Assembly (NCBI GenBank): GCA_963706575.1
Contig: CAVPNL010000004.1
Span: forward strand, 160,001-224,000
Length of the DNA stretch: 64,000 nt
From: an uncultured delta proteobacterium
GTDB taxonomy: Bacteria; Desulfobacterota; Desulfobacteria; Desulfobacterales; JAHEIW01
Direction: 5' to 3'
A program made the position numbers and the translations under genes. The notes beneath the pieces were generated by a model that had not been told where the DNA came from, ran no database searches, and saw nothing but the letters and a program-made list of their open reading frames with translations. Position 1 is the stretch's first letter. Each line of letters opens with the position of its first letter. Below, one piece after another: positions 1 to 64,000 of the stretch.

Positions 1-1293
1 TTTCAAGTCGTAACACTGGCTGATCTTCTGCCCTTTTGGCGCCTCTTTGATTTTATCCTCGTATTTGGGCAGAATCTTCTTGACCAGGACATTGGCATCC
101 TTGCGGGTCATGCCCGAAAGCGCGGCGGCGTGGGCGGCTTCGGCGGCGATACGGCCTTCCATGCCGGTGCAGCGCTCCGGATACATGTTGCGCGCCGATG
201 CTGCCGGCGACAATGCCGCCCCGGAAACCGCGGCGCTAACGCCATGGTTAATCAACTCATAACAGGCGAAATCGGTACAGGGTCCGGCAGCGATAAACGT
301 ATTGGCAAAATGCAGCATGTGGGTGTTGCGGGCCATGGCCTGATGACACATGGCGGTCAGCCATAGCATGGCCCGGGTGGTATTGCAGGTTTCATGGATG
401 TCAATCGGGAAAAAGTTGGTATATTCAGTCATGAAGGCTATACGGCCTAAAAAGAGATGGGCAACCATGTTGATGGCACTGCCTTCCGGCCCCCCGGCAT
501 ATCCGCCCATCAGCGGGCCCATCAACCCCCCCAACGGGTAGGTGGCACGCAGCAGAAAGGCAACTTTTTTCATACGATCGTAATCCACCTTCATCTCGGC
601 AATGGCGCCCATTAGCATGCCGTCGCGGTCAAGGGCCCCGAATTCCGGCCGCGCCGCTGCGATCATGGCATCGGCCTTTTCAGCGGCCGAGACCTGGGTG
701 TACATGCCCTTGCCCGGGTGCCCCACACGAACAGCCGCCTCGCGGCGTTTGCCCACGTCCCAGATGGCTGCCTCCACTTCCGCGGGCGAGCCGGAACGCA
801 CTTCTATGCCACCCAGGGTATGCAGGATGGAGCCACCCGAAAAACAGTCCGCCAGGTCTTCTTTGGCCGTACTCATGGCCGCTTGCAGGAAAATCTCTTC
901 GGGATAGGGGGTCCCCACCAGGGTGAAGTTGCAAAACGGCGGACGCGAGTCTTCCACCTTGCGGGGATACTGTGTGCGTTGATCCCGGCCTTCGCCCCAG
1001 GTAATCTGATCGGTTGATGCATTCAAGGCCACTTCCAATTCATCACGCGTACATTTGATGATGCGTTCGGTATCGGTGCAATAGATCCCCACGGTCAGGA
1101 AATATTCGATGGCGGCCTCAAAAAGACGGTCCACCATGGCATCGTCGGAGGGAATGACTTCCTCGGGGTTAAATTTCAGGTCATATTTTTCAACCATTTT
1201 TTTGGATGTTCGCACCACGCGCATGTCAAAATCACGCTCTTTTACCAGTTCACCGGTCTCGCTTCGGCGCACGATTTCCCAGAAATCTATCAT
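1..1293 (-). CDS. Monomethylamine:corrinoid methyltransferase (MtmB) family protein without pyrrolysine; 3' end runs off the window
   Basis: Not in the ORF track because it is open to the window edge. Manual translation from ATG 1293 (RBS AAGGAG) gives MIDFWEIVRRSETGELVKERDFDMRVV...IYCTDTERII...GHPGKGMYTQ...GGYAGGPEG...AGPCTD...TGMEGR, all MtmB-like. No in-frame stop. Adjacent to a corrinoid protein. Confidence 0.85.
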   Translation of the reverse strand, partial: MIDFWEIVRRSETGELVKERDFDMRVVRTSKKMVEKYDLKFNPEEVIPSDDAMVDRLFEAAIEYFLTVGIYCTDTERIIKCTRDELEVALNASTDQITWGEGRDQRTQYPRKVEDSRPPFCNFTLVGTPYPEEIFLQAAMSTAKEDLADCFSGGSILHTLGGIEVRSGSPAEVEAAIWDVGKRREAAVRVGHPGKGMYTQVSAAEKADAMIAAARPEFGALDRDGMLMGAIAEMKVDYDRMKKVAFLLRATYPLGGLMGPLMGGYAGGPEGSAINMVAHLFLGRIAFMTEYTNFFPIDIHETCNTTRAMLWLTAMCHQAMARNTHMLHFANTFIAAGPCTDFACYELINHGVSAAVSGAALSPAASARNMYPERCTGMEGRIAAEAAHAAALSGMTRKDANVLVKKILPKYEDKIKEAPKGQKISQCYDLK

Positions 1294-1349
1294 TGTTATC
1301 GCTCCTTTTTCCCATTGATCAGGATTTTGGGTTCAAGGTTTAAGTCACA

Positions 1350-1991
1350 CTATTCTACCAGCCGGTCGGCCTCGGCAATGGCTTCACTCGTCGTGCGACC
1401 GTATCCATCCGATCCGATCTCCTCTGCCCAGGACCGCACCACCGGCGCGCCCCCCACCATCACTTTGAACTGGTCGCGGATACCCCGTTCACCCAGCTGT
1501 TTAATCAGTTCAGGCATATAGATCATGGTCGTGGTCATCAGGGCCGATGCAGCGATGATATCGGCGTTTTCCTTCTGGGCGGTTTCGATGAATTGCCTCA
1601 CCGGCACATCCCGCCCCAGGTCGATCACCTCGTAGCCGGAGACCGACAAAAATAGTTTGATAATGTTCTTGCCGATGTCGTGTACGTCCCCCTGGATCAC
1701 CCCGATAACGACTTTGCCCTTGGTTTGCGTCTGCTCCTTGAGTTCTGCGATTTTGGGTTTCAACACCTCGACCGCAGCGTTCATGGCGTCTTCAGCCAGG
1801 AGCAGCTCGGTCAGAAAAACTTCCCCCTTTTCAAACTGGTCTCCTAAAACCGACATGCCCGGGCTGAAGCCCTTTTCTAACGCTTCCAGGGGACTCATGT
1901 CTTGATCCAGCGCAGATTGGGCCAGTGCGGTTGCTTTCTCGGGATCGCCGTCAATAATTGCCTCCTTCATCTGTTCTAAAAGCGCTGCCAT
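1350..1991 (-). CDS. Methyltransferase cognate corrinoid (B12-binding) protein, MtmC/MttC-like
   Basis: DVHDIG cobalamin motif, SALMTTT, VMVGGAPV. Start moved to MAALLEQ at 1991, which has an AAGGAG RBS. Confidence 0.92.
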   Translation of the reverse strand: MAALLEQMKEAIIDGDPEKATALAQSALDQDMSPLEALEKGFSPGMSVLGDQFEKGEVFLTELLLAEDAMNAAVEVLKPKIAELKEQTQTKGKVVIGVIQGDVHDIGKNIIKLFLSVSGYEVIDLGRDVPVRQFIETAQKENADIIAASALMTTTMIYMPELIKQLGERGIRDQFKVMVGGAPVVRSWAEEIGSDGYGRTTSEAIAEADRLVE

Positions 1992-2259
1992 AATGTTTTT
2001 CTCCTTTTTTGGGGTCCGATCCGTTGGTTGTGATCCGTTATCTTGGCTTGTCGGCCCGTATTTCTTTTGCGAGGGCCACCCGAACCAATTATCGTAACTT
2101 TTTATCATTTTTGATCATAGATCTATAACTATGTCAACCTTTTTTTGGGGTTTTTTAAAAAAATTAAAGGTCAGACTGTTATCTATCAGTCCGTTTCATT
2201 TGCGGATCTCCCAAACCCCTAAAGATCAAAAAGAACTTTTAAATTATTATGTTATATAC

Positions 2260-2288
2260 TTGACAATGGACCAAATCACATATATTAA
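2260..2288 (+). promoter_or_regulatory. Possible sigma70 promoter of the integrase-GntR gene
   Basis: TTGACA at 2260, 17-nt spacer, then TATTAA, in an AT-rich divergent intergenic region. Confidence 0.4.
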
Positions 2289-2424
2289 TTCCCATGACGG
2301 ACTGAAAGAAAGCAACTAAAACCGCAAAAATTAGACCGGAAATAAAAAATAAAGATTGCTTTTTTATCGTAACTAATATAATCGTAATCATTGCTAAATT
2401 CAAAATAGTTTTGATTCAATACCA

Positions 2425-3627
2425 ATGGGATCTGCTATGAAGCCGTATGCCGCATCACCACCTTTGGAATCAAAAAAAAGTCCCTCCATCAACCATGAAC
2501 AAATCGAGCGACTGCGCCGAAGTCTCGATGCCAAAGCGCGCGATTTGTTGTTGTTCGATCTGGCCACCCAGACCGGTATGCGCCTAAAAGATTTGTTGCG
2601 TTTGAAGGTGAGCGATATCCATAGATTATCCATTGGCAAAGCAATCCCGGCCACGCGTGCGCTAAACTATCTGGAACAACCCGCAATCCTCACCGAGACG
2701 CTGGATCGCACCATCAAAAAATACCTGGCGACGGATGGAAAACGGCCGGATGACTATCTGTTTCAATCTCGCAAAAGAGCACGGCCCCTAAATCTGCCCA
2801 GCGCCTCAAATATGATCAGCGGCTGGTTTCAAACAGCGGGAATCGATGGTTTTAGTGGTGCCCGGGGGCTCAACAAGATTTGGCGGCTGTACTATAAAGA
2901 TGCGGTCGAAAGAACCAAACAGAAGGCGGACAGAGATCCGATTGGTACCCTGGAGCCGATTAAAACAGCCACCCTGCAGGAAGTTGTCTACCAGCGGTTG
3001 TTAAAGGCCATTATTGCAGGCCGAATCCCGCCGGGTGAACAGCTCGTTCTCGGTAAGGTTGCCGCACAATTTAAAGTCAGCCCCATGCCGGTGCGCGAGG
3101 CCTTTAACCGGTTGGCTGAGGCGGGGGTTATCACCTTGCAGAAAAAGAAAAGTGCGCTAATCAACACCTTGTCCAAAGAGGATTTGATGGAAATTCAGCA
3201 GATTCGCATCAATCTGGAGACCATGGCAGTGGAGCAGGCCTGCCGATCGATGGACACACAGACTTTGGATGATTTGCAGGTGCTGCATCAGGCGTATCTC
3301 GAAGCGTTCCGCGTCTTCAGAGTGGAGGAGGTTCTGCGGCTCAATCGCCAGTTTCATTTCACGATCTATTCCGCCACCCGCATGCGGCGGCTAATGTACA
3401 TCATCAACGGCTTGTGGGATCAGATCAGTCCCTATTACCATATCCTTCTGCGAAAAAAGGAGCACCTCTATACGGAAAAGCACGCCGACACCCATGGCCA
3501 GCTGTTGGAGAGACTGAAACAGAAAGACATTGAAGGCAGTGTTCAGGCCCTGCGCGCCGATCTGCAAAACGCGGCGGAGTTAATCATCACCGAATTTGAA
3601 AAGCATCGCGAGTTCGAAATCATTTAA
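2425..3627 (+). CDS. GntR/FCD family transcriptional regulator with an N-terminal degenerate tyrosine recombinase domain
   Basis: N-terminus RDLLLFDLATQTGMRLKDLLRLKVSDI...DYLFQSRK resembles phage integrase box I. C-terminus LQEVVYQRLLKAIIAGRIPPGEQL...VSPMPVREAF is a GntR wHTH followed by an FCD domain (LNRQFHFTIY). Confidence 0.85.
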   Translation: MGSAMKPYAASPPLESKKSPSINHEQIERLRRSLDAKARDLLLFDLATQTGMRLKDLLRLKVSDIHRLSIGKAIPATRALNYLEQPAILTETLDRTIKKYLATDGKRPDDYLFQSRKRARPLNLPSASNMISGWFQTAGIDGFSGARGLNKIWRLYYKDAVERTKQKADRDPIGTLEPIKTATLQEVVYQRLLKAIIAGRIPPGEQLVLGKVAAQFKVSPMPVREAFNRLAEAGVITLQKKKSALINTLSKEDLMEIQQIRINLETMAVEQACRSMDTQTLDDLQVLHQAYLEAFRVFRVEEVLRLNRQFHFTIYSATRMRRLMYIINGLWDQISPYYHILLRKKEHLYTEKHADTHGQLLERLKQKDIEGSVQALRADLQNAAELIITEFEKHREFEII

Positions 3628-5212
3628 TTTCGCCGGTTTTCATATAATTGGTAATCCTGCCGGCTTTGTAAGCCTGATTGAAAGCCGCAACCACACCCGG
3701 ATCAAACTGGGTACCATCGCCCTCATTGATAATTTTAATAATGATGCCGTCCTCCATTTTTTTACGGTAGGCGCGGTCGGAGGCCATGGCGTCATAGACA
3801 TCGGCCACCGATAAAATGCGGGCCAAAAATGGAATATCCTGCTTCCTGATCCCATCGGGATAACCGCTGCCATCAAAACGTTCATGGTGAGAGCGAATAA
3901 TTTGCCTTTCTTTTTCCCACAAACCCAACTGCTCGAGAATGTTGGCCCCGATGACCGGATGATCCTTGATTTTTTCGAATTCATCGTCTGTCAATCTGCC
4001 GGGTTTGAGCAGAATGTCATCTCTGATGCCGATTTTGCCGATGTCATGCAGATGGCCGGCAAAATTGAGAATATCCAGCTCTTCTTTAGAGCATCCCAGT
4101 TGCTTTCCCAGTATGATGGACAGCCCGGTAACGCGACTGGAATGCTGCCGCGTATATAAGTCCCTGGCCTCCACTGCTTTTACGAATGCATAAAGGGTGG
4201 CAAATAGATTCTCATAGATATTTTCATAGAGGGCCAGGTTTTCAATGGCCTGGGCTGCGCTCTGGGCTAAAAAAGAAAGATAATAAAGATCTTTTTCGGC
4301 AAAGCGCTTTTGCCCTTGATCCACGATGGCTGTGATCACGCCGAAAACCTTATCCCGAATTTTTAAAGGCACAATCATGGCCGAGTTGATTTCAGCCGGC
4401 AAACCGTTGCTTGCGGTATGTTCAGAGATCAATAGCGGTATCTGATCCGAGACGACTTCCATTATCAGTGCGGCGCTTAAGGGCTCCAGGTCGGTGGTGG
4501 ACGGCGTCTGTGACTCCTCATAAGTGGTTTTCCAATTCTGGGATGCAGCCGGACCGACAGATTCAGCTGATGATGATGACACCTTGATCGGTTCCTCAAC
4601 CGTTTCATTAATTACATAAAAGTCGGTATAATCGGCGCGAGAGATGTCGCGGGCAATATCAACGGCCCGCTTGAACACGTCGGTGCTGGAACTGATGGCC
4701 GTAAATTTTTTCATTATGTTGTTGAGGATGTTCAGTTCTTTAACTTTGACCAGTAACTCCTGATTTACCTTCTGAAGACGCTGCTTGCCTTCAACCTCCT
4801 TTTTTAAAAGAACATTTTCCGCAAATATTTTGCGCTGCTGCATCACGCGCTGCACGCACAATTCCATCTGTTTCAAATTGACCGGCTTGATCAAAAAATC
4901 GACCACCCCGTTTTTAATGGTCTGGATGGCGTTTTCCAGTGAAGGATAACCGGTCATAATGATCACCGGCATGGTATTATCGTGGGTTCGAATTCTTTCG
5001 GCAAGTTCTATCCCGTTCATAACGGGCATATTGATATCGGTAAAACAGCAGTCTATGGTTTCGCCCGCCAGGAGTTTAAGCGCCTCAGGGCCTGTTCTGG
5101 CGGTCAGGGTCTGGTAACCCTTGCGCTGAAAGTACTCGGCGGAAACGCTTAAAATACTCTCTTCATCATCGACAAACAGGATGGTTTGTTTTTTTTCAAT
5201 ATCCATTGGCAA
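3620..5212 (-). CDS. Response regulator receiver + GAF + HD-GYP c-di-GMP phosphodiesterase
   Basis: ILFVDDE receiver domain; LHDIGKIG and HHERFDGSGYPDG. Confidence 0.92.
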   Translation of the reverse strand: MPMDIEKKQTILFVDDEESILSVSAEYFQRKGYQTLTARTGPEALKLLAGETIDCCFTDINMPVMNGIELAERIRTHDNTMPVIIMTGYPSLENAIQTIKNGVVDFLIKPVNLKQMELCVQRVMQQRKIFAENVLLKKEVEGKQRLQKVNQELLVKVKELNILNNIMKKFTAISSSTDVFKRAVDIARDISRADYTDFYVINETVEEPIKVSSSSAESVGPAASQNWKTTYEESQTPSTTDLEPLSAALIMEVVSDQIPLLISEHTASNGLPAEINSAMIVPLKIRDKVFGVITAIVDQGQKRFAEKDLYYLSFLAQSAAQAIENLALYENIYENLFATLYAFVKAVEARDLYTRQHSSRVTGLSIILGKQLGCSKEELDILNFAGHLHDIGKIGIRDDILLKPGRLTDDEFEKIKDHPVIGANILEQLGLWEKERQIIRSHHERFDGSGYPDGIRKQDIPFLARILSVADVYDAMASDRAYRKKMEDGIIIKIINEGDGTQFDPGVVAAFNQAYKAGRITNYMKTGEIK

Positions 5213-5421
5213 AAATCTAAAGCGTGCCTTTTAGTCCGGTTAAAATTTCAAAAGATAGCAGTCCCCTGACTGCCAAAGCCACTGAGTGTGATATCGACAT
5301 TTTGGGCAAAAACTTTAGCCACCGGCAGAAGCGAATTTGCCGATAGATATTGCCTTATTTTTAGATTCATGACAGAAGACGACTTTGAAAAAGCGCTTTA
5401 CGATAAAGCGACACTGATATA

Positions 5422-5506
5422 AACCACGAAGAGCACAAAGAGCACGAAGCGTTAAATTCAAAGAAAGCGCTTTAAACGTTTTAAAAACTTCGTGTCTTTC
5501 GTGGTG
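5422..5506. repeat. Intergenic inverted element made of 9-bp units (CACGAAGAG / CTTCGTG)
   Basis: aaccacgaagagcacaaagagcacgaag ... cttcgtgtctttcgtggt. Confidence 0.7.
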
Positions 5507-5555
5507 TTAATAAATGGTTTAAAAGAAGCACAAACATTACAATTCTGCTAAGAAT

Positions 5556-6806
5556 ATGCTTACAGACGCGTTAAAAAGGCCTCTGAGAATCTGCCTTTTA
5601 AGCTACCGGTGCAACCCGCATTGCGGCGGTCAGGGCGTGTATCTGAAAAATCTGAGTCGTGCCCTAAAGGATCTCGGGCATCGGGTAGAGGTGGTTGTCG
5701 GCCCACCGCAGCCGCAGCTTGATGATGACATCCCCTTTTATCAACTCCCATCTCTGGACCTTTACAACCCCGATGATCTGTTCAGGATGCCGTCTTTAAA
5801 AGAGCTTTCCCGGCCAATCAATCTAATCGAGTGGATCGGGGTTTCGACCATGGGATTCCCCGAGCCCTTTACCTTTGGACTGCGGACCCGCCGTTTCCTG
5901 CGAAACAGGCGCCAGCGATACGATATCGTCCACGACAACCAGGGATTGTCCTACGGCCTGCTCACCATAAAGAAATGGCTTCCCACCATTGCCACCATTC
6001 ACCATCCCATCACCGTCGATCGCAAAATCGCCGTCCGATCCGCTCCAACCATATGGAGAAAGATGCAACAATGGCGCTGGTATTCGTTTATCGGCATGCA
6101 AAAGCGCGTTTCCAGAATGCTTGACCATATTATTACGGTCTCCAAAACAGCCGGAAATGATATTTCCCACGATTTTAAGATTCCCCCGGGCCGATTCAGA
6201 ATCATACCCAACGGCGTTCGCACCGATCTGTTTTATCCGATTCCCGAAATTGCGCGGGAAAAAAACCGTCTGATCGTAACCAACAGCGCCGATATGCCCC
6301 TAAAAGGACTCTATTACCTGCTGCGGGCGGTTTCGAAAGTCGCTCAAACACACCCGATTCAACTCACCGTTGTGGGAATACCCCAAAAAAATGGGTACAG
6401 CCAGGAACTTATTCAAAAGCTGGGTATTGGAAACCGAATCACATTCACCGGTCGGATCGCCGACAAACAGTTCGTGCGCGAATACGCCAAGGCAACAGCG
6501 GCGGTTGTGCCGTCAGTGTATGAAGGATTTGGATTGCCCGTCGCCGAGGCCATGGCCTGCGCAGTGCCGGTCATCAGCACAACCGGCGGGGCCCTGCCCG
6601 AAGTTGTGGGTGACGCCGGTCTTCTGGTGCCGCCGGCCGATCACCGGGCTCTGGCAAACGCGATTTTAACGATCCTGGAACAACCGCAATTGGCTCAAAA
6701 ATTGGGCCGGGCAGGCTACCAAAGGGTTCATCAACATTTTACCTGGCTGAAAGCGGCCCAAAAGACCGTCGCGGTATATCGGGAGGCCATTCGTGATTAC
6801 CGTTGA
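5556..6806 (+). CDS. Glycosyltransferase family 4 (GT-B)
   Basis: GGQGVY at the N-terminus; PSVYEGFGLPVAEAMACAVPVI. Confidence 0.92.
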   Translation: MLTDALKRPLRICLLSYRCNPHCGGQGVYLKNLSRALKDLGHRVEVVVGPPQPQLDDDIPFYQLPSLDLYNPDDLFRMPSLKELSRPINLIEWIGVSTMGFPEPFTFGLRTRRFLRNRRQRYDIVHDNQGLSYGLLTIKKWLPTIATIHHPITVDRKIAVRSAPTIWRKMQQWRWYSFIGMQKRVSRMLDHIITVSKTAGNDISHDFKIPPGRFRIIPNGVRTDLFYPIPEIAREKNRLIVTNSADMPLKGLYYLLRAVSKVAQTHPIQLTVVGIPQKNGYSQELIQKLGIGNRITFTGRIADKQFVREYAKATAAVVPSVYEGFGLPVAEAMACAVPVISTTGGALPEVVGDAGLLVPPADHRALANAILTILEQPQLAQKLGRAGYQRVHQHFTWLKAAQKTVAVYREAIRDYR

Positions 6807-7503
6807 TTTCAAGCAGCTCCAAATCAACCCCGGTTGCCGCATACTGGACATCGGCTGTGGAACAGGACGCCACACTTCGGCGGCCTTTCAGTTTAAGAAA
6901 ATTACCGTTATCGGCGCCGATCACAATATAAATGACCTTTGCGAAGCCAGAAACCGGATTCAATTACATGAAAGACTGGGTGAACACGGCGGCGGGCGGT
7001 GGGGACTGGCCGCCGCCGATATCGCCGGCCTGCCGTTTAAAAACGATGTCTTCGATCTGGTTATTTGCTCCGAAGTACTTGAGCACGTTTCCCGGGATGA
7101 CATCGCTGTCAATGAGCTCGTCCGGGTTTTAAAGCCGGAACATAACCTGGTGGTCAGCGTTCCGCGTTACCTGCCGGAACGCATCTGCTGGGCGCTGTCC
7201 AAAGATTATAGGGCCGCAGATAACGGCCATGTCAGAATTTACCGCAAAAAAAAACTTATCCGGTATTTGGAAAGTCTCGGCCTAAAACGCTGGGCGGTGC
7301 GCTACGCCCATAGCCTGCACACCCCCTATTGGTGGCTGAAATGCCTGGTGGGGCCCGGCCGCGAAGACGCGGTAATGGTGAACCTTTACCATCGTTTTTT
7401 GTCCTGGGATATCATGAATAAACCGAAACTGACCGGTTGGATGGATAGATTGCTCAATCCGGTTCTGGGAAAAAGCCTGGTGGTTTATCTGAGAAAAGAA
7501 TAA
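6793..7503 (+). CDS. Class I SAM-dependent methyltransferase
   Basis: ILDIGCGTGRH and FDLVICSEVLEH; overlaps the end of the glycosyltransferase gene. Confidence 0.9.
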   Translation: MITVDFKQLQINPGCRILDIGCGTGRHTSAAFQFKKITVIGADHNINDLCEARNRIQLHERLGEHGGGRWGLAAADIAGLPFKNDVFDLVICSEVLEHVSRDDIAVNELVRVLKPEHNLVVSVPRYLPERICWALSKDYRAADNGHVRIYRKKKLIRYLESLGLKRWAVRYAHSLHTPYWWLKCLVGPGREDAVMVNLYHRFLSWDIMNKPKLTGWMDRLLNPVLGKSLVVYLRKE

Positions 7504-7575
7504 TGAGCTTGCCATCGAATTCGAATAACAATTAACCAATAACGAATAACACCTAATTGAGTGGATATCGCTCAA

Positions 7576-8193
7576 TTAGGTCCTCCGTTGAAGTACGCCC
7601 AGAGTTTTGATCATAGACAGGGGACCAAATTGTCCGGAAGAAAGCGCCAGATTATAAATTTGGCGGGGTGCCTGCCCGCCTTCCGCAGGGTCTTCAAAAA
7701 TATCGTGGATGAGAAGATATCCCCCCGGCTTAATATGCGGCGCCCAGCAGTCATAATCTGAAAAAGCCGCTTGAGCCGTGTGACCCCCATCGATAAACAC
7801 CAGGCTCAATGGTGTCGCCCACAGCCGGGCTGCTACATCCGAGCGGCTGACCATGGCCACAACCGTATCTTCAAGGCCGGCTTCTTCCAGCGTCTTGCGA
7901 AATTCGTGAAACGTATCCACCCGGCCGGTTTCAGGGTCAAAAAGCGCAGGATCAAAATAGGCCTGACCGGGTTGTTGTTCTTCAGACCCGCGATGATGAT
8001 CAATGGAAAACAGGATGCCATTGTTCGTTTTGCAGGCCATGCCGATATAGATCGTTGATTTGCCGCAATAGCTGCCGATCTCCAAACACGGGCCCGTCCG
8101 ACTGGCCTCAAGCGCAATTTCGTATAAACAGCGCCCTTCTTCTTCATCGAGGAAGCCTTTGGTGCTGCTGAGTAGCTCGGGGTCAATGTTCAT
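7576..8193 (-). CDS. Class I SAM-dependent methyltransferase (Methyltransf_24-like)
   Basis: LEIGSYCGKST, IDHHRGSEE, VFIDGGH, LLIHDIF; start placed at MNIDPELL. Confidence 0.88.
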   Translation of the reverse strand: MNIDPELLSSTKGFLDEEEGRCLYEIALEASRTGPCLEIGSYCGKSTIYIGMACKTNNGILFSIDHHRGSEEQQPGQAYFDPALFDPETGRVDTFHEFRKTLEEAGLEDTVVAMVSRSDVAARLWATPLSLVFIDGGHTAQAAFSDYDCWAPHIKPGGYLLIHDIFEDPAEGGQAPRQIYNLALSSGQFGPLSMIKTLGVLQRRT

Positions 8194-8293
8194 ACTGCGG
8201 TTCTCAGGTACGAGGACGGGTACGACCAGAAGCACCGAATTCGTTTGTCGTCCTCGGATTCTCTCCAATTCTTAATTTTCAGCTTGCTGAAGT

Positions 8294-8348
8294 GTAAGGC
8301 CGGCCTCCGTGCCGGCCAGGGCAAAGCAGCCACGGAGGGCTGCCCTAC
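8294..8348. repeat. GTAG-type REP/REPIN-like element (diverged copy)
   Basis: gtaaggccggcctccgtgccggcc ... gcagccacggagggctgccctac; related copies at 15579 and 52424. Confidence 0.7.
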
Positions 8349-8481
8349 TCTTGACAGGTGACTCCGACCATATTTTTCAGATTATTAAAGCACAAAAAGG
8401 CCGGTATCACTTAAAGGCAGATAGAATATCGAACATTGAACAAGGAATTTCGAATGATGAAGTAATCTAGCCGTATGGCCA

Positions 8482-10629
8482 TCACTCCTGTGACCGGCGA
8501 TCAAAGCTGCTGACGAGAACGTCCCTGGGCTTGGCGCCGTCTGAAGGGCCGACGATCCCTTCTTTTTCCATTTTTTCGATAATCCGGGCCGCTCGATTAT
8601 ATCCGATTCTCAAATGGCGCTGGATCATGGAAATGGAGGCTTGCCCGGCCTCGGTGACAAGGGCCACCGCATCGTCATAGCGCTCGTCATAATCATCATC
8701 ATCGGATTCGGTGGATTGGATGGCGGATGTTTCGGTAACTTCTTCGTCGTATTCCGGTTTTTCCTGGCTCCTTAAAAATGCAAGGACCTGAGTCAGCTCG
8801 CCCTCGGAAATATAGGCGCCGTGAATGCGTTGCAGCTTGGCGGTGCCGGGCGGTAAAAACAACATATCCCCGTTGCCGAGCAGATTTTCGGCACCATTGG
8901 TATCGATAATGGTTCGAGAATCGGTTCGGGAAGAAACCTGAAAAGTCAGACGGGTCGGGAAATTGGCTTTGATAATGCCGGTTAATACATCCACAGAGGG
9001 CCGCTGGGTCGCTAAAATCAGGTGGATTCCGGCGGCCCGGGCCATCTGGGCCAGCCGCGTTAGCCCGACCTCAACATCCCGCGAAGCGAGCATCATCAGG
9101 TCGGCAAGCTCATCAATGACAATCACGATATAAGGCAGTGTTTTGGGGGCTTCCTTATCGGCCGGTTTTTGCGCCTTGGCCACTTTATTGTTGTATTGTT
9201 TGATATTACGGGCGGTCATTTCGGAAAACAGTTCGTAGCGTTTTTCCATTTCGCGTACCGCCCAAAAAAGCGCATTGGTGGCTTTCTTTGGATCGGTGAC
9301 CACCGGCGTAATCAGATGGGGGATTCCGTCATAACTGGAAAGCTCGATGCGTTTGGGGTCGACCAGAATAATTTTGACTTCATCCGGCCTGGCCTTGTAA
9401 AGCAGGCTGCAAATCATCGCATTTAAGGCGACACTTTTCCCGGCACCGGTAGCACCGGCAATTAACAGATGCGGCATTTTGTCCAATTCTGCAACCACCG
9501 GATTGCCGACAATATCCTTGCCCAGACAAAGGGTCAGCCTAGATTTTGATTTTTCAAATGCGCTGGATGCAATAACCTCTTTGAATTTGACCATCTGACG
9601 ATTGGTGTTCGGAACCTCGATGCCAATCACCGCTTTGCCGGGGATCGGCGCCACAATCCGGATACTGATTGCCCGCATGGCCAGCGCCAGATCATCGGTC
9701 AGATTGACAATTTTGTTGATCTTTACACCAGGGGCCGGCTCGTATTCAAAGGTCGTAATGACCGGTCCGGGGGCGACCTCAACCACCCTGCCGTGAACCC
9801 CGAAATCTTCCAGTTTCTTCTCAAGCAACTGGGACTGCATACGCAAATTTTCATCATCGGCAGAGCCGATCTGAAATTCCGGCTCCTCCAGAAAATTAAT
9901 CGACGGTATCTGAAAGCCTTTCCCGGTCTTCATAAAATTAAATTCTTCCTGCTTGGGTGCCGCAACAGGCTTGACGGGTTTGGCCTTAGTGTCCTTTATT
10001 TTTATTTCCTTTTTGCGGGGGGGGTGACGGTCAATTTTGGCGAATTTCTTTGAGCGTTCGCGGCGCTCTTTCCATTTAAGATATACGGTCATCACGCGGT
10101 CCACTACGACGGATATCCAATCCCAGCATCGCAAGCAGAAGGCAATCAATGAAAAACCGGTGGACAGGATGAACCCGATGACCCACAGCAGGATCAATAT
10201 AATTAGCGCACCGGTGAAATTGGTGTATTTTGTTAAAAATAATTTAAAGGGTATGCCGACCAGACCGCCGGCTGAAAATTCGCTGCCGAACATAACATAG
10301 GTGTTTTGCTGCAGGGCCAGCAGACTGCCGCTGGTGACCACCAGCAGAATACCGCCGATCAGGGTAGAAATTTTGGCCTTCATCGGGTGATCCCCGAAAA
10401 AATGAATGCTGGTCAACAGCAGCAACAGCGGGATCCAAAATGCGCCCAGCCCAAAGATGCCGATTAAAGCGCCCGATACATGCGCACCGACCAAACCGAA
10501 CAAATTGTGAATCGAGCCCCCGGTTTTCGCATTATGAATCGAGGGGTCATGCGGGCTAAAAGACAACAAACTGATCAGGGTAAAAATGACCAGGAAAAAA
10601 CAAAAGATGCCGATGATTTCCTTGCGCAT
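8482..10629 (-). CDS. ftsK: DNA translocase FtsK
   Basis: N-terminal transmembrane segments, PHLLIAGATGAGKSV, LATQRPSVDV, C-terminal gamma domain IGYNRAARII. Confidence 0.97.
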   Translation of the reverse strand: MRKEIIGIFCFFLVIFTLISLLSFSPHDPSIHNAKTGGSIHNLFGLVGAHVSGALIGIFGLGAFWIPLLLLLTSIHFFGDHPMKAKISTLIGGILLVVTSGSLLALQQNTYVMFGSEFSAGGLVGIPFKLFLTKYTNFTGALIILILLWVIGFILSTGFSLIAFCLRCWDWISVVVDRVMTVYLKWKERRERSKKFAKIDRHPPRKKEIKIKDTKAKPVKPVAAPKQEEFNFMKTGKGFQIPSINFLEEPEFQIGSADDENLRMQSQLLEKKLEDFGVHGRVVEVAPGPVITTFEYEPAPGVKINKIVNLTDDLALAMRAISIRIVAPIPGKAVIGIEVPNTNRQMVKFKEVIASSAFEKSKSRLTLCLGKDIVGNPVVAELDKMPHLLIAGATGAGKSVALNAMICSLLYKARPDEVKIILVDPKRIELSSYDGIPHLITPVVTDPKKATNALFWAVREMEKRYELFSEMTARNIKQYNNKVAKAQKPADKEAPKTLPYIVIVIDELADLMMLASRDVEVGLTRLAQMARAAGIHLILATQRPSVDVLTGIIKANFPTRLTFQVSSRTDSRTIIDTNGAENLLGNGDMLFLPPGTAKLQRIHGAYISEGELTQVLAFLRSQEKPEYDEEVTETSAIQSTESDDDDYDERYDDAVALVTEAGQASISMIQRHLRIGYNRAARIIEKMEKEGIVGPSDGAKPRDVLVSSFDRRSQE

Positions 10630-10641
10630 AAGTTTTTATCG

Positions 10642-10835
10642 GGTTGCGAGTTGCGCGTTACGAGTTAAGAGTTGTGAGTTGTGAGACTCAGAAGTCAGTC
10701 ATCTATCAGTTGTTTAAATGGTTTGATTGGTTTAATTTGTTCAATTGGTTCGGTTTAAGCCAACCAATGAAACCAATAAAACAAATAAAACGAATCTAAC
10801 AAATCCTCGAGTCGCAGAACCTCTGAACTTTGAAC
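10642..10835. repeat. Nested intergenic short tandem/inverted repeats (7-mer GTTGCGA/GTTGTGA and 9-mer TTTAATTGG/CCAATAAAA)
   Basis: gttgcgagttgcgcgttacgagttaagagttgtgagttgtgag; gtttaaatggtttgattggtttaatttgttcaattggtt ... aaccaatgaaaccaataaaacaaataaaac. Confidence 0.7.
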
Positions 10836-10863
10836 TATTACGTTGCCAGCAGCCAGCGACCGA

Positions 10864-12513
10864 TTAGACTTCCATAATAAACGGAAGTATAACTGGCCGG
10901 CGTCCGATGGTAAAGAAAAAATATTGCCGCAACGCGGTTTTGATCTTTGAACGGATTTTATCCACCCGATTGGTAACCTCCGGTGTTATTTCTTCTACAA
11001 TTTCCAAGACCACACATTGAGCATCCTCCAGCAGGTAACCGCTTTCAGTTTCAAAGACAAACCCCCGGGAAACAATCTCGGGTCCGTAGACAACCACACC
11101 GGTTTCTTCATCAAACGCCATCGTCACGGCAACCAGGCCCTCTTCTGAAAGCATCCTGCGTTCTTTTAAAACGCTTCGGCCGACGTCACCGACACCCTTA
11201 CCATCGATGAGCACCCGGCCGGTTGGAATCCGTCCGCTAATCCGGCCGCCTTTTTTATCAAATTCAATAATCTGTCCGTTTTCCGCCAACAATATGTTTT
11301 TTTCCGGGATACCCACTTCTTTTGCCAGCCGTGAATGCAAAATAAGATGCCGGTATTCCCCATGGATTGGGATAAAGTATCGGGGCCGGGTCAATTTAAT
11401 CATCAGTTTCAGTTCTTCCCGAAATGCATGGCCGGATACATGAATATCGGATATTTTCTCGTAAATAACGTCGGCGCCTTTGCGGTACATGTTATTAATA
11501 ATCTTGGCAATCGCCTTTTCATTGCCGGGAATGAATTTGGAGGACAGCACCACTGTATCCCCCTTTTTTATTTTTATTTGTTTGTGGGTTCCGGCTGACA
11601 TTCGCGCCAGGGCAGACATCGGTTCGCCCTGGGTGCCGGTGGTAATGATGATGATTTCATCATCATCATGGTCGGCGACCTCATCAATTGAGATGATCTT
11701 GCTGTCGGTGGTGTCCAGGTACCCCAGTTCCCTTGCGATACGAACACTGTCTTCAATGCTTTTACCGTCAAATATGATCATTTTACCGTTGGCTTTGGCA
11801 ATATCCACAATAACCTGAATGCGGGCAATATTCGAAGCGAACAGGGCGACAATGACACGGCCGCTGCTTGCGGTTGTGATCCGCATCAGGGTCTCACAGA
11901 TCTCCTTGTCAGAAATCGGGTACCCTTCCCGTTCTACATTGGTGGAATCGGACAACAGCGCCAAAACTCCCTCTTCGCCGAATTTGGCAAATTTGTTGAC
12001 ATCCGTTGCCCGTTCATCGCCGGATCCATATCCGATTTTAAAATCGCCGGTATGAATAATTCTTCCCAATGGACTCTGAATGGCAATCCCCACACCATCT
12101 AAAACGCTGTGACCCACCCGTATAAACTCCAGCGTAAAGGGACCCAATTTTAACGTTTCATCCGGTAATATGGTGTGTAAGGCCGCTGAACCATTGAGTT
12201 CATACTCTTTGGTTTTTTGCCGGACCAGCCCCAGCGTAAAGGGTGTACCAAAAACCGGCGCTTTGAGCTCCTTTAGCAAATACGGCAGCGCGCCAATATG
12301 ATCTTCATGCGCATGCGTTAAAACGATACCCGCCACGCTGGACCGGTTCTGACGTAAATAGTCCATATCCGGGATGACAAAATCCACACCCAGCATATAA
12401 TCTTCGGGAAACATCAACCCGGCATCGATCACAAAAAGCGTGCCGCCGTATTCGAATACCATCATATTCAGGCCAATTTCGCCAAGGCCGCCTAAGGGAA
12501 TAATCTTTAGCAT
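10864..12513 (-). CDS. rnj: Ribonuclease J
   Basis: IIPLGGLGEIGLNM, THAHEDHIG, HVSGHA, PIHGEYRH. Confidence 0.96.
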   Translation of the reverse strand: MLKIIPLGGLGEIGLNMMVFEYGGTLFVIDAGLMFPEDYMLGVDFVIPDMDYLRQNRSSVAGIVLTHAHEDHIGALPYLLKELKAPVFGTPFTLGLVRQKTKEYELNGSAALHTILPDETLKLGPFTLEFIRVGHSVLDGVGIAIQSPLGRIIHTGDFKIGYGSGDERATDVNKFAKFGEEGVLALLSDSTNVEREGYPISDKEICETLMRITTASSGRVIVALFASNIARIQVIVDIAKANGKMIIFDGKSIEDSVRIARELGYLDTTDSKIISIDEVADHDDDEIIIITTGTQGEPMSALARMSAGTHKQIKIKKGDTVVLSSKFIPGNEKAIAKIINNMYRKGADVIYEKISDIHVSGHAFREELKLMIKLTRPRYFIPIHGEYRHLILHSRLAKEVGIPEKNILLAENGQIIEFDKKGGRISGRIPTGRVLIDGKGVGDVGRSVLKERRMLSEEGLVAVTMAFDEETGVVVYGPEIVSRGFVFETESGYLLEDAQCVVLEIVEEITPEVTNRVDKIRSKIKTALRQYFFFTIGRRPVILPFIMEV

Positions 12514-13232
12514 GCGCGCTCATCCATTTTGCTGTTCTCAAAATTGTCACAAATGACACGTCGAACGTTTTCCATTAGCGCTTCTTTTGTCTCACGGGTA
12601 TATGTCGAAGTTCCGATCGGCTTGTGGATAACCATGCTGACACGACCCGGATAGACCCGAAACCTGCCCTTGGGCATTATCGCGCGCGTCCCGGTTATGA
12701 CAACCGGAACAATCGGGACGCCGGAATCAATCGCCATAACAAACCCCCCTTTTTTGAAAGGCCGGATTTTACCGTCCCGACTACGGGTGCCTTCCGGAAA
12801 AATGAGCACCGATACGCCGCTTTTAATCTTGTCGGCCGCCACTTTAAGGCTCTCAAAAGCCGATTCGCGGTGATATCGGTTAATACTGATATAACCGGCC
12901 TTGCGCATGGCGCGCCCGAAAACCGGAATTTTAAAAAGCTCCATTTTGGCCAGCCATCGAAACTGAACCGTAAGATGCCCCAGTAAAACCGGTATATCAA
13001 AATTACTCTGGTGATTGGGCATATAAATATAGGGGCTCGAAGGGTCGATGTTGGACAGTCCTTTAACGCTAACTTTAATCCGGCTGACCATCAGAATTGA
13101 TCTGCCCCATAACCGGGCAATTTTGTGCAAGGGATTGCCCGATCGGACAAAAAACGAAAGCACGATGACCAGTGTTCCCGCCACCAGCGTGGCAAAAAAA
13201 ACCCAGATCGTTATGTATAGGGTCCGAATCAT
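12507..13232 (-). CDS. plsC: 1-acyl-sn-glycerol-3-phosphate acyltransferase
   Basis: NHQSNFD and FPEGTRS motifs. Confidence 0.9.
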   Translation of the reverse strand: MIRTLYITIWVFFATLVAGTLVIVLSFFVRSGNPLHKIARLWGRSILMVSRIKVSVKGLSNIDPSSPYIYMPNHQSNFDIPVLLGHLTVQFRWLAKMELFKIPVFGRAMRKAGYISINRYHRESAFESLKVAADKIKSGVSVLIFPEGTRSRDGKIRPFKKGGFVMAIDSGVPIVPVVITGTRAIMPKGRFRVYPGRVSMVIHKPIGTSTYTRETKEALMENVRRVICDNFENSKMDERAC

Positions 13233-13573
13233 GTTGCGATGTCCAATTTTTCAAATATGGCATCCACAACCTCCATAATCCAGATCCGTTGTTCCCTTGA
13301 GGCATATCCGATACAGGCGCATCGGATTCGGTTTTTGGTGCGAACTAGCAATTCAATGGCAAAACGTTTTTCCTCCAACTCAATGGCAAAGTAAAAGGGC
13401 TGGCAATCGGTATGCGCATGTTGTATCTCCGTCAGCACCTCTGCTGCTAACGGTACCCAATAGACACCGCCCATTTCTACCGGGCCATAAGATGCATCCA
13501 GATATTGCTGAATTTTATGATGATCCTCGGGCCGAATTTCATCGATCACATATTGCTTCATGGCAGATGGCAA
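13229..13573 (-). CDS. Hypothetical protein
   Basis: 114-aa ORF overlapping the plsC start; true start may be MKQY at 13561. Confidence 0.7.
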   Translation of the reverse strand: MPSAMKQYVIDEIRPEDHHKIQQYLDASYGPVEMGGVYWVPLAAEVLTEIQHAHTDCQPFYFAIELEEKRFAIELLVRTKNRIRCACIGYASREQRIWIMEVVDAIFEKLDIAT

Positions 13574-13898
13574 ATGTTATATGACATGCTGGGTTAGCGC
13601 TCCCCCTTGCGAAATCGGCGGATTGGATTTTTGCACCGCAAGCGCTAAACGCCAAGGGCGCAGGCTTGCCTGAAATGCCGCAGGCGGAACGTGAAAAAGG
13701 GCGTGGAGCATCCAGTATAGATGCATTTAACTACCATATTTTGCGCATACAGGCAAGGTGTAGATAAGGCGACAAGCTCCTATTTTTAATGATAAATATA
13801 ATCTTCTTGGTTCAAAAAAGGAACGGGCGTTAAGGGACGCAGGTTTGAGTTACCATGGAGAATTCAAAAGGCGGGCAGTCGACGTATTCATAAAACAG

Positions 13899-13944
13899 GA
13901 CCCCCTGCCCCGGCTTCCGAAATCGGATCTCCGGGCAGGGGGTC
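13899..13944 (-). terminator. Hairpin/terminator downstream of the ferredoxin gene
   Basis: Inverted repeat gaccccctgccc ... gggcagggggtc followed by ctgtttt on the minus strand. Confidence 0.55.
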
Positions 13945-13952
13945 AAACCGGA

Positions 13953-14141
13953 TTAGGTTTCTTCAACGACAATAGCGCCTTCTTCACAGACCTCGACACA
14001 GCTTTCGCAGCCCAGACATTCTTCGGCGTTGACGGGCACGGATTTGCCATCTTGCATTTCAAAGACTTCAACCGGGCAAACATCCACACATTCTTCACAG
14101 CCAGCGCATTTTTCTTCGTCGACGATAGGATTAAAAGCCAT
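13953..14141 (-). CDS. 2[4Fe-4S] ferredoxin (62 aa)
   Basis: CAGCEECVDVCP and CLGCESCVEVC; start at MAFNPIVD with AAGGAG RBS. Confidence 0.93.
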   Translation of the reverse strand: MAFNPIVDEEKCAGCEECVDVCPVEVFEMQDGKSVPVNAEECLGCESCVEVCEEGAIVVEET

Positions 14142-14417
14142 TATATACGTCTCCTTTCGAATTAGGTATTTATTAAGGTGATGGAAACCCACCTTGGATT
14201 CTGCTTAAGGGGAAAGTCAATATACCAATTGGAAAACCGAGTCAAGTCCTGATAACAATTTTTATCTAAATTGAGCGTTTCAAATTTTAAAAAGAGATTA
14301 TTGCATATTATATTCAATGAATTCTGTCGATTTATATTTCTAATATTTGAAAGGCTCAACTTAGATTTTGGTAAATTTTAATAAATTTGTATTTATCAGG
14401 TATTTCGTGTTTCGTTT

Positions 14418-15452
14418 TTAGTGTTTGGTGTTTAGCGTATCGATGGATCGCCGATCGATGAGCCCGATCAGGGTGTTGCCGGCCTCAGCGCTTTGATCGG
14501 GAATGAGTGGATCGATATTCTGATCTTCGAAAATCGGCTTAAATGTATCCACCGGGCCTTGGCCGGACACCATATATAATGTCAGCCCAACGTTTGAGCG
14601 CTGATCCTGTGGCAGGGGCATATCACCGAAGGGGTCCTCAGCTGCAGCACCCCGGTTTTCGATAAGCTGTTTTATCTGTTTTAAAAACGAATCCCGCCAG
14701 ATGCTGGCGCAATCATCTTTCGTATTCGTGACCGGCAGTCCTTCAAATTGAATAACCTTTTGCGCTGCAGCCAGGTTTTCAATCACGTGATTGAAAACCG
14801 CTGGGCTGCTGGTCACAAAAAGCCCTGAATCAACCGGGTCGCTCATAAACAGGCGCAGCCACGCCTGTAATCGGTCTGGTGCCATATATTCAGTGGGATC
14901 TTCGATTCTGATTTCAGCGTTAAGCGGGGTAACCGGTAAACCATTTTCCCTTTCACCACTTATTTCTTTGAGCAGATCACGCGAAAGCCGATCATTAACA
15001 CCAAGGTCTCGATTTAACTCGGCACTCTGCCGGTCAAATTCCTGGGCAAAATCAAGAAAGACCCGTGCGCAAAACAATGGATCGAAATCCGCTTCGGCAG
15101 ATGCAATCCGGCTGCTTTTTTTTACATCCGAGACAATCCGGGAAACTGTAGATTCACCAAAACAGGGAATGGCCCCCTGCTGCCCCCAAAAAACCGCCGT
15201 TTTGAGGTTCTTACTGTCATCGTGCAGGCCGGCAAACGCCCGTAATTCTTTTGCCATCTTTGCAAGGGTCTCATCTTTCGTCTGCACGGGCACGCGGACC
15301 TCCATCACATTTTCCTCGATCCAGGGCTGCATCTCTGAAGGTAATTTTCGGCCCGAGGGCTGATAGACGGTAAACTGCTTAAAACAGGCGGCCAATGTTT
15401 CCGCCACCCATTGGGGCACGTAGGTATAAGGGAAATAGATCGGTTTTACCAT
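14418..15452 (-). CDS. Hypothetical protein
   Basis: 344-aa ORF with a GGAG RBS; no recognisable motif. Confidence 0.75.
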   Translation of the reverse strand: MVKPIYFPYTYVPQWVAETLAACFKQFTVYQPSGRKLPSEMQPWIEENVMEVRVPVQTKDETLAKMAKELRAFAGLHDDSKNLKTAVFWGQQGAIPCFGESTVSRIVSDVKKSSRIASAEADFDPLFCARVFLDFAQEFDRQSAELNRDLGVNDRLSRDLLKEISGERENGLPVTPLNAEIRIEDPTEYMAPDRLQAWLRLFMSDPVDSGLFVTSSPAVFNHVIENLAAAQKVIQFEGLPVTNTKDDCASIWRDSFLKQIKQLIENRGAAAEDPFGDMPLPQDQRSNVGLTLYMVSGQGPVDTFKPIFEDQNIDPLIPDQSAEAGNTLIGLIDRRSIDTLNTKH

Positions 15453-15511
15453 TTTCGGTTCTCCATCCTAAAGGTGTTCAACTTCAATCAAAATTAGGTG
15501 TCAGTCAACAG

Positions 15512-15681
15512 GTTCAATGGATCACGGTTCAGAGGTTCAGGGGCTAGATAACTGAAGATAGATTTCAGAGGTCAGATAGTAGGGTCGGCCTCCGTGCCGA
15601 CCTCTGAACGGCGGGCGCAGAGGCCCGCCCTACTTTTGAACCCAGAACCTCTGAACTTAGAACCCTGAACCTTTGAACCTT
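15512..15681. repeat. GTAG REP-like element (15579-15633) inside a heptamer inverted wrapper (GGTTCAG/CTGAACC)
   Basis: gtagggtcggcctccgtgccgacctctgaacggcgggcgcagaggcccgccctac; nearly identical to 52424-52478. Confidence 0.8.
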
Positions 15682-15687
15682 TAATCC

Positions 15688-17961
15688 TTAGCTGTGATCC
15701 TGCACGATGATCCCCCGAGATCTGAGTTCGTCTCTGAGTTTATCCGCGAGATCCCAATTTTGCTCTGAGCGGGCCTTATCTCTTTGGCTCAGCAGCCGTT
15801 GAATTTTTGGGTCAGCGTATTCATCAAAAAAATTAAACTGATTCAAGACCGTATCGATACTTCGAAACCCATTAATCATCTTTGAAGCGTCTTGTGGGTG
15901 CAGTTGGTTTTTTTGGACGAGGATATTCACTGTTTTAACAATTGTGAAAACCGTGGCCAGGGCTGCTGAAATATTTAAATCATCATCCATGGCGCTCATG
16001 AATCCGTTTTTAAGATCGTAGAGTAATTGTTCCAGTTCCGGGTAGGGCCGGCCCTGCTTCACACAGCGCAGATTGTACATACAGCGATCCAGCCGTTCAA
16101 GCGAACGCATGGCTTCGTCCAGGCGTTCTTTTGAAAACGAAATCGGTTTGCGATAGTGACTGGACAGCAGCCAAAAACGGATGACCCGGCCGGAATAGCC
16201 CATATTCATTAAATCCGCAATTGTCAGTCCGGCTGAGCGTTCATCCAATTTTTTCCCGTCGATGAGCACCCGATCGCAGTGTACCCAGAACTTCGCCAGG
16301 GGTTTCCCGGTCATGGCGACGGCAATGGCATTTTCATTTTCGTGGTGTGGAAAAACCAGTTCTCGGCTGCTGGTGTGGATATCGAAACATTCGCCTAAAT
16401 ATTTCATGGACATGGCTGCCGATTTAATGTGCCAGGAAGGCCGTACGCTCCCCCAGGTGGTTTTTGTGAAGATACCCCTTTTTAATTCTGAAAGTTTGGA
16501 TCGTTTAAACAGGGTGAAATCCCGCGGGTTTTGTTTTTCATAGTCATCCAGATCAACCGTGGCGCCCACTTTTATCTTGTTGATATCAATCCCGGAAAGC
16601 TGTCCGTAGTCATCAAGGCGTGAAATGTCAAAATATAATGATCGCAGTTTTTCATAGGCAACGCCTTTCGTAACCAGCCTTTCACCCAGGGCCACCATAT
16701 CGTCAACATGATCGCTGGCCTGGGCATAGGAAGTGGCCGGATTTAGGCCTAAAACGGACAGATCTTCTTTGAATTGAGAAATATTGGCTTCCGTAAATTC
16801 CTTCAGATCGACATTGGCTTCTTCGGATCCGCGGATGGCCTTGTCATCAAGATCATTGATATCGGTCAAATGATTGACCGCGTAACCGCGGTTTTCAAGG
16901 TAACGGCATAGCAGGTCGGCAAAGACAATGCGGCGCAATTCCCCCAGATGGATGCGGGTGTGTGCGGTGGGGCCGCAGGAATAAACGTTAACTTTTCCCG
17001 GGGTTCGAGGCTCAAACATCTCTTTTTTGTGAGACAGGCTGTTGAATAATTTCAGGGTAACCGCTTCGCGCACCGCAAAAAGCGAGGTGCTTAAATAACG
17101 CTCGCCGTTGTCCGGGAATAACACGACCAGGGTGCCGGCCGCCATTTTGACTGCAACCCTGCAGGCAGCGACCATGGCCGCACCGCTGCTCATGCCGACA
17201 AATATGCCTTCTTCCCTGGCCAGTCGTCGTGCCATTTCGTAAGCGTCTTCATCGGCAACATTGAGCTTTTGATCCAGGCGTTCTTTTTCAAAGATCTCGG
17301 GGCAATAGGCTTCTTTCATATTTTTTAACCCCTGGATCTTGTGGCCCAGATAAGGTTCCACCCCGATAATCTGGATGGACGAATCGTATTCCTTCAGCCT
17401 TCTGGAAACGCCCATTAAGGTCCCGCTGGTTCCCAGGGTGGCCACAAAAGCGGTAACCTTGCCGTCGGTTTGCTGCCAGACCTCTTCAGCCGTACCATAA
17501 TAGTGAGCCTTCCAGTTGGCTTCATTGTTAAATTGATCGGGGAGAAAATAGGTGTTCAGGTTTTCACGGGCCAGCCGGTAAGCCTCCTCAATGGCTCCAT
17601 CGGTGCCTAAATGCCCCGGCGTTAAAAGGATGTCGGCTCCCCGGGCCTTTAGAATCTTTTGTCGTTCGATGCTGACCGCATCGGACATCACCAGCAGCAA
17701 CCGGTATCCCTTGACCGTACAAACCAGGGCCAGGCCGATCCCGGTATTTCCGCTGGTGGGTTCGATGACGGTTTTTTGCGGTATCAGCTCTCCGGATTTT
17801 TCGCCAGCCTCAATCATGTAAAGGGCGGCGCGGTCCTTGACGGACCCGCCGGGGTTAAAACACTCGAGTTTGGCGAGCATCTTTACAGCGGGATTCGGAT
17901 TGAGTTTTTTGATTTCAACCAGTGGCGTATTGCCAATGGCATCCAGGATAGAATGACCCAT
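15688..17961 (-). CDS. Fusion of a PLP-dependent cysteine synthase (CysK/CysM family) and a cysteinyl-tRNA synthetase-like domain
   Basis: N-terminal GNTPLV, NPGGSVKDR, PTSGNTG, GTSGT; C-terminal YSCGPT, FPHHENE, MDDDLN, ADKLRDEL. Confidence 0.9.
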   Translation of the reverse strand: MGHSILDAIGNTPLVEIKKLNPNPAVKMLAKLECFNPGGSVKDRAALYMIEAGEKSGELIPQKTVIEPTSGNTGIGLALVCTVKGYRLLLVMSDAVSIERQKILKARGADILLTPGHLGTDGAIEEAYRLARENLNTYFLPDQFNNEANWKAHYYGTAEEVWQQTDGKVTAFVATLGTSGTLMGVSRRLKEYDSSIQIIGVEPYLGHKIQGLKNMKEAYCPEIFEKERLDQKLNVADEDAYEMARRLAREEGIFVGMSSGAAMVAACRVAVKMAAGTLVVLFPDNGERYLSTSLFAVREAVTLKLFNSLSHKKEMFEPRTPGKVNVYSCGPTAHTRIHLGELRRIVFADLLCRYLENRGYAVNHLTDINDLDDKAIRGSEEANVDLKEFTEANISQFKEDLSVLGLNPATSYAQASDHVDDMVALGERLVTKGVAYEKLRSLYFDISRLDDYGQLSGIDINKIKVGATVDLDDYEKQNPRDFTLFKRSKLSELKRGIFTKTTWGSVRPSWHIKSAAMSMKYLGECFDIHTSSRELVFPHHENENAIAVAMTGKPLAKFWVHCDRVLIDGKKLDERSAGLTIADLMNMGYSGRVIRFWLLSSHYRKPISFSKERLDEAMRSLERLDRCMYNLRCVKQGRPYPELEQLLYDLKNGFMSAMDDDLNISAALATVFTIVKTVNILVQKNQLHPQDASKMINGFRSIDTVLNQFNFFDEYADPKIQRLLSQRDKARSEQNWDLADKLRDELRSRGIIVQDHS

Positions 17962-18004
17962 ACCGTAAACCTATAAGGAGAGTGCGTCCCGCTCTGAACG
18001 GGAT

Positions 18005-18155
18005 TCAAAGTGATCTAAAATGCCTAAAATTAAACAGAAGAATCAATCCATTTTATTTTAATCCTCACGCAAAAAGACAAGCGCGCAAAGATGCTAAGGA
18101 ATAAAAAATAAAACTTTGCGGGCTTTGCGTGAGACCTAAAACTTTAGGCACTTTT
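18005..18155. repeat. Nonamer (CTAAAATGC/GCATTTTAG) inverted element with a nested CTCACGC...GCGTGAG element (18064-18133)
   Basis: aagtgatctaaaatgcctaaaatt ... ctcacgcaaa...ctttgcgtgag ... ctttaggcactttt. Confidence 0.7.
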
Positions 18156-18211
18156 GGTCCCTTTGTTGATCACATCTATTATTTTAAGAAATTTCAACTG
18201 CAACAATATTT

Positions 18212-18859
18212 TTATCCATGCAAACATTGCTTAAGAAATGAAGACACGATCTTGCGCATCGCGGCAAATACCTGATCCTGGGTTTGGGCCGCGTCGATAA
18301 CTCTGAACCGATCCGGTTCAAGACGGGCCAGCTCAAGATAGCCGGCCCGGACTTTTTCATGGAATGCCACCGCTTCGGCTTCAAAACGACTTTCATCCCC
18401 GGATCGCTGTCCGTTGTTTAACTGTTGCCAGGCACGTTTCAGACCCACCTGCGGCGAAAGGTCCAGCAGCAAGGTGATATCAGGCTTTAGATCGTCAAAC
18501 AAAAGTTGATGTAGTTGCCCGATCAATTCAATGCTCAGCCCCCTGGCAAATCCCTGATAGACCAGAGTGGCATCAAAATAACGATCGCATATCACTGTCT
18601 TGCCTTCCTTTAACGCCGGTCTGATAAGCTCATTAATGTGCTGGGCGCGATCGGCCATGTATAAAAGCAATTCCGCCAGCGGCTCCAGGGCATTATTCGC
18701 TGGATCCAGCAGAATCGATCGAATATTTTCTCCGATCAGGGTGCCACCCGGCTGCCGGGTCGCAACACATTCGATTCCCCGGTTTTCAAAAAATTCCACC
18801 AGCCGACAGATCTGGGTCGTTTTACCCGAACCTTCGATACCTTCCAGTGTGATGAACAT
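18212..18859 (-). CDS. tmk: Thymidylate kinase
   Basis: FITLEGIEGSGKTTQ, VICDRY, YQG, PDITLLLD. Confidence 0.96.
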   Translation of the reverse strand: MFITLEGIEGSGKTTQICRLVEFFENRGIECVATRQPGGTLIGENIRSILLDPANNALEPLAELLLYMADRAQHINELIRPALKEGKTVICDRYFDATLVYQGFARGLSIELIGQLHQLLFDDLKPDITLLLDLSPQVGLKRAWQQLNNGQRSGDESRFEAEAVAFHEKVRAGYLELARLEPDRFRVIDAAQTQDQVFAAMRKIVSSFLKQCLHG

Positions 18860-18919
18860 GAGGTTAGTCCGTTGATGTTGCTCAATTATGCGCTTGAAAG
18901 CTTCTTAAAACTACATCAA

Positions 18920-19110
18920 AGAAAGTGCGCTAAAGTTGGAAGTGATCTAAAGTGACTAAAGTTAAGGAATTCTACCCGTCGAGAGCCTCCCGTCGAGAGC
19001 CTCTGGGTCGAACGACTGGGTCGAACGATCATTTTTAAAATAAAAGATAGAGCGCAGCGAAACCATAATTTTAGGCATTTTAGATCATTTTAGGCACTTT
19101 AGGCACTCGT
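18920..19110. repeat. Nonamer inverted MITE-like element with a doubled internal module
   Basis: Homologous to 50402-50563, 47452-47553 and 18005-18155. Confidence 0.75.
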
Positions 19111-19137
19111 TATTTTTGCGCTTTTGAACGTAATCCA

Positions 19138-19926
19138 CTATTTCCGAGAAAGCCTCTCCTCTTTTGATCGGGTCACTAATTTCCAGCCTTTCAGGTTTTC
19201 GAGCGCCTGATAATCGGTCTGATCGCATTTTATGGGTGTAATCGAGATAAAATCTTCACACAAGGCTGAGCCGTCGATATCGGTGGACTTGCCCGCCGGC
19301 AAAGAATCACATCCCTGCCAGTAATAGGTTCGCTCACGAGGATCCATCCGTTTATCAATATATTCAGGGAAAAAATCCATATCGAGTCGGCTGATGCGGA
19401 CGCCGGTAATTTCTTTTAAGGGTCGGTTGGGAATATTGACATTTAGAAATGTTCCAAACGGAAGCCCGTTGGCGTACACATCTTTTGCCAGCGCTTTGAC
19501 AAAAAGTGCCGCCTCGTCATAATTTTGCACGTCTCGACCATGGATGGACACGGCAATGGCCAGAATACCGTATAATGTCGCCTCCTTGGCAGCCGCAACG
19601 GTTCCGGAATAATTAATATTTATGCCGACATTCGCTCCGGGATTAATACCTGAAATCACCATATCCGGTTTGCTATCCAGGATTTCCAATATCCCCATCT
19701 TGATACAATCAGCCGGTGTCCCTGAGACAGCATAACCCTGGAACGCCTTATTGATCGAAACCTTTTGTACACGCAGCGGCTTATTTAGGGTAATACCGTG
19801 GCCAACGGCACTCTGTTCACGATCCGGCGCAATAATCGAAACGGAATGCTGCGATGCCAGATGTTTGTAGAGAGACTCCAATCCGGGAGCATAAATGCCA
19901 TCATCATTGGTTAGAAGAATATTCAT
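19138..19926 (-). CDS. surE: 5'/3'-nucleotidase SurE
   Basis: ILLTNDDGI, GTPADC, SGINPGAN, YSGTV. Confidence 0.96.
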   Translation of the reverse strand: MNILLTNDDGIYAPGLESLYKHLASQHSVSIIAPDREQSAVGHGITLNKPLRVQKVSINKAFQGYAVSGTPADCIKMGILEILDSKPDMVISGINPGANVGININYSGTVAAAKEATLYGILAIAVSIHGRDVQNYDEAALFVKALAKDVYANGLPFGTFLNVNIPNRPLKEITGVRISRLDMDFFPEYIDKRMDPRERTYYWQGCDSLPAGKSTDIDGSALCEDFISITPIKCDQTDYQALENLKGWKLVTRSKEERLSRK

Positions 19927-20346
19927 AATGAATCACACAAATTGGGTTATGGGAACTTTGGATAACACAAATCTGTGAAAGGAAACATCAGCGGGATCGG
20001 CAGATCGGCCTTTAAACCCACCCGGGCATAAACCGGGGCAGGTATCGGTTTTGCGCCGCACGCAGCGCCGAATTTGCCTGAAAACGAATTGAATTGGCCA
20101 TCTGTATCGGGTTGATGGTTAAATTTTAATTTAGGGGCCATAACGATTTGCGCTTAATTGACTTTCCGGTAATATCTTGACATATTTAACTGGTTTGAAT
20201 TTATATCCCAAATTTCAATCATATTCAAGAAATATGAATGAATTCCGGCTTTATCGGTTAAACTCACGCACCTCAATGGGGATCCTAAAAATGATCAGAA
20301 CGGTAGAGTTCACCCCAAGCTCAATGAAAATTGCAGGAGGGCCGGC

Positions 20347-22665
20347 TTGCAGCTGAGACGATTCAAACGCCTCTTTCAACTTCTCATTTCAAAGCGGAGC
20401 AGACGGACGGTCTTTTTAGGCTGTTTGATTTTGGGTGCTCTGGCAGATTCGCATCCGGCAGGCGCCCAGAGTTTAGAGCTGCAAAAAGAAGGCATTTTAA
20501 AAGACGACGCCCGGTTGCCCTGGGTGCTTGAAGCCGATGAGTTGACCTACGATCATCAGCTGGATCAATATATCGCCCGCGGCAATGTTCAAATATCAAA
20601 AGCCGATAAAAAGCTGACGGCTGATTATATCCGCTACGATCACAAAAACCAGCATGCTTTTGCCCGGGGCAAGGTGGTTCTGACCGTCGGTCAGGACATT
20701 CTTTCCGGCAGCCAGCTGGACATTGACCTCGAAAAACAGGTGGGCTGGATAGAAAATGCCTATTTATTCCTGAAAGAAAACAATTTTCATATCACCGCCG
20801 ACAAAATTGAAAAAACCGGCGAAAAAACCTACCGCATTGACCGCGCCACCCTCACCACCTGCGACGGCCCCAAACCGAGCTGGAAAATCAGCGGCAAAGA
20901 TGTCAAGATTAAAGAAGATGGATCCGGCACCGTCAAACACGCCGTCGTGCGGGCAAGAAGGGTGCCGGTGCTGTACTCACCCTACTTTTACTATCCGGCG
21001 AGAGAGGATCGACAGACCGGTTTTCTGATGCCTGAATTGGGCGAAACCGGGCGCAAAGGTTATCTGTATAACCAGCCCTTTTTCTGGGCCATCTCAGAAA
21101 GTGCCGACGCCACCTTTTACGCCAACTACATGTCAAATCGCGGCATAAAGCCGGGAGCTGAATTCCGCTATATCTTAAATGAGCGCTCCCGGGGCACCTT
21201 CATGCTGGATGGGTTTAACGATGACAAAACCGATGAAGGCGGCCAATCCAGCGATGATTACGGATATCGGGACGCCGGTGAAGAAGTCTTGCGCACCAAT
21301 GAAAACCGCTACTGGTTTCGCATGAGTCATCATCAGGCAGCGCCCCTGGGATTTTTTGCCAAATTGGATTTGGATATCGCCAGCGATCAGGATTACCTGC
21401 GTGATTTTCGGGATGGGCATATGGGCTATGACGATACCAATGACTATTTTCGCACAGCATTCCACCGGCAACTTAATGACTATAATGATCCTGTCCGAAC
21501 AAACCGTTTGAACCTCAATCGGCTCTGGCCAAAATTCAACTTCAATTTCGAGCCGCGCTGGAACGATGACACCAGACGGGATATCAATACCGGTGAAACC
21601 CTCCAAAGACTCCCGTTTATGAGCTTTGATGGTGAAAAACAAAAACTTTTGGCCTCGCCGTTTTATTTTGATTTAGAATCTCAATATGACTATTTTTGGC
21701 GCGACAGCGGCACCCGGGGCCAGCGGTTTGACGTGCACCCCAGGTTTTACATACCCTTTCGAGTTAATAAATACGCCACTGTTGAACCGTCGGTCGGGTT
21801 AAGGGAGACCGGCTACCGCCTGGATAAGAGCACTTTCGACGATCAGCCCGATACCAATCAATGGTCACATCGCGAACTTTTTGACACGCGTTTGGAACTT
21901 TTTACAGAACTTGAAAGGGTCTTCAACTTAGAGGATCAGCTCTTTGAAGGCGTCAAGCACCGCATTCGCCCCCAGATTACGCATGAATTTATACCGGATT
22001 CCAAGCAGGGAGACTTGCCCCGATTCGATACGATCGACCGAATCGATGAAACCAACAAAATTACTTATTCCCTTATCAATACATTGACATCCAAATTAAA
22101 AACCGCTGGGCCAAAGACAGCAGGACCGGAACTGGCAAGCAAACACGGCAGTCAACGGCAAACGACGGTCGATTATAAATATAACGATTTTTTCCGCTTT
22201 GAGGTCGAACATGGCTATGACTTTGAAAAATCAAAAAGACCGTTTTCACCGATTTCAGCCAAGCTGGATGTCTCCCCGGTTAAATATATCTGGCTGGATG
22301 CGGACGCCCAATATTCCGTCTATAAGAACGAATTTCTGCGTCACAATATTCAGGGATTACTGTGGGACAACCGCGGCGACGAGTTATATGTGGATTATCG
22401 ATATGAGAAAAAATCCGAGGAAACCGAAGTTACAGAAAATATCCAGTCCATTACAGGCAAACTGAGGGTGCAATTAAGCGATTATCTCTCGGTTAGCGCT
22501 GAAAATGTATATAACTTTGAGACCGACCAGCGAATTCGAACCGCCGGCGGATTCACGTATACGGCGCAGTGTTGGTCATTTGATTTTAAATATACGGATG
22601 AGCCCGATGACTGGAAAGTGAGTTTTAAAATCGCCTTGACCGGACTGGGAGAAATTGAGTATTAG
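20347..22665 (+). CDS. lptD: LPS-assembly protein LptD (start uncertain)
   Basis: OstA-like N-domain, TTCDGPKPSW, RQTGFLMP, beta-barrel ending in YTAQCW...LTGLG. Confidence 0.88.
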   Translation: MQLRRFKRLFQLLISKRSRRTVFLGCLILGALADSHPAGAQSLELQKEGILKDDARLPWVLEADELTYDHQLDQYIARGNVQISKADKKLTADYIRYDHKNQHAFARGKVVLTVGQDILSGSQLDIDLEKQVGWIENAYLFLKENNFHITADKIEKTGEKTYRIDRATLTTCDGPKPSWKISGKDVKIKEDGSGTVKHAVVRARRVPVLYSPYFYYPAREDRQTGFLMPELGETGRKGYLYNQPFFWAISESADATFYANYMSNRGIKPGAEFRYILNERSRGTFMLDGFNDDKTDEGGQSSDDYGYRDAGEEVLRTNENRYWFRMSHHQAAPLGFFAKLDLDIASDQDYLRDFRDGHMGYDDTNDYFRTAFHRQLNDYNDPVRTNRLNLNRLWPKFNFNFEPRWNDDTRRDINTGETLQRLPFMSFDGEKQKLLASPFYFDLESQYDYFWRDSGTRGQRFDVHPRFYIPFRVNKYATVEPSVGLRETGYRLDKSTFDDQPDTNQWSHRELFDTRLELFTELERVFNLEDQLFEGVKHRIRPQITHEFIPDSKQGDLPRFDTIDRIDETNKITYSLINTLTSKLKTAGPKTAGPELASKHGSQRQTTVDYKYNDFFRFEVEHGYDFEKSKRPFSPISAKLDVSPVKYIWLDADAQYSVYKNEFLRHNIQGLLWDNRGDELYVDYRYEKKSEETEVTENIQSITGKLRVQLSDYLSVSAENVYNFETDQRIRTAGGFTYTAQCWSFDFKYTDEPDDWKVSFKIALTGLGEIEY

Positions 22666-22698
22666 AAGCCTAATTGAACGATAAACGCCCAATGCGGC

Positions 22699-22842
22699 GT
22701 TATTGGTTATTGGTTATTGGTTAATCGTTATTAAAATTCGGTGGCGACCTCATTTTGTATTCCGATAATGGGTAAAATATAAAATTCGATATCATTCCTT
22801 ATTAAACGACTAACTAATAACGAATAACGAAAAAACGATAAC
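22699..22842. repeat. Heptamer inverted element (TTATTGG / AATAACG)
   Basis: gttattggttattggttattggttaatcgtta ... aataacgaataacg; related to 7525-7550. Confidence 0.65.
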
Positions 22843-22879
22843 GCGCATTTGGGTTTTAGCGATGATAGGATCGTAAGGG

Positions 22880-23407
22880 ATGCAAGACAAAAAATTATTG
22901 TCCCTCTGGTATGTGTTGCATACCAAAAGCAGGTTTGAAAATGTCGTCAATGATGGCCTCGGAAAAAAATCCATAGAAGTTTTTCTGCCGAAAGTTACCG
23001 TCAGGAGCAAACGAAAAGATCGAAAAGTCATGATTCGCGTGCCCCTATTTCCGGGATACCTTTTTGTGAAGACCGATCTTGCCCCCGAGTCCCATCTGGA
23101 AATTGTAAAAACCGCCGGAGCGGTTCGGTTAATTGGAAGCAAAAAGGGACCGGTGCCCGTACCGCATGAAACCATCGATTCTTTAAAAATCATGGTAAGC
23201 GGCGATCATGCCGTCACTACCGGCCACCGTTTACAAAAAGGGGATAAAGTCCTGGTGCTTCACGGACCGTTTGCCGGCGTTACCGGAACCTTTACGCGCT
23301 ATGGCGGCAAGGGACGCGTAATTGTCAACATTGAGGCACTCGGGCAATATGCCGGGGTGGAAGTCAGTGAAGACGATATTGAAATTGTACCTAAAATATT
23401 AACATAA
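22880..23407 (+). CDS. NusG paralog (UpxY/RfaH-like transcription antitermination factor)
   Basis: WYVLHTKSRFE and PLFPGYLFV in the NGN domain, plus KOW GDKVLVLHGPFAG. Confidence 0.88.
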   Translation: MQDKKLLSLWYVLHTKSRFENVVNDGLGKKSIEVFLPKVTVRSKRKDRKVMIRVPLFPGYLFVKTDLAPESHLEIVKTAGAVRLIGSKKGPVPVPHETIDSLKIMVSGDHAVTTGHRLQKGDKVLVLHGPFAGVTGTFTRYGGKGRVIVNIEALGQYAGVEVSEDDIEIVPKILT

Positions 23408-23486
23408 CGGCTTGACATCTAATTAAGTTTCAGCATATAAATTTCACAATCTTATTGCCGATCAGCATTTTGAAAAAGGAGGTTCT

Positions 23487-23762
23487 ATGAATAAGTTGGA
23501 GCTCATCTCTGCCTTAAAAACAGAGGCCAATATATCGAAAGCTGAAGCCGCCAAAGTTGTCCAAATATTTTTCGATAACATGGCGGATGCCATGGCAAAG
23601 GGGGAACGGGTTGAAATTCGAGGTCTCTGCAGCTTTTTTGTAAAAGATTACAAAAGCTATACCGGCAGAAATCCTAAAACCGGAGAGAAAGTTACCATAA
23701 GGCCGAAGAAACTTCCTTTTTTCAAATCGGGAAAAGAACTAAAAGAACGGGTAGACTACTGA
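23487..23762 (+). CDS. Integration host factor subunit beta / HU family DNA-binding protein
   Basis: MNKLELI, RVEIRG, GRNPKTGE, PFFKSGKELKERV. Confidence 0.93.
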   Translation: MNKLELISALKTEANISKAEAAKVVQIFFDNMADAMAKGERVEIRGLCSFFVKDYKSYTGRNPKTGEKVTIRPKKLPFFKSGKELKERVDY

Positions 23763-23824
23763 GATTTGTATAAATTTCAATCCACTCCTTCAATATCCCG
23801 TTGTTGAGCGGAGCGAAATGAACG

Positions 23825-24886
23825 GTGCCCGTGTCTGAGTTGCTTATAAATCAAGAAAAACCCATAAGAATATTAACCACCCTCCTTCGAAACGGGACTC
23901 TGCCCCACGCGCTTCTATTTACGGGAACAGAGGGTGTGGGCAAAGAGGCCGCTGCCGTTGCTCTGGCAATGGCCTGCAACTGCCAAAGAGCACTTCCCGA
24001 ATCCAAAGCTGATCATCGGTCAGGCCAGGACCCTGTCAACTCATCTGGCGAATTTAACTCGATAACGATGGACGCATGTGGTGTCTGCAAATCCTGCAGA
24101 AAAATTGCGGCCGGCAACCATCCGGATATCATCCGCATCCAACCCAGCGGGCCTTTTATTAAAATAGATCAAATTCGCTCGTTGCTGCAGACTCTGGCCA
24201 TGAAACCCTATGAGGCCATAACCCGGGTGGCAATCCTATCTCAAGCCCAGGCCATGAATGCAGCCGCCAGCAATGCACTTCTGAAAATATTAGAAGAGCC
24301 CCCCAGCCGCTCGATGCTGGTGCTGACCGCGACCCAAAAATCGGATCTTCTGCCAACCATTGTATCCCGTTGCCAGAATGTGGGGTTTAATCCGATCCCC
24401 CAAAAAAAGATCGCTTCATGGCTTAAAGACCAACATGGGATCGCGCAGCAACCCGCCGACATCATTTCAGCAATGGCCAATGGAAGCTTTTCCAGGGCCC
24501 AAATGATGGTCGAAAATAACTGGCTGCAACGTAGAAAATGGGTGATCGATGAAATGGATCGCCTCTCTCTGCAGCCGATCGCCCGCTTGTTTTCCCTGGC
24601 AGAAAAATTATCAAAGGAAAAGGAGGCGCTTGCTCAGAGTTTAGAAATCATTAAAGTGTGGTTTAGAGACCTGATCATCAACCGATATGATGCCGCTAAA
24701 ATCATTAACCGCGATGTCGCCGATAAAATTGAGAGTGCCTCACAGAAAAATAGTCTGCCCGATTTGCTTTCTAAGGTTGATGCCGTTCAAAAAACGCAAA
24801 CCCGGCTGGCGGCAAACACCAATTTAAGACTCGTCATGGAAAGTTTGCTCATACAGCTGGCACAGCCTCAGGGAGCGAATAGATAA
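23825..24886 (+). CDS. holB: DNA polymerase III subunit delta'
   Basis: HALLFTG, CGVCKSC, HPD, ASNALLKILEEPP, LPTIVSRC. Confidence 0.93.
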   Translation: MPVSELLINQEKPIRILTTLLRNGTLPHALLFTGTEGVGKEAAAVALAMACNCQRALPESKADHRSGQDPVNSSGEFNSITMDACGVCKSCRKIAAGNHPDIIRIQPSGPFIKIDQIRSLLQTLAMKPYEAITRVAILSQAQAMNAAASNALLKILEEPPSRSMLVLTATQKSDLLPTIVSRCQNVGFNPIPQKKIASWLKDQHGIAQQPADIISAMANGSFSRAQMMVENNWLQRRKWVIDEMDRLSLQPIARLFSLAEKLSKEKEALAQSLEIIKVWFRDLIINRYDAAKIINRDVADKIESASQKNSLPDLLSKVDAVQKTQTRLAANTNLRLVMESLLIQLAQPQGANR

Positions 24887-24923
24887 AATTTTTGCTTTTA
24901 GGAGAAAAAGATGCAATTTTATC

Positions 24924-25002
24924 CTCACGCCAAGCCGCAAAGATCGCAAAGGCAAACATTTTTTCGCTTTTTTATTTTAGCGACTTTGCGTCTTTGCGTG
25001 AG
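24924..25002. repeat. Inverted element CTCACGC...GCGTGAG built from CGCAAAG units
   Basis: ctcacgccaagccgcaaagatcgcaaag ... ctttgcgtctttgcgtgag; same family as 18064-18133. Confidence 0.7.
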
Positions 25003-25103
25003 ATTTTTAGATTCAAACTCACCCGGATAGAGTGATAAATGATCCGCCCAGCATGTGCTCAAACGGCATCGCGCTGGCGTGCTGAAAATAAAACGAAAAA
25101 ACC

Positions 25104-25907
25104 ATGAAAAAAATAGTTGGAATACGATTCAAAACAGCCGGCAAAGTATACGATTTTGAAAGCGGGGCATTTGTCCTAAAACCGGGTGACCATGTCATCG
25201 TTGAAACCGAACAGGGACTCGGTTTCGGGACGGTGGTTTCGCCCCCGAAGTCTTTTGAAAAGCGGGCGGCAGGCAGGCCGCTCAAAAAAGTTTTTCGGCT
25301 GGCAACCGAAAAAGATTTCAACCAGCGCCAAAAAAACCTATCTCATGAAAAGTCCGCCCATAGCTTTTGTTTGGGCTGCATTCGAAAACTGGACTTGAAA
25401 ATGAATCTCTTTTCGGTTGAAAAATCATTTGATGGAAACAAGTATACCTTTTTTTTCACAGCCGAGGGGCGGGTTGATTTTCGGCAGCTTGTCAAAATGC
25501 TGGTCAAGGAACTGGGTGTCAGAATTGAAATGCGGCAGGTGGGTATCAGAAACCAAGCGAAAATGTGCGGCGGCATCGGCCGCTGCGGCCGCCAACTGTG
25601 TTGTTCGACATTTTTAGATAAATTTGATCCCGTATCGATCCGGATGGCCAAAGAACAGAACCTATCGCTTAACCCGACTAAAATTTCCGGGCAGTGCGGT
25701 CGACTGATGTGCTGTTTAACCTACGAGTTTGAGACTTACAAGAAGCTGAAAAAAAATTTACCCCGGCTGGGTAAAATTGTGACGACACCCAGCGGAAAAG
25801 GCAAAGTCATCCGGCATAATGCGATTTGCAACCGTATCGCTGTTCGTCTGGAGGACGATCTGGAAGTCGAATTTAAAGTTGACCAAGTAAACCTGCAAAA
25901 GGAATAA
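25104..25907 (+). CDS. ricT: PSP1 domain protein (RicT/YaaT family)
   Basis: RVDFRQLVK, GIGRCGRQLCC, KISGQCGRLMCCLTYE; holB-ricT-metG gene order. Confidence 0.88.
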   Translation: MKKIVGIRFKTAGKVYDFESGAFVLKPGDHVIVETEQGLGFGTVVSPPKSFEKRAAGRPLKKVFRLATEKDFNQRQKNLSHEKSAHSFCLGCIRKLDLKMNLFSVEKSFDGNKYTFFFTAEGRVDFRQLVKMLVKELGVRIEMRQVGIRNQAKMCGGIGRCGRQLCCSTFLDKFDPVSIRMAKEQNLSLNPTKISGQCGRLMCCLTYEFETYKKLKKNLPRLGKIVTTPSGKGKVIRHNAICNRIAVRLEDDLEVEFKVDQVNLQKE

Positions 25908-25909
25908 AA

Positions 25910-27832
25910 ATGCCCAAACCGTTTTACGTCACAACTCCCATTTATTATGTGAACGCACGCCCGCATTTAGGGCACGCCTACACCACCATTATCGCCGATG
26001 TCATTACCCGCTTTCATTCCATGCGCCCGGCAGAAGTTTATTTCCTAACGGGAACCGACGAACATGGAGACAAGGTTGTACGAGCGGCTAAGAAGGAAAA
26101 CCTGAGCCCCAGGGCCTATGTCGACAAGATCAGCCATCTGTTTCGGGCGCTTTGGCCGGAGCTCAATGTTAACAATAATTACTTTATCCGCACAACCGAT
26201 GCCTCCCATATGGAGGTCGTCAGTCGAATTCTTCAAAAAATCTACGATGCGGGCGACATTTATTTTAGTGAATACTCGGGGCAGTACTGCTTCGGATGTG
26301 AGCGCTTTTATACCGATCGGGAACTGGTCGACGGCAAATGTCCGGATCATGAGACCGCGCCGGAGACGATTAAAGAATCAAATTATTTTTTTAAGATGAG
26401 CCGCTACCAGGACTGGCTCATCGCGCACATCAAAAAGCAGCCGGACTTTATCCGCCCTGAACGCTACCGCAATGAGGTTCTGGCATTTCTCAGAGAGCCG
26501 CTTGAAGATCTCTGTATATCCAGACCAAAAAGCCGACTGAAGTGGGGCATCACCCTTCCCTTCGATGAAAATTACGTCACTTACGTCTGGTTTGATGCCC
26601 TGTTAAATTATATTTCAGCACTTGGATACCCTGATGGTGAATTGTTTCAGAAGTTCTGGCCGGTGGCCCAACACATCGTCGCCAAAGATATTCTTAAACC
26701 CCATGGCATCTATTGGCCCTGTATGCTCAAAGCCGCCGGAATACCCGTATACCAACATTTGAACGTACACGGGTACTGGAATATTGAACAGAGTAAGATG
26801 TCGAAAAGTCTTGGTAATGTCATCGAACCGCTGGAACTTAAAAATCTCTACGGACTGGATGCCTTTCGGTTTTTTCTAATTCGCGAAATGAAGTTCGGAC
26901 TGGATTCAAGCTTTAGCCAGAGCGCTCTGGTGCAGCGGATCAATTCGGATTTGGCCAATGATCTCGGCAATCTTTTTTCCAGAATCATATCCATGGCTCA
27001 TAAATACTTCAAGGGCTGCGTCCCGCAAGTCGATCCTCAGGCGGAGCGGGAATTGAATCTCGATCTGCAATCCAACGCCCTGGAGACCACCAAGAATTTT
27101 GAAATCTTGATGGAAGCCTTTGAATTTCAAAAAGCACTGACGGCTGTGTGGGAATTTATCGCACAAATGAACAAAACGATTGATCTTACCGCCCCCTGGG
27201 TGCTGGCCAAGAAAAAATCAAGTCACAAGCAATTGGCAGCCGTTATTTACCATCTACTTGAAGGGCTTCGAATTATCTCGGGCCTGATTTATCCGGTAAT
27301 GCCGGATACGGCCAAAAAAATGCAACAACATCTCGGACTGAATCCGGACGATTCATTTTATCACCTCAATCAGCTTAGAACCTGGAAAGCGATCGCACCG
27401 GGGACAACCCTGATGAAATCGATTGCTTTATTTCCAAGAATTGAGATGGAAGAAGCGGCTTCGGATTCAGCCGCTCAACCGCAGGAGGAACCCGCTGTTT
27501 TGGAAATCAAACCCGAAATTACATTGGAGGAATTCAGCCGCATCGACTTGAGAGTGGCGACGGTCGTGCATGCCGAGCCAATCCCCAAAGCAAAGAAACT
27601 TTTAAAACTAGAAGTCGATATGGGACATAAACGAACCCTGGTAGCCGGAATTGCTGAAAAATACACAGCTGAAGAAATGGTCGGCAAACAGGTAATCGTT
27701 GTCGCCAATCTAAGACCCGCCAAACTCATGGGAGTGGTGTCCAACGGAATGTTGCTTGCCGCAGTTGACGATTCCGGCCCCACCCTGGCAACTCTGGAAA
27801 AAACCGTAGCACCCGGGACACCGCTCAAATAA
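25910..27832 (+). CDS. metG: Methionine--tRNA ligase
   Basis: TTPIYYVN..PHLGHAY, YVWFDAL, KMSKS, C-terminal tRNA-binding domain. Confidence 0.97.
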   Translation: MPKPFYVTTPIYYVNARPHLGHAYTTIIADVITRFHSMRPAEVYFLTGTDEHGDKVVRAAKKENLSPRAYVDKISHLFRALWPELNVNNNYFIRTTDASHMEVVSRILQKIYDAGDIYFSEYSGQYCFGCERFYTDRELVDGKCPDHETAPETIKESNYFFKMSRYQDWLIAHIKKQPDFIRPERYRNEVLAFLREPLEDLCISRPKSRLKWGITLPFDENYVTYVWFDALLNYISALGYPDGELFQKFWPVAQHIVAKDILKPHGIYWPCMLKAAGIPVYQHLNVHGYWNIEQSKMSKSLGNVIEPLELKNLYGLDAFRFFLIREMKFGLDSSFSQSALVQRINSDLANDLGNLFSRIISMAHKYFKGCVPQVDPQAERELNLDLQSNALETTKNFEILMEAFEFQKALTAVWEFIAQMNKTIDLTAPWVLAKKKSSHKQLAAVIYHLLEGLRIISGLIYPVMPDTAKKMQQHLGLNPDDSFYHLNQLRTWKAIAPGTTLMKSIALFPRIEMEEAASDSAAQPQEEPAVLEIKPEITLEEFSRIDLRVATVVHAEPIPKAKKLLKLEVDMGHKRTLVAGIAEKYTAEEMVGKQVIVVANLRPAKLMGVVSNGMLLAAVDDSGPTLATLEKTVAPGTPLK

Positions 27833-27833
27833 G

Positions 27834-28084
27834 GTTTCAGGTGTACCAGTGTTCAGGTGTCAGTGTTCAGGGTCAACAGATAAGTGCTGAGGACTGAGCA
27901 AAAAAACCTGCCTGCCAATCGACCCTTTCAACATGACCTGTCCTTTTTCGTCATGAATCGTCCTCCCGAGGTCATGGGTTGTCCTTTTCCGTCATGAGCC
28001 GGCACGGGGCCATTTTTGCCCCTTTCTATTTCAATGTACTTCAGACCTCAGTCCTCAGTCCTATCTTTTCAGACCTGAACCTGC
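27834..28084. repeat. Nested heptamer inverted repeats (GTTCAGG/CCTGAAC and CTGAGGA/TCCTCAG)
   Basis: gtttcaggtg...gttcaggtgtcagtgttcag, gtgctgaggactgag ... ctcagtcctcagtcct, cctgaacctg. Confidence 0.6.
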
Positions 28085-28146
28085 CACAGAAAACTTGACC
28101 CCAGAAAGCCGATGAGCGATAATATTATTTTAGGCCAAATGCGAGT

Positions 28147-31100
28147 TTGCTATCAATCAATGATCAAAAAAAATACGAAATGAAATCATCCTTGAAAACC
28201 GAGAAAACAGAGCGGTGGCCGCTTTTAAGACGTATTCGTCATTTTTACCGCAACCGGATTCTCCGGACCCGATGGCTATTAGGGGCCAATGTTTATTTCG
28301 GAAAGTATGTTGACCGTCTCCCCGATGGATCCATTGTTTTTTTCCCTTGCAGTCAAACCACGCTTTGCTGCGGCATCGCCGGAATTGTTGCCTTTAAAAA
28401 CAAACCGAAGGAGCGTCATAACTTTAAGTTTGAATCACTTGAAGAAATGGTCCGGCAGATCGAAGACACCGGGTATCAGTCCTGCCAGCAAACCGACAGG
28501 TGGAATGATTGCTATCTGAGCGGCAGCGAAAAAATCGATGCCTTATGGCGCCGGGTTCAGACCCTAAAACTAGATGACCGCTTCTTTTCAGTGTTTTCAG
28601 ACGAAAGAGCACAAAACCAGATTGAACGGCTGGCAAATCACCTGGCAGCGATCATTCAAACTGAAACCGGCCTGCTGGCCGAACAAATGGGCCGCCTTTC
28701 ATCAGAACTTGTGGATCTGATTTCCCTGCGGATCGAAAAACTCAAGGATATCGCCTGGAGCCTTGAGAACGATATTCTTTCTAATATAAAAAAAGTAGGA
28801 GATTTTTTTATCCATGTCCACAGTCCTGAAGGGCCATCTCAGACAAGCGTCAGCGTGTTCAAAAAGATAAATGCCGTACTGAACAGCATTGACCGATTGG
28901 AAGTCAGGGGTAGAGATTCGGCCGGAATTTCCATAATGTTTATTTTCGACCCGCCTGGATTTCAAAAATTTGAAGCAGCCCTCACACAGGCCGGCATACG
29001 GGATCAATTTAATGATCGATGTGAACCGGACCTGCTGATCAACGGCGGAATCAACTGCCAGCCGTCGACAACATCGGACGGGAAAAATCAGGTGGCCGTT
29101 GCGGTGACCTATAAAATCGCCCTGGAAATCGGGAGCCTTGGAGACAACGTTCAATACCTGCGCCGGCAAATTGCAAATGATCCGATCTTTCAAATTCTGG
29201 CGACAATTCCGGCATCATTTGAAACGGTTGCGGCCCATACCCGCTGGGCATCGGTGGGTGCCATCACAGAAGCAAATTGCCATCCCGTCGACAATCAGGC
29301 GACCGGCGGAAAGACCCCAAAATGCGGCATCATTCATACCTGCCTCAACGGAGATATCGATAACTACCAGGAACTTAAGGCACAATTCGAAGGTAATGGC
29401 CAACACATTCACAGGGACATCACCACCGACACGAAGATGATTCCACTTAAGATCCAACAGTATCTCCAGCAGGGCCATCCAGTTGATGAGGCTTTTCGAC
29501 TGGCGGTCAACGATTTTGAAGGATCCCATGCCATCTCCATGCATACGGATCTGGCCCCCGGGAAGCTATTTCTGGCGCAAAGAGGCAGCGGCCAGGCTAT
29601 TTTTGTCGGAATCGCAGATGAGCATTATATTCCAAGCTCGGAAGTCTATGGTTTTGTAGAAGAGACCCCTTATTACCTTAAACTGGATGGTGAAAAAACC
29701 GTTGAAGGCATAAACGGGCAGACCCAGGGTCAAATTTTTATTTTAGACCCGCTAAGCAGCGGAGGGTTGGATGGTATCAACGCCCGGTATTATGACGGTA
29801 CACCGTTAGCCCTTAACGAAAACGACATTAAAATTACCGAAATTACGTCACGGGATATCGATCGCCAAAATTACCCGCACTATTTTTTAAAAGAAATCTC
29901 AGAATCACCGGATGCGGTTGAAAAAACACTGCAGAACCGCTGGAAGATTAAAGAGAATAATCAATCCCACTATACGATTGTGCTGGATGAAACCATCATT
30001 CCTCAATCCCTGCAAAAGGCACTGACAGCCGATCAAATTAAGCGCATCTTTTTTATCGGACAGGGCACCGCCGGGGTGGCCGCATTAGTCTGTGCGAATA
30101 CTCTGAATTATTATCTGAATAACCCTGCTATTCAGATCAGCGCCCTCAAAGCTTCAGAGTTCAGCGGTTTTCAATTAAACGAAAATGATGCCCAAAATGC
30201 CATGGCCGACACCCTGGTTGTCGCCATCAGTCAATCCGGCACCACCACCGACACCAACCGCACCGTTGACATGGTCAAAGAACGCGGCGCTTATACCCTG
30301 GCCATTGTCAACCGTCGCGACTCGGATATTACGTTTAAAGTCAACGGCGTGATGTATACCAGCAGTGGTCGTGATATCGAAATGTCGGTGGCTTCCACCA
30401 AAGCCTTTTATTCCCAAATCGTTGCCGGCGCCATTTTGGGACTTTATATCGCCAGATTAAAAAACCGCCGGGATGATGACTTTGTAAGCGAGGAAACCCA
30501 GCGTCTGCTGGCGCTTCCGTCGCACATGCGCAAAGTGCTCGCCATGCGAGAAGCCATTAAACAATCCGCCCAGCGGCTGGCGGTAACCAGAACCTACTGG
30601 GCGGCCGTTGGCAGCGGGCCGAACAAGGCGGCGGCCGACGAAATTCGCATCAAACTCAGCGAGCTTTGCTATAAAACGATTTCCTCGGATTATGTTGAGG
30701 ACAAAAAGCACATTGACCTGTCATCAGAGCCGTTGATTATCGTGTGTGCCGCGGGCACAAGAAGCACGGTCATTGGAGACATCATAAAAGATACGGCTAT
30801 TTTCAAAGCCCACAAAGCAACTCCGGTCGTCATCGCAAACGAGGGCGAAGATCGTTTTGCCCCTTATGCCGCCGATATTTTTCAGGTTCCGCCGGTTCAG
30901 GAGCATCTGGCCCCCATCTTAAACACGCTGGTGGGCCATATCTGGGGATATTATGCCGCCCTGGCCATCCATAGCGGCTCGCGGTTTTTATACCGATTCC
31001 ACGAAGACCTGCAAAACACCATTGATGGGTATGCCAAAGACGGATTGGATATTTACGAAATAATTCTTGAAAAACCATTCCGCGAAAAGGTGGCCCATTT

Positions 31101-31968
31101 TGATAAAGAATTTAGACGAAAAAAAGCAGCCAAACAGTTTCCGTCTGCAATCGGCTTTGACGCGACCTCGGACTTAACCCTTTTGCTCAAATATCTATCC
31201 GGAAGATTGCCGGTTTCAGACTTTGAGCTTGATTTTAGCCAGAAAGGCACCGCCACCAATATGCTCAATGAGATGTTTAAATGTCTGGGGGGTGCGGTTA
31301 ACTATCTGGCACGGCCGGTGGATGCGATTAAACACCAGGCGAAAACCGTCACGGTTGGAACCAGCCGGATCAGTGAACGTATGGAAGGCATCTTATTTGA
31401 CGCTTTGACAGCGGAAAAAATCAATATTTCTCAATTAACCGCCAACAACATTATCGTGTTGAAAAATCTTCAAGATATTGTCCACGAGATTCCCGGTTCC
31501 ATCCTTTATCGGATAGAGGGTTTAGATCTTTTGGGAGAGCCGGTTGATGAAACCACAATAAACGTTATCGCTAAAAGAGGGGCCGTAAAGAAGATCCCTT
31601 CCCGGGTTGAAACCGATGCCCAGTTAAAAGGAACTAAACGCATCATTGTCACACAGGGCAATGTTTATATCGGCAAAGGGCGCAAAGACGAGCGCAGCCT
31701 CGTGATCATACCGATCCTTTCGGGTTCACCTGAATCACCGAACATCATCGAACATCTGGTACTGCTGCATATAACATTTAAAGAAAATATCCCGCTGGGC
31801 GCTAAAATCAAAGCCCTGGGCGGAAAGTATGAACACATCAAAAATATTGTTCAGGAAAGCAGCATCAGCTGGGAGGATCAATTGCTTGAACTCATCGAAG
31901 TCCAGGAGTTGTTTGGAAGATCTGCTGAAAAGGTGGCTGAATTCATTGTATCACACATCAGCGCCTAA
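28147..31968 (+). CDS. Large GlmS-like glutamine amidotransferase / double SIS domain protein (start may be ATG 28180)
   Basis: CGIAGI, LEVRGRDSAG, AHTRWAS, NGDIDNY, VAISQSGTTTDT, SVASTKAFYSQ, AKTVTVG. Confidence 0.85.
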   Translation: MLSINDQKKYEMKSSLKTEKTERWPLLRRIRHFYRNRILRTRWLLGANVYFGKYVDRLPDGSIVFFPCSQTTLCCGIAGIVAFKNKPKERHNFKFESLEEMVRQIEDTGYQSCQQTDRWNDCYLSGSEKIDALWRRVQTLKLDDRFFSVFSDERAQNQIERLANHLAAIIQTETGLLAEQMGRLSSELVDLISLRIEKLKDIAWSLENDILSNIKKVGDFFIHVHSPEGPSQTSVSVFKKINAVLNSIDRLEVRGRDSAGISIMFIFDPPGFQKFEAALTQAGIRDQFNDRCEPDLLINGGINCQPSTTSDGKNQVAVAVTYKIALEIGSLGDNVQYLRRQIANDPIFQILATIPASFETVAAHTRWASVGAITEANCHPVDNQATGGKTPKCGIIHTCLNGDIDNYQELKAQFEGNGQHIHRDITTDTKMIPLKIQQYLQQGHPVDEAFRLAVNDFEGSHAISMHTDLAPGKLFLAQRGSGQAIFVGIADEHYIPSSEVYGFVEETPYYLKLDGEKTVEGINGQTQGQIFILDPLSSGGLDGINARYYDGTPLALNENDIKITEITSRDIDRQNYPHYFLKEISESPDAVEKTLQNRWKIKENNQSHYTIVLDETIIPQSLQKALTADQIKRIFFIGQGTAGVAALVCANTLNYYLNNPAIQISALKASEFSGFQLNENDAQNAMADTLVVAISQSGTTTDTNRTVDMVKERGAYTLAIVNRRDSDITFKVNGVMYTSSGRDIEMSVASTKAFYSQIVAGAILGLYIARLKNRRDDDFVSEETQRLLALPSHMRKVLAMREAIKQSAQRLAVTRTYWAAVGSGPNKAAADEIRIKLSELCYKTISSDYVEDKKHIDLSSEPLIIVCAAGTRSTVIGDIIKDTAIFKAHKATPVVIANEGEDRFAPYAADIFQVPPVQEHLAPILNTLVGHIWGYYAALAIHSGSRFLYRFHEDLQNTIDGYAKDGLDIYEIILEKPFREKVAHFDKEFRRKKAAKQFPSAIGFDATSDLTLLLKYLSGRLPVSDFELDFSQKGTATNMLNEMFKCLGGAVNYLARPVDAIKHQAKTVTVGTSRISERMEGILFDALTAEKINISQLTANNIIVLKNLQDIVHEIPGSILYRIEGLDLLGEPVDETTINVIAKRGAVKKIPSRVETDAQLKGTKRIIVTQGNVYIGKGRKDERSLVIIPILSGSPESPNIIEHLVLLHITFKENIPLGAKIKALGGKYEHIKNIVQESSISWEDQLLELIEVQELFGRSAEKVAEFIVSHISA

Positions 31969-32105
31969 ATACCTGCCAATCCGGCGTTCGGTTCCCTTAT
32001 AGAAGCGGCCGCCGGCCGCAATACCACCCCGGACACACCCAATCTGAGACCGCCAATGTGACTCTGCTGCTATTAAAAAAAAGTGCACAATTGCCGTTAT
32101 TAAAA

Positions 32106-32133
32106 TTGACATCAAACCGGAGTATGCTATAAT
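32106..32133 (+). promoter_or_regulatory. Consensus sigma70 promoter
   Basis: TTGACA-N16-TATAAT with an extended TG, upstream of the sigma54 activator gene. Confidence 0.7.
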
Positions 32134-32329
32134 CCGTATACAAAAGTGAATATAGGCTCTTATGGCTTTTTTGCGGTGTTGAAAAGAAAAAAACCTTTAA
32201 AATATATATAAGACTTTGTTTTTTAATATAAAAATTAAATTAAATCACTGGTTAAAAAAATATCAGCATGATATAAAATGATTCAAATTCAGACAAAATC
32301 ATTCCATTGTTGGGTTAGGGTGTATAAAA

Positions 32330-33832
32330 ATGGATAACAACCTAAAGCATGCGGGGACGTCTATTGATCGCCTGAAAGAAATCTCTACCTGGGTATCATC
32401 GGTACAGGACCTGGATCAACTGCTTGAACTGATCATCGAAACGGCTACACGGATGATGGATGCAAAAGCCAGTTCGCTGTTGCTTTTGGATCCCAAAACC
32501 CAAAGATTGTATTTCAAAGTGGCCACCGGTGAAAAAAAAGATGACGTCAAGCAGTTTGAAATCGACCTGGGTCAGGGCATTGCGGGCCATGTGGCCCAGA
32601 CAGGCGAGCCGCTGTTGATTCCAAATGTTTCCAAGGACCCGCGCTGGTATAAAGAAATCAGTGAAAGCATCGGGTTTGAAACCCGTTCGATTGCCTGTGT
32701 TCCTATGAAAGTCCGGGGAGAAATTATCGGTGTTGTTGAAATTATTGACAAGACCGACGGCAGTGAGATAACAGATGCCGATTTAAAAATTTTATCCGTC
32801 TTTGCCGAACTTGCTGCCGTGGCCATCGGGAATGCCCGCAAAATCGAACACGATAAAAAGGAAATCAGGGATCTCAAAGAGAAACTGGATCTTAAATATG
32901 AACTGATTGGAGAAAGCCCGGCACTTACAAAAGTCATTTCCGATGCGGTCAAGGTGGCGAACTCGAAAGCCAGCACCTTAATATTGGGAGAAAGCGGCAC
33001 CGGCAAAGAATTGCTCGCCCGTTTGATTCACCGCGTGGGGTCAAGGAAAGACGAGCCGATGATCGTGCTCAATTGCGCCGCCTTGCCGGAATCATTGCTT
33101 GAAGATGAGCTTTTCGGCCATGAGAAAGGCGCCTATACCGGTGCAACCGGCCGCAAGATTGGAAAATTTGAACTTGCCGACAAAGGGACGATTTTTCTTG
33201 ATGAAATCGGCGAAATGAGTCCGGGCATGCAATCCAAGCTGCTGCGCATTTTGCAGGAGGGTGTATTTTACCGTGTGGGTGGCAATAAATCAATCCCGGT
33301 GGATGTTCGCGTCATCGCAGCGACTAACCGAAATATCGTCGAAGATGTCACTGAAGGAAGGTTTCGTGAAGACCTTTACTACCGACTGAATGTCGTCCAA
33401 ATTCAAATGCCCCCTGTTCGGGAGAGAAAAGAAGATATCCCGTTGTTGGCTGATTATTTTTTAAACATGTTTAAGCTGGAACGGGGAATGTCGAATCTAA
33501 CCATATCGAAAAAAGCGCTGGATGCCATGATTCAATATGATTGGCCCGGAAATGTGCGCGAAATGAAAAACGCCATCGAAAGAGCCGTCGTCATGGGAAA
33601 CGGCGGGGCAATCATGCCGGAAGATTTGCCTCAATTTGCCGCCAAACCCAGTTACCCGGGAATGAAAGTTGGATTGACGTTAAAAGAGGCCATCGACTTT
33701 TTTAAAAAGGAATTCATCACCCTGAACCTCAGGCATACCGGCGGTAATAGAAGTTTAGCAGCCAAAAATATGAATATCCAAAGAACCTATTTGTCTCGCC
33801 TCATCGGCCGGTACGACCTGATAGACACATGA
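32330..33832 (+). CDS. GAF-domain sigma54-dependent Fis family transcriptional activator
   Basis: N-terminal GAF, GESGTGKE, ELFGHEKGAYTGA, FREDLYYRLNV, WPGNVRE, C-terminal HTH. Confidence 0.93.
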   Translation: MDNNLKHAGTSIDRLKEISTWVSSVQDLDQLLELIIETATRMMDAKASSLLLLDPKTQRLYFKVATGEKKDDVKQFEIDLGQGIAGHVAQTGEPLLIPNVSKDPRWYKEISESIGFETRSIACVPMKVRGEIIGVVEIIDKTDGSEITDADLKILSVFAELAAVAIGNARKIEHDKKEIRDLKEKLDLKYELIGESPALTKVISDAVKVANSKASTLILGESGTGKELLARLIHRVGSRKDEPMIVLNCAALPESLLEDELFGHEKGAYTGATGRKIGKFELADKGTIFLDEIGEMSPGMQSKLLRILQEGVFYRVGGNKSIPVDVRVIAATNRNIVEDVTEGRFREDLYYRLNVVQIQMPPVRERKEDIPLLADYFLNMFKLERGMSNLTISKKALDAMIQYDWPGNVREMKNAIERAVVMGNGGAIMPEDLPQFAAKPSYPGMKVGLTLKEAIDFFKKEFITLNLRHTGGNRSLAAKNMNIQRTYLSRLIGRYDLIDT

Positions 33833-33954
33833 AACTGTTTTGGAATCATTAAAATCGTGTTATGGTGTTTGGAAAACCATTAGGGACAAATATGGTCAAA
33901 GCCCCACCGTTGATCAAACCATGCCCCCCCGTCATTGAATAAAGGCAAAATCTA

Positions 33955-34551
33955 ATGGAAAAAAACAGCATTTTATTAGTAGATGATGACCCGTTTATTC
34001 TGGAAGGTATTGCAGCAGATTTAGAGAACCAGGGTTTTAAGGTAACCAAGGCCGACAGCGGCGACCGCGCCCTGGAATTGCTCGCAGAAACCGATTTTGA
34101 TCTGGTGATAACGGATCTGGTCATGGAAAATATCGACGGAATACAGGTTTTAAAAAAAGCCAAAGATCTCAATGCACACACGATGGTCATTATCCTTACC
34201 GGTTACGGCAATATTCAATCCGCCATTGAAGCTTTGCGGCACGAAGCCGATGACTATTTACTGAAACCCTGCGAGTCGGCAGAAATGCTTTACCGGGTCA
34301 ATCAATGTCTGGCTAAAGCGGAGCTTTCGCGAAAAATAACGCTTTATCAGACCATACTGCCGATGTGCTGCGTATGTAAAAAAATAAGGGACGACCGCCG
34401 GACGGAGCCCGGTAAGGGAGATTGGGTTGCGGTTGAACAATTTATCCACGATAGGGCTAACCTGGATATTACCTCCAGCTACTGCCCGGAATGCGCCCAG
34501 CAGACCATGGAGACCTTTACAAATCATCAGGCTACTCAAACCAAAAAATAG
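33955..34551 (+). CDS. Response regulator with a C-terminal Cys-rich domain
   Basis: ILLVDDD receiver domain; LPMCCVCKKIRDD...YCPEC. Confidence 0.88.
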   Translation: MEKNSILLVDDDPFILEGIAADLENQGFKVTKADSGDRALELLAETDFDLVITDLVMENIDGIQVLKKAKDLNAHTMVIILTGYGNIQSAIEALRHEADDYLLKPCESAEMLYRVNQCLAKAELSRKITLYQTILPMCCVCKKIRDDRRTEPGKGDWVAVEQFIHDRANLDITSSYCPECAQQTMETFTNHQATQTKK

Positions 34552-34759
34552 CTGTCTGAGATTCGATTAGACTCCCCGGTAGACAAAAACTTGAAGTTAT
34601 CTTAAATGTAGTAGATCACCTAGTTAGGTTGACCGGTTGAGCCTGTTTAGGCCGTTGAAATAGCAAAAACGTCTCTTTCTATCTTTCTTACCGGCTAATG
34701 GGCTAACCGGTAACAGCACAAGGCGCTTAACCGATAAGAGTACGGAGGTAGAGATTAAA

Positions 34760-35614
34760 ATGGTCCGAAAAATTCTCATACCATTTGTCATCATACTGCT
34801 AATGGTGGCATCGGCAGCAATTGGATCCGCGACAGTAGAATGGGAGGTCCTCAATACACTTAAGCTGGACGCTCCACCGCTGGATGTGGCAATTTCCCCC
34901 GATGGTAAGACTGTCTTTGTTTTGACCCATGAAGGCAACATTCATATTTATGAAGTCAACGGCCGCCTCACAGATAAAATTGAAGTCGGTGAAAAAATCG
35001 ATCAGATTAAGCTCGGCCCAAAAGGAACGCACCTGTTTGCAACCAGTCGGCAAAACAAAGCAATTAAGGTCATTGCGCTTGATTTTATCAAACAAATATC
35101 GACCAATGGGTCGCCTTACAAAGGTCTCGTGGATGCACCGGTTGTCATTGCCGACTTCAGTGATTTTGAATGACAATACTGTGCGAGGCTTGCGCCTCTG
35201 CTCGAGCAGGTGCTCGAGAAAAACCCCAAGACGGTCAAAATTGTTTTTAAAAATTTTCCGATTCGCAACCACAAGTTTGCTATTCAAGCCGCTGTAGCAG
35301 CACTGGCTGCAGATCGTCAGGGAAAATTTTGGGATTTCCACGATGAACTGTTTAAACAATACAACAAGCTTAATGAAGAAAAAGTCCAGGAAATTGCAGC
35401 GAAACTCAAGCTGGATAAAGCGCAATTTGAAAAAGACAGGAAAGACCCCTTACTGATGGAACAAATCAAGTATGATTATAATGAAGCCATCGGGATAGGA
35501 GTACGCAGCGTTCCATCGGTATTTGTTAACGGGAGAAAACTAAAAGACAGAAGCCTGAATGGATTTCAGGCCCTAATTGATAAAGAATTAGAAAGCCTTA
35601 AGCAAAAAAAATAA
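34760..35614 (+). CDS. Exported DsbA/thioredoxin-fold selenoprotein with a UxxC motif (UGA at 35171-35173 read through)
   Basis: ORFs 34760-35173 and 35210-35614 are in the same frame and read FSDFE-TGA-QYCARLAP...FKNFP...GKFWDFHD...GVRSVPSVFVNG; signal peptide at the N-terminus. Confidence 0.85.
35174..35218 (+). promoter_or_regulatory. Candidate bacterial SECIS hairpin
   Basis: GAGGC-TTGC-GCCTC stem-loop starts 11 nt after the UGA; a second palindrome CTCGAGCA-GG-TGCTCGAG follows. Confidence 0.5.
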
Positions 35615-35644
35615 AGGTCACCACCGTCGCTTAATCTGGCAACT

Positions 35645-35772
35645 GGTTAAATGGTCAAATCGTCGAGTGGTTAATTAGGTAAGGAATATTGTCCTTTTTG
35701 ACGGTTCAACCATTTGACCATTTGACGAACCACCAATTTACTAATTGACCAATCGACCAATTCACTATTCAA
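35645..35772. repeat. Octamer inverted element (TGGTCAAA / TTGACCAT)
   Basis: tggttaaatggtcaaatcgtcgagtggttaatt ... aaccatttgaccatttgacg...aattgaccaatcgaccaatt. Confidence 0.65.
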
Positions 35773-35803
35773 CGCTTTCAACAAAAAAGAACCCGCCTGA
35801 ATC

Positions 35804-37456
35804 TTACGACCGATTTCGGTCTTGAGAATTTTTCAAAGATGCCCCGATAAAATCTCGAAATAGCGGATGCGGTTCCATCGGTCGGGATTTGAATTCCGGG
35901 TGAAATTGACACCCCAGAAACCAGGGATGATCACCGATTTCGATGATCTCCACCAGTTCACCGTTAGGCGAAGTCCCGCTGATGACCATTCCCGCTTCCT
36001 TCAACCGATCCAAATAGTCGTTGTTGAATTCATAACGGTGGCGGTGCCGTTCGGATATCTCTTTTTTTTGATAAGCCTGGTAGGCAAAAGAATGGGTTTC
36101 AATGCGGCAGCTGTAAGCGCCCAATCGCATCGTCGCACCTTTATCAGACAAATCATCACGTCGCTGAACGGTCTGACTCCTTTCATCAAACCATTCGCGC
36201 ATCAAGTAAATGACCGCATGGGCCGTATCAGGATCAAACTCCGAACTGTTTGCGTTTTCCAGACCGGCAACATGCCGGGCAAATTCAATGACGGCAATTT
36301 GCATCCCCAAACAAATGCCAAAGTACGGCACATTTTTGACCCGTGCGAAATTGGCAGCGCATATCTTGCCTTCAATGCCACGTTCCCCAAATCCCCCGGG
36401 CACCAGGATGCCGTCCGCATCAGCCAGCATCTGGTTGCAGGTTGCGCTGTCCAGTTTCTCGGAATCAACGAAGTTCAGATTGACCTTGGAGTCGTTGGCG
36501 ATCCCCCCATGATACAGCGCTTCATTCAGGCTTTTATAGGATTCAGTGAGATCAACATATTTACCGACGACAGCAATGGCCACCGAATGCTTGGGTGCCT
36601 TGATTTTCCTAATGAGTTCCTCCCAGTTCTCCAGTTGAGGGTTCCGCGTCCAGATATTGAGTAACTCAATAATTTTGTCATCCAAACCTTCTTGATGAAA
36701 GATAAGGGGAACTTCATAAATATGATCCACATCTTTGGCCGTTATGACCTCTTCAACGCCGACATTGCAAAAAAGGGCAATTTTCGCCTTGATGTCTTTG
36801 GACAGGAATCTGTCGGTGCGGCATAGAAGAATGTCGGGCTGGATGCCGATACTTCTCAGCTCTTTAACACTGTGCTGGGTCGGCTTGGTTTTGACTTCAC
36901 CGGCGGTGCCGATATAGGGTACCAGCGTTAGATGAATATAGAGCGAATTAGCTTTGCCCACATCTGCTCTAAATTGTCGAATTGCCTCTAAAAATGGCAG
37001 ACTTTCAATGTCACCGATCGTGCCGCCGATTTCGACAATGACCACATCAACATCGTCAGCGGCCAGTTTGATACTGTTTTTGATTTCATCTGTAATGTGC
37101 GGGATGACCTGCACGGTTCCACCCAGGTATTCCCCTTGGCGCTCTTTGGTAATGACGGAATGATAAATTTTACCGGTGGTAAAATTGTTGTCTTTGCCCA
37201 ATCTGGCGTGGGTGAAACGTTCATAGTGGCCCAGGTCAAGATCGGTTTCAGTTCCATCATCGGTCACAAACACCTCGCCATGCTGAAAGGGATTCATCGT
37301 TCCCGGATCCACATTTATATAGGGATCCAGTTTTTGGATGGTCACGGTTAAGCCCCGGCTTTCCATCAAAGCGCCAATGGCAGCCGATGCAAGCCCTTTG
37401 CCAAGGGATGAAAGCACACCACCGGTTACAAAAATATATTTTGTGTCTTTTGCCAT
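35804..37456 (-). CDS. pyrG: CTP synthase
   Basis: [38 protein letters not shown]. Confidence 0.98.
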
Positions 37457-37552
37457 CTTCTCCCCTCACTCAGTTCCATATTCAATAATTAATCGTCATT
37501 CTGACCATTAGCATTCAAAATGCCGTCTGATATTTGCCCGATCACCAGGGCC

Positions 37553-37597
37553 AAAAAAGCGAAAAAGCCCTTGGTGCGATGCCCAAAGGGCCTTTCG
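37553..37597 (-). terminator. Intrinsic terminator-like hairpin upstream of pyrG
   Basis: Minus strand reads cgaaaggccctttgg-gcatcgca-ccaagggctttttcgctttttt. Confidence 0.55.
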
Positions 37598-37766
37598 TAG
37601 CAGGCAAATATCAATTTTTGGATTGTGCAGAATTTTAAAATGGGCGCTGCCTTTCTATTAAGGTAGGAATTGCAAAAGTGTTTTTTTTAACTACGTAGTT
37701 TCTCAAAAAACAGGACAAATTGCAATATTAAAATTGGACCAGGGGAGCCGAATTTTCTGCCATTTT

Positions 37767-38843
37767 TTATTCAAATATTTTTTTGAATTCCTCGATTGTT
37801 TTTTGAACCTCGCTTAAACCCTCGCTCTCACCAGTCCGGTTCGGCGTTTCCGCACGTTCGCGGTATTCCAATTTCAGACGCACAATATCAAAGACGTCTT
37901 TTGAAAAGTTCGGGTTGATCTGATAATCATCAACTTCAATTGACCGCACGATCACGCCGTCTTGAATAAACTCAATTAGCATCGGGTAACTTATTTTCCC
38001 GATCTGTTGCCAGTTCGAATACCGAATTTCAAGAAAACCCGCTCGATTGCTGTACGGGCTTTTCTCCCCGAAGACAATGATACCCAGTGGCTGGAAGGTT
38101 TCCTTATCGATCCATACCTGGGGAACCGTCTGATCGGGAAATTCGGCTCCGACCACAAGTGCAAGCCGGCTATCAAATCTTCCCAGGCTCGATACGGAAA
38201 TATCGATACCCAGATTCGACAGGCGCTCAGAAAGTCCTTCTCTCGATCGATAGAGCAGCAGGTCCTTGTAAACATCAAATTGCGATTCAGCGGCGTCTGA
38301 AATAACCCCGTCTATCACCGTAATCGTCTGCCCTTGATTGGATACAAATACCCGCTGATTTGACTCAGAAACGATATCGGATCGAAACGCCTCCGAAAAT
38401 ACATATTTAATCGACTCGTCTAATTGAATGGTCTCGATCAACTCGGGTGATGGCACCGTTTGATCCGGCACTGCTGGCTGACCGTCCCTTAAATTTGCTG
38501 AATCGTTGACCTCATCAAGGCTGTCATTTTTACTCAGAGAATCCGGCTGAGTCACCTCTGCCTCATCATGGGGAGGCGTCGCCTGCTCGTGGCCCGGACC
38601 GGTTGAAACAGTTTGCATCTCCCCTTCTCTATCATCTGCAGGAACCACTTGAGGCTGCGGCGCAACATTGTAAAAAATTACTCTTTGAGAAACAGAAAGG
38701 CTCTGGGCTTGGCCCAGTTTCTCGGTCATTAACTGAATGATATGAGGCCCCTGAAGCACGTATGATTGCAGAATGGTGGGCGCCAGCACGATCAGGACCA
38801 GGCTTAACGCCGTCCCGGCAATTATTTTTAAAACAACAGTCAT
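37767..38843 (-). CDS. Membrane-anchored protein, possibly LolA-like (lipoprotein-sorting fold), with an acidic low-complexity insert
   Basis: N-terminal hydrophobic segment from MTVVLKII; QVWIDKETFQP and INPNFSKDVF resemble LolA-superfamily motifs. Confidence 0.6.
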   Translation of the reverse strand: MTVVLKIIAGTALSLVLIVLAPTILQSYVLQGPHIIQLMTEKLGQAQSLSVSQRVIFYNVAPQPQVVPADDREGEMQTVSTGPGHEQATPPHDEAEVTQPDSLSKNDSLDEVNDSANLRDGQPAVPDQTVPSPELIETIQLDESIKYVFSEAFRSDIVSESNQRVFVSNQGQTITVIDGVISDAAESQFDVYKDLLLYRSREGLSERLSNLGIDISVSSLGRFDSRLALVVGAEFPDQTVPQVWIDKETFQPLGIIVFGEKSPYSNRAGFLEIRYSNWQQIGKISYPMLIEFIQDGVIVRSIEVDDYQINPNFSKDVFDIVRLKLEYRERAETPNRTGESEGLSEVQKTIEEFKKIFE

Positions 38844-38847
38844 TTTG

Positions 38848-40146
<1,299 letters not shown>

Positions 40147-40285
40147 TTAAAAAAGTCCGGCTGCTTGAACAAATATTAAAGAAATGTTACTCTGCAATAG
40201 CGTTGATGTCAAGTATGGCCGGCGGCGCTGAAGCCTACTTCTCGAAGTAAAACCCGGAAAAGGCGCAAAGGAAGATCGGACAAAT

Positions 40286-40702
40286 ATGAAAGATAGAAGT
40301 AAAAATTCATATACAACAGCGCACCTGTTTGTATCGGCCATCCGGGTCTGGGAATATCAAAACGATACCCCCCCGGCATTAGAAGAAATAAGTCATATGC
40401 TGGCGATGTCAATTGAACGCACCAATTATATCTGCCGAAAACTGAAGGAAATGGGAATTGTCGACAGCGTCGAGGGGTCATTTGGAAATCGGCTGTTTAT
40501 CCGTGACCATTTGAGAATCGAAGAAATCCCGCGCGAAGATGATGAAAGCAAACTGGAAGAGGAACTTAAGAAATTTAAAGAATCCCAGAAAGGGCTTTCA
40601 CAAAAAATTGAAACCATTCAGGCCAAACAGGCACAGAAGAAAAAAGATCTGTTTGCCGAAATGGAGAAAAAACTTAAACAGGAACTGGATAAAAAAGTAT
40701 AA
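40286..40702 (+). CDS. Hypothetical winged-helix protein with a coiled-coil tail
   Basis: LEEISHML...YICRKLKEMGIV followed by a K/E-rich helix. Confidence 0.7.
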   Translation: MKDRSKNSYTTAHLFVSAIRVWEYQNDTPPALEEISHMLAMSIERTNYICRKLKEMGIVDSVEGSFGNRLFIRDHLRIEEIPREDDESKLEEELKKFKESQKGLSQKIETIQAKQAQKKKDLFAEMEKKLKQELDKKV

Positions 40703-40720
40703 AAGTGAATGGGGATTTAA

Positions 40721-41191
40721 ATGGACATTGGTAGGCCCGGTCAACAACAGACCTATTATCGCAAAGTGATTCGCAAGGATCATGACCAGATATCCCTTGA
40801 TGCGGACATGATACGCCTGCTTATCGCCATCGATGAAAATAAGAGTCTGTATCAAATTGCCGATGAAGTCGATATGGGAGCCGACACACTGAAAACAAAT
40901 TTAAAAAAGTTGCTGCAACAGGGGCTAATTGAGCCCGTAAAAAAGGATCTGCCCGTTCTGGATAGGATTTTTTTACAGGCGCTTAAAATCAATCTATCGA
41001 AGGTGATCGGCCCCATGTCTGAAATTTTAATCGAAGAGGTCGTGTCGGAAATGGAATTAACCGGCCCCGGAATTCCGGTAGACCAGGCAGCGGAATTGAT
41101 TACATCGTTATCTCATGAAATACCCGATGATGGAAAGCGAATCGAATTTAAAAAATCCATGATGGATATCTTAAATAAAAAGCGAACCTAA
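40721..41191 (+). CDS. Hypothetical protein (wHTH plus C-terminal helical domain)
   Basis: KSLYQIADEV...LKKLLQQGLIEP; LSKVIGPMSEILIEE. Confidence 0.7.
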   Translation: MDIGRPGQQQTYYRKVIRKDHDQISLDADMIRLLIAIDENKSLYQIADEVDMGADTLKTNLKKLLQQGLIEPVKKDLPVLDRIFLQALKINLSKVIGPMSEILIEEVVSEMELTGPGIPVDQAAELITSLSHEIPDDGKRIEFKKSMMDILNKKRT

Positions 41192-41208
41192 ACGGAGGAA
41201 TACTAACC

Positions 41209-42555
41209 ATGATGGACATTAGTTGTGATGCCTGTGGGAAAAAATATCGAGTTGATGAAACGAAGATGAAAGGCGAACAAGCCAAGGTTAAATGCAAAGC
41301 CTGCGATAACATCATGGTCGTAAACAAGCCAGCACCCGAACCTGCTGATGAACCTTCATTTCCTCCTGAAATACCTGAACCTGTGGAATCTCAGGCAGCA
41401 CAAGTACCTGAGCGTGCCATTGAACGGCCGGCAGCACAACGCCGGGAGCCTGAAGACATCCCCACGCCAATTTACGGCGGCCAGAAGGTCCGATTCGGCC
41501 TGTTTGGTAAAATAATCACCGTCATGCTCATTGTCAGTTTGTTGCCGTTTGCAATTTTCTGGGGAATCACGCTGCGGGAAACCAATGAACGCATTCGCAC
41601 GGACACCGAGGCATTGATGGCGCAAACAGCCCGGGGGCTGGGAAATCAGGTTGATGGCTGGATCGATAACAATGTGTCCATTCTGCGCACCGCAGCCAAA
41701 CTTTCAGAAATCACCACCATGGATGGGATACAACAAAAGCCGATTCTGGAAACGATTCAAAAACAATACCCGTGGATGTATCTGGTGTTTACCGTTGGCA
41801 CCGATGGCATAAATGTTGCCAGGAGTGACGATGTGCCGCTTAAGGACTACTCTGACCGACAATATTACAAAGATATTATGCGCGGCAAAAACCTCAGCTG
41901 GCAGACACTGATCGGAAAGACCTCCAAAAAACCGGCCCTTGTTCTATCAGTGCCCATCAAATCAGATGATCAAACCATTGGTGTCATGGCAGCCGCAATG
42001 ACCGTTGACGACATATCCAAAAACATTGCCACATGGAAAACCGGAAAGACCGGTCATGCCTTTTTGGTGGATGAGAAAGGCTATGTGGTCTCCCATCCCA
42101 ACCGGCAGTACGTGGCCAAACGCGAAAACCTAAACAGCCATCCTCTCATTGCCAATTATCGTAAAAAGGGTTGGACCACCATCACCACTCGATTTACCAC
42201 CTTGAACGACCAACCGGCCGTTGGTCATGTGCGCAGCAATAATTACGGGTGGGCACTGGCTTTGCAGCAGGAAGAAAGTGAGGTATTTTCGGCGCTGAAC
42301 CGGGTGCAAAAGTTTGCGCTGACCTTGCTGGGGTGTACCATTTTACTGGTATCCGTTATCGCCTGGTTTTCCGCCCGGGCAATCGTGACGCCGGTAATGA
42401 AATTGACCGATGCCGCCGAACGCATGAGCCTGGGCGAGCTGAATGTAAAAATTGATATTAAATCCAGAGATGAGATCGGTTTGCTGGCACAGGCGATTGG
42501 ACGCATGCAGACCAGCTTAAGGCTGGCGATGAATCGCCTCCGACGCAAACGCTAA
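41209..42555 (+). CDS. Zinc-ribbon (MJ0042-like) + TM + dCache + TM + HAMP sensor protein with no output domain
   Basis: CDACGKKYRVD...CKACDN; YSDRQYYK in the Cache domain; ends immediately after the HAMP motif RDEIGLLAQA. Confidence 0.85.
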   Translation: MMDISCDACGKKYRVDETKMKGEQAKVKCKACDNIMVVNKPAPEPADEPSFPPEIPEPVESQAAQVPERAIERPAAQRREPEDIPTPIYGGQKVRFGLFGKIITVMLIVSLLPFAIFWGITLRETNERIRTDTEALMAQTARGLGNQVDGWIDNNVSILRTAAKLSEITTMDGIQQKPILETIQKQYPWMYLVFTVGTDGINVARSDDVPLKDYSDRQYYKDIMRGKNLSWQTLIGKTSKKPALVLSVPIKSDDQTIGVMAAAMTVDDISKNIATWKTGKTGHAFLVDEKGYVVSHPNRQYVAKRENLNSHPLIANYRKKGWTTITTRFTTLNDQPAVGHVRSNNYGWALALQQEESEVFSALNRVQKFALTLLGCTILLVSVIAWFSARAIVTPVMKLTDAAERMSLGELNVKIDIKSRDEIGLLAQAIGRMQTSLRLAMNRLRRKR

Positions 42556-42705
42556 AAGAGGAGCACTCCGCGCACTTCCTGTGCTCCGTTTAAGGAGCGC
42601 TTCGCTCGATGAGCGCTTCGCTTGAGGTAAAAGGCAAGACAAAGATGGAATCTCTCAAACCTAAAGGTCCGCAGGACCGCTCCTCAAGGCCTGAAAGGCC
42701 ACTCT

Positions 42706-43140
42706 TTAGTTTGTAGTGCCGATGATGGTGACTTCGATGGTGCGTTGACGGGCCCGCTTGTCATGGTTGAGGGCCACAACCTGCTGCCAGGTTCCCAGCT
42801 TCAGGCGCCCTTTTCGAATCGGCAAGGCAATTGAGGGCCCCAATAGCGCGGCCTGCACATGACTGTGCCCGTTGCCGTCATGCCAAGCCTTTTCATGCTC
42901 ATATTCCAGGCCCGGTGGCGCCAGGCGATTGACAGCTGCCATTAGATCTCTGACCACCCCGGGTTCATATTCGATGGTCGTCAAAGAACCTGTCGACCCC
43001 ACTATTGTGGCTGACAGATTTCCATTCTCAACCCGCAAATCATCTAACAATTGCTCCAGCGCCGGTGTAATGTCACGGATGTCAGGCCCCGTATCCAGAC
43101 TGACTTTTACAGATTCATAAAAAATAGATAACGATTTCAT
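42706..43140 (-). CDS. YjbQ/UPF0047 family protein (secondary thiamine-phosphate synthase)
   Basis: GSTGSLTTIEYEPG, NGHSHVQAALLGPS, LGTWQQV; start at MKSLSIF with AGGAG RBS. Confidence 0.88.
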   Translation of the reverse strand: MKSLSIFYESVKVSLDTGPDIRDITPALEQLLDDLRVENGNLSATIVGSTGSLTTIEYEPGVVRDLMAAVNRLAPPGLEYEHEKAWHDGNGHSHVQAALLGPSIALPIRKGRLKLGTWQQVVALNHDKRARQRTIEVTIIGTTN

Positions 43141-43377
43141 ATTTCTCCTTCCTAATCGGTAAAGTGGTGCAATTTGGTCAAAACAAAATAATCCTGGATA
43201 TTTAAATTCTATCGAAAATCTTTCATCTGTAATAATGAAATGGTTGAACCAGTGAATCAAGAAATATTTCTAAACTGGTATTTCATAGTAGCGGACAACG
43301 CTAGCAAAGATAAAGAGGTTGCAAATTTTGAGCAGGCTTATTAAAATTATAATCGAATCTGATTTAGGAGATCTGCT

Positions 43378-43866
43378 ATGAAAAAAATGTATAAATTAAT
43401 GGCAATTTTAACGGGTTTCTTTACCATCATTGTTCTCAATTTTTCAGCCCTTCAGGCCGGATTGATAGAGCCAACCCGATCCCTCAAAGCAACCGCTGAA
43501 GACCCGGGTCAGCTAACGGTATTCAGTGAACCGCCGGGTTTAAACATCAAATTGGATGGGAAATCCGTCGGACAGACGCCGATGCGAATTAATATGGTCG
43601 ATCCGGGGACCCACCAGTTGCAGGTCGGGGAGTCTGTCACCGAAATCTATGTCGAACCGGGCCAACCATTTCATATTAGCCTGTTTAAGAATAAATTTAT
43701 CCAATTCCAGGTTGCTAAAAAGGAAACATCAGGAGCCGGAAAAACATTCGCCTCTGAAACCCAGGCCCCGAAACCCTCCTCTGGTTATTTAAGGACAAAG
43801 GAAGAAAACCGTAAGGCCTGGGAACGGTGGATGCTTTTTGTCAATGGCAGTTCCAATCATTTTTGA
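43378..43866 (+). CDS. Exported PEGA domain protein
   Basis: Signal peptide; LTVFSEPPG...LDGKSVGQTP...PGTHQLQV. Confidence 0.8.
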   Translation: MKKMYKLMAILTGFFTIIVLNFSALQAGLIEPTRSLKATAEDPGQLTVFSEPPGLNIKLDGKSVGQTPMRINMVDPGTHQLQVGESVTEIYVEPGQPFHISLFKNKFIQFQVAKKETSGAGKTFASETQAPKPSSGYLRTKEENRKAWERWMLFVNGSSNHF

Positions 43867-44341
43867 GGACTGCTGCTTTGCCCCAAAGAATCCCATAATA
43901 CCTTCATTGATCAGCAGATCCTATCCATTTTTTGTCTGCTCCCGGGGTACCGGATCGGTTGATCTGCCAGCTGGGAATCGCTTAAGCTGCCCGTTTCTTG
44001 CTATCACATCAGACACCTTGTATTCCGTCAAAATTTAAACTGGCTATATCCTTTTATATACACCGCAGTGTTTTCAGGTATCAATAAAAGTCAAATATTA
44101 TCAGATAATTACGTCCTGTATCTCGATGGATGTATGTAAAAGTGTACAAAATCGGCCCCATTTCTTTTATGTAGCGTAAAAAAATGAATGGTTTTTCATT
44201 TTTTATAACAATATAACTATTTAATATATATATAATAACCATTTTTAACAAAAAATTGGTCGCCTGCTGATGAGATATTGGCAGGAAAATTGCTCTATAT
44301 TTTGTTCTTGTATATTTCCAACCTATTGGGCCTAGGGGGCA

Positions 44342-44857
44342 ATGAAGATGGAGCGCAGAAATCACCAACGCTATGGGGTCAAACCAGGCACTTTTGCCAT
44401 CCTCAGATCCACATCCATCGAATTGAGCAAGATAAAAGATATGAGCATGGGGGAGATTGCCTTTGCGGTGATCAAATCCAAACCCATTAAAATGGGTCAA
44501 ATAACCAATATCTCAAAAGATGGGCTGGCGTTTCATTACATCGATCGTCAGGATGGATCCAACAGCCTGTTTAAAATGGATATATTATTTGCCGGAGAGG
44601 CATTTTATCTGGATCGGCTACTGTTTAAGCCGGTTTTCGATATCCTGGTTGAAACAGATATCCCGCTAAATTCGTTTCCCATTCGAAAATGCGGTGTACA
44701 ATTTGGTGAACTGGATCACCGGCAACGATCTCAATTAGAATATTTCATCTGTAACCATACACTCGCTACAACCGATTTCAAGCCGGCGCTTCAGCCCTGG
44801 AATGATTCAAAAATGATGCTGTGTAAACCCAACGAAATGGTCGAATCAATCGTTTAA
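44342..44857 (+). CDS. PilZ domain protein
   Basis: ERRNHQR (RxxxR), NISKDG (D/NxSxxG), CGVQF. Confidence 0.8.
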   Translation: MKMERRNHQRYGVKPGTFAILRSTSIELSKIKDMSMGEIAFAVIKSKPIKMGQITNISKDGLAFHYIDRQDGSNSLFKMDILFAGEAFYLDRLLFKPVFDILVETDIPLNSFPIRKCGVQFGELDHRQRSQLEYFICNHTLATTDFKPALQPWNDSKMMLCKPNEMVESIV

Positions 44858-44869
44858 CCCGAACTGTTT

Positions 44870-45160
44870 ATGGCTCAATATGCTGCCCACCTGATGAAAA
44901 ATAAAAGAAAATATCCGCGAAAATTTTGTTCAGAGTCCTCATTTTTTGCAACCCGATACGGCGTTCACGAATGCTTCATAAAAAATCTGGGTAGCAAAGG
45001 CGCATTTATTGAAACCGATTTGTTTTTACCAGAGGGAAATATCGTGACAATCGCCTTGCCCGCTCGCGGGGCCGACAGCGGTCTCAAACTGAAAGGTAAA
45101 GTCGTATGGGCGGGTCAGTATGGATTTGGGATAGAATTTAGAGAATCCATCCTGATTTAA
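44870..45160 (+). CDS. PilZ domain protein
   Basis: NKRKYPR, NLGSKGAFIE, GKVVW, GFGIEF. Confidence 0.78.
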   Translation: MAQYAAHLMKNKRKYPRKFCSESSFFATRYGVHECFIKNLGSKGAFIETDLFLPEGNIVTIALPARGADSGLKLKGKVVWAGQYGFGIEFRESILI

Positions 45161-45318
45161 ATCATTGTTGCACACTATCATCAAAAAGATTCGAACATAA
45201 GAAGATAAGATGGTGCCATTCTGCCCTACGCCCGCATCTTTACCTCCGCAACCAGCCCTGTTATCCAATTCCAGCGTTCTTTACTAGAAGATAAAATCCC
45301 TGCCGCTGTAACACCGTC

Positions 45319-45342
45319 AAATTGTGAAATAAATTACACAAA
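45319..45342. promoter_or_regulatory. CRP/FNR-like binding site
   Basis: TGTGA-N6-TTACA at 45323-45338, upstream of the pilin gene. Confidence 0.4.
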
Positions 45343-45601
45343 CTGTGTCACTTTTTTTTCAAAGTCCGCCAGGCTACTAATTCGGATAGAAAGATAAGTG
45401 TTTATAATTAACTAAATATCTCATTATTTGTGTAATCGATTGGGTTTGCACGATTTTTGCTTCTAAGGAGAATTCAGGGGGGTATGTATTTTCTAAATCC
45501 CAAATATTTCCCTGGGGTTAAATCAATATTTCTATATAACTATATATCCATAAAAATGGAGCCGGAGCTGACATTTACACGGGAGATGAGGAAAGCATTA
45601 T

Positions 45602-45997
45602 ATGAATAAAAAAATGGATTGTCTGAACCAAAAGGGATTTACTTTAATTGAATTAATTTCTGTAATGATCATTATGGGGGTGGTTGCATCCGTATCCATT
45701 CAGAAATTTGATATCGTATCCGATACCGCAGGCGAAAGGGCATTACATTTGGGAATTAAAGAACTCAATATCAGAGAATCCTTAACATGGTCGAATGTTA
45801 AAATTTCCGGTGATGGATATTCCAATGATGAAGATCTATGGTCCCTGGTCGAACCGGATCTGGATCTGGGCGGCAAATATCGTTGGGACCCCGGTCCGGA
45901 TATATCCGCCGGGGGCACCCTGCACTTTGATTCGAATTCCATAGCGCTTAACCGGCAGCCATCAACAACGACATCAGCGGGTAAGTGGGAACCGTAA
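45602..45997 (+). CDS. Type IV pilin/pseudopilin with a prepilin N-methylation domain
   Basis: QKG/FTLIELISVMIIMGVVA. Confidence 0.88.
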   Translation: MNKKMDCLNQKGFTLIELISVMIIMGVVASVSIQKFDIVSDTAGERALHLGIKELNIRESLTWSNVKISGDGYSNDEDLWSLVEPDLDLGGKYRWDPGPDISAGGTLHFDSNSIALNRQPSTTTSAGKWEP

Positions 45998-46023
45998 TCC
46001 CATTTAGCCTGGCATCCGATCTG

Positions 46024-46058
46024 AAAAAGCAGGGTCGCTAAGCGGCCCTGCTTTTTTT
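46024..46058. terminator. Bidirectional intrinsic terminator
   Basis: aaaaagcagggtcgc-taa-gcggccctgcttttttt between convergent genes. Confidence 0.85.
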
Positions 46059-46064
46059 ACCTGT

Positions 46065-47447
46065 TTACAAGACCAGCGACTCAATAAATTCCAGCAGCTG
46101 GTTCAGGTTCTGGCAGGGGCGCACCTCGTCACAGTATTCCATATAGGTGCGCATTTCACTGTCGCCGCTATACCAGAAATAGGGTGTTTCTGGATTCAGC
46201 CAGATCACCCGCCGGCTTCTTTCGCGCATTTTGTCTAAAATTTTTTCTTCCGGATTGGTGTAATTGGTTCGCCCGTCACCGATAATGATCAGGGTTGTTT
46301 TTTTGTTGAGGATATCCAAGTAGCGGTTTTTAAACTGCCGAAAGGTCAACCCGTAGTCGGTTGCCGCGTTGTATTCAATATTGGCTTCTTTGAGAATTTT
46401 TTCAATGGCCTGATTGATTTCATGATCCTCAAAAACACGGGTCACCTCATCCAGTCCTGCTACAAATACAAAACTCCGCACCTGGGTAAAGCATTCCTGC
46501 AGCGAGTAAAGCATATTTAACATAAAGCGTGCCGCCGACCAGACGGATCCGGAAACATCACACAGGGCAACGATTTTGGCTTTTCGCTGCGGGTGACGGC
46601 GAAAGAACAGTTCAATCGGAATCCCTTGATAGCCTGCAGCCCGGCGAAGCGTTTTTTTGATATCTAACATACCCCTGCTACGGTGAGCATATCGTCTGCT
46701 GATGGTGTCTTTTAGCTTGCGCACCAGCTGCTCGATTACTTCCCGCATGGTTTCCACTTCTTTTTTGGTCAGGGATGCAAAATGAATCTCCCCCAGATGA
46801 TCCAGCCGCTGCCGATAAGATACATTTATATCAGTGGTATCTGCATATATCCGGCGGTCATGGGTTAACAGCCGGCGCGCACTTTCCAGACGGCTTTTAA
46901 AATGTGCGTCTAAATCCCGGCGTGCTTCCCAGTTTATCTGGTCCCGATTGTCGGCAAGAAACTGCTCCAGTGCCTTTTCAGCCGAATTGAGCCCCAGCAT
47001 GATATCAAGACGCCGTGTTACGGCCCCTAAATTGGACCCCAGACCGCGGTTTTGGTCGTCAGCATTTGCTCCGATCTGCTGAAGCTGTTCAAAATAAGGG
47101 AGGGGGTCGCCGTCTAAAAAATCAAGCACTGCCTGCAGGGTCTCATTTTCGTTTTCTGCCGGCGCCAGCGCGTGCAGAATATCGTGGATCTGTTCCGCCA
47201 GCGGTTCGGAACCGACGATTGAAGCATCCTGGCGCAGCTCGTGGAAAAACATTTGATAAAGGCGGTCAAAATGGTGCTGTTCCCTGCGGCTCTTGGCGAA
47301 ATTAGCGCGCAAGACCCCGGCAAACTGGGGCTCATCCATGATATCGACCAATCCCAATTGATCCAGGCAATCCAGCACCTCGGAGGTCGATACCCGCAAA
47401 CCCGCCGAGCGGGCGCAGGAGACGAATTTTAAAACCAGGTCAACCAT
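46065..47447 (-). CDS. VWA domain protein (CoxE-like)
   Basis: LCDVSGSV, TDYG, IIGDGRTNY, WLNPE. Confidence 0.88.
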   Translation of the reverse strand: MVDLVLKFVSCARSAGLRVSTSEVLDCLDQLGLVDIMDEPQFAGVLRANFAKSRREQHHFDRLYQMFFHELRQDASIVGSEPLAEQIHDILHALAPAENENETLQAVLDFLDGDPLPYFEQLQQIGANADDQNRGLGSNLGAVTRRLDIMLGLNSAEKALEQFLADNRDQINWEARRDLDAHFKSRLESARRLLTHDRRIYADTTDINVSYRQRLDHLGEIHFASLTKKEVETMREVIEQLVRKLKDTISRRYAHRSRGMLDIKKTLRRAAGYQGIPIELFFRRHPQRKAKIVALCDVSGSVWSAARFMLNMLYSLQECFTQVRSFVFVAGLDEVTRVFEDHEINQAIEKILKEANIEYNAATDYGLTFRQFKNRYLDILNKKTTLIIIGDGRTNYTNPEEKILDKMRERSRRVIWLNPETPYFWYSGDSEMRTYMEYCDEVRPCQNLNQLLEFIESLVL

Positions 47448-47451
47448 TGGA

Positions 47452-47553
47452 AAAATGCCTAAAGTTTGAAATGCCTAAAATGACTAAAATAAAAATGGGA
47501 TTTTAACGTTTTAAAACTTTAGGCATTTTAGATCATTTTAGGCATTTTAGTGC
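47452..47553. repeat. Nonamer inverted element (TGCCTAAAA / TTTAGGCAT)
   Basis: aatgcctaaagtttgaaatgcctaaaatgactaaaat ... ctttaggcattttagatcattttaggcatttt. Confidence 0.75.
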
Positions 47554-47558
47554 ATTTT

Positions 47559-48482
47559 TTATTTGACTATCTGATCCAGCTTATTCCCCACCAGATCCGC
47601 ATCAGCCTGATATTTGAGAATCACATTCAAAGTATCCCTGACCACTTCCGGAGACAGGTCTTCGATTTGAAGTGCAATCAGCGCTTGCGCCCAGTCCAGG
47701 GTTTCCGAAACACAGGGCTTCTTTTTCAGATCCAGATCCCGAATCTTGTGGATGGCATCGATCAACTGGTCGGCCAGCCGATCCTTAATCTGAGGAATTT
47801 TAAGCCGCACGATTCGCATTTCAAGGTCGCGGTCCGGATAATCAATATAAAGGTGGATACAGCGCCGCTTCAAAGCATCGCTCATATCGCGTGAATCATT
47901 TGAGGTTAAAAATACAAAGGGGATATTGCGGGCCGTGCGGGTGCCCAGTTCGGGAATGGATACCTGAAAGTCGCTCAGCACTTCTAAAAGAAACGCCTCG
48001 AATTCAGGATCGGATTTGTCGACCTCATCCACCAGCAAGACCACCGGTTTGGCGGATGAAATGGCCTGCAGCAGCGGTCGCGGTTGAATAAAGCGTTCTG
48101 AGAAAAACGCATCCTCCTGGGCCGCTATGCGATCCACTGCCTCCGGAAGATTTCGTGCGCCGGAAACCACATCATCAATTTTTTCTTTCACCATCTGAGT
48201 GTAAAGCAGTTGTTTGGCATACTCCCACTCATAAAGTGCTTTGGTTTCATCCAGTCCCTCGTAACATTGCAGGCGGATCAACTCACGTTCCAGGCTGCGG
48301 GCGACGGCCTTTGACAATTCCGTTTTACCCACTCCGGCAGGGCCTTCCACCAACACCGGTTTCTGGGTGGCCTGGGCCAAAAAAACAACCGTTGCAATCG
48401 TTTTTGAACAAATGTAGTCGGCTGCCTCCAGCGATGCGGCCACATGATCAACATCCTTAAATTTCTTCAATTTCTTACCCAT
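47559..48482 (-). CDS. MoxR family AAA+ ATPase (CoxD-like)
   Basis: EGPAGVGKT, RLQCYEGLD, LLVDEVDK, DALKRRC. Confidence 0.9.
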   Translation of the reverse strand: MGKKLKKFKDVDHVAASLEAADYICSKTIATVVFLAQATQKPVLVEGPAGVGKTELSKAVARSLERELIRLQCYEGLDETKALYEWEYAKQLLYTQMVKEKIDDVVSGARNLPEAVDRIAAQEDAFFSERFIQPRPLLQAISSAKPVVLLVDEVDKSDPEFEAFLLEVLSDFQVSIPELGTRTARNIPFVFLTSNDSRDMSDALKRRCIHLYIDYPDRDLEMRIVRLKIPQIKDRLADQLIDAIHKIRDLDLKKKPCVSETLDWAQALIALQIEDLSPEVVRDTLNVILKYQADADLVGNKLDQIVK

Positions 48483-48731
48483 TGAGATTCACCCTGCGAT
48501 AGCGTGCGGTTGACAAAAGTATTTCTTAAAACTTTCATAACACACTGCCCATCCAGATTAAAGATAATATACAAAAGAATAGTTGGTTCGTCTATTGGCA
48601 CGTTAGGGCCCAAACTGAAAGTGACGCAAAGAATTTAGACGATGCGCTGTTCCTTATAGCCGACAGATTTGATTTCTACTTAATATTGTAGTACTTCAAA
48701 AGCATGTTCATCACCCAGGGAGTCATCCATC

Positions 48732-50378
48732 ATGAAAAAAATTAGACGATTCCATCTTAAAAATGACATGCTGGCCGCCAATTTTTTAGCTAACTTTGTT
48801 GGGGTATTTTTAGTAAACGGCCTGTTAATTTTGGCCGAAGGAACTCCTCCCAAACAAATTTGGACGCACCCGGTTGCGTATTGGGTGGATGCGCTTTTTA
48901 CACCATTTGCATTTATTTTTGTTACAGTGGCAACCCTGGTTTATGAAAAACCGATTCGCCATTGCTTAAATGCATTTTTCACAGGAGAATCTGCCTCCCG
49001 GAATCTACAACGCAAAGCCAGCCGCCGCCTGCTAAATGAGCCATTTGTCCTCATTATGCTGGATTTGAGCATGTGGCTGCTCGCCGCCGTTGTTTATCCC
49101 GTGATACATTGGGCCTATGGTGGTGGTACGAACATGATTCAGCGCTCATTGTATCTGAATATCAGCACCGGCCTGATCACAATTACCATGGCCTTTTTTT
49201 TGCTGGAACATATTTTACAAAAGAAGCTTGCACCTCTATTTTTCCCCAATGGCGGCCTGACATCGATCCCTAAAACAATGCGCATACGAATTCGCACCCG
49301 CCTGGCCGCGCTGTTATTTGCCTGTAACCTGATTCCGCTGATATCAATCATGCTCATGATGATGCGAGTCGGCGGTCTCCATCAGGATGCAGTCACCACC
49401 CTGCAGCAGTTGCGAATATCCATATATATAAATGCTTTTGTTTTCTTAGGGATTGGCATATATCTGACAGGTCTGGTCAGCAAGAATTTAACCATTCCCT
49501 TTACGGAAATTATTCAGACCCTGCAGGGGGTCAGAAACGGTCGCTTTGATAAAAAGGTACAGGTCACCACCAACGATGAAATCGGTTATACCGGAGATGT
49601 CATCAACGAAATGACCGAAGGGCTAAAAGAGCGCGAGCGCCTGCAGCAATCCTTGGATATCGCCATGGAAGTCCAACAAAACCTGCTGCCCGCAAAAGCG
49701 CCTCAAATAGATGGCTTAGATATTGCCGGCATCAGCATCTATTGTGAGGAAACCGGAGGAGATTATTACGATTATCTATTGACCGGTGAAAACGGTCTGA
49801 AAAAGGTCTGCGTGGTGGTCGGCGATGTCGCCGATCACGGCATCCCATCGGCGTTGCTCATGACGACGGCGCGGGCTTTTCTGCGCCAGCGCACCTCGCG
49901 ATCGGGTGAACTGGATCAGGTGGTCTCTGACGTGAACCGGCAACTGACCCGGGATGTCGAAGATTCCGGACGTTTCATGACGCTGTTTATCTGTGAGATC
50001 GACCGCAGCAATGAGGTCATTCAATGGGTCAACGCTGGTCATGACCCGGCGATGATCTACGATCGTAAAAGCGGCGAGTTTGAAGAACTCAGCGGCAATG
50101 CTCTGCCGCTGGGTGTTTCCGAGATGACGGCCTATCAAAAATTTGATAAAAAGATTAACCCGGACCAGATCATCATGATGGGAACCGACGGCATCTGGGA
50201 GGCCCAAAGCCCGCAAGGTGAAATGTTCGGCAAAGAACGTTTTAAAGATATTATCCGGAATACTGCCGGTCGGTCGGCAAGAGATATCCTTCAGGCGGTT
50301 ATCAAAGAAGTCGACAGCTTCTGTCATCCGCTGGAAAAAACGGATGATGTCACTTTGGTGGTCACCAAAATTACGTAA
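48732..50378 (+). CDS. Membrane HAMP + SpoIIE/PP2C phosphatase (RsbU-like)
   Basis: Several TM segments, HAMP NDEIG, GGDYYD, GDVADHG, NAGH, TDG, DDVT. Confidence 0.9.
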   Translation: MKKIRRFHLKNDMLAANFLANFVGVFLVNGLLILAEGTPPKQIWTHPVAYWVDALFTPFAFIFVTVATLVYEKPIRHCLNAFFTGESASRNLQRKASRRLLNEPFVLIMLDLSMWLLAAVVYPVIHWAYGGGTNMIQRSLYLNISTGLITITMAFFLLEHILQKKLAPLFFPNGGLTSIPKTMRIRIRTRLAALLFACNLIPLISIMLMMMRVGGLHQDAVTTLQQLRISIYINAFVFLGIGIYLTGLVSKNLTIPFTEIIQTLQGVRNGRFDKKVQVTTNDEIGYTGDVINEMTEGLKERERLQQSLDIAMEVQQNLLPAKAPQIDGLDIAGISIYCEETGGDYYDYLLTGENGLKKVCVVVGDVADHGIPSALLMTTARAFLRQRTSRSGELDQVVSDVNRQLTRDVEDSGRFMTLFICEIDRSNEVIQWVNAGHDPAMIYDRKSGEFEELSGNALPLGVSEMTAYQKFDKKINPDQIIMMGTDGIWEAQSPQGEMFGKERFKDIIRNTAGRSARDILQAVIKEVDSFCHPLEKTDDVTLVVTKIT

Positions 50379-50401
50379 AGGCTATCTTAAAAATACAACA
50401 A

Positions 50402-50563
50402 GGAAAGTGCGCTAAAGTGAGAAGTGATCTAAATTGACTAAAGTTATGGAATTCTGCCCGTCGAGAGCCTCAGGGTCGAACGATCATTTTTATTAATGAT
50501 GGAGCATAGCGACGCCTTAACTTTAGGCACTCTAGGCACTTTAGCTCACTTTAGTCACTTTTT
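50402..50563. repeat. Nonamer inverted MITE-like element
   Basis: Homologous to 18920-19110; carries a single cccgtcgagagcctcagggtcgaacga module. Confidence 0.75.
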
Positions 50564-50635
50564 CATACGTTACACCAATTTATAAAACAGCATATAATTT
50601 GGATATTTAAATATTTACCGATAGAGGAGGAACGA

Positions 50636-51289
50636 ATGGACAAACCGATTGAAAACTATTGGCAGATTAGACTGGCGGAGGTGAAAACGGCCCTGGAAGC
50701 CAATAACTTTGAAGTTTTTTTAGCGGAAAAAAAGGAGGATGTGCATAAAATCGTCCTTGAGGACCTTATTCCACAATTAAAGCCCAAGACCATATCCTGG
50801 GGCGGTTCCATGACGTTTACCGGATCGGGCCTTTATAAAAAACTCAAAGACAGATCGGATATCGAAGTCTGGGATACGTTCGACGGCAAGATTTCCGATG
50901 ATGAAAAAAATCAACGGCGCCGGCAGGCCTTGCATACCGATCTGTTTATCACCGGAACCAATGCCGTCACCGAAGCCGGACAACTGGTGAACCTGGATAT
51001 GATCGGTAACCGGATCGCGGCGCTGACATTCGGTCCCCGCTGGGTCATCATTATAGTCGGGCGCAATAAAATCGTGCCCGATCTGGAGGAAGCCATTTTC
51101 CGGGTGAAAAACTATGTGGCCCCCACTAATTCCATGCGGCTGGATAAGAAAACACCCTGTGTCAAAACATCTTTTTGCGAAGAATGCAAAAGCCCGGACC
51201 GCATCTGCAATACCTGGACCATTACCGAAAAATCATTTCCCAAAGGCAGGGTAAAAATCGTACTCATTAATGAAGATTTAGGATTGTAA
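50636..51289 (+). CDS. LUD domain (lactate utilization) protein
   Basis: ISWGGSMT, TGTNAVTEAGQLVNLDMIGNR, VGRNKIV, PCVKTSFCEECKSPDRICN. Confidence 0.85.
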   Translation: MDKPIENYWQIRLAEVKTALEANNFEVFLAEKKEDVHKIVLEDLIPQLKPKTISWGGSMTFTGSGLYKKLKDRSDIEVWDTFDGKISDDEKNQRRRQALHTDLFITGTNAVTEAGQLVNLDMIGNRIAALTFGPRWVIIIVGRNKIVPDLEEAIFRVKNYVAPTNSMRLDKKTPCVKTSFCEECKSPDRICNTWTITEKSFPKGRVKIVLINEDLGL

Positions 51290-51339
51290 TTTGATTTAAT
51301 CTTGACACGCAACTATCAATTTCCTACATATCTTTAAAA

Positions 51340-51416
51340 TATTAGGTGGGGGTGGCTGAAATCAGCCTGAGATTATACCCTTGGAACCTGATCTGGGTAA
51401 TTCCAGCGAAGGGAAT
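51340..51416 (+). ncRNA. TPP riboswitch aptamer
   Basis: GGGGGTG...CTGAGA...ATACCC TT GAACCTGATCTGGGTAATTCCAGCGAAGGGA, directly upstream of thiM. Confidence 0.93.
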
Positions 51417-51448
51417 GTGTGGAATCGATCCGCATCGCATTACCGATC

Positions 51449-51478
51449 AAGCCGCTTACCGCTGGAAGCGGCTTTTTT
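51449..51478 (+). terminator. Riboswitch expression-platform terminator
   Basis: aagccgctt-accgctgg-aagcggctttttt. Confidence 0.8.
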
Positions 51479-51536
51479 CATCAATTGGTCGGTATTAAAT
51501 CGAGTTTGACAAATTGCAAACCGGGAGAGATCAATT

Positions 51537-52346
51537 ATGCTAGACCTAAATAAAAAAGCAGCGCAAAATTTATCTGCCATAAGGGCGCAAAAGCCCCTGA
51601 TTCATAACATTACCAATTATGTGGTCATGAATTACACGGCCAATGCCCTGCTGGCAATGGGTGCTTCGCCGGTAATGGCCCACGCCCAGAATGAAGTTGA
51701 AGATATGGTTGCCTTTGCCGGCGCGCTGGTGCTCAATATCGGCACCCTGACTGATGATTGGGTTCATTCCATGATAAAAGCCGGCAAAAAGGCCTCCGAG
51801 CTGCAAACACCCATTATTTTAGACCCGGTCGGCTCCGGGGCCACCCCGCTGCGTACCGACTCCAGCAAACAAATTATCGCGGAAACCCGGGTCAGCGTCA
51901 TCCGCGGCAATGCTTCGGAGATACTTTCCCTGCGGCATGCCGATTCCAAAACAAAGGGGGTGGATTCGATTCACTCGGTGGATGAAGCCGCCAAAACCGC
52001 AACCGTACTGGCTCAGGAACTCGACACCACCCTGGCAATCACCGGGCCGGTGGATCTGATCACCGACGGTGAGCGGGTGATCCGGGTTAAAAATGGACAC
52101 CCCCTGATGGGCTATGTCACCGGAACCGGCTGCACGGCCACCGTGACCATCGGCGCCTTTTTAGCCGTCGACGATGATCCGCTCAGTGCCACGGCAACTG
52201 CCCTGGCCTATTTTGGTCTGGCCGGTGAAGTTGCCGGACAAAATGCCAGCGCTCCGGGAAGCTTCATGATCCAGATGCTCGACGCCCTTTATACCATAAC
52301 CCCCGAAGCGCTTGAAGCGGGCTGTAAAATAGAGGCGGATGAATAG
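51537..52346 (+). CDS. thiM: Hydroxyethylthiazole kinase
   Basis: PLIHNITNYV, GASPVMA, LDPVGSGA, VTGTGC. Confidence 0.95.
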   Translation: MLDLNKKAAQNLSAIRAQKPLIHNITNYVVMNYTANALLAMGASPVMAHAQNEVEDMVAFAGALVLNIGTLTDDWVHSMIKAGKKASELQTPIILDPVGSGATPLRTDSSKQIIAETRVSVIRGNASEILSLRHADSKTKGVDSIHSVDEAAKTATVLAQELDTTLAITGPVDLITDGERVIRVKNGHPLMGYVTGTGCTATVTIGAFLAVDDDPLSATATALAYFGLAGEVAGQNASAPGSFMIQMLDALYTITPEALEAGCKIEADE

Positions 52347-52360
52347 CGCCCCTGGCGCTT

Positions 52361-52505
52361 ATTCATGGTTCTGGGTTCTGGGTTCAAAGGTTGGTTAACG
52401 GAAGATAGATGTCAAAAACGAAAGTAGGGTCGGCCTCTGTGCCGACCTCTGAATGGCGGGCGCAGAGGCCCGCCCTACTTCTGAGCCCAGAACCTTTAGA
52501 CCTTC
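52361..52505. repeat. GTAG REP-like element (52424-52478) in a heptamer wrapper, between thiM and thiE
   Basis: gtagggtcggcctctgtgccgacctctgaatggcgggcgcagaggcccgccctac. Confidence 0.8.
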
Positions 52506-52530
52506 GAGCCGAAAGGTAGGGGCAAGTATT

Positions 52531-53175
52531 ATGAAATTACAAAACATCGACTATTCCCTGTACCTGGTAACCGACCGGGGGTTGGCGCGCGGCCGCACTA
52601 CCCTTGAAATTGTCAGCGCCGCCGTTCACGGAGGCACTACCGTCGTGCAATTACGGGAAAAGGATTGTTCCACCCGGGATTTTATTGAACAGGCCCTGGC
52701 GATTAAAGAATTCCTCACTGATCACGGCGTCCCCCTGATCATTAATGATCGCGTGGATGTTGCCCAGGCCGTAGAAGCCGATGGTGTGCATCTGGGGCAA
52801 ACCGACATGCCTCTCGGAGCAGCCAAAAAGATCCTGGGAGATTCGATGATCATCGGCATATCGGCTGAATCTTTACAGGACGCCATCGAGGCTCAAAAAG
52901 GCGGGGCCGACTACCTGGGCGTCAGCCCCATTTATGCAACGCCCACCAAAACCGATACGGCACCACCTTTCGGCCTGGAAGGGCTGCGGGAAATCCGCAA
53001 GGCCGTCAGGCTCCCGCTGGTCGGCATCGGCGGTTTGAAGCGCGACAACGCCGCCGAAGTCATCCGCAATGGCGCAGACGGCGTGGCCGTGGTTTCCGCG
53101 ATCGTTGCCGCCGACGACCCTCAAGCGGCTGCAGAAGTGTTAAAGCAAATTATTATCGAGGCCCAACAGAAATGA
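52531..53175 (+). CDS. thiE: Thiamine phosphate synthase
   Basis: LYLVTDR, VQLREK, IINDRVDVA, GVHLGQTD, TPTK; start moved downstream of the REP element. Confidence 0.95.
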   Translation: MKLQNIDYSLYLVTDRGLARGRTTLEIVSAAVHGGTTVVQLREKDCSTRDFIEQALAIKEFLTDHGVPLIINDRVDVAQAVEADGVHLGQTDMPLGAAKKILGDSMIIGISAESLQDAIEAQKGGADYLGVSPIYATPTKTDTAPPFGLEGLREIRKAVRLPLVGIGGLKRDNAAEVIRNGADGVAVVSAIVAADDPQAAAEVLKQIIIEAQQK

Positions 53176-54191
53176 CGCTTAAAGAAATCGGCGAATTCGG
53201 TTTTATCAAAAAAATCAGCCGCGGCTGTTTGATTCGACCGGACAACATTATCAAAGCCATCGGTGATGATGCCGCCGCATTTGCAACCGCGCCCGACCAG
53301 CTGTCATTGATCACAACGGACCTGCTGGTTGAACGCGTTCATTTCCTGCGAGAGGCCATCTCCGGGTTTGACCTGGGCTATAAATCCCTGGCCGTCAACC
53401 TGAGCGACATCGCCGCCATGGGCGGCACCGCTCGGGAAGCATTTGTCAGCATCGCCATACCCGATGATTGCCGGCTGGATTATCTCGAAGCCGTATACAG
53501 CGGCATTAAAGATCTGGCCGCCGAATTTGATGTCAACGTTCTGGGCGGGGACACCACCCGCTCAAAAAAGGACCTGATCATTAATATCGTGGTGCAGGGC
53601 ATCGTATCAAAAGAAGAGCTCTTATGCCGCGATGCCGCCAGGGCCGGAGATGTGATCTTTTCCACCGGTTTTCTGGGAGACAGTAAAGCCGGATTGCATC
53701 TGATATTAAATCAAATTGACGCCGACACCGAACCGCTGGCAGCATTACTGAAGGCCCATCTGGTACCGCAACCGCATCTACCGGAGGGGCGCTTTCTCGC
53801 CTGCCAACCCGGTGTTCATGCCGCCATCGATACCAGTGACGGCTTGAGTTCAGACCTTGCCCATATTGCCGAAGAAAGCCGGGTGGGCGCCCGTCTGTAT
53901 GCGGAAAAAATCCCCATTTCGCCAAACCTGAAAGACTTCTGCACCCGTTTTGATTTTGACCCGATAAATTACGCCCTTTCCGGGGGCGAGGATTACACTC
54001 TGCTGTGCACGATCGCACCGCAGAATGCAGACAAAATTGCGCATGATTTTGAAAAGGAATTTAAGCGCCCGCTTTTCGCTATCGGAGAAATAACCGCAAA
54101 GAAACAGATAGAAGTCGTTTATGCGGGCGGTGAAACCAAACCCCTGCCCCCCACGGGTTGGGATCATTTCAAGGCCGAAGAAAATGAATGA
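53172..54191 (+). CDS. thiL: Thiamine-monophosphate kinase
   Basis: GEFGFI, IGDDAA, NLSDIAAMG, GGDT, DTSDGL, GGEDY. Confidence 0.95.
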   Translation: MTLKEIGEFGFIKKISRGCLIRPDNIIKAIGDDAAAFATAPDQLSLITTDLLVERVHFLREAISGFDLGYKSLAVNLSDIAAMGGTAREAFVSIAIPDDCRLDYLEAVYSGIKDLAAEFDVNVLGGDTTRSKKDLIINIVVQGIVSKEELLCRDAARAGDVIFSTGFLGDSKAGLHLILNQIDADTEPLAALLKAHLVPQPHLPEGRFLACQPGVHAAIDTSDGLSSDLAHIAEESRVGARLYAEKIPISPNLKDFCTRFDFDPINYALSGGEDYTLLCTIAPQNADKIAHDFEKEFKRPLFAIGEITAKKQIEVVYAGGETKPLPPTGWDHFKAEENE

Positions 54192-55023
54192 AGCTTCGCA
54201 ACATCGGAAAACTCCCGCACAATATTGTAAAGTCCTGACCATCGCCGGCTCCGACAGCGGCGGCGGCGCCGGCATTCAGGCCGATCTAAAAACCTTTTCC
54301 GCCATTGGCTGTTACGGCATGTCGGTCATAACGGCCCTGACCGCCCAGAATACCCAAGGCGTAAATGGCATCCATGCTGTCCCCCCGGCTTTTGTCGTGC
54401 AGCAAATTGAAGCGGTGTTCAGTGATATAGGCGCCGACGCCGTCAAAATCGGGATGCTTTACTCGGCCGAGCTAATCGAAGCGGTGGCCGCAGCGCTTAA
54501 AAAACATCGCGCCCGTAAGATCGTGCTGGACCCGGTCATGGTGGCCCAGAGCGGCGACAAACTGCTGCAGGACGACGCCATCGAAGCCATCAAAACGCAT
54601 TTGATGCCACTGGCAGATGTGGTCACGCCCAATATACCGGAAGCTTCAGTCCTGTGCGGAAGGCAGTTAGCACAATGGAGCGATATTGAGAGCGCTGCCA
54701 AAACTCTGGCGCAACACGGCAGCCACAGCATTCTGATTAAAGGCGGCCACGGGGATGAGGATAAAAGCACCGATCTTCTTTTCCTGGCCCGTGAAAATCG
54801 CTTTGTCAGCCTGACGGCCGACCGCATCAAGACCAACAACAACCACGGAACCGGCTGTACCCTGTCATCGGCGATTGCCGGTTATATGGCCAGGGGCAAG
54901 GATATCGAGGCAGCCGTTCAAGAAGCCAAATCGTTTATGAACCAGGCCATCGCCGCCGGCGCAGCCTATAAACTCGGCCACGGACACGGCCCGGTGCATC
55001 ATTTTTTTCAATGGTGGGAGTAG
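54184..55023 (+). CDS. thiD: Hydroxymethylpyrimidine/phosphomethylpyrimidine kinase
   Basis: LTIAGSDSGGGAGIQADLK, DPVM, HGTGCTLS, GHGPVHHF. Confidence 0.95.
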   Translation: MNEASQHRKTPAQYCKVLTIAGSDSGGGAGIQADLKTFSAIGCYGMSVITALTAQNTQGVNGIHAVPPAFVVQQIEAVFSDIGADAVKIGMLYSAELIEAVAAALKKHRARKIVLDPVMVAQSGDKLLQDDAIEAIKTHLMPLADVVTPNIPEASVLCGRQLAQWSDIESAAKTLAQHGSHSILIKGGHGDEDKSTDLLFLARENRFVSLTADRIKTNNNHGTGCTLSSAIAGYMARGKDIEAAVQEAKSFMNQAIAAGAAYKLGHGHGPVHHFFQWWE

Positions 55024-55093
55024 CAGTTTCCAAAAATTACAGCTTTTAAGAATCTATGGATATCACAAGTTCTCTGTTTTAGTGATATTCTCA

Positions 55094-55201
55094 GAGACTG
55101 TCGAAAAAGTCTAATTTCAACCATTTTCCAAAATTCGGGTATAGTAATATCAAGTACTTAGAGGCACTAAAAACACACATTTTAGGTTTTCCGACAGTCT
55201 C
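55094..55201. mobile_element. 108-bp MITE with terminal inverted repeats and a 3-bp TCA target-site duplication
   Basis: tca|gagactgtcgaaaaagtctaa ... ttaggttttccgacagtctc|tca. Confidence 0.7.
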
Positions 55202-55299
55202 TCAATGTATCGGTACTTGGATGGTATTTGGTTTTCTTGATAAATATCTATCCTGTACTTTTAGACCGACTAACTTGGATTTATTGAAAGTGATCATTC

Positions 55300-55602
55300 A
55301 TGTCGAAAGAGGAGTCAAAAAGGAAAAGTTATAGACGCGGGGTTAGGTTTTCATTAAAGGCACCCACTGCAAAAGAGGTCTTTCTGGTGGGAGATTTTAA
55401 TAATTGGTATGCCGGAGTTAATCCCATGAAACTTGATGAGGATGGATCATGGAAGGTAAGCTTAATTATTCCTCCTGGAAGGTATGAATTCAAGTTATTG
55501 GTGGATGGCAAATGGCGTGAGGGAACAAAAGAGGAACAGACAGTTCCCAATTGTTTCGGGACTTTGAACAATGTCCTGATTGTGCCCGAAAAGGGGAAAT
55601 AA
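55300..55602 (+). CDS. Glycogen-binding (CBM48/AMPK-beta-like) domain protein
   Basis: AKEVFLVGDFNNW, PGRYEFKLLVDGKW, PNCFGTLNNVL. Confidence 0.85.
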   Translation: MSKEESKRKSYRRGVRFSLKAPTAKEVFLVGDFNNWYAGVNPMKLDEDGSWKVSLIIPPGRYEFKLLVDGKWREGTKEEQTVPNCFGTLNNVLIVPEKGK

Positions 55603-55675
55603 TTCTATTCCATTGCACAAAACAGTGTATATCAATTCTGAAAATTCTTGTGATATTCAATTTTAATCACAACTC

Positions 55676-55714
55676 AAAAGGGTGAATCCGACCCTATGGA
55701 TTTGCCCTTTTTTT
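55676..55714 (+). terminator. Intrinsic terminator
   Basis: aaaagggtgaatcc-gaccctat-ggatttgcccttttttt. Confidence 0.7.
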
Positions 55715-55946
55715 AGCTTCAAAGCCGCATTTTTCCGGCCTTCGGTTTGACGCCAGATTTAAAAATGCGATCGGTTGCAGATATCCATCTCATATCTGAA
55801 GTTTCGCCAATTTTTGGATACTCTCAATCGGTAGTTGGCTGGTATTTGGTTTTCTGGTACGATACTCTATGGAAGTTAAGGATGTAATACATTACAAAGG
55901 TAATGATATACAAATCTGAATAATCACTTGTTAGGAAGGGTAGAAA

Positions 55947-56411
55947 ATGAAAGAATTGCGCAGAAAAGACCGTGCTATCAAGGAGGAGGAAGCCATAGCT
56001 ATTTTAAATAAGGCGGAATACGGCGTGCTATCGACAGTCGCTGAAAATGGAGAGCCCTATGGTGTGCCCCTGAACTTTTGTTCAATTAATCACTGTATAT
56101 ATTTCCATTGTGCTGTTGAGGGACAGAAACTTGACAATATCAAACAAAATAGATCTGTCTCCTTTTGCGCTGTTGGAAATACAGAGGTATTACCTGATAA
56201 ATTTGGCACAAAATATGAGAGTGTGATAGTTTCAGGAGAGGCTGAAGAAGTGTTTGATATGAATAAGCAGCTTGCCCTGGAAGGAATATTGCATAAGTAT
56301 TCTCCAGAATTCATTGACAAGGGAATAAAATATATCGAGGATTTAAAAGAAAAAACCAGAGTATTCAAAATTACCATCAATAAATTAACCGGCAAAGCAC
56401 GAAGGCAATGA
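55947..56411 (+). CDS. Pyridoxamine 5'-phosphate oxidase-like flavin-binding protein (NimA-like)
   Basis: MKELRRKDR, PYGVPLNF, IYFHCA.EGQK, YESVI, LTGKAR. Confidence 0.87.
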   Translation: MKELRRKDRAIKEEEAIAILNKAEYGVLSTVAENGEPYGVPLNFCSINHCIYFHCAVEGQKLDNIKQNRSVSFCAVGNTEVLPDKFGTKYESVIVSGEAEEVFDMNKQLALEGILHKYSPEFIDKGIKYIEDLKEKTRVFKITINKLTGKARRQ

Positions 56412-56498
56412 TTCCGCCAAAAAAATCTTTCGATTGACACTTTTTCGCCACGCTCAATAGACAGGTGCACTCAAGCGATAGATTTCATTGATCAACAT

Positions 56499-56930
56499 AT
56501 GGAGGAAAAAATGCCTGACATCTTGCTTGGAGTCATAATTGGCGGATTAATTGCAAGCATAACTCCGATAGTTATGATAATTTTAGATCACAGACGTTGG
56601 CGACGTCAGTCAGCACTTGAGCAGCTAAGATTTGAACGGAATAGACTTGAGAAAATATTCAGAGCGAATCTTAAAAGGTTTTCGAAGGCAATCACTGAGA
56701 ATAGCTATCCATCAGATATGATCATGGATTTTATTTTAACGATGCCGAATGAGGTTTCTTCGAAATTCAAAGATTTTTTAGCTGACCCTAATAAAACAGA
56801 TGCAAAATGTAAAAAAGCTTATTTTAATGTAGTTTCATCGATGAAAAAGATCTTATCTGATATCGACAGTAAAATTGAAAACATAATTTCTCAAAAACCA
56901 AAATTCTTTAAAATTCCACCTAAAAAATAG
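56499..56930 (+). CDS. Hypothetical protein with an N-terminal membrane anchor (start probably ATG 56511)
   Basis: LLGVIIGGLIASITPIVMIIL; GGAGG upstream of 56511. Confidence 0.65.
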   Translation: MEEKMPDILLGVIIGGLIASITPIVMIILDHRRWRRQSALEQLRFERNRLEKIFRANLKRFSKAITENSYPSDMIMDFILTMPNEVSSKFKDFLADPNKTDAKCKKAYFNVVSSMKKILSDIDSKIENIISQKPKFFKIPPKK

Positions 56931-57295
56931 TCGATCTAAAACTCCATATTTCTCCAACTTATCAAAGATTTTTGAGGCCATAAATTGGCCCAATATCTTT
57001 GTTGGTGCCTCACTTTAAATCCTCGACATACAACAGTATGCCTGCGGTTTACGACCCACAAGCCGTATAAGATCAGACGGGGAATCCCGCAACGCGGTAA
57101 AACTCGGCCCTGCCGTGCGTGTCCCGGCGAAGCCTTTAGGCGAAGACGGGATCTTGAACCAAAATCCTATTTTGGAGATGGGTTCTATATACTCATTGAT
57201 TTGACACAAGATTATATTTACGATATTTAAATTTCACCATCCTGCCTTACTTCAACATCATTCAAACTGCATAACCATTAATGGAGGGCACGAAA

Positions 57296-60200
57296 ATGCT
57301 ATGCCCGAAGTGTCAGTTTGAGAATGCCGATGGCATGAATTTCTGCGGCAAGTGCGGAGCAAAATTAGAAATGTTTTGTCCGCAGTGCAATTTCGGGAAT
57401 CCCCCTGAATACGAATTTTGCGGAAAATGTGGTTATAAGCTGTCCCTTCCTTCAGAAACCGCTACCAAAGAACTTTCCTTTGATGAAAAATTAGACCAAG
57501 ATTCAAAAGTACCTTCCCAAAGGCCTTACCGAAAAAATCCTATCTCAAAGAGACCGGATTGAAGGCGAGCGCAAGCAGGTGACGGTGATGTTCTGCGACA
57601 TGGAGGGTTTTACCCCTCTGTCGGAATTGCTGGGTATCGAAGAAGCCTACTCGATCATGGATCAGGTTTACGAAATCCTGATTCATAAAGTCCACGACTA
57701 TGAAGGTACGGTCAACGAGATGACCGGTGATGGGATTATGGCGCTTTTTGGCGCTCCGATTGCCCTGGAGGATGCACCGCAACGCGCAATTCGATCAAGC
57801 CTTGCCATTCACCGAGAGATGGCAAAATTCAGTGACCAATTGAAGCAAGAAAAAAAGGATATCCCGTCTGTTAAAATGCGGATTGGCATACACACAGGAC
57901 CGGTAGTCGTCGGTACTGTGGGCAACGATCTGCGGGTTGAGTTCAAGGCAGTTGGCGATACAGTAAATCTGGCTTCTAGAATGGAAGGACTGGCAGATCC
58001 AGGGACAACCTATGTAACAGAGGATACATTCAAACTTACTGAAGGGCTTTTTCGGTTTGAGGCCCTTGGGAGAAAAAGAGATTAAAGGTAAGAAAGAGCC
58101 AGTGAAAGTTTACCGGGCGATTGCCCCCAGTACCAGCAGGACCAGATTCGATGTCAGTGCTGAGAGAGGCCTGACACCGTTTGTAGGAAGGGAGCGAGAG
58201 CTTGAACTTTTAATCGATGGCTTTGAGCGGGCCAAAGCAGGTCGTGGACAGGCCTTTTCGATCGTGTCTGAGGCTGGGATAGGTAAATCAAGGCTCTTGT
58301 ATGAGTTCAGAAAAGCGGTCGCCAGTGAAGATGTGATGTTTTTAGAGGGAAGATGCCTGTCCTACAGCAGCGGGGTTGCTTACCATCCAGTTATAGACAT
58401 CCTAAAAGCAAACTTCGATATCCGCCAGGGTGATGGGGATTCAGAAATCAGGGAAAAAGTCAAAAGAGGTTTGAAAATAATAGGGTTGGATGAAGCTTCT
58501 TCTCTTCCTTATCTGCTGGAGCTTTTTTCGGTGAAAGACAGCGGTATCGAAAAGATTCCTATGAGCCCCGAAGGCAAAAAAAGAACGAATGATGGAGGTA
58601 TTCAAACTAATCACCCTCAAGGGTTCTGAGATCCGGCCTCTAATTACGGCTTATGAAGACCTCCACTGGTTGGATAAGAGTTCAGAGGAAGTATTGAAAT
58701 ATGTTTTGGAAAGCATACCGGGGGCAAGGGTCTTGATGATATTCACCTACCGGCCTGAGTTCGTGCATACCTGGGGCGGCAAGTCATATCACAGTCAGAT
58801 GAACCTCAACCGACTCTCCAACCGGGAAAGCCTATCGATGGTGAGCGACCTTCTGGACACAGAGTCCATCGATAGTGATCTTGAAGAGTTAATTCTGGAA
58901 AAGACAGAAGGGGTTCCCTTTTTCATTGAAGAGTTCATACAGATCCCTTAATGATCTAAAGATCATCGAGAAAAAACACAACAAATACCGCTTAGCAAAA
59001 GATATCCAGGATGTGACCATTCCTTCCACGATTCATGATGTCATCATGGCCCGGGTGGACTCGCTTGCCTGAGGGTGCCAAAGAGGTGCTTCAGATCGGA
59101 TCAGTAATCGGGAGGGAATTCAGTCACGATCTGATCATGAAGGTGATAAACCTTCCGGAAGCTGAATTATTGTCAAATCTCTCGGCCTTAAAGGATTCAG
59201 AGCTTCTCTATGAGAGAGGTATATTTCCCCAGTCCACCTATATCTTTAAGCATGCCCTGACCCAGGACGTGGTCTATGATTCGATACTGACCAAGAGTAG
59301 AAAGCATATTCACGAAGAGGTGGGCAAAGCCATAGAAAATCTCTATGCGGAGAGGCTGGAAGAGTTTTACGAGATGTTGGCCCTCCATTACGCCGAAGCG
59401 GGCCTCAGTAAGAAGGCGATTGGCTACTGCCAGCGGGCGGGTACGCGCGCCACCGAGCGCTCGGCGTACCAGGAGGCAATAAGCCACTTGACGACCGGCC
59501 TGAGCTTGCTCCAGAACCTGCCGGAGACCCTGGCGCGTCATCAGCAGGAACTGGCGCTGCAGACTGCGCTTGGGGCAGCATCGCTTATGGTCAGAGGGCA
59601 CACGGCTCCCGAAGTGGAAGCCGCCTACAGGCGGGCTCATGTCCTTTGCCAGCAGCTGGGTGACACCCAGGACATGACTTCCTGTCTTGTTTGGTCTGTG
59701 GCGGTTCTATGTGATGCGGGCTGATTATGACATGGCCCGCCAGCTTGGTGAGGAGCTCCTCGGTCTATCCGAGCGGAGCGACGAGTTACCGCTTCATGTC
59801 CTTCCGCATTATGCGGCGGGCTTCACTTGCTTCTGTCTGGGGGAGCTGCTCCGGGCGCGCAGCCACTTAGAGGAAGGCATAGCGCACTATAACCCGGCCC
59901 AGCGGAGTATCCCCGTGTTTCGGGCCGGTCAAGACCCCGGTGTCGCCTGTCGCTTCTATGCAGCCCTTACGCTGTGGCTCCTGGGCTACCCTGACCAAGC
60001 CCTGGCGCGCGCCCAAGATGGACTGGTGCTGGCCACCGAGCTTGCCCACCCCTTCAGTAATGCCTTTGCTCTGGTTGGTGTGTCCATGGTAGAGCGGCTT
60101 CGCCGAGACGAGCAGGACGTCTATGACCACGCTGAGGCTACCGTGAACCTCTCGACCGAGCAGGGTTTTCCATCCTGGTTGGCGTTGGGCACAGTTATGC

Positions 60201-60709
60201 GGGGCTGGGCCTTGACGGCCCTGGGGCAGCGACGAGGAAGGGATGATACAGTTACGCCAAGGTATCACGGACTGGCGTGCCATTGGAACAGAATTGTTCG
60301 TGCCGTATTTCCTGGCCGACCTGGCCGATGGGTATGGCGCTCTCAAGCAAGTCGACGAGGCACTCGACGCCCTGAAAGAGGGATGGGAGGGGATGGAGCG
60401 GACGGGCGAACACTGGTGGAAAGCCGAGGTGCATCGCCTTAAAGGGGACCTGCTGTTGCATCAGTCCACTTCGGATGTAGCTCAGGCCGGCAAACTGCTT
60501 CCGGCAGGCCCTCGACGTGGCCCGAAGTCAACAGGCCAAATCCTTGGAGCTCCGCGCGGCCACCAGCCTGGCTAGACTCTGGCTGTCCCAGAGATAAGCG
60601 TCAGGAGGCCTATGACCTGCTGGCGCCGGTGCACGACTGGTTCACCGAGGGATTTGACACCGCCGACCTCCAGGAAGCGAAAGCGTTGCTAACGGAACTT
60701 GAGAAGTAG
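57296..60709 (+). pseudogene. Double zinc ribbon + class III adenylate/guanylate cyclase + AAA/STAND ATPase + TPR gene with nine +1 frameshifts (pseudogene or assembly errors)
   Basis: Collinear fragments: MLCPKC..FCGKCG; ERKQVTVMFCDMEGFT, GDGIMALFGAP, GDTVNLASR; FVGREREL, EAGIGKSRL, EDLHWLD, GVPFFIEE, FKHALTQDVVY; ELRAATSLARLW, WFTEGFDTADL. Confidence 0.85.
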
Positions 60710-61046
60710 ATTCCTTTCAAGAGACGGGCGTCGCCGAGATCTTGCGAAAGGGTTGCTTTTTCTTATCCGACTGAACCCCTGTATTCGACAACCCTCACGT
60801 GCCCCTATTGCTGGCTCACGGTTGAGTTTGACCCCTTCGCTCTTCAGTCATGGGTGAACCCCATTCTTTTTGGCAATAAATACATCCGTATTTTTCTAGT
60901 TCATGATTTGGCACTAAAGCCGCAGGTACGATAAGTTGCATATATCCGTCTAATGCCTGAAAAATTTTTAGAAAAATTGATACTTGGAGATCTCTCAATA
61001 AATCACCAGTTCAACAAAAAAGTTTTACAATAGTTGGGGAAATGCT

Positions 61047-61652
61047 ATGAGTAAAAAGAATTTTTTGTCGGCTTCATTCCTTCTTATCTTTGCTACAACC
61101 GGTTTTGCCTCCCAAATCAGTAGGATTACCTTATCTGAATTGTATGTAAAATCTGATCTGATCGTAATGGCAGAAGTCGTCAAGCTGGTTAAAAATGGCA
61201 ACCAGGACCAGGTTACCATAAAGGCTGATGTGCATCTGAAGGGTATGAGCTCTCAAACAGTCTATACTTTCGATCTTTTCACCCGTGGAGGGCTGAAAGA
61301 TTTTGACCCATCCCTCAAGGAAGGCGATACGGGAATCTTCTTCCTGAAAATCAGAGAACAGGACGATCAAGTTGAAAAAGCCTATTGGGGTAGTGTTGCC
61401 ACTTTCCAGAAAAATCACTTTGACTCAGCGGCCACCACCTCTTCCACATTACTTGATGCTTGGCGTTCTCATCGAGTCAAACACCGGCAGATAAGGGATA
61501 TCGAAGCGTATGAACGTGGATTTCGAAAAGGATTTGCCGGCCCAGCGGGACTTGTGGACGGTTCGGCCGATTTCAACTTGGGGCATTCTGACGGGATGAT
61601 CGCAAAAATGAAGAAATTCCCCGATCAGAAGGATGCGGTCGACGGCAAATAG
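61047..61652 (+). CDS. Hypothetical exported protein
   Basis: Signal peptide; ITLSELYVKSDLIVMAEV. Confidence 0.65.
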   Translation: MSKKNFLSASFLLIFATTGFASQISRITLSELYVKSDLIVMAEVVKLVKNGNQDQVTIKADVHLKGMSSQTVYTFDLFTRGGLKDFDPSLKEGDTGIFFLKIREQDDQVEKAYWGSVATFQKNHFDSAATTSSTLLDAWRSHRVKHRQIRDIEAYERGFRKGFAGPAGLVDGSADFNLGHSDGMIAKMKKFPDQKDAVDGK

Positions 61653-61760
61653 CCGCGCCTGATCCTCGCCGTTTAAGGCACCTCCAACTTAGCAAAGGTT
61701 TTGAGGAAACATAAAAATATTGTGATACCAAAAGTGAGGCTTGATATGTAAAAAATTAGG

Positions 61761-62606
61761 TCATACAAAAAAACGAATATATATCCCCACTGCAACCGCC
61801 CACCCCAGGATGAGGATTGTTATGATTGCACAGCCGCCGGCCAGCAGTTTGTGGACAACGTTCTCTTTTTTGCGCTCTTGATACCCAAGTAGAAACCCCA
61901 GACCGATTCCCGCAGCGATGCCCCCGCCGTGCCCCCAGTTGTTAATCACCGGAACCATTATGCCAAAAAAGAAAATAATAATCACCCAGATGCCGATTTG
62001 TTTGTAAAGCGCTCGCCCGTAAACGCCGCCCCGGCTTTTGCCGTAATACAGCAGGGCGCCTGCCAGGCTGCAAACCGACGCGGAGGCGCCGATGGTCCAG
62101 GGAACCGCAGCCAGATAGGAAATAAAAAAACCGATGACCCCGCCCAGGGTGTAGATGATGAACATCCGATACACACCGTATTCCCGGGACACCAGCAAGC
62201 CCAGCTGGCGGAAAGCCGCCATATTAAAAAAGATATGCAGGAGGCCGCCGTGCAGATAACTGGCGGAAACCAGGGTCCAGTATCGCTGAGAGGCGTCGAT
62301 GGGAACTTTTCCGGTGGCGCCCAGCAACTCAAGGATCTGCCCGGAAGGTGATAGAAAGGTCAGCGGATTCAACGCCAATCCGAAACCTCTTGGATTTAAC
62401 AACAGGGAAATCACGTAGACAGCCACATTGATGCCGATGATCGATTTCACCAGCAGATAGGGATTATTGAATCCGCGGGTCAAGATATTATTTTTATACC
62501 AGGCGGCAGGGTTCCCCGTCCCGCAATACGGGCAATTCTTCTCTGATGTACTGATCAGCTTTTTACAGTTTGGACAAAGCAGAGATTGTCTTTTATGAGT
62601 TTGCAT
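61761..62606 (-). CDS. Rhomboid family intramembrane serine protease with an N-terminal zinc ribbon
   Basis: CPNC...CPYC; YLHGGLLHIFFNM, GAS catalytic motif, NWGHGGG; start placed at MQTHKRQ. Confidence 0.9.
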   Translation of the reverse strand: MQTHKRQSLLCPNCKKLISTSEKNCPYCGTGNPAAWYKNNILTRGFNNPYLLVKSIIGINVAVYVISLLLNPRGFGLALNPLTFLSPSGQILELLGATGKVPIDASQRYWTLVSASYLHGGLLHIFFNMAAFRQLGLLVSREYGVYRMFIIYTLGGVIGFFISYLAAVPWTIGASASVCSLAGALLYYGKSRGGVYGRALYKQIGIWVIIIFFFGIMVPVINNWGHGGGIAAGIGLGFLLGYQERKKENVVHKLLAGGCAIITILILGWAVAVGIYIRFFV

Positions 62607-62971
62607 AGGTTGATCGATTATAACAAACGACAAAGTATTACAAGACGATTAACTCTATCAGAAAGATAGGGTTCATTTCTAATTTACAATAAGACTCCAA
62701 CCTATTCGGTCAAGTTCAGGGAATATAAACAACATGCTCCTTTCTAAACTATGAAACGCTCAAATTAGGATGGCACAATGTGATACAGCTTTCCAATTGA
62801 CACATGGGCGGGTTTTTCCTATGATAAACTCCGATTCGAAAGATCGCCCGGGTAATTCCTTCCAAATTTCTGCAGCTATCATTTGGAACCGGAAAATGTT
62901 TCAGTCATCGATTATTTCTTTTTCGCCTCAGCGAATTCAGGGTTAAAACGGTGCGATGAGCAGAGGATTGC

Positions 62972-63988
62972 GTGAATCAAAAAATTAAAGCGAAACCAGC
63001 TCAAAAACAGAGCCTTCTGAGCCTGATGATACTGGGAATCCTTGTGGTTATCGCCGGCGGTGTTTATCTTGCTCAGTTTAACTTTAATCCCGCCGTTCAG
63101 CAAATGGCCCCCGCTTTAACAGCCGACAAAAAAAACCAGATCGCCCCACCGGCATCAGCCGAAAAATCATTGATATTAACACCACCCGGCCAGGCGCCTT
63201 TAAGCCCTCCGGAAACCTTTGACGCCGCCACCCTTTCAGATAAAATCAACGGCAAGGCGGAATTGTACCTGTCGGCCGGCTTTGTCCGGCTCCACAGCCA
63301 GCGTTTTAAAGACGAAACCGCCGGGGAGGTCTGGATGGAGGTTTTCGTTTACGACATGCAGACGCCGCAAAATGCCTTTTCCGTTTTCAGTGCCCAGCGC
63401 AGAGATGATGCCCAAACGCTGGAGGTCGCACAATATGCCTATCAAACCCCAAACGCCCTATTCTTCGTCCACGGCCCCTTTTATGTTGAGGTTGTTGCAT
63501 CCGATATCTCAGAGACTATCATTCAACCGATGATCGCGTTTGCCGAAGCCTTCATCGCCAATCATCCCATCAAGGCCCAGACCATCGGTGAAAAGGAACT
63601 GTTTCCCGAGGAAGGTCTGGTTCAAACCAGCATTTCACTGGTGTCCGCAGATGCGTTCGGCTATGAGCGGTTTGATCAGATATTTACGGCCACCTATAAG
63701 CTGCAGGACAGCGAATTTATGGCCTATTATTCCCGCCGAAAGACCCCCGGGGAAGCGGAAGATCTGGCAGCGAGTTACCGGGATTTTTTAATCGCATTCG
63801 GCGGCAAAACGGTCGAATCCGACCTGGGAATTAAAACAGCGAAAATGATTGATATTTTGGACACCTACGAGATTGTATTTTCCCACGGCCCCTATCTGGC
63901 CGGCGTGCGCGAAGCCGCAGATCAACAGCCGGCACAGGAATTGGCAATGCAATTGTTTAATAGAATCAAAGCGGTCTCCGCTGAATAG
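62972..63988 (+). CDS. Membrane-anchored uncharacterised protein (DUF6599-like)
   Basis: N-terminal TM segment; LSDKINGKAELYLSAGF, VFVYDM..PQNAFSVFS. Confidence 0.7.
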   Translation: MNQKIKAKPAQKQSLLSLMILGILVVIAGGVYLAQFNFNPAVQQMAPALTADKKNQIAPPASAEKSLILTPPGQAPLSPPETFDAATLSDKINGKAELYLSAGFVRLHSQRFKDETAGEVWMEVFVYDMQTPQNAFSVFSAQRRDDAQTLEVAQYAYQTPNALFFVHGPFYVEVVASDISETIIQPMIAFAEAFIANHPIKAQTIGEKELFPEEGLVQTSISLVSADAFGYERFDQIFTATYKLQDSEFMAYYSRRKTPGEAEDLAASYRDFLIAFGGKTVESDLGIKTAKMIDILDTYEIVFSHGPYLAGVREAADQQPAQELAMQLFNRIKAVSAE

Positions 63989-64000
63989 CGGCATTGAACT

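Follow-up and report, generated by a model that had tools for sequence, protein, structure and literature searches.

Non-catalytic aminoacyl-tRNA synthetase paralogues that control amino acid supply are, to our knowledge, few, with HisZ and the HisRS-like domain of GCN2 as examples. In cystathionine beta-synthase, a PLP core of the CysK fold carries a C-terminal regulatory domain. HisZ is a HisRS paralogue that regulates the ATP phosphoribosyltransferase HisG (PMC9734150, PMC10795190). The mycothiol cysteine ligase MshC is ATP-dependent and has been described as independent of tRNA (PMC2922099). CysRS* of the Desulfobacterales (Mukai et al. 2017, PMC5389517) is without an anticodon-binding domain, lies behind selC*/selB*, and was proposed to charge tRNA.

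The gene examined here lies in a stretch of 64,000 nucleotides from a genome of the Desulfobacterales, hereafter the window. A single ORF on the minus strand (15688..17961) begins with ATG and encodes 757 amino acids plus a stop. A CysM/CysK-type PLP domain occupies residues 1-298 (17068..17961, minus strand), as assigned by Pfam PALP (residues 5-284, 4.8e-68), TIGR01136, PDB sequence matches, and fold. It is followed on the same strand by a CysRS-like Rossmann/CP catalytic body with degenerate ATP motifs at residues 316-618 (16108..17016; tRNA-synt_1e, PF01406, 6.8e-76; solved CysRS 8qhp, 2.6e-92), a DALR_2 helical domain at residues 654-706 (15844..16002), and a CysS_C anticodon-binding domain at residues 718-756 (15694..15810), the last two assigned by Pfam. 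The AF2 model of the whole fusion had a mean pLDDT of 88.1 and a pTM of 0.72, and matched tRNA-bound CysRS (1u0b_B) over 471 columns with a TMt of 0.84. ORF call, Pfam, and profiles confirmed what a sequence-only reading of this DNA had claimed, an intact PLP domain and a full-length CysRS body in one 757-residue ORF, and its motif coordinates matched the computed ones to within one base.

The PLP half holds SVKDR at residues 40-44 with the catalytic Lys42, TSGNTG at residues 69-74 preceded by P68, and GTSGT at residues 177-181, which we take to be the PLP-binding lysine motif, the Asn loop, and the Gly-rich phosphate loop, respectively. Across 81 fusions these motifs were nearly invariant (S[VI]KDR in 80, TSGNTG and GT[ST]GT in all 81). 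The fusion scored 365.7 bits against the CysK/CysM profile TIGR01136, far beyond chance and above the cut-off of 344.15, and 359.2 bits against the cysM equivalog TIGR01138, under its cut-off of 394.2. PDB sequence matches included CysK1 (2q3b) and CysM (2v03), and the modeled fold agreed with CysM 2bhs_B (TMt 0.97, rmsd 1.6) and with 2q3b (TMt 0.92). From motifs, profile, and fold, the PLP half looks like a working cysteine synthase.

The state of the CysRS-like half was read from a residue-by-residue alignment to 8qhp. CGPT is present at residues 329-332 (16966-16977, minus strand, as are all motif positions that follow). HLGE stands at residues 338-341 (16939..16950) where 8qhp has HLGH and the canonical motif is HIGH or HIGN. 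GWHIECSAM is replaced by SWHIKSAAM at residues 509-517 (16411..16437; GWHIECS to SWHIKSA in the alignment), with Ser514 at the position of E. coli C209. DIHGGG reads DIHTSS at residues 527-532 (16366-16383), followed by FPHHENE at residues 537-543 (16333-16353), the two together spanning 16333..16383 and retaining the zinc ligands His539 and Glu543. KMSKS has become KLDER at residues 571-575 (16237..16251), its second lysine changed to glutamate. Alignment and computed positions thus bear out the earlier description of these motifs as degenerate. Taking the E. coli CysRS zinc ligands to be C28, C209, H234, and E238, the fusion has C329, S514, H539, and E543, three of the four canonical.

The fusion therefore lacks the HIGH and KMSKS ATP-binding signatures, and these motifs predict that the CysRS-like half no longer activates cysteine with ATP and has lost aminoacylation. 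The first His and the Gly of HIGH (H338, G340), the first Lys of KMSKS (K571), and W510 remain, and with these residues left some residual or altered nucleotide chemistry may persist. Against the cysteine--tRNA ligase equivalog TIGR00435 the fusion scored 346.7 bits, far beyond chance and a marginal pass over the cut-off of 340. At the other end of the protein, R731, W736, D740, and R743 align with R427, W432, D436, and R439 of E. coli CysRS, which are anticodon readers, Arg427 contacting G34 (PMC13449415). The anticodon-binding domain with its GCA-reading residues is thus present. Like canonical class I CysRS (TIGR00435; E. coli 1LI5/1U0B; nearest solved 8QHP), the fusion has a Rossmann/CP body, a DALR bundle, a C-terminal anticodon domain, CGPT, WH, FPHHENE, and the four anticodon-reading residues. 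Unlike it, the fusion has HIGH, KMSKS, DIHGGG, and one zinc Cys replaced, sits behind a PLP enzyme, and evolves faster than the stand-alone enzyme.

The fusion is close to a core gene in the Desulfobacterales and is common across the Desulfobacterota. By hand count, a full-length fusion was present in 120 of the 151 genomes sampled from the order and a partial or split match in a further 10, leaving approximately 21 without it; within the phylum, 160 of 401 genomes gave a match at E<=1e-130. The sequence-only reading had also raised the question of whether homologous fusions share the degeneracy, and in 150 sequences of at least 67% identity (aligned with MAFFT, fast settings) they did, the commonest states being HLGE (106), HVGE (23), DIHTSS (110), and KK[LV]DE. 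Since close homologues hold the same degenerate motifs, the decay is old and fixed; recent decay was rejected on this ground, because the fusion is widespread, and because its CysRS-like part shows a dN/dS of 0.11.

Erosion has been differential, the ATP motifs being lost in lineage-specific ways and the anticodon readers retained. Among the 81 fusions, the fourth position of HIGH was the canonical N or H in 17 and E in 40, the second lysine of KMSKS was retained in 4, and the catalytic motif varied between lineages (HLGE, DLVQ, DLGL, QVAT). Within the clade of the order, few parts were less conserved than the KMSKS region (type I sites 572-577). At the zinc-ligand positions, C329 was kept in 71, C514 in 67 (Ser in 9), H539 in 80, and E543 in 62. 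The anticodon readers were held in nearly all of the same 81: R731 in 79, W736 as W, F, or Y in 80, D740 in 80, and R743 in 79. Even the most eroded fusions hold them, as RFDR in P0127, KYDR in P0129, and RFDK in P0130. Of 100 sites at least 90% conserved in canonical CysRS, 47 stay at or above 90% in the fusions.

The CysRS-like half is under purifying selection, with a dN/dS of 0.111 compared to 0.085 for the PLP part (44 pairs, 10 gapless close relatives). It is nonetheless less conserved than stand-alone CysRS of the same genomes, with mean identities of 52.2% versus 60.5% (153 pairs) and, in a second comparison, 56.9% versus 72.3% (36 pairs). This quicker evolution would fit either relaxed constraint or a new role.

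With slightly better than even confidence, we read the CysRS-like half as a pseudo-synthetase that docks tRNA-Cys onto the fused cysteine synthase, does not charge it, and is kept by purifying selection. The C-terminal 455 residues are a CysRS paralogue that would be unable to activate cysteine with ATP, and tRNA-Cys would be docked through the intact anticodon-reading residues. Docking would make the synthase responsive to changes in the tRNA-Cys pool, uncharged tRNA-Cys serving, for example, as a signal of demand, in a regulatory model patterned on HisZ-HisG or on the HisRS-like domain of GCN2. The pseudo-synthetase would thus probably act as a sensor on the synthase. Retention of the anticodon-reading residues lends direct support to the earlier suggestion that the CysRS-like half binds tRNA-Cys; such binding, like any control exerted over the PLP domain, is an inference. 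The sequence-only reading had called the system undescribed, and our literature search likewise found no description of the fusion family.

A structural relic is an unlikely alternative, in which the CysRS-like body would serve only the folding, solubility, or oligomerization of the PLP domain and would bind neither tRNA nor cysteine in vivo. Its faster evolution than both the PLP half and stand-alone CysRS is in keeping with such a relic, as is the different drift of the catalytic motifs in each lineage. A predicted contact between the two halves also leans faintly this way, scoring 0.52 against 0.01 for the best control, with runs agreeing in at least 90% of contacts and a partner pLDDT of at least 85. 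Of 157 solved complexes 116 reached that mark, as did 2 of 215 mismatches, but at or below 0.60 only 18 of the 157 did, along with both passing mismatches. The prediction thus gives faint support to a fixed contact between the halves, for the docking reading as well as for the relic. A pure scaffold, however, would not be expected to hold four distal surface residues of the anticodon domain in 79-80 of 81 sequences alongside an eroding active site. Against it also stand the dN/dS of residues 619-757 alone, 0.15, and the C-terminal domain, which none of the 81 full-length members examined has shed.

The genome encodes a second CysRS. As the earlier reading had advised checking, a separate canonical cysS is present, on contig C6, encoding 485 amino acids with HIGN, GWHLECSAM, DIHCGG, and KMAKS and scoring 445.5 against TIGR00435; a separate cysE-like/cysK pair is present as well. 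Stand-alone cysS was found in 136 of the 151 genomes of the order and in all 8 Desulfobacterota genomes tested outside it. The fusion is not the genome's cysS, and housekeeping charging of tRNA-Cys would fall to the separate gene.

Fusions outside the order are graded, some being near-canonical, a feature new here; these relatives read HLGN, GWHIEC, and KMSRS and score 422-463 bits. Also new here is an intact CysK-CysRS fusion in a DPANN archaeon (P0124, L239, a Nanobdellota MAG), which has the same domain order, PLP then CysRS, but canonical motifs throughout; the 1.4-Mb genome that carries it gave no other CysRS match at E<=1e-30. The CysRS tree was re-rooted on HIGH-type bacterial representatives, the midpoint root having fallen inside the long-branched fusions. 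P0124 grouped with the canonical P0160 (support 0.973); its placement indicates an independent origin, and P0124 was rejected on this ground as an ancestor of the degenerate fusions. The intact DPANN fusion serving as sole CysRS and the near-canonical relatives indicate that coupling of a PLP enzyme to CysRS makes sense in principle.

These same sequences favor the view that the CysRS-like half is still an enzyme, keeping aminoacylation or another adenylate-forming activity on non-canonical motifs and, in a bifunctional protein, channeling newly made cysteine onto tRNA-Cys, as do the marginal pass of TIGR00435 and the retention of H338, G340, K571, W510, and three of four zinc ligands. We nevertheless regard it as very unlikely, given that charge is reversed at each of the two positions that contact phosphate (N/H to E, and the second K to E), and given the loss in this genus of the ligand equivalent to Cys209, the poor conservation of the KMSKS region, and the stand-alone cysS in this and most other genomes of the order.

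We give similarly little credence to the pocket as a sensor of the product, binding free cysteine and providing feedback to the synthase, tRNA having no part in it. C329, H539, E543, and W510 are kept here, the wider family mostly holds all four zinc ligands, and HisZ works likewise with histidine (PMC9734150, PMC10795190). In the window and its genus, however, serine has taken the place of the second Cys and lysine that of the Glu before it (SWHIKSAAM). Because the Cys209-equivalent ligand is Ser, the idea of the sequence-only reading that the CysRS-like half binds cysteine is weakened for this window. The zinc ligands are also less conserved than the anticodon readers, and such a sensor would leave the retained anticodon-binding domain unexplained.

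The fusion has a conserved neighbor, new here, which we call unk344, encoding 344 amino acids 235 bases downstream (14418..15452, minus strand). In 52 of 76 loci it lies next to the fusion and in the same orientation, and it was present in 86 of 160 fusion-bearing compared to 6 of 241 fusion-less genomes of the phylum. The two are linked in two different gene orders in addition to co-occurring. For unk344 there was no match to a Pfam or NCBIfam family, no usable match in an atlas search, and nothing at E<=0.001 with Foldseek against the PDB. Its model has a beta-sheet core and a helical insert at 58-205. In a wide fold search the best Z was 4.2 and only HUP-type rows spanned both ends of the model; a HUP-type nucleotide-binding fold was rejected as too weak (Z 3.5-4.1; 8x7f, 3guz, 7lhr, 1v47).

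Upstream by 250 bases lies tmk, encoding thymidylate kinase (18212..18859, minus strand; Pfam 2.6e-50), which has this position and orientation in 41 of 76 loci, a synteny at the level of the order only. An Rfam search of 13000-20500 for a T-box or riboswitch leader gave nothing above the gathering score (three matches, E 0.19-0.44), there is no tRNA gene within the window, and a promoter scan gave counts no higher than in shuffles. A GC hairpin at 15610-15629 was rejected as terminator of the fusion, its T-run being on the plus strand. RNA-library contigs from four libraries of four studies align at 90-99% likeness over most of the fusion gene, and one spans tmk and the fusion with a shorter spacer than here; they were rejected as evidence that this gene is transcribed, having word shares of 0.08-0.14, coming from relatives, and possibly reflecting DNA carry-over.

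Chemistry templated on tRNA, in which the pseudo-CysRS would hold tRNA-Cys and present its 3' end to the CysM-type PLP site for sulfur chemistry on the bound aminoacyl group (cysteine, persulfide, or S-sulfocysteine), as a bacterial analogue of SepCysS built from a fold-type-II enzyme and possibly with unk344 as third component, draws on the kept anticodon readers, the CysM-like PLP half, and the linkage of unk344, but is improbable in our estimate, with no known source of mis-acylated tRNA-Cys and with unk344 of no recognizable family or fold. SepRS and SepCysS did not rise above cut-off in this genome, which is 91.8% complete (best 28.5 versus 380.65 bits, and 55.5 versus 365.25 bits); tRNA-dependent cysteine synthesis by these enzymes was therefore rejected, leaving the earlier idea of tRNA-linked cysteine formation without backing.

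The fusion with its putative tRNA-Cys dock differs from each of the described systems. Like HisZ, it ties a synthetase paralogue that lacks catalytic motifs to the enzyme making its own amino acid, a likeness in working only; HisZ belongs to class II, forms a separate subunit, and acts through the amino acid, whereas the fusion is class I and covalent, with the anticodon reader as its best-kept site. It is not a member of the HisZ family, its domain being class I CysRS and not HisRS by Pfam. CysRS* is likewise an additional CysRS paralogue of this bacterial order; the fusion differs from it in having CysS_C, in the loss of its ATP motifs, and in lying between tmk and unk344. MshC, too, is a CysRS paralogue acting outside translation, but its profile TIGR03447 gives the fusion 170.1 bits against a cut-off of 485.1. 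Cystathionine beta-synthase shares the CysK-fold core with an extra C-terminal domain; that module is a Bateman pair, and the fusion scores 297 bits against a TIGR01137 cut-off of 510.

Several sources name the fusion 'cysteinyl-tRNA synthetase' or 'cysteine--tRNA ligase'. Because it carries these names and is common, it affects how many cysS genes are counted in sulfate reducers and how their cysteine metabolism is reconstructed. Fusions that range from intact (DPANN) by way of near-canonical to eroded offer a natural experiment on a synthetase becoming a pseudo-enzyme. If our reading is true, the fusion would be a class I pseudo-synthetase fused to the maker of its own amino acid, with the anticodon reader as its best-kept site, and a direct link from tRNA to biosynthesis would become testable in bacteria.

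The fusion is encoded on the minus strand at 15688..17961 as a single frame of 757 codons with an ATG start. Pfam placed a PALP domain at residues 5-284 (E 4.8e-68), a class I CysRS catalytic domain at residues 316-618 (E 6.8e-76), DALR_2 at residues 654-706, and the CysS_C anticodon-binding domain at residues 718-756. In NCBIfam, the protein exceeded the curated cut-off for cysKM (365.7 against 344.15) and passed that for cysS marginally (346.7 against 340), and the arrangement proposed in the sequence-only reading, a PLP domain followed by a full-length CysRS fold in one ORF, was thereby borne out. Computed positions likewise agreed with that reading for every motif it had named. The PLP part carries SVKDR (residues 40-44), TSGNTG (69-74), and GTSGT (177-181), and the synthase part is of CysM type and intact. 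The CysRS part carries CGPT (329-332), HLGE (338-341; 16939-16950, minus strand), SWHIKSAAM (509-517; 16411-16437, minus strand), DIHTSS (527-532), FPHHENE (537-543), and KLDER (571-575; 16237-16251, minus strand). In the alignment with the solved CysRS 8qhp (E 2.6e-92), HLGH, GWHIECS, DIHGGG, and KMSKS stand opposite HLGE, SWHIKSAAM, DIHTSS, and KLDER. The fusion is thus a CysRS body without the canonical ATP motifs, joined to a cysteine synthase.

An AF2 model of the whole fusion, made with a 45-row alignment, had a mean pLDDT of 88.1 and a pTM of 0.72, with low confidence at the KMSKS-equivalent loop and residues 466-477. By Foldseek, the N-terminal part resembles CysM/CysK (2bhs, TMt 0.97), and the C-terminal part resembles the CysRS structures 8qhp_A (TMt 0.92) and tRNA-bound 1u0b_B (TMt 0.84 over 471 columns); among the matches listed, no solved chain spanned both halves (TMq 0.37-0.52). 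Folded as separate chains, the two halves gave a contact score of 0.52, compared to 0.01 for the best of three controls, where 116 of 157 solved complexes reach the mark used, as do 2 of 215 mismatched pairs; at 0.60 or below, only 18 of the 157 complexes and both passing mismatches reach it. At least 90% of contacts agreed between runs, with a partner pLDDT of at least 85, and the models hint at a defined contact between the PLP and CysRS-like halves.

The source assembly (5.67 Mb in 25 contigs, 91.8% complete) was examined for a separate canonical cysS, and one is present. This housekeeping gene (G000 contig C6:450613-452067; loci L001/L108) encodes 485 residues with HIGN, GWHLECSAM, DIHCGG, and KMAKS; it reaches 445.5 bits with TIGR00435, and its nearest family is NF011108. 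A separate cysK lies beside a cysE-like gene on contig C15. The genome thus has separate copies of both genes, and for each enzyme the fusion is an additional paralogue. A single tRNA-Cys(GCA) gene was found, and neither SepRS nor SepCysS was detected above cut-off in this 91.8% complete genome. ARAGORN also called a tRNA-Pyl(CUA) (G000 C15:118432-118505) and a tRNA-Sec(UCA) (G000 C3:141925-142022).

Among 151 sampled genomes of the order Desulfobacterales, counted by hand from the search listing, 120 carried the fusion in one open frame extending from residue 4 or earlier to residue 753 or later, at 53-100% identity. In ten more, mostly where a contig ends, the match was partial or split (G001, G045, G065, G043, G006, G038, G123, G109, G144, and G020); in G065, residues 1-500 and 501-756 lie far apart on one contig, and G123 has an internal gap at 392-475 inside one frame. 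The remaining 21 lacked the fusion, two of them, 64-65% complete, being without any match. Two copies were seen in G125 (L061 and L062, 57% identity to the window's fusion), and a second, divergent copy in G092 (L070). Across the phylum Desulfobacterota, 160 of 401 genomes had a match at E<=1e-130, those listed being mostly full length at 45-68% identity, and at that threshold none was found in some families, among them f90 (0/11), f100 (0/11), and f101 (0/10). Database entries for close relatives, from Desulfobacterales MAGs, are named 'cysteinyl-tRNA synthetase', 'cysteine--tRNA ligase', or 'cysteine synthase'.

Stand-alone cysS accompanies the fusion widely. Two types occur within the order, one NF011108-like with a DVHHTNE motif, as in the source genome (36/151 genomes), and the other ordinary TIGR00435 (101/151, E<=1e-135). 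At least one was present in 136 genomes, G056 alone having both, and the other 15 were undecided at the thresholds used. Outside the order, the two genes occurred together in 5/5 genomes and in 3/3 further Desulfobacterota genomes; in the outside-order genomes, stand-alone cysS scored 544-577 bits versus 351-463 bits for the fusion.

We then compared the eroded motifs with the sites that are kept. In 150 sequences of at least 67% identity, the HIGH-equivalent reads HLGE in 106 and HVGE in 23, the zinc-motif region SWHIKSAA[MI] in 80 and SWHIQCAA[MI] in 23, DIHTSS occurs in 110 and FPHHENE in 140, and the KMSKS-equivalent is KK[LV]DE in most. Whether the degeneracy is conserved in homologous fusions, a check raised by the sequence-only reading, is thus answered affirmatively, and recent decay is rejected; the degenerate states are themselves conserved, so the motif loss seen in the window's fusion is an old one that has become fixed at the level of the order. 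The order's clade has HxGE / SWHIQC / DIHTSS / KKVDE. Several families outside it are near-canonical (HLGN / GWHIECAAM / DIHTSG / KMSRS), Desulfatiglandales fusions have DLVQ, and a Desulfocarbo fusion has DLGL / KKISR. In three 50%-cluster representatives (P0127, P0129, and P0130), even CGPT and the HH pair are gone.

In 81 diverse fusions, N or H is kept at the fourth HIGH position in 17 and the second KMSKS lysine in four, whereas the anticodon positions are nearly invariant. In PMC13449415, the anticodon-contacting residues targeted in E. coli CysRS are Arg427, which bonds G34, Trp432, Asp436, and Arg439; by alignment to 1li5/1u0b, these correspond to fusion R731 (R in 79/81), W736 (W, F, or Y in 80/81), D740 (D in 80/81), and R743 (R in 79/81). 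At the four anticodon positions, RFDR, KYDR, or RFDK still stands in the members with the heaviest erosion, while catalytic-domain scores of P0130 and P0129 fall to 63-85 bits and CysS_C is just above cut-off in P0130 (23.2 versus 23 bits) and weakly below it in P0129 (20.9 bits). The anticodon readers are preferentially retained relative to the ATP motifs. On the synthase side, S[VI]KDR is present in 80/81 (the exception being L070, with SIKFR), and TSGNTG and GT[ST]GT in 81/81. Of 100 sites at least 90% conserved in 67 canonical CysRS, 47 are equally so in a 54-sequence degenerate clade; sites fixed to another residue there include G509S, E513Q (K in the window's genus), Q546I, R468T, and P591G. 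Zinc ligands C329, C514, H539, and E543 are kept in 71, 67, 80, and 62 of the 81.

Purifying selection acts on the fusion. Medians of dN/dS were taken over ten gapless close relatives (the window and nine metagenome loci), with 44 of the 45 pairs entering, or 41 in the case of residues 619-757. The median was 0.085 in the PLP part; in the CysRS-like part it was 0.111 overall, 0.094 over residues 299-618, and 0.151 over residues 619-757. At greater distances, the CysRS-like part was less conserved than either the PLP part or the stand-alone enzyme: over the same genome pairs throughout, identities of the PLP part, CysRS-like part, and stand-alone CysRS were 69.9%, 52.2%, and 60.5% in 18 genomes with TIGR00435-type cysS (153 pairs), and 73.9%, 56.9%, and 72.3% in nine with the source genome's type (36 pairs). 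The CysRS-like domain is thus under constraint, though less tightly than a working synthetase.

In a FastTree phylogeny of 152 CysRS domains, re-rooted on HIGH-type bacterial representatives, a single clade takes in 80/81 fusions (support 0.986), with the source genome's type of stand-alone cysS as its sister. The order's degenerate forms are nested within it on longer branches, lying on average 1.28 away from the family node as against 0.54 for near-canonical forms. Also inside are four stand-alone-looking representatives of 460-484 aa (P0135, P0138, P0141, and P0157) with partly altered motifs (HIGL/HIGT/HIGS; KMSRS/KMARS or K-ITAE), which could be fragments or members without the fusion. 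P0124, the only fusion whose motifs are all canonical, groups with canonical P0160 (support 0.973) and has relatives in DPANN archaea. In a Nanobdellota MAG (L239, 3001-5295), an independent CysK-CysRS fusion with canonical motifs in a single open frame is the sole CysRS match at E<=1e-30 in a 1.4-Mb genome. Among the other loci examined (L241, L243-L246, and L250), cysK and cysS are adjacent in separate frames in CPR, Bdellovibrionales, and Bathyarchaeia. The separate placement of P0124 and these unfused pairs indicate that cysK and cysS became linked on more than one occasion. Judged by motifs, the fusion in small genomes appears to be a working bifunctional enzyme, and that of Desulfobacterota would be a redundant paralogue with catalysis lost.

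Upstream of the fusion on the same strand are tmk and surE, and downstream are unk344 (14418..15452, minus strand; 344 aa), a small ferredoxin-like ORF, a 114-aa ORF, and plsC. Gene order was compared in 76 related loci, of which many are truncated by a contig end or have just 1.5 kb of flanking sequence. In 41 of them tmk precedes the fusion on the same strand (in 37 at no more than 500 bases), a linkage confined to the order except for one weak match (L081), and unk344 adjoins the fusion on the same strand in 52, downstream in 43 (within the order) and upstream in nine (families outside it). A profile of 19 relatives, which may miss fast-evolving members, found unk344 in 92/401 phylum genomes; by a hand comparison of related, non-independent genomes, it occurs in 86 of 160 with the fusion versus 6 of 241 without. 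No Pfam or NCBIfam family matched unk344, and its relatives are all 'hypothetical'. A P-I-Y-F-P-F-T-Y stretch is conserved at the N-terminus, and F7, P8, A136, D140, W198, and T214 are invariant in the 19 sequences; the predicted model is moderate (pLDDT 71.9, pTM 0.75), and no convincing fold match to it was found. We regard unk344 as a candidate partner of the fusion. The small ferredoxin-like ORF (13953..14141, minus strand; 62 aa) shows, as read from its sequence, a pair of CxxCxxCxxxCP-like cysteine clusters. Between the fusion and unk344, a GC-rich hairpin (15610-15629) is followed by tandem repeats of 7-8/15 bases that are degenerate (15637-15691). RNA-library contigs pile up at 15610..15691 to a summed depth of as much as 77, which probably reflects a repeat that other organisms also carry.

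Searches of the open literature, supplements aside, brought up no account of a fusion between cysteine synthase and CysRS. The accessible part of a 2022 review of synthetase paralogues (PMC9437257) has only CysRS* and MshC for CysRS, and CysRS* (PMC5389517) is a different protein. The CysRS-like domain probably no longer forms Cys-AMP but would still bind tRNA-Cys via the anticodon, and such binding is likely what selection maintains. Less probably, the domain might be a structural relic, keep residual catalysis, sense free cysteine, or serve tRNA-templated chemistry. The sensor reading is weakened for this particular protein, since the Cys209-equivalent ligand of a zinc-thiolate site is Ser in the window's fusion and its genus. 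For a tRNA-Cys dock on a cysteine synthase, the most economical use would be the sensing of tRNA-Cys demand, working by analogy like HisZ-HisG and the HisRS-like domain of GCN2. By that analogy, tRNA-Cys may regulate the fused synthase, in either direction.
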